From contig NZ_CP043314.1 in the NCBI RefSeq assembly GCF_008189525.1, positions 480,001 through 512,000 of the forward strand: DNA of 32,000 nucleotides, read 5' to 3'. The position numbers and the translations under genes are program-made. Below, one piece after another: positions 1 through 32,000 of the stretch (position 1 is its first letter; each line of letters opens with the position of its first letter). Source of the stretch: Candidatus Saccharimonadota bacterium (GTDB taxonomy: Bacteria; Pseudomonadota; Alphaproteobacteria; CAJXXZ01; 1604HC). Under the pieces are notes generated by a model, which was given only the letters and a program-made list of their open reading frames with translations, had not been told where the DNA came from and did no database searches.

Positions 1-2686
<2,686 letters not shown>

Positions 2687-2799
2687 AATTTTAAAATTGG
2701 CTTTATTGAATAATTTGTTTAAACTTTTTAAACGTAAAATTGAAAATAAAAAAGGATAACACGCCAGCTATTAAAGACAAATAGGATATAAAATCCTAG
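2687..2799 (-). other. 16S-23S internal transcribed spacer, ~113 bp, with no tRNA genes
   Basis: AT-rich sequence lies between the 16S 3' end (GGATCACCTCCTTTC, rc of ~2800-2814) and the 23S 5' end. It is too short and too AT-rich to hold a tRNA, and no cloverleaf is recognisable. Confidence 0.85.
2748..2776 (-). other. 3' arm of the 16S processing stem (RNase III-type helix), located in the ITS
   Basis: Plus-strand AAAAAAGGATAACACGCCAGCTATTAAAG is an inverted repeat of 4322-4349. In the minus-strand transcript the two arms pair over 28 positions: 23 Watson-Crick pairs, 4 G-U pairs and 1 mismatch, counted by hand. Confidence 0.65.
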
Positions 2800-4299
<1,500 letters not shown>

Positions 4300-4321
4300 A
4301 AAAATCCCAATTTCTTGGTTT

Positions 4322-4349
4322 CCTTAACAGCTAGCTTGCTATCCTTTTT
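4322..4349 (-). other. 5' arm of the 16S processing stem, in the rRNA leader
   Basis: Plus-strand CCTTAACAGCTAGCTTGCTATCCTTTTT has the rc AAAAAGGATAGCAAGCTAGCTGTTAAGG. This is complementary, allowing G-U pairs, to the ITS segment 2748-2776 and brackets the mature 16S. Confidence 0.65.
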
Positions 4350-4389
4350 CACTTTCAATCTTCTGGGGTCTTGCCCCAAACACAGATAC

Positions 4390-4418
4390 AATTTCTCACA
4401 CTCTTAACCTTTTGTCAA
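4390..4418 (-). promoter_or_regulatory. Candidate rRNA operon promoter (perfect -35, weak -10)
   Basis: The minus strand reads TTGACA (4418-4413), a 17-nt spacer, then GAAATT (4395-4390). This lies ~40 nt upstream of the processing-stem arm. It is the only perfect TTGACA in the 380-bp upstream region. The -10 matches only 3/6, so the call is tentative. Confidence 0.2.
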
Positions 4419-4629
4419 CACTTTTTTAATTTTTTTATCAAAAATATTCAACAACAAAGAAAAACAGCAAAAAACTTCAATATCACAACATATATATACA
4501 AGATAAAGCAAAATAGAATTAAAACAAAGCAAATAATATAACAACAACTCAAAAATGAACAAAATACAAAAACTTTTTACATGAAAGAAAAAAAATAACA
4601 ACTAAATAAAGCCCAGCAAAACCCTTAGG

Positions 4630-4658
4630 TTGCCAAAGAACCTCTTATATTCTATAAT
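4630..4658 (+). promoter_or_regulatory. Near-consensus sigma70-type promoter for rpsU
   Basis: TTGCCA (4630-4635), an exact 17-nt spacer, then TATAAT (4653-4658). It sits ~55 nt upstream of the rpsU start and is divergent from the rRNA operon. Confidence 0.5.
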
Positions 4659-4714
4659 TCATTAAAGTTAATTTTAGTGACATGAAATTACAAATAAAAA
4701 AAAGGAAGAGTATA

Positions 4715-4915
4715 ATGAGCATAATAGTACCAACACCAAATGGATTGCCTGAAGCATTAAAAAGACTTAGAAAAATACTGGCTACTGAGCAATATTACAC
4801 TGAATACAAAAAAAGAAGGCATTGGGAGCCAAAGTCAGTGAAGAAAGCAAAACAAAAAGCAGAAAAAGAAAAAAAGATCAAAAAGTTCAAAAGAAACCAA
4901 AGTCAAAGCTCTTGA
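4715..4915 (+). CDS. rpsU: 30S ribosomal protein S21
   Basis: The product is 66 aa and very basic. MSIIVPTPNGLPEALKRLRKILATEQYYTEYKKRRHWEPKSVKKAKQK fits the S21 pattern (V.V..n..v..ALr.lkk...r.g...e.kkr..yekPs.kr..k). An AGGAAG Shine-Dalgarno lies 6 nt upstream of the ATG at 4715. The ORF track starts at 4682, so 11 extra codons are possible but unlikely. Confidence 0.7.
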   Translation: MSIIVPTPNGLPEALKRLRKILATEQYYTEYKKRRHWEPKSVKKAKQKAEKEKKIKKFKRNQSQSS

Positions 4916-4928
4916 TATTCATATAAAC

Positions 4929-4984
4929 ATAGTGATTTTTAGAAATCACTATAAAATTGAAATGCCTGCTTAAATATTTCAATT
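4929..4984 (+). terminator. Two tandem hairpins immediately after the rpsU stop; possible terminator with no clean U-tract
   Basis: Hairpin 1 is ATAGTGATTT-ttag-AAATCACTAT (4929-4952), a perfect 10-bp stem. Hairpin 2 is AATTGAAAT-12 nt-ATTTCAATT (4955-4984), a 9-bp stem. Neither is followed by a T-run. Confidence 0.3.
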
Positions 4985-5125
4985 ATCCACTCACATCACC
5001 TCAATAAATCTCTCAAAAACATGGAAAGAACTTATTTATTTCAAGTTTTTGCACAAATCAACCAAAAAGACCTTTACATTAAGGACTTTGATTATTATTG
5101 TTTCTTTGGAGGAGTGTTCTCAAAA

Positions 5126-5440
5126 ATGAATAAAACAGAATTATGCAAAACAATAGGATCTAGCTTAAGAGAAAAAGCTTCAAAAGATCCTTCTTTTAGC
5201 TCTATGACTGACAGACAAGTAACTCAGGTAATGGAAGAGTTTATGGACACAATTTTATCAGAACTAAAAAATGGAAATGAAGTCTCAATAAGTAGCTTTG
5301 GAAAATTCTACCCGCTTAAAAAAGAAGCCAGAGAAGGAAGAAATCCTAAAACAGGAAAAACAATACAAATTCCTAAATCTATAGCTGCGAAATTTAAAGC
5401 TTTTCAAGCTTTTCTATCTGAGCTTAATGACAAAGACTAA
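5126..5440 (+). CDS. HU/IHF-family (DNABII) DNA-binding protein
   Basis: MNKTEL... followed by SFGKFYPLKKEAREGRNPKTGKTIQIPKSIAAKFKAF matches the HU arm motif (GFG.F......R.GRNP.TG..I.I.....v.FK.g). GGAGG lies 12 nt upstream of the ATG at 5126. The 35 codons upstream in the ORF track (from 5021) have no homology and are probably not translated. There is a ~15-aa insertion relative to E. coli HU. Confidence 0.85.
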   Translation: MNKTELCKTIGSSLREKASKDPSFSSMTDRQVTQVMEEFMDTILSELKNGNEVSISSFGKFYPLKKEAREGRNPKTGKTIQIPKSIAAKFKAFQAFLSELNDKD

Positions 5441-5559
5441 CCTTTAGAAAGTCGATTTCATACTCATTTGCTTTCATTTAGATAGAAAACACCAATGAAG
5501 TGAATAAAAAACTTGAAAGCATCTTTCAAACTTAGGCACTTTCATGATATTTTTGTAAA

Positions 5560-6111
5560 ATGATACTAAATGATTCACAAATAAAAGAATTATCTAAAAA
5601 TGGCATGATATCAAATTTCTCTGAGAAAAACGTATGCAAGGGAGTTATATCGTTTGGTCTTTCTTCGTTTGGTTATGATGCAAGATTATCAAATGATTAT
5701 AAGATATGCACAAACACCTATAGCACTATAATAGATCCAAAAAATTTCGACGAAAAAACATTTATACACCACTCTGGAGAAACATGTTTGATCCCACCTG
5801 GAGGGTTTGTACTTTGCATGACTATGGAAAAGTTTAAAATACCTAATGATGTTTTGGTAATTTGTGTAGGAAAATCTACATATGCTAGATGTGGATTGAT
5901 AGTAAACGTAACACCTCTAGAGCCAGGTTGGGAAGGATATGTCACCTTAGAGCTATCAAACACCTCCACAGTCCCTATAAAGGTATACTCTGGAGAGGGA
6001 ATATGTCAGTTCTTGTTTTTTAAAGGAGATAAGTGCTCAAATTCATATAAAGACAAATCTGGAAAATATATGCACCAGGAAGAAATCACTTTCCCAAAAA
6101 TCAAGAATTAA
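5560..6111 (+). CDS. dcd: dCTP deaminase
   Basis: 183 aa, collinear with Dcd. Shared blocks include [11 protein letters not shown]..., [56 protein letters not shown] and [10 protein letters not shown]. Confidence 0.9.
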
Positions 6112-6343
6112 TTTCAATTTAAACTTAGTTCAATAAACTGTGCAACAAGTTATTGTGAAATAATTTTCAGAACAAACAATAAGAATCATATATGCATGTT
6201 TAATGTAGTAATTAGATTGCTGGATCATATACAAACCTCCAAGACAATCAAAGAAACACCAAATCACATGAGAATTATAATATATAATCTAAACCTAATT
6301 AATCAAATCAGATCTTGAACAAAGATGACTCTCTAATATCTAA

Positions 6344-6371
6344 TAAAAAAAATAATCAAAAATTGATTATT
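6344..6371 (-). terminator. Weak AT-rich hairpin plus T-tract directly after the metG stop
   Basis: The minus strand reads AATAATCAA-ttt-TTGATTATT followed by TTTTTTT (rc of 6344-6371). The 9-bp stem is almost entirely A-T, so its stability is low. Confidence 0.3.
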
Positions 6372-8014
6372 TAATGCTTGCTAAAAATAGGAAATATCTT
6401 ATCTTTATTAAGATAATTTTCATTAAGAGGAAAAGTCCAGTTATTTAAATTAGAAACGTAAGAGTTCAAGTGAGAGCTTATATCTATATCAGAAACAGGC
6501 TGCTCTTCCAGCTCTTCATGATCCATAATGTTAATAGCCTTAACAATCTCAATCATTTTTTCTGGCATAATTGGCGCCCCTAAGATAGACATTCTTTTCA
6601 AGCACTCACACCCGACAGAAAGGATTTTTCTTTTTCTATCTGCGCTCTTTTTCCATGGAGACTGATCTTCTAAATATTTATTTGTTTCAAAGACAGCGCT
6701 TATAAAGCTATCCAAATAAGAATGTAAGCTTTGGTTGTCCATAAATTCAATAGATTTAATCAAAGCTTTATCCCATTCCTGCAAAATAGCCATATCTTTA
6801 TCATCATCAATAAAATCCAATTTAGGAACTCTACCGTACTCTTTTTCAGTAAACTTTAAAATTCTTTGCACCAGATTGCCAATAGAGTTAGCTAAATCTA
6901 AGTTAATTCTGTCTTCTAATTTTTTGTAAGAAAAGTCTCCATCATTACCAAAATTCATTTCTTTTAGCAGGAAATACCTAACTTCGTCAGCTCCATATTT
7001 ACTCATCAGATCAAATGGATCTACTACATTCCCTAAAGACTTGGACATTTTCTGCCCATCCACAGTCCACCAACCATGTGCGTATATTTTACTAGGCAAA
7101 GGAACTTTACAAGCTAGTAGCATCGCAGGCCAATATATAGCATGGAATTTCAAAATGTCTTTTCCTATAATGTGAATTGCATTTTCTATGGAAAAACAGT
7201 CTGTATCTTGCTTAGAGTTTATTCTATCCAAAGCAGTAATATAATTTACAAGAGCATCAACCCAAACATAAACCACATTCTGGTCATCTAACTTTATACC
7301 CCAACTAAAATTAGACCTAGACACACAAAGATCTGGCAAATCACTATTAATCATTCCCAAAACTTCTTTTCTTCTTTCTTCTGGGAAAATCATATTACTA
7401 TCAGAATAAATTTCTAACAATTTTTCTTTCCATTCTGAAAGCTTAAAGAAATATACCTCTTCTTCTAACCACTCAACATCAGAACCTGTTTCTATAGATT
7501 TTCCATCTTTTATTTCTGATTCTGAATAATAGCTTTCGTCTACAGTAGAGTACCAACCAGAATATGAGCCCTTATATATATTTCCACTATCAACCAATTT
7601 GTTCCAAAATTTTAGTACATTTTCCTTGTGATCCTTAGAGGTTGTTCTTACAAAACAATCTACCTTAACATTAGAACGATCTAACAAATCTAGAAACTTA
7701 CTTTGCATCTCATCCACATATTTTTGGGGCTCAAGATTTCTTTTCAGAGCTTCTCTCTCTACTTTTTGTCCATGTTCATCAGTCCCAGAAGAAAATGCAA
7801 CTTTAGAAAAAAGTTTATAAAACCTAGATAAAACATCACATGCAACCGATGTATATAAATGCCCTATATGTGGGTTTCCATTTACATAATATATAGGAGT
7901 AGTTATAAATCTCTTTTTTACTGAGTTTTTTATTTTTCCTGAAAGCAGTTTTTCAAAGTTTGCAGCATAATTTCTGTAGCTTGTTTTAATGACATCACCC
8001 CTTTTTTGTACCAT
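6371..8014 (-). CDS. metG: Methionyl-tRNA synthetase (short form, no C-terminal tRNA-binding appendix)
   Basis: HIGH motif [18 protein letters not shown] and KMSKS motif [14 protein letters not shown] are both present, and the ORF is collinear with MetRS. The ATG at 8014 overlaps the holB 3' end by 85 nt. No canonical start codon lies between the holB stop and the conserved core, so the start is uncertain. Confidence 0.93.
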
Positions 8015-8658
8015 TTATAAGTCTTTTCGAAATTATCCCATACATTCAAGAGATAATAAATATAGTCTGCAGAATTCGACTTTTGATCACCAACAAATAA
8101 TTTTATTTTAGAATATATATACTCTTTAACCCATAAAAAAACACTATCTAACTTAACATCTATGCCTTCTTCAGATTCATTTAATTTTTGCTTCAAAAGT
8201 ATAAAATCTTTTTCCAAGATGCATTTAATAATTTCTGAATCTTTTAATATAGGTGTGTATGCATAAAAAGACAGACATCTAGACATAATAGTTGGAGGCA
8301 TCTTAGATGAAGAAGTAATTATAATCCTGTTAAATGGAAGCATATCTTCTAAAATTTTCAACAAAGATGAAAAATTCTTATCAGTCCATTTGTGAGCGCT
8401 CTGCAACACAAGAAGTTTAGTATTATCATACATTGGTGTTTTATTAAGGAAATTTTCTATTTCTCTGATAGATAAATCCTTATTACAAGAGCTGAACAGA
8501 AAATCTGCACAGTTATCCTTATAAATATAATTTGCAACTCTCTCTGACATTAAATTAAGCAAATCGACATTATTTCCGTAAACAAGAACCGGCATTTGTA
8601 TTTTTGTGTAATTTTCAATTAAGATATTCTCTATTTCTATTATTTTTTTGCTATTCAT
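7930..8658 (-). CDS. holB: DNA polymerase III delta' subunit (divergent)
   Basis: 242 aa in the conserved tmk-holB-metG context. It has the clamp-loader sensor motif [11 protein letters not shown] (consensus lpTI.SRCq) and the LLKILED box (LLKtLEEP-like). The P-loop region is degenerate, as is common for delta'. Confidence 0.7.
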
Positions 8659-8801
8659 TGGTTTATACTTAAATCCATTTTCCTACATCTATTATTTTTT
8701 TTAAATAGCATTTAAGGATTTACATTGAAATTTCTTTAAAATTCCTAAATCGAAACTCCTAAATCTAAATTTCTATATTGAAATCCCTAACGAGTTTTTT
8801 G

Positions 8802-8817
8802 ACTCTAATTAGAGTCT
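8802..8817. repeat. Perfect 16-bp palindrome GACTCTAATTAGAGTC in the tmk-holB intergenic region; function unknown
   Basis: Read directly from the sequence. The T-run is on the wrong side for an intrinsic terminator in either direction. It lies 144 nt upstream of the holB start. Confidence 0.5.
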
Positions 8818-8887
8818 CTAGCAAATTGCTTTTACTTCTTTATTGTCTTGTAGTAGAAAATTTATATTTGACAGCTTGTTCAAAACT

Positions 8888-9523
8888 CTATATATGTAAT
8901 TTTCTATTATATACTTTCAAAACATCTGCTCTTATCATTTCTTGTACAGAATCAAAATTGATATTCTCGTATTTAAATAACTTTTCAGAAGGAATGTTTT
9001 TAAAAACAGCTTCATAATTTCTATGCACTTTTTCAAAAAAATCAGAATCATTAGAATCAAACCTATCAGAGACATTATTAGAAATTAAATTACTATTTCT
9101 GTGGTTTTTTCCAGTCAACCAAAAGACCATATCATATTCTTGCATGCCAATTTCTGTAAGTATAATTGAGAATAATTCAGCAAGATTTTTATCTTCATTT
9201 ATCTGATAAGCCCACGTAGAATCTATGAAACGATCCATTATTACACATTTCCCATTATTCAAAGCAGGCTGTATAACTTTTCTATAATGCCAAGACCTAA
9301 GGGCATTTACTAATAAAAGTTCTTCTAAATTCGCAAGCTTTTTCTGCACAAATATTTGTTTTAGATCTTTTCCTATTTCGGGCTCAGAAAATTCACTAGT
9401 AACAATAACATCTAAACCTTCATTCATAAGAAAATCTTTTAATGAGTTGATATGACTTGTTTTACCAACTCCATCTATACCTTCGAAAACTATAAACAAT
9501 CCAAGCACCTTTTTAAATAACAA
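8888..9523 (-). CDS. tmk: Thymidylate kinase
   Basis: P-loop FIVFEGIDGVGKTS and a DRF.DST.AYQ-type block (MDRFIDSTWAYQ) are present. The ORF-track start at 9523 is a TTG. In-frame GTG (9508) or TTG (9499, preceded by AAGGTG) may be the real start. Confidence 0.9.
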   Translation of the reverse strand: MLFKKVLGLFIVFEGIDGVGKTSHINSLKDFLMNEGLDVIVTSEFSEPEIGKDLKQIFVQKKLANLEELLLVNALRSWHYRKVIQPALNNGKCVIMDRFIDSTWAYQINEDKNLAELFSIILTEIGMQEYDMVFWLTGKNHRNSNLISNNVSDRFDSNDSDFFEKVHRNYEAVFKNIPSEKLFKYENINFDSVQEMIRADVLKVYNRKLHI

Positions 9524-9620
9524 AATAACAAAAACCTAAACCTATTATACCCATAATCAAAAGAGGAATATAAATGCTACTTATAGCATATTTCTTTTAG
9601 AGTTTTTTACTATATAACTT

Positions 9621-10157
9621 CTATCTTACAAACCTATTTACTAATCCAAAAGGTAAAGTTCCTTTTTTTCTATAAGAAGGCCATTTACTTTTCAATTCTG
9701 CGCTTTCTTTTTCAAGGCACTTGATTTCAACGTTAGCAACTCCTTGTTTTTCAATTCCTAAAATTCTGGCAGCACCACGAGATAAATCTATTATTCTTCT
9801 GTCTCCCTTTTTTACAAAAGGCCCTCTATCAGTAGCTATTAAAACCACTTCTTTTTTTGTTCCTGGGATAGAAACTTTCACTATAGATGGCAAAGGAAGT
9901 CTAGGATGAGCGCACGTCATATCCCACTGATTAAAACACACTCCACTGGCAGTTTTTCTACCATGAAATTTATCTCCATAGAAAGATGCAATCCCTTTTT
10001 CTTTCAAAGAGTAATGCTTTTGTGGGGTTATTTTGAACGACCCTTGGGTGTTTTTAATTTTATAAGGCTTAGCAAATTCTCTGGGATGAGGGACTTCATT
10101 CCACTCCTTCACAGAACATCCAAATAAAAATAAAGCAAAGAACACTATATAATGCAT
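9621..10157 (-). CDS. rlpA: RlpA-like lipoprotein (DPBB domain only, no C-terminal SPOR domain)
   Basis: The signal peptide with lipobox is MHYIVFFALFLFGC. GIASFYGDKFHGRKTASGVCFNQWDMTCAHPRLPLPSIVKVSIPGTKKEVVLIATDRGPF...RIIDLSRGAARILG matches the RlpA double-psi beta-barrel consensus. Confidence 0.85.
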   Translation of the reverse strand: MHYIVFFALFLFGCSVKEWNEVPHPREFAKPYKIKNTQGSFKITPQKHYSLKEKGIASFYGDKFHGRKTASGVCFNQWDMTCAHPRLPLPSIVKVSIPGTKKEVVLIATDRGPFVKKGDRRIIDLSRGAARILGIEKQGVANVEIKCLEKESAELKSKWPSYRKKGTLPFGLVNRFVR

Positions 10158-10283
10158 ACATAATCATGATAAAACATATTTTTATATCTTGTAATATGGT
10201 TTTCACAAAGAGCATAATAAAACATAAGATTATTAAATATATTCCTAAGGAATTAAATATAATAACAAAAATTAAAGAAGAAA

Positions 10284-11534
10284 ATGAAATTAAGATTTTT
10301 AGTAACAAAAGACAAAATAACTTTAAGACAGTGGTTTAGAGAGCATTTCATAAATATGCAATTTGGAGATTTACAAAAAAATATAAGACTGAAAAACATA
10401 AGATTAACTAATAGGAAAACAACTCAAGACTCAATTCTTTCAAGAGAAGATTCAATAGAAATATGGGATCAAATAGTAAAGAAGCATAGGACAGGAAAAG
10501 ATGACCTAAAAACTACAGCAAACAACACAGTCATACACCAAAAAACAGAGCACATTATAAACAAGCCATCTCAACTTAAAAATACAAATTTAGATAAACT
10601 TATTATGTTCAAAAGCAAAGATTTTTGTGTAATAGACAAACCTTACGGAATTTGCACACAAGGACAAAATCCCTCTATATACTCAATATTAAAAGAAGCG
10701 CTTCCTGAGCATCCTTACATAGTTCATAGGCTAGATAAAAATACTACTGGCACTCTACTTGTAGGCTTAAACAGGGAGTTTGCAAATCATTGCAGAGAAA
10801 ACATATCAAGCTTTACAAAAAAATATATAACAATAATACCCACAGCATATTCTGACAATCAATTTTCGATACGAGAGAACACAGGACACAAAATAGATGT
10901 AGAGATAGAGCCAATTCACGCAAAATCAGGAAAATCTTCTAAACCTAATAAGCACATAACACCAAACCTGCATACTCTCTCTAACTTAGATATCAATAAG
11001 TACTATTTAATTAAATCAGACAATTCAGCATTACTGACTAAGATAAAAATAGTAAGGAAATTCACTGAGAAAACATATATTTCTAAAAAAAACCAACAAA
11101 ATGATAAAGGGGAATCTAATAAAAACAATAAATATACAAAAGATATAAAAGAAATTCACATAGCTATAGATTCACCATCCAACAGAAAGAATGGATTTAG
11201 CAAACATTTAGGCAAGCACTTTAATGCAGAATTTGCAGTATTAGAAATAGAACTTATAACAGGAAAAAAGCACCAAATCAGAAGACATCTATCTGCTTTA
11301 GGACATCCAGTATTAGGAGATTCAAAATATGGAAGTAAGTACAACTCTAAACTGGCACTTCATTGCACAGAGATTAACTTTTTCTCACCACAAAACAACG
11401 TAGAAAAATCACTTGAAAGTGTTAGTATAAATGAGACAAACTTAGATAAAGAAAAGCCTCTTTTGTTCAAATCTAAAATACCAAATCATATTGGAGTGTT
11501 TTTGGATAAAAATTATATTAAAAATTTTATTTAG
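10284..11534 (+). CDS. RluA-family (RluC/RluD-type) rRNA pseudouridine synthase with large low-complexity insertions
   Basis: It has an N-terminal S4-like region and the catalytic motif HRLDKNTTG (consensus HRLDkdTSG). The C-terminal block is LITGKKHQIRRHLSALGHPVLGDSKYG (consensus TGRtHQIR.H....GhPi.GD..YG). At 416 aa it exceeds the typical ~300-330 aa. Confidence 0.8.
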   Translation: MKLRFLVTKDKITLRQWFREHFINMQFGDLQKNIRLKNIRLTNRKTTQDSILSREDSIEIWDQIVKKHRTGKDDLKTTANNTVIHQKTEHIINKPSQLKNTNLDKLIMFKSKDFCVIDKPYGICTQGQNPSIYSILKEALPEHPYIVHRLDKNTTGTLLVGLNREFANHCRENISSFTKKYITIIPTAYSDNQFSIRENTGHKIDVEIEPIHAKSGKSSKPNKHITPNLHTLSNLDINKYYLIKSDNSALLTKIKIVRKFTEKTYISKKNQQNDKGESNKNNKYTKDIKEIHIAIDSPSNRKNGFSKHLGKHFNAEFAVLEIELITGKKHQIRRHLSALGHPVLGDSKYGSKYNSKLALHCTEINFFSPQNNVEKSLESVSINETNLDKEKPLLFKSKIPNHIGVFLDKNYIKNFI

Positions 11535-11618
11535 ATTTTCATTTATGGTTTAATTTTAAAATAGGCAATCTATATCATATTTGCATACAAGCTTTAAGAA
11601 TTAATAGGTCATTTTAAA

Positions 11619-12383
11619 TTAGTAGATCACTTCTATTAAAGACAACCCATTGGCTGGGGCTGTACATCCTGCTAAACGACGGTTCTTACTTGAGAAAATA
11701 TCATCAAATTCTTGTAAAGTTATTTTTCCTATACCTACTTGAACCACAGTACCAATCATTATCCTAACCTGATGATGCAAAAAAGAATTACCAACAAAAG
11801 TTATATCTATATCTTCTTTATTAACAAAACAATCTGCTTTATAAATCTCTTTAACAGGATTATGCGACTGACAAGAACTATCCCTAAAAGAACTAAAATC
11901 ATGCACTCCAATTAATCTAGCAAGAGATTCTTCTATTAACTCTGCACAAATAGGTTTCCTAATATGCCATGCTTTTGTTTTCATTACACTATAAGAAGGC
12001 CTACACAATAAAGAGTACTTGTATTCCTTTCTCTTTGCAGAAAATCTAGCATGAAATGATGAGTCAACCTCTTCCACTTCTGTAATCACAACGCCCTTAC
12101 CTATTAAATAAAAATTCATTCCTAGTTTTAGCTTTCTAAGACAAAAACTTTTGTTCATATTTAAATGAGCAACCTGCCCAAAAGCACTTACTCCTTTATC
12201 TGTTCTGCCAGCACCATAAAACACAACTCTTTCTTGGGTTAGCTTAAAAAAAGCATCAGAAAGTATAGACTGAACTGATATTTTTTCGGGCTGAGACTGC
12301 CAACCCACTTCAGAGCAATTTCCATCATACTCTATAACAAATTTAAATCTTTTGTCTTTTTCTAGAACCATTTTATTACTCAT
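11619..12383 (-). CDS. truA: tRNA pseudouridine(38-40) synthase TruA
   Basis: FKFVIEYDGNCSEVGWQSQ, the catalytic block GAGRTDKGVSAFGQVAH, FHARFSAK and HHQVRIMIG are all present and collinear with TruA. Confidence 0.9.
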   Translation of the reverse strand: MSNKMVLEKDKRFKFVIEYDGNCSEVGWQSQPEKISVQSILSDAFFKLTQERVVFYGAGRTDKGVSAFGQVAHLNMNKSFCLRKLKLGMNFYLIGKGVVITEVEEVDSSFHARFSAKRKEYKYSLLCRPSYSVMKTKAWHIRKPICAELIEESLARLIGVHDFSSFRDSSCQSHNPVKEIYKADCFVNKEDIDITFVGNSFLHHQVRIMIGTVVQVGIGKITLQEFDDIFSSKNRRLAGCTAPANGLSLIEVIY

Positions 12384-12498
12384 GTTTAATATATACTTTC
12401 TAAATTATACTTCTCTAATCACTTTTATATTAGCAAAACATCATAGGAACAATTCCCCTACGAATTTTGATTAGATCTAAAAATAAAAGAACCAATTC

Positions 12499-13173
12499 TT
12501 ATATTATATTGTGCTCTCTCATAGAAAAACATCCATTCCTGCTAACTATTATATGATCATGTAGAAATATATTCATCATTTTTGCTATATCTCTAACTTG
12601 ATAAGTAGAAGATATATCTGCTTTAGATGGATTACAGTTCCCACTTGGATGATTGTGAACCATTATAATTGCTGAAGCTCCAAGCTCCAAGCATCTCTTT
12701 ACTATCTCTCTAGGGTATATAGGAGCATGATCCAAAGTGCCTCTTTGCTGCACTTCATCTGATATAAGCATATTTTTCTTGTTCAAAAATAGTATTCTAA
12801 ACTCCTCTGCGGATAAATAAGCCATTCTAGCTTTACAGTACTCAACCACTTTTTCACCAGTATTTAGAATTGGATTTTTAGTTATTTCTTCTTTTAATAT
12901 TCTGCAAATTGATTCATGTATTGATTTAAACAGAGCTATAGAAATAGGTCCCATTCCCTTTATTTGAGATAGTCTTTCTTTTTCTGAGCAAACAACAGCA
13001 GAAAAACTCTTAAACGCATTTATAAGAGATTTAGCTACAGGTTTAATATCTTTTCTAGGCTGAGAAATCTGCAACAGTATTTCTACTAATTCATAATCAG
13101 AAAATTTAGAAGTATCTGAATTTAGAAACCTTTCTCTTAACCTTTGCCTGTGACCAGAATTATCATTAACCAT
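12499..13173 (-). CDS. radC: RadC/YicR-family JAB-domain protein
   Basis: N-terminal GHRQRLRERF and the C-terminal JAMM-like block IIMVHNHPSGNCNPSKADI are present. At 224 aa the length is typical. Confidence 0.9.
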   Translation of the reverse strand: MVNDNSGHRQRLRERFLNSDTSKFSDYELVEILLQISQPRKDIKPVAKSLINAFKSFSAVVCSEKERLSQIKGMGPISIALFKSIHESICRILKEEITKNPILNTGEKVVEYCKARMAYLSAEEFRILFLNKKNMLISDEVQQRGTLDHAPIYPREIVKRCLELGASAIIMVHNHPSGNCNPSKADISSTYQVRDIAKMMNIFLHDHIIVSRNGCFSMREHNII

Positions 13174-13957
13174 CAGTTAAAATATGCACTTTTCCATCAT
13201 AACCAACGTAAATTGTATGCTCGAATTGGGCTGCATCACTTCCATCCTTAGTAACTGTAGTCCACCCATCCTTTAGTTCTTTAAAATCCTCTTCTCCATT
13301 TACTATTATAGGCTCTACTGTAAAAAACATTCCTGGGACTATCTTCCCTAATTTATGCTTTGGATCAAAATGATAAATAAAAGGCTTCTCATGCATTGAC
13401 ATTCCTATACCATGCCCACAAAATTCTTTAACAATTTTAAATGATCCCTGACTTAAAACATATTTTTCTATTGCTATTCCTATTTCTTTTAAATCTTTAC
13501 CTATTTCTACAGACTGTATTCCTATTTCCATAGCTTTTTTAGAGACTTCTACTAATTTTTTCCTTTTATCACTAACACTGCCTATCATGAAAGTTCTACT
13601 AGAATCAGAATGCCACCCATCTATCTCTGCCACCACATCAACATTTACTATATCTCCATCTTTTATGATTCTATCAGAAGGAACTCCATGACAGACAACT
13701 TCATTTACAGATATGCATGATGCTGCTGGGTATCCTTGATAACCTTTACATGTTGGTCTTGCTCCACAGGATTTTATATAATCTTCACAAATTTTATCTA
13801 CTTCTTTTGTTGTCAACCCAGCTTTTATTTTAGATTCTACTTCTTTTAAAGTATTTAATACAATTGCAGAAGATTTTTTCATTTTATCCAAACAGTCAGG
13901 ATTATATACTTTAATACCTTTACTATTCAATTCAAACAATTTATTCATATTATCCAT
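13166..13957 (-). CDS. map: Methionine aminopeptidase, type I
   Basis: VVCHGVP, DGDIVNVDV, GWHSDSSRTF, GHGIGMSMHE, FTVEP and QFEHT are present, which are the metal-ligand blocks of MetAP1. It overlaps radC by 8 nt. Confidence 0.93.
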   Translation of the reverse strand: MDNMNKLFELNSKGIKVYNPDCLDKMKKSSAIVLNTLKEVESKIKAGLTTKEVDKICEDYIKSCGARPTCKGYQGYPAASCISVNEVVCHGVPSDRIIKDGDIVNVDVVAEIDGWHSDSSRTFMIGSVSDKRKKLVEVSKKAMEIGIQSVEIGKDLKEIGIAIEKYVLSQGSFKIVKEFCGHGIGMSMHEKPFIYHFDPKHKLGKIVPGMFFTVEPIIVNGEEDFKELKDGWTTVTKDGSDAAQFEHTIYVGYDGKVHILTDG

Positions 13958-14480
13958 GATGATTTATTTTAGACCAATAATCAAATATTACACTTAATCC
14001 TTGTTTAAGCAGCTTTATATCCTTGTTCCCTATTGATAAAAGCTCTTTTCTCATTTTATTTTCTACTATAACTTTAAAAACAGTCATTTCTACTGCATTA
14101 GATTCACAAATCAAAATTTGCTTTATCTTTTTCCATTTCTTTAGTATTTTAACTTCGAAAGACTGCACATTATCTGATGTTTTGATGTTAGAAGAAGATT
14201 TTTCAGAAAGTTTGCAAGAAGAAAAATTAGCAACACAAGGTCCTCCAGTCAGATATATAGACTTTCTTGCTAACTTTTCATAAAATAACCCTGCTTCATA
14301 TTCTTCCTTATTAATCTTACCTACCCTGTAAATAAACTCTAAGGTTGATAGGTTTTCACACCTAGAAGCTTCATTTGGTTTAAAGACCTGATTGCTTAAT
14401 GGGGTAATATTTTTCTTAGGTCTTCCTTTTTGAACCTTTTTACAAACATAAGAATTAGCAGATAGATTATAAGAATACAT
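13950..14480 (-). CDS. Hypothetical protein (176 aa), 8-nt overlap with map
   Basis: An intact ORF in an operon-like chain, with AAAGG upstream of the ATG. It has an N-terminal basic KKVQKGRPKK segment. I recognise no family confidently. There is a loose resemblance, from memory only, to alphaproteobacterial DUF6456-type proteins (LEFIYRVGKINKEEYEAGLFYEKL). Confidence 0.5.
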   Translation of the reverse strand: MYSYNLSANSYVCKKVQKGRPKKNITPLSNQVFKPNEASRCENLSTLEFIYRVGKINKEEYEAGLFYEKLARKSIYLTGGPCVANFSSCKLSEKSSSNIKTSDNVQSFEVKILKKWKKIKQILICESNAVEMTVFKVIVENKMRKELLSIGNKDIKLLKQGLSVIFDYWSKINHHG

Positions 14481-14534
14481 AAAGCCTTTCTAACAAAACT
14501 AAATTCATAAACAAAAGGATATTACTAACAAAAA

Positions 14535-15485
14535 TTAATTAGAGTTATATTTCTTTACCTTTTTAAACTCATCATGCTCTGAAACAATCTGATTCATTTT
14601 TTTAGAAAACAAAAGGGTTTGCAGAAGAATCATAGATTCGTCATAGCTGATCTGTTTTTTCTGTTTAGATTTTAGATAGAAAACTCCCCATAATCCATTG
14701 TGCTTATTATTTTTACCAGAAATAGCAAATGGAGTTTGAGTTATAGATCCAGAATTAAGATTAGATATAGATTTGGATGCTAAAGTACCTAAATCATAAT
14801 CTAGCTGAGTTACAAGTTTTTCAACATAAGAAACATTTTTATTATCAGACTCTATTGAATATTTCTTTAAATTGTCTTCAAATATTTTTTCAAAAGGCTC
14901 TTTTTTAGATTTTGCATCATGGTTTATTGCTTTTATAACTGAATTTGCATCATCTTTAGTTCTAGAAATCAGTAGCATTCCTATAATTCTCTCATTAACT
15001 AATTCATTTTTTATAGAATTATATAATTTTTTCAATTCTAAATCATCTTTTCTTACTTCTTTTAAAACACTCTCTTGGAAAAGCTTCATTTTTACTTGAT
15101 TATTTGCTCTTATGAACTCTTTTTTATATTTATCATCTTTATCATACCCTTTGTTTTCAGCAATAAACTTCATTATTTTCTGTTTTATTATCAAATTAAG
15201 TACTTTTTCTATCACTTCAGAAACCTTCTTTACATCAGAATCTTGAGATGCTTTTAGAAATTGCTCAGAAAGAGATTTATTTGCATTAATGAATTTTATA
15301 ACTTCTGAATATGTTATTTCTTTTCCAACAACAACAGCAAGAACTTTTGATTTATTTAACTTGCTTTTATATTGAGAGCCTTTATCTAACAAACTTTCTT
15401 TACTTTTACTGTCAGAAAAACAAGTTTTTCCAAAAAGCACGCTAAGAACAAAAACAAAAAAAACAGAATTCATTTTTCTTATCAT
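14535..15485 (-). CDS. Secreted SurA/Plp-like chaperone with a degenerate parvulin-like region
   Basis: It has a signal peptide (MIRKMNSVFFVFVLSVLFGKTCFS) and a SurA-N-like start (VLAVVVGKEITYSEV). The overall layout resembles the Rickettsia parvulin-like protein Plp. The parvulin His/Gly signatures are not conserved: IIGMLLI replaces the His-containing first strand, and GLWGVFYL replaces fGyHiI. A strong AGGAGG RBS is present. Confidence 0.5.
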   Translation of the reverse strand: MIRKMNSVFFVFVLSVLFGKTCFSDSKSKESLLDKGSQYKSKLNKSKVLAVVVGKEITYSEVIKFINANKSLSEQFLKASQDSDVKKVSEVIEKVLNLIIKQKIMKFIAENKGYDKDDKYKKEFIRANNQVKMKLFQESVLKEVRKDDLELKKLYNSIKNELVNERIIGMLLISRTKDDANSVIKAINHDAKSKKEPFEKIFEDNLKKYSIESDNKNVSYVEKLVTQLDYDLGTLASKSISNLNSGSITQTPFAISGKNNKHNGLWGVFYLKSKQKKQISYDESMILLQTLLFSKKMNQIVSEHDEFKKVKKYNSN

Positions 15486-15589
15486 TATAAACCTCCTATA
15501 AAGAAAATTATCAGTATTTATCTAACAATTCTAAACAAAAACTAAATAAGATTCAATGCAAAGGATAAATAAAATGGACTTTTCAGAAT

Positions 15590-18500
15590 CTAAGCTATCA
15601 TATCACTTAGAATGCTATTTTCCATGTCATTTTTCCATGAATCTTCTAAGTTCCTAGAAACAGATCCAGTACCTGCAGGAAGCAACTTACCTGTTATCAT
15701 ACTTTCTTTCATACCTCTCAAGAAATCTATTGAGTTATGAAGAGCTGCATCAGTCAAAACTCTAGCAGTATCCTGGAATGAAGCTGCTGCAAAGAATGAG
15801 CTAGATTCAGAGATAGATATTTTAGTAATACCTTGCAAGACTCTTCTGAATTTGACTAGCTCTTTTCCTTGATCTATAAGAATGTTATTTACAGAATTCA
15901 AAATTCTTATAGAAACATACTCACCTTTCAAGAATGTACTATCCCCAGCATCTTCTACTTCAGCATGGCTTATCATTCTTCTTAGAATAACTTCTATATG
16001 CTTGTCATTGATTTCTATACCTTGAGCTCTATAAACCTGTTGGACGTCTTCTATATAGTTAGTAACCATACTTTTCAGCCCTAAGATTTTTAAAGTGTCC
16101 TGATGGTGAACTTGTCCGTCTACCAAGATTTCTCCCTTTGAAACAAAATCACCTTCATGAACTATAGTATTTCTATCTTTAGGAACTATGTATTCACTCT
16201 CCAGACCTTCCTTAGATTTTACTATAATTCTCTTTTTAGACCTATAATCCTTACCAAACCTTACTTGTCCATCTAATTCGCTCAATATAGCAGTTACTTT
16301 AGGTTGCCTTGCTTCGAAAAGTTCTGCAATTCTAGGCAAACCACCTACAATGTCTTGAGCTTTCAATACTTCTTGACTTCTGCTTGATATTACATCACCA
16401 GGTTCGACAAAATCTCCATCCTTAACTTGGATAAAGTCATTGACAGCCAATTTATGCTCAAAAACGTTTCCATCAGACTTTAGAACAGGGCTTCCTTTTT
16501 CATCTACAAAAATTATAGAAGGAGACATTGCACTTCTTTTGCTCATCTTAGAAAGATCAGATACTAAGTAGGTCTCAGCTCCTGTTGATTCATCGAAAAT
16601 TGTTTTAAGAGAAACTCCTTCTACCAAATCATTGTATTTAACATAAGCCCTTATTGAAGAAAGGAATGGAGTAGCATATGGGTTCCATTCTGCGACTCTG
16701 GTTCCTTTCTTGATTTTATCGTTTTCATTCACAAAAACCTTTGCTCCATAAGATATTTTATGAGATGTTACACCTTTTTTACCTTTAAGCTTCACATAAC
16801 CATTTCTGTTAGAAACAATCTTGTAATCTTTCTTGTCATAGAACTTAACATTTTCAAAGAAAACTTCAGAATCTTCTTCAGAATCTATTAAAGTCTCTTC
16901 AGAAAGGCTTTGAACAGCACCACCTTGGTGGAATGTTCTCATAGTAAGCTGAGTTCCTGGCTCTCCAATAGATTGAGCAGCAACAACACCAGAAGCTTCA
17001 CCAGCCTGAACTAATGTAAGTTCTGCTAGGTCATAACCATAACATTTTGGACATATTGTACTATTTAGGTTTGCACACAACACAGGTGATCTAATCTCAA
17101 TTGATTCTACCATTCTATCTTTTATGCTTTCCATGATTTTATCGTCCACAATATCATTTCTATTAGCAAGAATAGATCCATCTTCCAAAATTATATCTCT
17201 TGCAAGAGTTCTTCCAAATATTTTTTCTCTTATATATGTAGAAACTTTTTCACCCTTTACAAAGCATTCGACTTTAATGCCTTCTTCGGTACCACAATCT
17301 GTTCCCTTTATAATACAATCCTGAGAAACATCTACTAGTCTCCTTGTCAGGTAACCTGCATCAGCTGTTTTAAGAGCAATATCAGAAAGACCTTTTCTAG
17401 ATCCTTGAGCAGCTCTTACATATTCAGCAGATGTTGCTCCTTCTTTCAAGCTATTTGTAATAGGTATTTCCTGAATACTTCCATCAGAACGAGAAAGTAA
17501 CCCTCTACCTCCAGTAAGCTGCCTGATCTGTGTGCTGGATCCTCTAGCACCAGAATCCATCATCATGTAAACGGAGTTTAGTACACCATGTAAATCAGGT
17601 TTGGACATATGCTTATTCACAAGTTTAGCAATTTTATCTGAGAATAATGACCAAGCACTAATTACTTTGTTGTATCTTTCTCCTTCAGTTATAATACCTT
17701 CCATATACTGTGTCTTGTAATCTTCTACCAACTTCTTAGTGTCAGAAACAAGTTTGTTTTTTTCAGGTGGAATAATTAAGTCATCTTTACCAAATGATGA
17801 CCCTGATAAGGTAGCATGCAAGAAACCTAATCTCATCAAGTTATCCAAAAACTTCACATTAGTCTTATTATCGAAGATCAAATAAATTTGTTGCACTAAA
17901 TCAGATATATCAGAAGATTTGAAAACTTTATTAATCATAGAGAATTTAATTTTTTCATTCTTAGGCATTATTTCATAAAACTTCATTCTTCCTAAAGTAG
18001 TTACAGCCTTTTCTTTTTCTCCATTATTATCAACAACAGTAGTAAAAGGAGAGTTATAAGTTATTATACCTCTTTCCAGAGCATGCTCTGCTTCAGATAT
18101 ATTAGATATTAATAATGACTTATCTTCTTTTTCGTTCATCAAAGTCAAACAGTATATACCCAAAACCATGTCTTTAGATGGCTTGACTATAATTTTACCA
18201 CTAGAAGGGTTAAGCAGACATTTTGTAGACATCATAAGAACCTTAGCTTCTAATTGAGCTTCTATTGACAAAGGAATATGTATAGCCATTTGATCACCAT
18301 CAAAATCAGCGTTAAATGCTGAACATACTAATGGATGTAACTTGATTGCTTTACCTTCTACCAAAATAGGGTTAAAAGCCTGAATTCCTAATCTATGCAA
18401 GGTTGGCGCTCTATTCAGAAGAACAGGATGTCCTTTAATAACTTCTTCTAAGACATCCCATACCTCAGGTCTTTTATGATCTACCATTGGAGTTGCATCT

Positions 18501-21500
18501 CTTACAGTAGAAGCGAAACCTATGTATACCAATCTAGCAAGAACAAAAGGCTTGAAAAGCTCAAGTGCCATCTCTTTAGGAAGACCGCATTGATCTAATT
18601 TCAAATCAGGTCCGACAACAATAACAGATCTTCCAGAATAGTCTACTCTCTTACCAAGAAGGTTTTGTCTAAATATACCATCTTTACCTTTTAGTACATC
18701 AGTCAAAGATTTAAGAACTCTATTACCATTTGCTCCAAGGATAGGCCTGCTTTTTCTACTATTATCTAACAAAGCATCAAAAGATTCCTGTAACATTCGC
18801 ATTTCATTTTTAATCATAATTTTAGGAGACATTAGGGCAATCAATCTTTGCAATCTTTTGTTTCTATTTATGATTCTTCTGTATAGATCGTTAATATCTG
18901 AAGAAGCGAATCTACCACCATCTAATAAGACAAGAGGTCTCAAATCTGGAGGCAACACAGGCAATACTCTAGTAATCATATACTCTGGTCTAGTGTTAGA
19001 CTTTTGGAAACCTGAGAAGATTTTCAATTTTCTAATCAGTTTCTTTCTTTCATCTTCTTTTACACAATTATTCAACTTCTCTGTTATCAAAGATATTTCA
19101 TTTTCTATATCTATATTCTTTAATAGAAGCTCAAGTGCTTGAGGTCCTGTTTCTGCAAAGAAGTTTTCATCTCCAGTTTCTTCAGAAGCTCTATGGTATT
19201 CTGATTCAGAGAGTATTTGCTTGTAAGAATAAATCGAACTTGCTGGCTCTATTATAATATAACTATCAAATCTCAGTATACTTTCCATATCTTTAACTGA
19301 TATATCAAGAACTATAGACATTCTGCTAGGAAGTGCTTTTGTAAACCATATATGAGCAACAGGAGCCGCTAATTTTACGTGACCCATTCTCTTTCTTCTC
19401 ACAGAAGAAGAAGTAACTAATACTCCACAAGAAGGACATGTCAATCCTTGGAATTTTGTTCCTTTGTATTTTCCACATTTACATTCGTAATCAGTAACAG
19501 GACCAAAAACTCTTTCAGAGAAAAGTCCATCTTTATGAGGTTTCAAAGTTCTATAGTGAATTGTTTCAGGTTCTAGAATTTCACCACTAGACCAACCTAG
19601 AATATCTCTTTCTGAAGCTAAAGATATTCTAAGAGCATCTACACCTTCTATATCTTGTATTCTTTGTGAAAGCAAAGATTCTCCTTGCTTTTCTAAACAC
19701 TCTACGTTTAAACAAAGTGATCTCAATTGGTAAAGAAGCACTCTAAATGACTCTGGAATTCCTGGAGAATCAAATACTTCTTTTCCATGACTTATGTCTT
19801 GGAACACTCTTATTCTGGTTGTTAAATCATCAGATTTGGATGTCAAACATTCTCTAGCTATATATGCAGCACCATAACCTTGCAGTGCCCATACCTCCAT
19901 TTCACCAAATCTCTGACCACCGAAATTAGATTTTCCACCTAAAGGTTGTTGAGTAATAAGGCTGTAAGGCCCTACTGATCTAGCATGTATCTTTGAGTCT
20001 ACAAAGTGATGCAATTGCATTATATGCATTACTCCTACAGTAATTTTTCTCTGGAAAGGAAGACCTGTATATCCATCATACAAAACTTCTTTACCTGAAG
20101 GATCACAATCTGCCAATTTCAACATATTAGAAATATCTACATCTTTTGCTCCATCAAATGCAGGAGAAGAAAATGGAACACCTTTTCTTAGATTTCTAGC
20201 GAAATCCATAAACTCTTCATCATTTTTTGATTTAACAATTTTAGATTCTTGCTCTTTGTTGTAAACTTTATCAACAAAATTTCTCAAGTCAGATATAGAT
20301 AGTTTTCCTTCATTATATCCACTTAACATTTTGTTTATCTTTTTACCCAAATTCAAAGCTGCCCAACCTAAGTGAGTCTCAAAAATCTGACCTAAGTTCA
20401 TTCTAGATGAAATACCAAGAGAACTAAACAGAAGCTCAACAGGCTCACCATCTTTTGTGAAAGGCATATCTTCTAAGTTCATAACTCTAGAAACAACACC
20501 TTTGTTACCGTGTCTTCCACAAATCTTATCACCAGGTTGAAGTTTTCTTTTCACAGCAATAAATACTTGAACAGAAACTCTTACTCCAGCAGGAAGGTCA
20601 TCACCTTCTTTTATTTTCTTTATCTCTTTATCTGCTTTTTTATCTATAAATTTAATTTTATTTTCATATTCTTGCAAAATATTTTCTATTTCAGGAACAT
20701 TAGTAGAAGCCAAATCAAGTAAAGAAACTTCTTTGTTCAAAATGTGTTTAAGAATATCACCTAATACTAAGTTCTTAGAATCTATTTCTATTTCTTTCTT
20801 CTTACACTTTGCTTTCAAAGCTTTGGAAGCAGAAATTTTTACATTACTATAATCAGACAACTTACTAACATAAGAGCTACCAATTATATTAATTTGCTCA
20901 CTCTTCTCTTCTAGTATTTTCTGTATACTTTCTTCTTCTATGAAAGTTGCTCTTTCATTTTTATCTACACCTTTTCTGGTGAATATTCTTACATCAACAA
21001 CTGTTCCAGAGACTCCAGGCGGTACTTTTAGGGAGCTATCTATAACATCAGAAGCTTTATCTCCAAAAAGAGCTTTCAGCAATCTTTCTGTTGCGTTGAA
21101 GTTACCCTCTGCTTTTGGAGTTATCCTACCTACAAGAACATCTCCATGTGAAACCTTAGCTCCAATATTTACGATACCACTTTCATCTAAATGTCTTAAA
21201 AATTCATCACTAATTTTAGGCACATCTCTTGTAACTTGCTCTAATCCTTGCTTAATCTCTTTTGCAGATATTTCATATTTCTCTATATGGAATGAAGAAA
21301 AGTCATTAGCAAGCTTTGAGGATATAAGAACAGCATCTTCATAGTTACCACCTCTCCAAGAAAGAAAAGCAACTTTTACGTTCTTACCCAAAGAAAGCTC
21401 ACCATTTCTCATAGAAGGACCATCAGCCATAATTTGACCTTTTTCTACACTATCACCAACATCAACTAAACAAGTTTGGTTAATACAAGTAGAATCATTT

Positions 21501-23761
21501 GTTCTTTCAAATTTTCTAAGATTATAAGTATTAACATCTCCATCATCAGCTTTAACAAATATAGATGAAGCATCAACTTTCATAACTGTTCCAGGCTTAA
21601 CAGAAACCATACCAGCTCCAGAATCTCTTACTACTATACCCTCAATACCTGTTCCTACCAAAGGAGTATCCGGCCTTATAAGAGGAACAGCCTGTCTTTG
21701 CATGTTTGCACCCATCAAAGCTCTTCCAGCATCGTTATGTTCTATAAACGGAATCAATGAAGAAGCTACAGATATAATCTGCTTTGGAGAAACATCTATG
21801 TAATCTATTTCTTCAGGAGAAACAACAACATATTCATTGTTCTTTCTACAGCTAACGAGGTTAGATTTAAAAGTTCCATCTTCTTTAAGGATAGATCTAT
21901 CTGCATGAGCTATAATATGTTTTTTATCATCAATTGAAGATAAGTATTCTATATTTTTCTGTATAATTCCATTTTTAACTGGATAATAAGGAGTTGAAAT
22001 AAATCCATATTCATTTACTTTACTAAATATAGTTAGAGAGCTAATCAAACCAAGATTAGGCCCTTCAGGTGTTTCTACAGCACAAATTCTTCCGTAATGT
22101 GTAGGGTGCAAATCTCTAACTTCAAGCCAAGCTTTTTCTTTAGAAAAACCACCTGGTCCAAATGAGGACAATCTTCTTTTATGGCTTATTTCTGAAAGTG
22201 GGTTAGTTTGATCCATAAATTGAGAAAGTGGAGATGTACAGAAAAATTCCTTTATTACTCCAGTAAATGATTTAGAGTTCAAAACAAAATCAGAAGGCAT
22301 AGCTGTTTCCATATCTACAGAACCAAATCTATCTTTAATTGATTTTGCAAATCTACCCAGAGCTATTCTGCATTGATTTTCTACTAATTCTCCTACAGAT
22401 CTTACTCTTCTATTTTCAAGACTATCTATATCATCTACAGATCCTTTGCCATTTTTAAGCTCTATCAACATTTTAATAGACTTCAATATATCTACTTTTG
22501 TTAAGGTAAGCTTATTTATATCTATATCTAGCCCTAGCCTGCTATTAAGTTTTACACGCCCTACTTCAGAAAGAGTGTAATAGTTAGGATCTGAAAATAA
22601 AGATCTGTACAAAGAGTATACAACATCCATTCTAGGTCTTTCACCAGGTCTTATTGTGTTGTATATCACAACCATAGCTTCATCTCTGCTAGAACATGGA
22701 TGAGCAATAATACTGTCTATCAAAAAAGATGTTTGAGAAAAATGATCTACTAATACACCTTCAAACTCTGCAAAATTGTAATCATAAAAAGAAACTAAGG
22801 AGTCAGATGCCTTTATAGAACCTTCTTCACATTTCATATCATGTGCAAAATAAATATCTGGAAGAGATTCTTTATTAAACCAATATGATTTCACATTCTC
22901 TAATGCTTTCAGCTTCATTTTTGTTATTTTTGATCCAGCAGGAACAATAACTTCTTTAGTATCAAAATCTATAAGATCAAAAGAAAGCTTAAGTCCTTGA
23001 TAAATAGATGCATTTAAGAAAGCTTCAACTCCATTTTCATGCTTCACAAACTTAGAAACATTATAGAATTCATAAATTATATCAGAAACTGACATTCCTG
23101 TAGAATCAGAGCCTGTATCGCCTCCTGATAAAGACATTAAAAATACAGAAAGAGGTATTTTTTTATTTTTATCTATTCTAACGTTTATTATATCATTGTG
23201 ATCGAACTCTATATCTATCCAAGAACCTCTGTAAGGTATAATTCTAACAGAGTGTATTGACCTTCCAGTTTTATTGTCTATGTCCAAGAAAACTCCTGGA
23301 GATCTATGAACCTGAGAAACTACAACTCTTTCTGATCCATTGATTACAAATGTTCCAGATTTTGTCATAAAAGGCATTTCACCAATACAAACACTTTGTT
23401 CTCTTAAATCTTTTACTTTTAATCCATCTGATTCAGGATCAAAAATAGCCAATCTAAGGAAAATACTTATAACACCACCATAAGTCAATCCTTTTATTTT
23501 TGCTTCTTCTTCAGTGTAAATAGAATCTGATATTCCATATTGGACAAATTCTAGCTTCAAAGTTTTTGAAGAATTAAATATAGGAAAAAACTCACTAAAA
23601 ACGGATTGCAATCCTTTGTTTTTTCTTCTTTCAGGAAGAACATTAAGTTGCAAAAACTTATCATAAGATTCTTTCTGCAATTGTATAAGATCTGGTACTT
23701 TCAGATCACGTTCACTTATGTTAGCGAAAGATTTACGAAGAAAATTATTGCCATTGCTCAT
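15590..23761 (-). CDS. rpoBC: Fused RNA polymerase beta-beta' subunit (RpoB ~aa 1-1358, ~16-aa linker, RpoC ~aa 1375-2723)
   Basis: One uninterrupted 2723-codon ORF. Beta motifs present include [20 protein letters not shown] and the C-terminal [22 protein letters not shown]. These are followed in frame by the beta' N-terminus [33 protein letters not shown]. The beta' part also has the zinc motif CKCGKY..CPSCGV and the catalytic [16 protein letters not shown] RBS lies upstream of the ATG at 23761. Confidence 0.95.
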   Translation of the reverse strand: [2723 protein letters not shown]

Positions 23762-23834
23762 GTATTTTTATTTAGCTCCTCTAATGAATTAAGAAAATAA
23801 GAATAGATTTTTATAAAAAATATCTATAAAAAAA

Positions 23835-24263
23835 TTAGACTAAGGAAACCTTAGCGCCTTCTGCTTCTAGAGCAGCTTTGTGCTTGTTAGCATCATCCTT
23901 AGGGAAGGTACCTAAAGAAGCTGGAAGATCCTTAACTAATCCCATAATTTCTCCAAGACCAAGGCTTGCATTAATGGACTTAATTGCTTTAATCACTTTA
24001 GCTTTCTTGTCAGCAGGAAATTCATTCAACTTTAGTTCAAAGTCTTTCTTTTCCTCTTTAGCTTCTCCAGAATTTTCTGAATCTGCAGCCTGAGCTTGTA
24101 CTTGAGCTACAGGAGCATCACTAACGCCCCAAGCTTCTTTAAGCTCTGTTACAATGTCTGCACTTTCTTTCAATGTAAGAGAGTTTAAAATCTCAAGAAT
24201 AGTACCTTTCTTTTCTTCAGAATCTAATCCTGAGAAAGAATTTAAAATGTCTTTTTTGTTCAC
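23835..24263 (-). CDS. rplL: 50S ribosomal protein L7/L12
   Basis: The C-terminal domain KVIKAIKSINASLGLGEIMGLVKDLPASLGTFPKDDANKHKAALEAEGAKVSLV is collinear with L7/L12, and an Ala/Glu hinge is present. The start is re-assigned to the GTG at 24263, with GGAGG 6 nt upstream. The ORF-track start at 24293 is also a GTG but lacks an RBS. Confidence 0.9.
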   Translation of the reverse strand: MNKKDILNSFSGLDSEEKKGTILEILNSLTLKESADIVTELKEAWGVSDAPVAQVQAQAADSENSGEAKEEKKDFELKLNEFPADKKAKVIKAIKSINASLGLGEIMGLVKDLPASLGTFPKDDANKHKAALEAEGAKVSLV

Positions 24264-24350
24264 AAAAATCCTCCAAATTATTTTATCTAACACAAAAGTA
24301 ACAAAAAATTAACTTTTTTTCTATAGCAAAAGCAAGAAAAAAACAAAAAA

Positions 24351-24851
24351 TCAGCCTTTTTTAATCTTTTCTGACAAGATTCTAACTATAGAAGACTGTA
24401 AACTTGACATACAACGCACCATTCCGGAACAAGAAGAAGAAATTGCACCTACTAAAGTAGCCTGCAATGCATTCTTTGTTTTGTATTTAGAAATAGCACT
24501 TATCCCAGCTTTATCGAAAACATCACCTTGAATCAAAGCTGCCTTTACATTCACAGAATCACTGCTCTTAGATGCTTTAATCACCTTGCACATAGATTCT
24601 ATCGGATCTGACTTTCCATATACTAAGAAATTAGATTTCTTCATAAAAGAAGAAAACTCCTCATTTTCTATTGCAATTTTAGCCAAAGAGTTTTTTACAA
24701 ATTTTATCTCAACTCCATCTCCTAGCTCATGCTTAATTTCATCTAAATCAGATATAGAAACACAGCTTTGTTCAGTAAGAATCAAAAAATCGTTCTCAAG
24801 CTTTATCTTTTTAATATCATCAATCAGCTTTTTCTTAATAGAAGTATTCAT
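24351..24851 (-). CDS. rplJ: 50S ribosomal protein L10
   Basis: 166 aa in the conserved position between rplA and rplL, with an L10-like layout (....FVKNSLAKIA.. and a C-terminal helix for L12 binding). Its ATG overlaps the rplA stop (TAATG). Confidence 0.85.
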   Translation of the reverse strand: MNTSIKKKLIDDIKKIKLENDFLILTEQSCVSISDLDEIKHELGDGVEIKFVKNSLAKIAIENEEFSSFMKKSNFLVYGKSDPIESMCKVIKASKSSDSVNVKAALIQGDVFDKAGISAISKYKTKNALQATLVGAISSSCSGMVRCMSSLQSSIVRILSEKIKKG

Positions 24852-25555
24852 TACACAATTCCTTTTAGAGAGTTTTTATCAATTTCAACTGATGGACTCA
24901 TTGTAGTTTTAACAAAGATAGAGTTTAAACTATCCATACCTTTTGGCAAACTTTCCAAAACCTTTTCACATAAAGCAGTAAAATTCTCCACTAAAGAATC
25001 TGTTCCTAAACTAATTTTACCTATTCCAGCATGTAGATTTCCTTGAGCATCAGCTCCAGTGAATATTATACCTTTGATTGCAGATTTTACTAAAGAATCC
25101 AAATCTTGCGAAATTGTTCCTAGCTTTACATTAGGCATCTTTCCTTTAGGTCCTAAGATTCTGCTTAATTTCTTAGCGTATTTCATTCCTTCAACAGAAG
25201 ATAAACAAATATCACAGTCAATCTTACCAGATTTAAAATCTTCTACTAACTGATCATTTCCTAAATAGTCTGCCCCAGAATCCTTTATATTTTCAATTTC
25301 AGAATCTGATCCAAAAACAGCAATTGTTTTCTTTTTCCCTGTACCTTTAGGTGCAGGAATTGCAACCTTAAATGGTTGGTTTGCCTTCTTAGGATCTTTC
25401 TTCAAGTTAAAAGAAACATCTACAGACTCTTCAAACTTCGCAAACTTTAAATCTTTAATTAAATCTAAAGCTTCTTTCAAAGAAACAGATTCAACTTTTT
25501 TATCCTCAAGTATTTTTTTTAACTTAGAACCAGCATTATTAATATTTTTACCCAT
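24851..25555 (-). CDS. rplA: 50S ribosomal protein L1
   Basis: LKEALDLIKDLKFAKFEESVDVSFNLKKDPKKANQPFKVAIPAPKGTGKKKTIAVFG is collinear with the L1 consensus (F.EtVe....LgiDprk.dq.vRg...LPhGtGk..rV.Vf). Confidence 0.93.
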   Translation of the reverse strand: MGKNINNAGSKLKKILEDKKVESVSLKEALDLIKDLKFAKFEESVDVSFNLKKDPKKANQPFKVAIPAPKGTGKKKTIAVFGSDSEIENIKDSGADYLGNDQLVEDFKSGKIDCDICLSSVEGMKYAKKLSRILGPKGKMPNVKLGTISQDLDSLVKSAIKGIIFTGADAQGNLHAGIGKISLGTDSLVENFTALCEKVLESLPKGMDSLNSIFVKTTMSPSVEIDKNSLKGIV

Positions 25556-25611
25556 AAACTCCTCATTTTATTAAATAAGTACAGCATTTAAGATTAGCTG
25601 TAATTAACCTT

Positions 25612-26067
25612 TTAATTGTAAATTACTTTAATTCCTGCAGACCTAGCAGACCCAGCTATAATTTTTTTTGCTGAATCTATGCTATGAAAACTGACGTATT
25701 GCATTTTCTTCTTAGCAACTTCTTCTAGCTGCGCTTCAGTGATTTCAGCAACAAAGTCACCTCTTCCAGGCTTATCAGACCCCTTGCTTAGATTTATTTC
25801 TTGCTTAATAAGGTCAGTAACGCTAGGCCCTAAAGACTGCACTTCGAACTTATCTCCATTCAAATAAATTCTAAATGGAACTTTTTCTGCATTGGAAATC
25901 TTTTTTCCAATTTCATTAATCTTGTCCACTATAGCCTTCATGTTTTTAACTTTATGTTGACTTAAAACAGCTCCAACATTACCAGGAGTAACTTTACCCC
26001 CTGTTGGCAAATTAATATTTATAACAACTCCAAATTTAGATTTGTTAATTCTTTTATTTGCAGACAT
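25612..26067 (-). CDS. rplK: 50S ribosomal protein L11 (divergent N-terminal domain)
   Basis: Position and overall collinearity support the call: KGSDKPGRGDFVAEITEAQLEEVAKKK...IAGSARSAGIKV matches the L11 C-terminal domain. The N-terminal motif is unusually divergent; see findings. Confidence 0.85.
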   Translation of the reverse strand: MSANKRINKSKFGVVININLPTGGKVTPGNVGAVLSQHKVKNMKAIVDKINEIGKKISNAEKVPFRIYLNGDKFEVQSLGPSVTDLIKQEINLSKGSDKPGRGDFVAEITEAQLEEVAKKKMQYVSFHSIDSAKKIIAGSARSAGIKVIYN

Positions 26068-26078
26068 AACTTTTCTAA

Positions 26079-26831
26079 TTACCTTTCAATCTTTTTCACA
26101 TCAGAGAACCCGACTCTAGCATAAATACATCTTCCAAACATGCTTATTGCAATTTTCAGTTCTTCACCAGGCTCATCTTCATGAATTTCTTCCACAATAC
26201 CATTAAGACCATTAAATTTAGCTGCAGATATAATCACAGGGTCTCCAATAGAATATGAATGCTTTTTAGACAAAAAGCAATCTTCTTCTTTTCTGTTTTT
26301 AATCTTTTCTATATCGTCATTACTTAGAGTTTCTTGCAATATAGATGGCTTTATTTTAGAGTCTAAACTCTGCAATATATTTTTTAACCTACCAATGTGC
26401 ATAGTTTCTACAAAGATGTATCCAGGATACATAACCTTGTCCAAAACCTTCTCATTTCCAAGTTTATCCCAAGCTGTTTCTTTTACCATAGGAAGAAAAA
26501 CTTCTCCGAAGTTATCATCTCCATTAACGATATTTCTTATTTTTATAGAAAAAGTATTCTCTCTACCAGAGGGAACATTAACAGCGTACCACTTAAGAGC
26601 AACTTCGTCTTCATATGTATAATATATTCCAGGAAATTTTTTCAAAGCAGATGCAAAAATTTTAGAAAAATTAGTTTTGGTAGTATTTTTTACCATCACT
26701 TCCTTTTCTTGAATTTCCAACAAAAAATCCTCGACTTTTAATTCTTTCAATTTTGTTTCTAAAAATTTATATAGTTTTGAAAGATGAGTTTCACCAGGAT
26801 CGAATGCAAATTTTATAACAAAATTAAACAT
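26079..26831 (-). CDS. nusG: Transcription termination/antitermination factor NusG with a ~80-aa N-terminal extension
   Basis: The NGN domain starts at KWYAVNVPSGRENTF. The KOW domain is GDPVIISAAKFNGLNGIVEEI...MFGRCIYARVGFSDVKKI. The first ATG is at 26831; the ORF track begins at the GTG at 26837. Either start overlaps the secE 3' end. Confidence 0.85.
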   Translation of the reverse strand: MFNFVIKFAFDPGETHLSKLYKFLETKLKELKVEDFLLEIQEKEVMVKNTTKTNFSKIFASALKKFPGIYYTYEDEVALKWYAVNVPSGRENTFSIKIRNIVNGDDNFGEVFLPMVKETAWDKLGNEKVLDKVMYPGYIFVETMHIGRLKNILQSLDSKIKPSILQETLSNDDIEKIKNRKEEDCFLSKKHSYSIGDPVIISAAKFNGLNGIVEEIHEDEPGEELKIAISMFGRCIYARVGFSDVKKIER

Positions 26832-27021
26832 AGACACCTAATATCCAACGTACTATCTTTGAAAAACCTGAATCTATAGAATAGAAAATCACAGCAATTA
26901 ATGATGCAAAAATCACTACATAAAAGAAATTAAAAATAACTTCAGAAATTTTTGGAAAAGTAAAATGTTTTGATTCTGATTTTATCTTAGAAAAAAAGTC
27001 ATAAATAGAAGAAAATTTCAC
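26824..27021 (-). CDS. secE: Preprotein translocase subunit SecE
   Basis: 65 aa from the GTG at 27021. IKSESKHFTFPKISEVIFNFFYVVIFASLIAVIFYSIDSGFSKIVRWI fits the SecE pattern (E..KV.WP...e......vV.........d) with a single TM helix. The upstream 30 codons of the ORF track overlap tRNA-Trp and were trimmed. Confidence 0.75.
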   Translation of the reverse strand: MKFSSIYDFFSKIKSESKHFTFPKISEVIFNFFYVVIFASLIAVIFYSIDSGFSKIVRWILGVYV

Positions 27022-27034
27022 AAAAACCTTTCCG

Positions 27035-27107
27035 CAGGAGTGAAGGGACTCGAACCCATAACCGTCGGTTTTGGAGACCGATACTCTACCAATTGAGCTA
27101 CACTCCT
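27035..27107 (-). tRNA. trnW: tRNA-Trp (anticodon CCA), no encoded 3' CCA
   Basis: The rc folds by hand as AGGAGTG TA GCTC AATTGGTA GAGT A TCGGT CTCCAAA ACCGA CGGTT ATGGG TTCGAGT CCCTT CACTCCT G. All stems pair except one T-T mismatch in the T-stem. It is very similar to E. coli tRNA-Trp and sits in the classic position upstream of secE-nusG. Confidence 0.93.
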
Positions 27108-27318
27108 CCAACTAGCCTAATTATCCTATAACATAAATTCTTAAACTTCAATCCAAAGCATTGCATACAGATCAAAAAATTAAATGCATATACCCTCAAT
27201 GAACTAGATTGGAAATCACTAAAAAACAGGAAAAAGTAAATAAAAATAAAAGAACCTATCGTTTTATTTACCTTTTTTAAACCTTTTTATCTGTATAAAA
27301 CTCACAGAAAAGGCAATC

Positions 27319-27780
27319 ATGAACAAAGAACTAATAGAAACAATAAAAAACAATATAGGAAACAAAATAGATTCAAATAAATGCACAAAAAAAGGCGTAA
27401 AACTTTCTAATGCACTGATTTTCGTTTCTGTGCTTGCAATATCTAGCTTTGCTTTAGGTCAGTACTATGCATCTTTACTTTTTAAAAAAACAGAGATGAG
27501 TTCCTATAAAGATCAAAACTTAGAAAGCGAGATACAAACAAGTCAAAACAATAAAAAACAAAAATATGAAGTAAGGCTAGGAAAATTTGCTAATGAAATT
27601 GATGCAAAAGATTTCTCTACTAAATTTGGAATATTATCTCCTATAGTTTCAAAAGATAAAGATGGAGCTTATGTAGTAAAAGTCAAAGGCACGCATACAA
27701 TAAAAGAAGCAATTTCTACAGCAAATGCAATAAAGAAAGAAATGAAGATTTTAGCAAGCATTGCAGAGACTATTCAATGA
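27319..27780 (+). CDS. Bitopic membrane protein with a C-terminal SPOR (peptidoglycan-binding) domain
   Basis: A short cytoplasmic N-terminus is followed by one TM helix (LSNALIFVSVLAISSFALGQYYASLLF). Then comes KYEVRLGKFANEIDAKDFSTKFGILSPIVSKDKDGAYVVKVKGTHTIKEAISTANAIKKEM. This matches the SPOR pattern (Y.vQlGaf.n...A..l...l.........dg.yrV.vGp......A......lk). Its stop overlaps the next ORF start (ATGA at 27777-27780). Confidence 0.6.
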   Translation: MNKELIETIKNNIGNKIDSNKCTKKGVKLSNALIFVSVLAISSFALGQYYASLLFKKTEMSSYKDQNLESEIQTSQNNKKQKYEVRLGKFANEIDAKDFSTKFGILSPIVSKDKDGAYVVKVKGTHTIKEAISTANAIKKEMKILASIAETIQ

Positions 27781-27875
27781 ACGTAAAGAACTGTAACAAA
27801 TGTATAAATGAGAAAAACAACAAACAAACTAGCCTAATTAGAAGTTATGCAATTTGCAAAAAGATCTTCTCATCA

Positions 27876-28427
27876 ATGTATAAAACTATTATGCATTCTT
27901 CAAGTAAAGCTTATAAAGTATCTACAGCTTTCATTGTTTTGTTTTTATTATCTGGATGTGAAAAATACAACTACGCAGAAAATTCACTACAAGCAGTAAG
28001 ATTTTTTTGTAATAGCGAAATGAATTCAGGCACTGCTATAGTCGTAGACATACTTCAAGTGTCTGACAATGCTTTGTTCGATAAACTAAAAGAAATGAAA
28101 TCTATAGACTATTTCTCTCAAAGGAAAAGTATTTTACAAACAAACATAAATGAAATAAAACTATGGTCTTTTGAACCAATTTCAGGGAACTGGACAGATC
28201 AATTCTTATTGAAAGGAACTTCTTGTAAAAGTTCGGGATTACTAGTTTTCATGAATTATAAAAACAGCTCCGAAAAAAATAGCTTCTCAATACCATTAGA
28301 TTATAAAAGTATAGATATAAAAATGGGAGAAAAATCAATTATAGAGTTTTCTGAATCTCAAAAAAGCGATGAACAAGTAAAGAGAGATCCAGAATCAATA
28401 GAGAGGATAAAAAATGATAGTATCTAA
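27876..28427 (+). CDS. tssJ: TssJ/SciN-like outer-membrane lipoprotein (type VI secretion membrane-complex component)
   Basis: A lipoprotein signal with lipobox VLFLLSGC is present. The mature part, ~120-150 aa, contains GTAIVVDILQVSDNALFDKLKEMKSIDYF ... SGLLVFMNYKNS. This resembles the TssJ/SciN pattern (spvvvrvYqLk....F..adf..L ... yvgVvAaYrd). The start is uncertain. The ORF is open from the ATG at 27777, which is ATGA-coupled to the upstream gene. Only the ATGs at 27876 or 27891 give a normal-length signal peptide. Confidence 0.55.
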   Translation: MYKTIMHSSSKAYKVSTAFIVLFLLSGCEKYNYAENSLQAVRFFCNSEMNSGTAIVVDILQVSDNALFDKLKEMKSIDYFSQRKSILQTNINEIKLWSFEPISGNWTDQFLLKGTSCKSSGLLVFMNYKNSSEKNSFSIPLDYKSIDIKMGEKSIIEFSESQKSDEQVKRDPESIERIKNDSI

Positions 28428-29712
28428 GTTCAAGTTCACACCATACAAAGTGCAATGGTACGAGGGAATGCCACTATCTCCTCATCACTTTCAGCAATCA
28501 GATCTCACAAATGAAAAGATGATGGGGTATTTAATATCTAAAACATCTCCTTATCATTGGGGGTTAATAGATATGGAGGTAGATAGCTCGAAAATAACTG
28601 AAGGAATAATATCTATAAATACAATTGAGGCAATAATGCCTGATAGGTCAATAATATTCTATCCTATTCATGATCAAGAAACTCTACATATAAAATTAGA
28701 AGAGGAAGATTTCAAAACAAGTAATGATCTAGACATTTTCTTAGTAAAACCTGAATCAAGGAACACTTATGATTCTCAGACTGTATCTCAAGGATATGAA
28801 TCAGTAACTGAAAAAGATGTTTTAGATCAAAACAATGAAGATCATCCTGCTTGTATTTTAAAATTGAAACCAAAATATCAGTTAGCAATAGGAGAAATTC
28901 CTAATAAGCATATTGGGATCCAAATAATGAAAATAAAAAATGGTATATCTGGAATACAAATCGCAGAGTTTGACCCACCTTGTATAAATATATCTAAAAC
29001 AAAAAATACTACATCAAAGATACAGGAACTAATCAAAGTATTAAGGAAGAAAACTTATTACATGCAAAATAACCTAAAACTAAACTCTGATAACAATGCA
29101 GAAGTAATGCACTCTATTTTCATGCAGGGAATAATACCTTTAGATCATATTTTAAATTCTAACTATGCACACCCTTATACATTATTCACCTCTTTGATAA
29201 ATTTACTTGCCCATATATCTGGATTGGATAAGACTATATTACTACAAGATATCCCTAAGTATAATCATAAAAATATCTTCAAAAGCTTCAAGCCATTGTT
29301 TAAGTTTATAAATAGTATTTTGGATTCAATTAAAGAGCCATATTCATTGAAGCAGTTCATAAACAAGGATGGAATCTTCTTTATAGACTTGCCCAAAGAA
29401 ACAGGAAACGCACTGTTTGTTTTAGTAAAAGATTATTCAATGAATTTCTCTGAAACAATGCAGTGGATAGAAAACGCAGTAATATCAACTCAGAGCATGC
29501 TAGAAGAAGCTCTAGAAACAAGAGTTCTTGGATTAAAAAGGGAATATGAAAAAACACAAGAAGATAGTCATGTGATTATAAAAATAAATACAGACGATAG
29601 GTTTTTCGTAAAGGGAGAAAAGCTTTGTATATATAATAGATCTGCTGATAAAAAACCATCAGAAATTTCTATAGTATCTTTCGCTAACTCATCTAATGAA
29701 CTTCCGAAGTAG
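28414..29712 (+). CDS. tssK: TssK/ImpJ/VasE-like type VI secretion baseplate protein
   Basis: 432 aa, against a typical TssK of ~440-450. The N-terminus KVQWYEGMPLSPHHFQQSDL...SPYHWGLIDMEVDSSKITEGIISINTIEAIMPDRSIIFYP matches the hallmark TssK N-terminus. That hallmark is vvWsEGMfL.PQHFQQ.dr......... .P..WGv..l.id...L..G.l.l....gi.PDGt.f..P. An AGAGAGG RBS lies 7 nt upstream, and the ORF overlaps the tssJ-like ORF by 14 nt. Confidence 0.75.
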   Translation: MIVSKFKFTPYKVQWYEGMPLSPHHFQQSDLTNEKMMGYLISKTSPYHWGLIDMEVDSSKITEGIISINTIEAIMPDRSIIFYPIHDQETLHIKLEEEDFKTSNDLDIFLVKPESRNTYDSQTVSQGYESVTEKDVLDQNNEDHPACILKLKPKYQLAIGEIPNKHIGIQIMKIKNGISGIQIAEFDPPCINISKTKNTTSKIQELIKVLRKKTYYMQNNLKLNSDNNAEVMHSIFMQGIIPLDHILNSNYAHPYTLFTSLINLLAHISGLDKTILLQDIPKYNHKNIFKSFKPLFKFINSILDSIKEPYSLKQFINKDGIFFIDLPKETGNALFVLVKDYSMNFSETMQWIENAVISTQSMLEEALETRVLGLKREYEKTQEDSHVIIKINTDDRFFVKGEKLCIYNRSADKKPSEISIVSFANSSNELPK

Positions 29713-29910
29713 AGAAATATACTAGCTATTCATTTGAGTTAAGTAATTATATTTTTGCGAGCGCACTATAAATACCCTGTTAAAATGATTATTAATACAA
29801 TGATAATCGAAATACATCTTAGTAATAGAGAGAATTTCAGATAAACTTTAAAGCTTTATAAGTTTATTTATTAGACAAACAAGCATTATATAAAAGAATA
29901 AAGTAAGCTA

Positions 29911-31161
29911 TTAATCTTCGTAATCGATTGTTGGGCTTTTCTTAGCAAAATAAACACCCAGCATTCCTAGGAAAGCACAAAAAGACATCCATAGAGATGG
30001 GGCAAAATAGTTAAGTTGTGAAAATTTTGTACACAAATAAGGAGTTGCAGATCCAACTATTGATGTTCCAATTCCGTAACACAAAGATATATATCTATAT
30101 CTATATTTTGGAGGAAATAGCTGAAAAGTTAAATTATGAGATGGTCCTACAAATATTCCTAATAAACATACTGTAATCATTTGACTTAAAATTATATAAC
30201 CGTATGAAATTAGCAGTAAACAAGGAAATGCTAATATAAGCAAAGCTAGCACTGAGAAAAACATAACTTTTTTGATATCAAAGTAATCAGTTAGTATTCC
30301 TGACACAACAACTACGGCAGCATAAAATACAAAAAACAATGTTTGATAGTATAGAATTTGATTTCCATAAGACTGTTTCAAAAAGTTAAAACAATACACC
30401 ATGGAATAGTAATACATACCACCAATACCAGCGCCTATTCCTATGACAGACAAATATGGATACCAACTTCTAGGAGAATAATTTTGTTTTGCTGTTTTCT
30501 TAAAACCTTCTCCTTCTATAATCATTGCTCTAGCAAGCATTCCTACAAATCCAATGCTTCCACCTATAATAAATGCCCATCTCCATCCATTTGGCTGAAA
30601 AATAGGTTTAGAAATCACATAATTAGCTAAAGATGCCAATGCCATTCCAAAAACAACAAATGCCCAAGAAACACCACTGGCTAACCCTGCTCTTTTTTCT
30701 CCAAAATGTTCAATTAAGAAAATAGCAGAACCATTTAAGTCTCCACCAGCACTCATAGCCTGTAAAACTCTAAAAATCAAAAGTAAAATTACAGTAGAGA
30801 ATCCTATGTATTGATAAGATGGAAGGAGCCCTATTCCCATAGAAGCAAACGAAATCAACACAATTGATAAAAAGAGTGCTTTTTTTCTACCAAAAACATC
30901 TCCAATGTAACCCATTGCCATTGCGCCCAAAGGTCTAAATAAAGCAGCTATAAGCATTAACGCGTAACCAAACTCAGCACTATCTCCAAAGTGCCCACCA
31001 AACAAATTTGCAGAAATAACAGGAATCATGTAAGTAAAAAGCATGTAATCGTAATATTCAAGCATAGATCCCGAAAGGGTCCAAAAGGAAGAATATATTT
31101 TTTTTATGTCCATTAAAGAGATACTAAGTGAGTTTGACTCAAAACACAAGAAATTCATCAA
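29911..31161 (-). CDS. MFS transporter, metabolite:H+ symporter (ProP-like) family
   Basis: Collinear with ProP/MHS transporters: LEYYDYMLF, FRPLGAMAMGYIGDVFGRKKALFLSIVLISFASMGIGLLPSY..IG, LLLIFRVLQAMSAGGDLNGSAIFLIEH..EKRAGLASG and WRWAFIIGG. About 12 TM segments. The start is uncertain; an alternative ATG lies 16 codons downstream. Confidence 0.85.
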   Translation of the reverse strand: MMNFLCFESNSLSISLMDIKKIYSSFWTLSGSMLEYYDYMLFTYMIPVISANLFGGHFGDSAEFGYALMLIAALFRPLGAMAMGYIGDVFGRKKALFLSIVLISFASMGIGLLPSYQYIGFSTVILLLIFRVLQAMSAGGDLNGSAIFLIEHFGEKRAGLASGVSWAFVVFGMALASLANYVISKPIFQPNGWRWAFIIGGSIGFVGMLARAMIIEGEGFKKTAKQNYSPRSWYPYLSVIGIGAGIGGMYYYSMVYCFNFLKQSYGNQILYYQTLFFVFYAAVVVVSGILTDYFDIKKVMFFSVLALLILAFPCLLLISYGYIILSQMITVCLLGIFVGPSHNLTFQLFPPKYRYRYISLCYGIGTSIVGSATPYLCTKFSQLNYFAPSLWMSFCAFLGMLGVYFAKKSPTIDYED

Positions 31162-31213
31162 ACACAGCCTAATAAACCTTCAAATATTAGACCTTAAATG
31201 AGACTATTACTGT

Positions 31214-32000
31214 ATGCGCTTATTTCAAAATAGTTTAAGAGAAGGTAAGAAAAACACGAAAGAAAAAAGCAATCTAAAAGAAACATCATTTACAAATCAC
31301 AGGATATTCTTAAAAATATCATTAGAAAATATTAGAAAATTCTGGCTAAGATCTTTATTCTTGTTTTTAGCACTATTCGCAAATGGGATTTTAAGTGGAT
31401 TATTTGTCAAACTCATTAAAGATTTACTTCAAAATCAAAATAAAGAAGTTATCTTTTTATTAGTAATCAGAAGTTACCAGAATATATCAATTGGTCACAT
31501 AAAAAATATAATCTTATACCCAATACTTAACTCAATTATTATGGATTCAAAAACATATTCCTTAGAATCATTTCTAAACAGGAGCTCCAACAAAAGCACA
31601 AAAGATCAACTAGGAAAACAAGAAAGAATATCGAGCAATATTTACAGTGTTATTAATGTGTACACATCAGCTTTTGTAACAATTATATCTCTAATAGTGC
31701 AAGTAAAATTAATGTATAAAACAAATTCAGCTTACATTTTGTTTTTAGGATTATTTATTTATTATGCTGCATTTTTAAAAACTGTAAAAACATGGTCTTC
31801 TGTTTTATCTTCAGCTTACAAGGCTTCAGATGATGTTTCATACAGCTCTTTATCTGCCATGGAATACAAGCGTAATTTTGAAGGAAATACCAAGCTTTTT
31901 GACTCAGAAATCAAAAAGAAAATGTCTAAAGAAAATAAAATCTACATACTAAAAAATAAATATATAAGATATAAATCAATTATACTTAATATAGAGCCTT
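31214..32000 (+). CDS. Probable ABC exporter, N-terminal transmembrane domain (partial; continues beyond the window)
   Basis: This ORF is not in the supplied track because it runs off the window end. I translated it by hand: 262 open codons from the ATG at 31214, MRLFQNSLREGKKNTKEKSNLKETSF...FWLRSLFLFLALFANGILSGLFVKLIKDL.... The spacing of hydrophobic helices and loops resembles an ABC_membrane (type I exporter) domain. No NBD motif is visible yet, so the function call is tentative. Confidence 0.45.
   Translation, partial: MRLFQNSLREGKKNTKEKSNLKETSFTNHRIFLKISLENIRKFWLRSLFLFLALFANGILSGLFVKLIKDLLQNQNKEVIFLLVIRSYQNISIGHIKNIILYPILNSIIMDSKTYSLESFLNRSSNKSTKDQLGKQERISSNIYSVINVYTSAFVTIISLIVQVKLMYKTNSAYILFLGLFIYYAAFLKTVKTWSSVLSSAYKASDDVSYSSLSAMEYKRNFEGNTKLFDSEIKKKMSKENKIYILKNKYIRYKSIILNIEP

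What the first reader, a model, noticed from the sequence alone, without database searches (positions are those of the whole stretch)
27319..29712. Orphan, translationally coupled SPOR / TssJ-like / TssK-like operon with no other T6SS genes nearby
Seen in sequence: three intact ORFs are chained by an ATGA overlap (27777-27780) and a 14-nt overlap (28414-27). The third has the hallmark TssK N-terminus (VQWYEGMPLSPHHFQQSD ... YHWGL ... PDRSIIFYP) and the right length at 432 aa. The second is a ~180-aa lipoprotein (lipobox LLSGC) with TssJ/SciN-like blocks. Established knowledge: in canonical T6SS-i loci tssJ-tssK are followed by tssL-tssM. TssJ works only as part of the TssJLM membrane complex, and TssK bridges that complex to the TssEFG-VgrG baseplate. 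Here the operon stops after tssK. Only 198 bp of non-coding DNA with stops in all frames follows, then a convergent MFS gene. No tssB/C, hcp, vgrG, tssL/M or clpV is present anywhere in the 32 kb. The locus is divergent from tRNA-Trp-secE-nusG, a core-genome neighbourhood. I see no compositional discontinuity by eye and no mobile-element scars. Inference: full-length ORFs persisting in a compact genome argue for selection. One possibility is a T6SS scattered in pieces around the chromosome. Another is a TssJ/TssK pair co-opted with a SPOR protein into an envelope-associated module not previously described.
Basis: partly seen in the sequence, partly recalled or inferred. Interest (0 to 1): 0.7.

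Follow-up and report, generated by a model that had tools for sequence, protein, structure and literature searches.

The report
Fragment of a dispersed type VI secretion system
The three genes are not an orphan module but the front end of an ancestral type VI secretion operon in the protist endosymbiont Candidatus Nesciobacter abundans, and its middle gene is a divergent copy of TssJ, the outer-membrane lipoprotein that published analyses call missing from this bacterial group.

Summary
Three intact, overlapping ORFs (27319-27780, 27777-28427, 28414-29712) encode a membrane-anchored SPOR protein, a lipoprotein and a bona fide TssK. No other T6SS gene lies in the 32 kb.

The window comes from Ca. 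Nesciobacter abundans (Holosporaceae, 616 kb genome). Its published gene list has tssBCEFGIKLM, vgrG and PAAR elsewhere in the genome, and dispersed T6SS genes are the documented norm in Holosporales. The "orphan / novel envelope module" reading is therefore not supported.

Across 76 related loci, larger alphaproteobacterial genomes carry SPOR-J-tssK-tssL-tssM-tssA as one block. The reduced endosymbionts keep only SPOR-J-K, in at least two confirmed different neighbourhoods.

What is new is modest:
- **Lipoprotein:** it has a TssJ fold (top 7 PDB fold hits are all TssJ) but fails the curated TssJ HMMs. It belongs to a large unmodelled family of at least 1,129 representatives. This explains why the literature reports TssJ as absent in Holosporales.
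- **SPOR gene:** it consistently travels with tssJ, with a 4-nt overlap in most loci. The partner TssL proteins in relatives lack a peptidoglycan-binding domain. This suggests a SPOR-type cell-wall anchor analogous to TagL, which I did not find described.

I could not independently verify tssL/tssM elsewhere in this genome; that point rests on the literature.

The parts
27108..27318 (.). Divergent intergenic region between tRNA-Trp/secE and the SPOR gene; presumed promoter region of the triplet (inferred only)
   Evidence: Coordinates. The consensus promoter scan found nothing above the shuffle expectation, so no promoter is shown.
27319..27780 (+). Gene for a bitopic inner-membrane SPOR-domain protein (153 aa): short K-rich N-terminus, TM helix at residues 29-56 (nt 27403-27486), short linker, C-terminal SPOR domain at residues ~81-150 (nt 27559-27768). 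Proposed T6SS-associated peptidoglycan anchor.
   Evidence: PF05036 at 22.8 bits against a cut-off of 21. Five of 6 close orthologues hit SPOR, best E 5.2e-7. Seven longer orthologues score 25.7-46 bits. hhalign to those gives probability 96.9%, E 1.7e-10. The AF2 C-terminal domain has block-mean pLDDT of 71-87, and the top 3 Foldseek hits are SPOR domains of CwlC and RlpA.
27777..28427 (+). Divergent tssJ: outer-membrane lipoprotein (216-aa ORF). Lipobox LSGC at nt 27948-27959, beta-sandwich domain at residues ~70-195 (nt 27984-28361). Alternative internal starts at ATG 27876 and 27891.
   Evidence: The lipobox residues L58, G60 and C61 are invariant in the four-orthologue alignment; G60 and C61 stay invariant in the 11-member alignment, where L58 is nearly so. 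The AF2 model has mean pLDDT 79.5, and 85-96 over most of the domain. The top 7 Foldseek PDB hits are all TssJ (3zhn E 3.4e-6, TM 0.65; 4a1r; 6ixh_A; 4y7o_C) and the 8th is Francisella IglE. The gene lies directly upstream of tssK-tssL-tssM in 26 loci and between tssG and tssK in L009. It has no Pfam or NCBIfam hit of its own; family members give only sub-threshold TIGR03352 hits.
27777..27780 (+). ATGA stop/start overlap between the SPOR gene and tssJ (translational coupling inferred)
   Evidence: Sequence. The same 4-nt overlap occurs in about 20 of about 30 SPOR-bearing loci, with GC from 28% to 49%.
28414..28427 (+). 14-nt overlap of the tssJ 3' end with the tssK start; SD-like GAGAGGA at 28401-28407
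   Evidence: Sequence. J-K overlaps or short gaps occur in most related loci.
28414..29712 (+). tssK (432 aa), the T6SS baseplate subunit that connects the baseplate to the membrane complex
   Evidence: TIGR03353 at 180.3 bits against a cut-off of 100. PF05936 E 2e-34. Solved TssK 5y0e E 1e-10. NCBI names it TssK.
29713..29910 (.). 198-bp non-coding spacer to the convergent MFS transporter gene; this is where tssL-tssM-tssA follow in less reduced relatives
   Evidence: No terminator-like hairpin was found on the + strand.

Best explanation
[quoted passage not shown] It is the surviving 5' half of an ancestral operon, SPOR-tssJ-tssK-tssL-tssM-tssA. The three genes are probably co-transcribed from the region divergent to tRNA-Trp/secE and are translationally coupled by their overlaps (inferred). 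TssK forms the baseplate wedge connector (shown by homology). The lipoprotein is a sequence-divergent TssJ that should be lipidated at Cys61, sit in the outer membrane and cap the periplasmic end of TssM (fold, lipobox and synteny shown; the TssM contact is inferred). The SPOR protein is an inner-membrane protein whose periplasmic SPOR domain most likely ties the TssJLM membrane complex to glycan strands of the cell wall. In that role it would do the job of the OmpA-type domain of 'evolved' TssL or of TagL, because the TssL proteins of this T6SS lineage are DotU-only (inferred from conserved operon membership and domain logic). TssL, TssM, TssBC, TssEFG, VgrG and PAAR are supplied from other loci (literature).
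For: Organism and genome: an exact match to GCA_960610765.1, a 616 kb contig, named N. abundans. T6SS elsewhere in the genome: Table S3 of George et al. lists tssBCEFGIKLM, vgrG and PAAR, and dispersed T6SS blocks including [tssK-tssL-tssM-tssA] are described for other Holosporales. TssK. TssJ: fold search, lipobox conservation, recurrent weak TIGR03352 hits as the only T6SS family found, and position upstream of tssK-tssL-tssM-tssA in 26 loci and tssG-J-tssK in L009. SPOR. Operon membership of the SPOR gene: it lies directly upstream of tssJ in about 27 loci, with a 4-nt overlap in most, while the left neighbour differs (tpiA in complete clusters, secE here, an integrase in L004/L006/L008). 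TssL in SPOR-bearing clusters is 259 aa and DotU-only. Precedent: 14 TssL homologues fused to a SPOR domain. Selection: all three ORFs are intact in six ~0.6 Mb genomes although dS is saturated, and dN < dS in every pair.
Against: I could not read the rest of the N. abundans genome, so tssL/tssM elsewhere rests on one published table. The window's lipoprotein has no hit to TIGR03352 or PF12790, and even a 147-sequence profile finds no solved TssJ by sequence. The SPOR gene sits at the edge of the cluster, not between T6SS genes. Its architecture is also that of division proteins such as FtsN and DedD. Its Pfam score in this genome is marginal, and the Foldseek E-values for the small domain are weak at 0.17-0.5. 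Many clusters of the same T6SS lineage (Azospirillum and others) lack the SPOR gene although their TssL is also DotU-only, so it is not universally required. Co-transcription is not shown, and no promoter or terminator was detected. Hcp is reported missing, so whether the machine fires at all is unknown.
Confidence: 0.75

Rival explanations
1. The SPOR protein is a housekeeping division protein (FtsN/DedD/DamX-like) that merely shares a promoter with tssJ-tssK. Only tssJ and tssK belong to the T6SS.
For: It has the same bitopic architecture with a C-terminal SPOR domain as division proteins. It sits at the border of the T6SS block, next to housekeeping tpiA or secE. Many sister clusters work without it. 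Longer orthologues have the long low-complexity linker typical of FtsN-like proteins.
Against: It stays fused to tssJ by a 4-nt overlap across GC contents of 28-49% and moves with tssJ-tssK into at least two other confirmed neighbourhoods. A division gene would be expected to keep its own context. SPOR fused directly to TssL exists elsewhere.
Confidence: 0.2
2. This is the first reader's novel reading: TssJ and TssK have been co-opted with a SPOR protein into a T6SS-independent envelope module.
For: The triplet stands alone, without tssL/tssM, in about 15 reduced genomes and is under purifying selection. Hcp, TssA and ClpV are reported absent in N. abundans, so a classical firing machine is questionable.
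Against: Most core T6SS genes are reported in the same genome. Dispersal is normal for Holosporales. The same three genes are contiguous with tssL-tssM-tssA in 10 loci. TssK keeps the conserved N-terminal domain that matches solved TssK structures.
Confidence: 0.04
3. The triplet is a decaying remnant with no current function.
For: The genome is extremely reduced, and several T6SS genes (hcp, tssA, clpV) are reported lost. The tssJ ORF has an odd N-terminal extension.
Against: All three ORFs are intact in six genomes whose synonymous sites are saturated. dN/dS is 0.07-0.5. The lipobox and core motifs are invariant.
Confidence: 0.03

Closest known systems
Dispersed T6SS of Holosporales (George et al. 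2019/2020, 10.1101/719211; Midha et al. 2021, PMC8163844)
   Same: It is the same organism and gene set. tssK was already annotated. T6SS genes are scattered over several loci, with a conserved [tssK-tssL-tssM-tssA] block in larger Holosporales genomes.
   Different: Here the block is additionally broken after tssK. It also extends upstream by a SPOR gene and a tssJ-like gene that those papers did not place there. George et al. and a 2025 review (PMC11909080) state that TssJ is missing. Midha et al. mention only an InterProScan 'tssJ-like' gene in Ca. Bodocaedibacter.
Canonical TssJ (EAEC SciN, P. aeruginosa TssJ1 3zhn, Serratia Lip 4a1r; TIGR03352 / PF12790)
   Same: It is a lipobox lipoprotein of about 155 mature residues with a transthyretin-like beta-sandwich carrying a helical insertion, and its gene lies immediately upstream of tssK-tssL-tssM.
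   Different: Sequence identity to solved TssJ is 11-16%. It falls below both curated models. It belongs to a separate family of at least 1,129 representatives at 50% identity that no Pfam model covers.
TagL / TagN / TagP / TagW and 'evolved' TssL (OmpA/Pal/MotB-type peptidoglycan anchors of T6SS)
   Same: It is an inner-membrane protein with a periplasmic peptidoglycan-binding domain, encoded in a T6SS operon whose TssL lacks such a domain.
   Different: The binding domain is SPOR (PF05036), which recognises glycan strands stripped of peptides, not an OmpA-like domain. It has one TM helix where TagL has three. No experiment has been done.
TssL-SPOR fusion proteins (Broms et al. 2012, PMC3326028)
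   Same: A SPOR domain is attached to the T6SS membrane complex.
   Different: There the SPOR domain is fused to the C-terminus of TssL/DotU. Here it is a separate small protein encoded upstream of tssJ.
FtsN / DedD / DamX division proteins
   Same: They share the bitopic topology with a C-terminal SPOR domain.
   Different: The operon context is tssJ-tssK rather than division or cell-wall genes. The linker is very short (about 25 residues) in the reduced genomes. The essential FtsN motif was not tested.

Membership tests
TssK (TIGR03353 / PF05936) | Score above the curated cut-off of the family model | tested here: met
   TIGR03353 at 180.3 bits against 100, and PF05936 at 119.6 bits against 23.4.
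TssK (TIGR03353 / PF05936) | Sequence similarity to experimentally solved TssK | tested here: met
   5y0e E 1e-10 over residues 11-308; also 5m30, 6giy and 6n38.
TssK (TIGR03353 / PF05936) | Genomic linkage to tssL-tssM in relatives | tested here: met
   Orthologues are followed by tssL-tssM(-tssA) in more than 30 loci.
TssK (TIGR03353 / PF05936) | Binds TssFG and the cytoplasmic domains of TssL/TssM | not testable with these tools
   This needs interaction assays or multimer modelling with the cognate partners, whose sequences I could not retrieve.
TssJ (TIGR03352 / PF12790 T6SS-SciN) | Score above the curated cut-off of the family model | tested here: not met
   The window protein has no hit. 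The best family members reach 16-20 bits against a cut-off of 31.6. Seven of 147 have E < 0.01. PF12790 hits none of 147. It is therefore not a member of these sequence-model families as currently drawn.
TssJ (TIGR03352 / PF12790 T6SS-SciN) | N-terminal lipoprotein signal with lipobox cysteine | tested here: met
   LLSGC. G60 and C61 are invariant in the 11-member alignment and L58 is nearly so (90% or more); C61 is nearly invariant in 147 sequences.
TssJ (TIGR03352 / PF12790 T6SS-SciN) | Transthyretin-like beta-sandwich fold matching solved TssJ | tested here: met
   The top 7 Foldseek hits are all TssJ, with probability 1.00, E 3.4e-6 to 6.9e-4 and target-normalised TM 0.55-0.65. IglE follows, then nothing below E 0.02. 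The model's pLDDT is 85-96 over most of the domain.
TssJ (TIGR03352 / PF12790 T6SS-SciN) | Gene position immediately upstream of tssK within tssJ-K-L-M | tested here: met
   J-K-L-M order in 26 loci, and tssG-J-tssK in L009.
TssJ (TIGR03352 / PF12790 T6SS-SciN) | Binds the C-terminal periplasmic domain of TssM | not testable with these tools
   The cognate TssM sequence was not retrievable, and no multimer prediction is available.
SPOR domain (PF05036) | Score above the Pfam gathering threshold | tested here: met
   The window protein scores 22.8 bits against 21, which is marginal. Orthologues score 25.7-46 bits. Twelve of 13 database relatives carry a precomputed PF05036 domain.
SPOR domain (PF05036) | RNP-like beta-alpha-beta-beta-alpha(-beta) fold similar to solved SPOR domains | tested here: inconclusive
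   The top 3 Foldseek hits are SPOR domains (1x60 probability 0.99, rmsd 1.9 A; 6i09 and 6i05 probability 0.9), but E is 0.17-0.5. The last strand is modelled as a helix.
SPOR domain (PF05036) | Binds denuded peptidoglycan glycan strands | not testable with these tools
   This needs a sacculus pull-down with and without amidase treatment.
T6SS peptidoglycan-binding accessory proteins (TagL/TagN/TagP/TagW) | OmpA/Pal/MotB-type domain (PF00691) | tested here: not met
   There is no PF00691 hit; the only domain found is SPOR. It is therefore not a member, although it may work like one.
T6SS peptidoglycan-binding accessory proteins (TagL/TagN/TagP/TagW) | Encoded in a T6SS operon whose TssL lacks a peptidoglycan-binding domain | tested here: met
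   In relatives, TssL is DotU-only at 259 aa in SPOR-J-K-L-M-A loci. The TssL of N. abundans itself was not examined.

The most novel reading that the evidence does not exclude
The small SPOR protein is a dedicated, previously uncatalogued T6SS accessory component ('SPOR-type Tag'). It docks the TssJLM membrane complex onto peptide-free glycan strands. Because such strands are made mainly at division sites, it may direct T6SS assembly to the septum or new poles in wall-poor intracellular bacteria. Together with the unmodelled TssJ family, this would define a distinct membrane-complex variant that is widespread in Alphaproteobacteria.
Probability: 0.2. Interest if true: 0.6.

Novelty: new variant of a known kind. 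Interest (0 to 1): 0.35.

Why it matters
Two publications (George et al. 2019/2020 and a 2025 Holosporales review) describe the Holosporales T6SS as 'non-standard' partly because TssJ appears to be absent, and they build functional speculation on that. A TssJ-fold lipoprotein encoded right next to tssK removes half of that argument; Hcp remains unaccounted for. It also shows that a large TssJ-like family is invisible to current Pfam and NCBIfam models, so 'TssJ-less' calls in other Alphaproteobacteria should be re-examined. The conserved SPOR partner offers a testable candidate for how this T6SS lineage, whose TssL lacks a cell-wall-binding domain, is fixed to peptidoglycan. None of this changes the basic picture: this is an ordinary, dispersed T6SS.

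Tried and rejected
- Sequence-only routes to TssJ failed. These were Pfam and NCBIfam on the window protein, phmmer and two family profiles against PDB sequences, and Pfam on 147 family members.
- The promoter and terminator scan gave fewer promoter-like sites than shuffles and no + strand terminator, so it is uninformative.
- I considered spending the last homology search on TssM from relatives to retrieve the N. abundans TssM. I rejected this because the divergent, AT-biased target would rank far below thousands of ordinary TssM proteins. Independent confirmation of tssL/tssM in this genome was therefore not obtained.
- The N. abundans genome did not appear among the genome-contig hits.
- I checked whether the unannotated window ORFs could be hidden T6SS parts. 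The 316-aa ORF is SurA/PEB4-like and the 176-aa ORF has no match.
- The two large unannotated ORFs just beyond the window gave no family hits.
- I checked whether the SPOR gene is embedded between T6SS genes in complete clusters. It is not; its upstream neighbour is tpiA.
- dN/dS is only qualitative because dS is saturated.
Full report
**1. Observation.** The three ORFs exist exactly as described: 27319-27780 (153 aa), 27777-28427 (216 aa) and 28414-29712 (432 aa). The ATGA overlap at 27777-27780 and the 14-nt overlap at 28414-28427 can be read directly in the sequence. A GAGAGGA Shine-Dalgarno-like motif lies just upstream of the third start. Downstream, 198 bp separate the third stop from a convergent MFS transporter gene. 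Upstream, the operon is divergent from tRNA-Trp, secE and nusG. GC content is flat at about 0.30. The rest of the window holds 23S and 16S rRNA, a fused rpoBC gene, ribosomal protein genes and other housekeeping genes. No other T6SS gene is present.

**2. Source.** The third protein matches, residue for residue, a protein on a 616,058-bp contig of assembly GCA_960610765.1. NCBI names it TssK of Candidatus Nesciobacter abundans. This organism is a member of the Holosporaceae. It is an endosymbiont of the diplonemid Diplonema japonicum.

**3. The three proteins.**

*TssK.* It is secure: TIGR03353 scores 180 bits against a cut-off of 100, PF05936 gives E 2e-34, and solved TssK 5y0e gives E 1e-10.

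*The lipoprotein.* The middle protein has no hit in Pfam, NCBIfam or PDB sequences. Its orthologues share a conserved lipobox: L58, G60 and C61 are invariant among the four closest orthologues, and G60 and C61 remain invariant in the 11-member alignment. They also share a mature part of about 155 residues. An AlphaFold2 model built on 11 family members is confident over the mature domain, with pLDDT of 85-96 over most of it. In a Foldseek search of the PDB, the first seven matches are all TssJ: P. aeruginosa TssJ1 (3zhn; E 3.4e-6, probability 1.00, target-normalised TM 0.65), Serratia Lip, and TssJ chains of the EAEC membrane-complex entries. The eighth is Francisella IglE, the TssJ counterpart of that system, and after that E exceeds 0.02. 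Family members give repeated sub-threshold hits to the TssJ model TIGR03352, and it is the only T6SS family they hit.

*The SPOR protein.* The first protein only just passes the Pfam SPOR threshold, at 22.8 bits against 21, but the family evidence is solid. Five of six close orthologues and seven of seven longer orthologues hit SPOR, at up to 46 bits. A profile-profile comparison aligns residues 81-150 to those domains with probability 96.9%. The AF2 model shows a TM helix at residues 29-56 and a C-terminal beta-alpha-beta-beta-alpha domain, whose three best fold matches are the SPOR domains of CwlC and RlpA.

**4. Is it an orphan?** No.
- George et al. (10.1101/719211) report a 'modified T6SS' in all diplonemid endosymbionts. 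Their Table S3 lists tssBCEFGIKLM, vgrG and PAAR for N. abundans; only tssA, hcp, clpV and tssJ were not found.
- Midha et al. (PMC8163844) state that in other Holosporales families the T6SS core genes lie at four or more locations in a conserved arrangement, one block being [tssK-tssL-tssM-tssA].
- I could not fetch the rest of this genome with the tools available, so this point rests on the literature.

**5. Where the triplet comes from.** I collected 76 loci around TssK relatives. I scanned their ORFs with HMMs built from my own alignments and with TssL, TssM and TssA from one relative.
- Ten loci have SPOR-J-tssK-tssL-tssM, nine of them with a detectable tssA as well. These are alphaproteobacterial and Holosporales MAGs.
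- About sixteen have J-tssK-tssL-tssM(-tssA) without the SPOR gene. These include Azospirillum, other Rhodospirillales, Rhodovibrio, Bryobacteraceae and a gammaproteobacterium.
- About fifteen distinct genomes have SPOR-J-tssK with nothing T6SS-related downstream. These include Nesciobacter, Cytomitobacter and other MAGs, several of them with genomes of about 0.6 Mb.
- One short contig has tssG-J-tssK.

The stand-alone triplet lies in at least two confirmed different neighbourhoods. One is secE-nusG on the left and MFS/ABC/cdsA on the right, as here. Another is ppiC and an integrase on the left and PBP1A-RF1 on the right. A third group of loci matched neither reference set, and their neighbours were not identified. 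In the complete clusters the left neighbour is a divergent tpiA. The SPOR gene therefore always travels with tssJ, and in about 20 of about 30 loci the two overlap by 4 nt, across GC contents of 28-49%. The simplest history is an ancestral operon SPOR-tssJ-tssK-tssL-tssM-tssA that was cut after tssK in the Holosporaceae-like reduced lineage.

**6. Selection.** Among six ~0.6 Mb genomes the three proteins are 31-70% identical. Synonymous sites are saturated (dS above 1), and dN is below dS in every pair, with omega between 0.07 and 0.5. These numbers are rough, but three ORFs staying intact over that distance argues against decay.

**7. The TssJ-like family.** An exhaustive HMMER search with the family profile found 1,129 representatives (clusters at 50% identity) at E <= 0.001 and 509 at E <= 1e-10, nearly all 150-190 aa long. 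Of the best 147, only seven touch TIGR03352 at E < 0.01, and none hits PF12790 or any other informative Pfam family. This explains why pipelines, and hence George et al. and the 2025 review PMC11909080, report TssJ as missing in Holosporales. Midha et al. mention one InterProScan 'tssJ-like' gene in Ca. Bodocaedibacter, so the idea is not wholly new. Strictly, the protein fails the sequence-model definition of TssJ, so I file it as a TssJ-fold, TssJ-position lipoprotein of an unmodelled subfamily.

**8. Mechanism.**

*Shown:* the homologies, the fold, the lipobox, the operon structure and the comparative synteny.

*Inferred:*
- The three genes are co-translated.
- The lipoprotein caps TssM in the outer membrane.
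- TssK links that complex to TssEFG-VgrG encoded elsewhere.
- The SPOR protein, inserted N-in with its SPOR domain in the periplasm, fixes the complex to the cell wall.

The last step is the weakest. In its favour:
- Operon membership of the SPOR gene is conserved.
- TssL in these clusters is DotU-only.
- T6SS loci with such 'ancestral' TssL usually carry a separate peptidoglycan binder such as TagL.
- Fourteen TssL-SPOR fusions are on record.

Against it:
- The gene is at the cluster edge.
- It looks like FtsN or DedD.
- Sister clusters lack it.

A 2026 catalogue of T6SS accessory genes lists only OmpA-type binders and no SPOR protein.

**9. Verdict.** The 'orphan / new module' interpretation is not supported; the 'scattered T6SS' alternative is supported. 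What remains of interest is an annotation-level correction (TssJ is present, and a large family lacks a model) and a plausible new SPOR-type accessory anchor. Interest is moderate to low (0.35), and the novelty class is a new variant of a known kind.

Noticed in passing
window 15590-23761 (-): rpoB and rpoC are fused into a single 2,723-aa ORF. The same fusion is present in Ca. Cytomitobacter (L002), but the related 558-kb MAG (L003) has a separately called 1,434-aa rpoC.
   Followed up: no
window 1-4297 (-): The 16S and 23S rRNA genes are adjacent, with a spacer of about 124 nt (2676-2799) that contains no tRNA gene.
   Followed up: no
window 9621-10157 (-): A 178-aa RlpA-like protein has only the DPBB_1 domain and no SPOR domain. 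E. coli RlpA is DPBB plus SPOR and cleaves peptide-free glycans, the ligand of SPOR domains (the RlpA comparison is from my own knowledge). There may be a functional link to the SPOR protein of the triplet.
   Followed up: no
window 27777-27890: The N. abundans tssJ ORF carries about 38-45 extra N-terminal codons that the orthologues aligned lack. Those begin with the signal peptide right at the ATGA overlap. Internal ATGs at 27876 and 27891 would give a normal lipoprotein signal peptide but would abolish the overlap coupling. By a rough estimate of my own from base composition, the frame staying open by chance has a probability of about 4%.
   Followed up: partly
L001 16997-18868 and 18865-20598 (record OY490516.1, about 4-7 kb beyond the window's right end): Two overlapping large ORFs (623 and 577 aa) have no Pfam or NCBIfam hit. 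They are absent from the syntenic position in Cytomitobacter (L002). They are possible lineage-specific secreted proteins or effectors.
   Followed up: partly
window 13950-14480 (-) and 14535-15485 (-): Two ORFs have no Pfam annotation. The 316-aa one resembles the SurA/PEB4-type chaperone Cbf2 (PDB 3rfw, E 2.6e-5). The 176-aa one has no detectable relative among solved structures.
   Followed up: partly
alignment A7 / proteins P0023-P0168; e.g. L020 9204-9911 (Azospirillum cavernae): The TssJ-like lipoprotein family upstream of tssK is large: 1,129 representatives at 50% identity. It includes Azospirillum and other free-living Rhodospirillales, and neither Pfam nor TIGR03352 captures it. T6SS clusters annotated as lacking TssJ may often carry it.
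   Followed up: yes
L005, L041, L048, L049 and the planctomycete loci L055-L076: These tssK-tssL(-tssM) clusters show no detectable member of this lipoprotein family upstream of tssK, even with the broad profile. They may truly lack TssJ or may use yet another lipoprotein.
   Followed up: no
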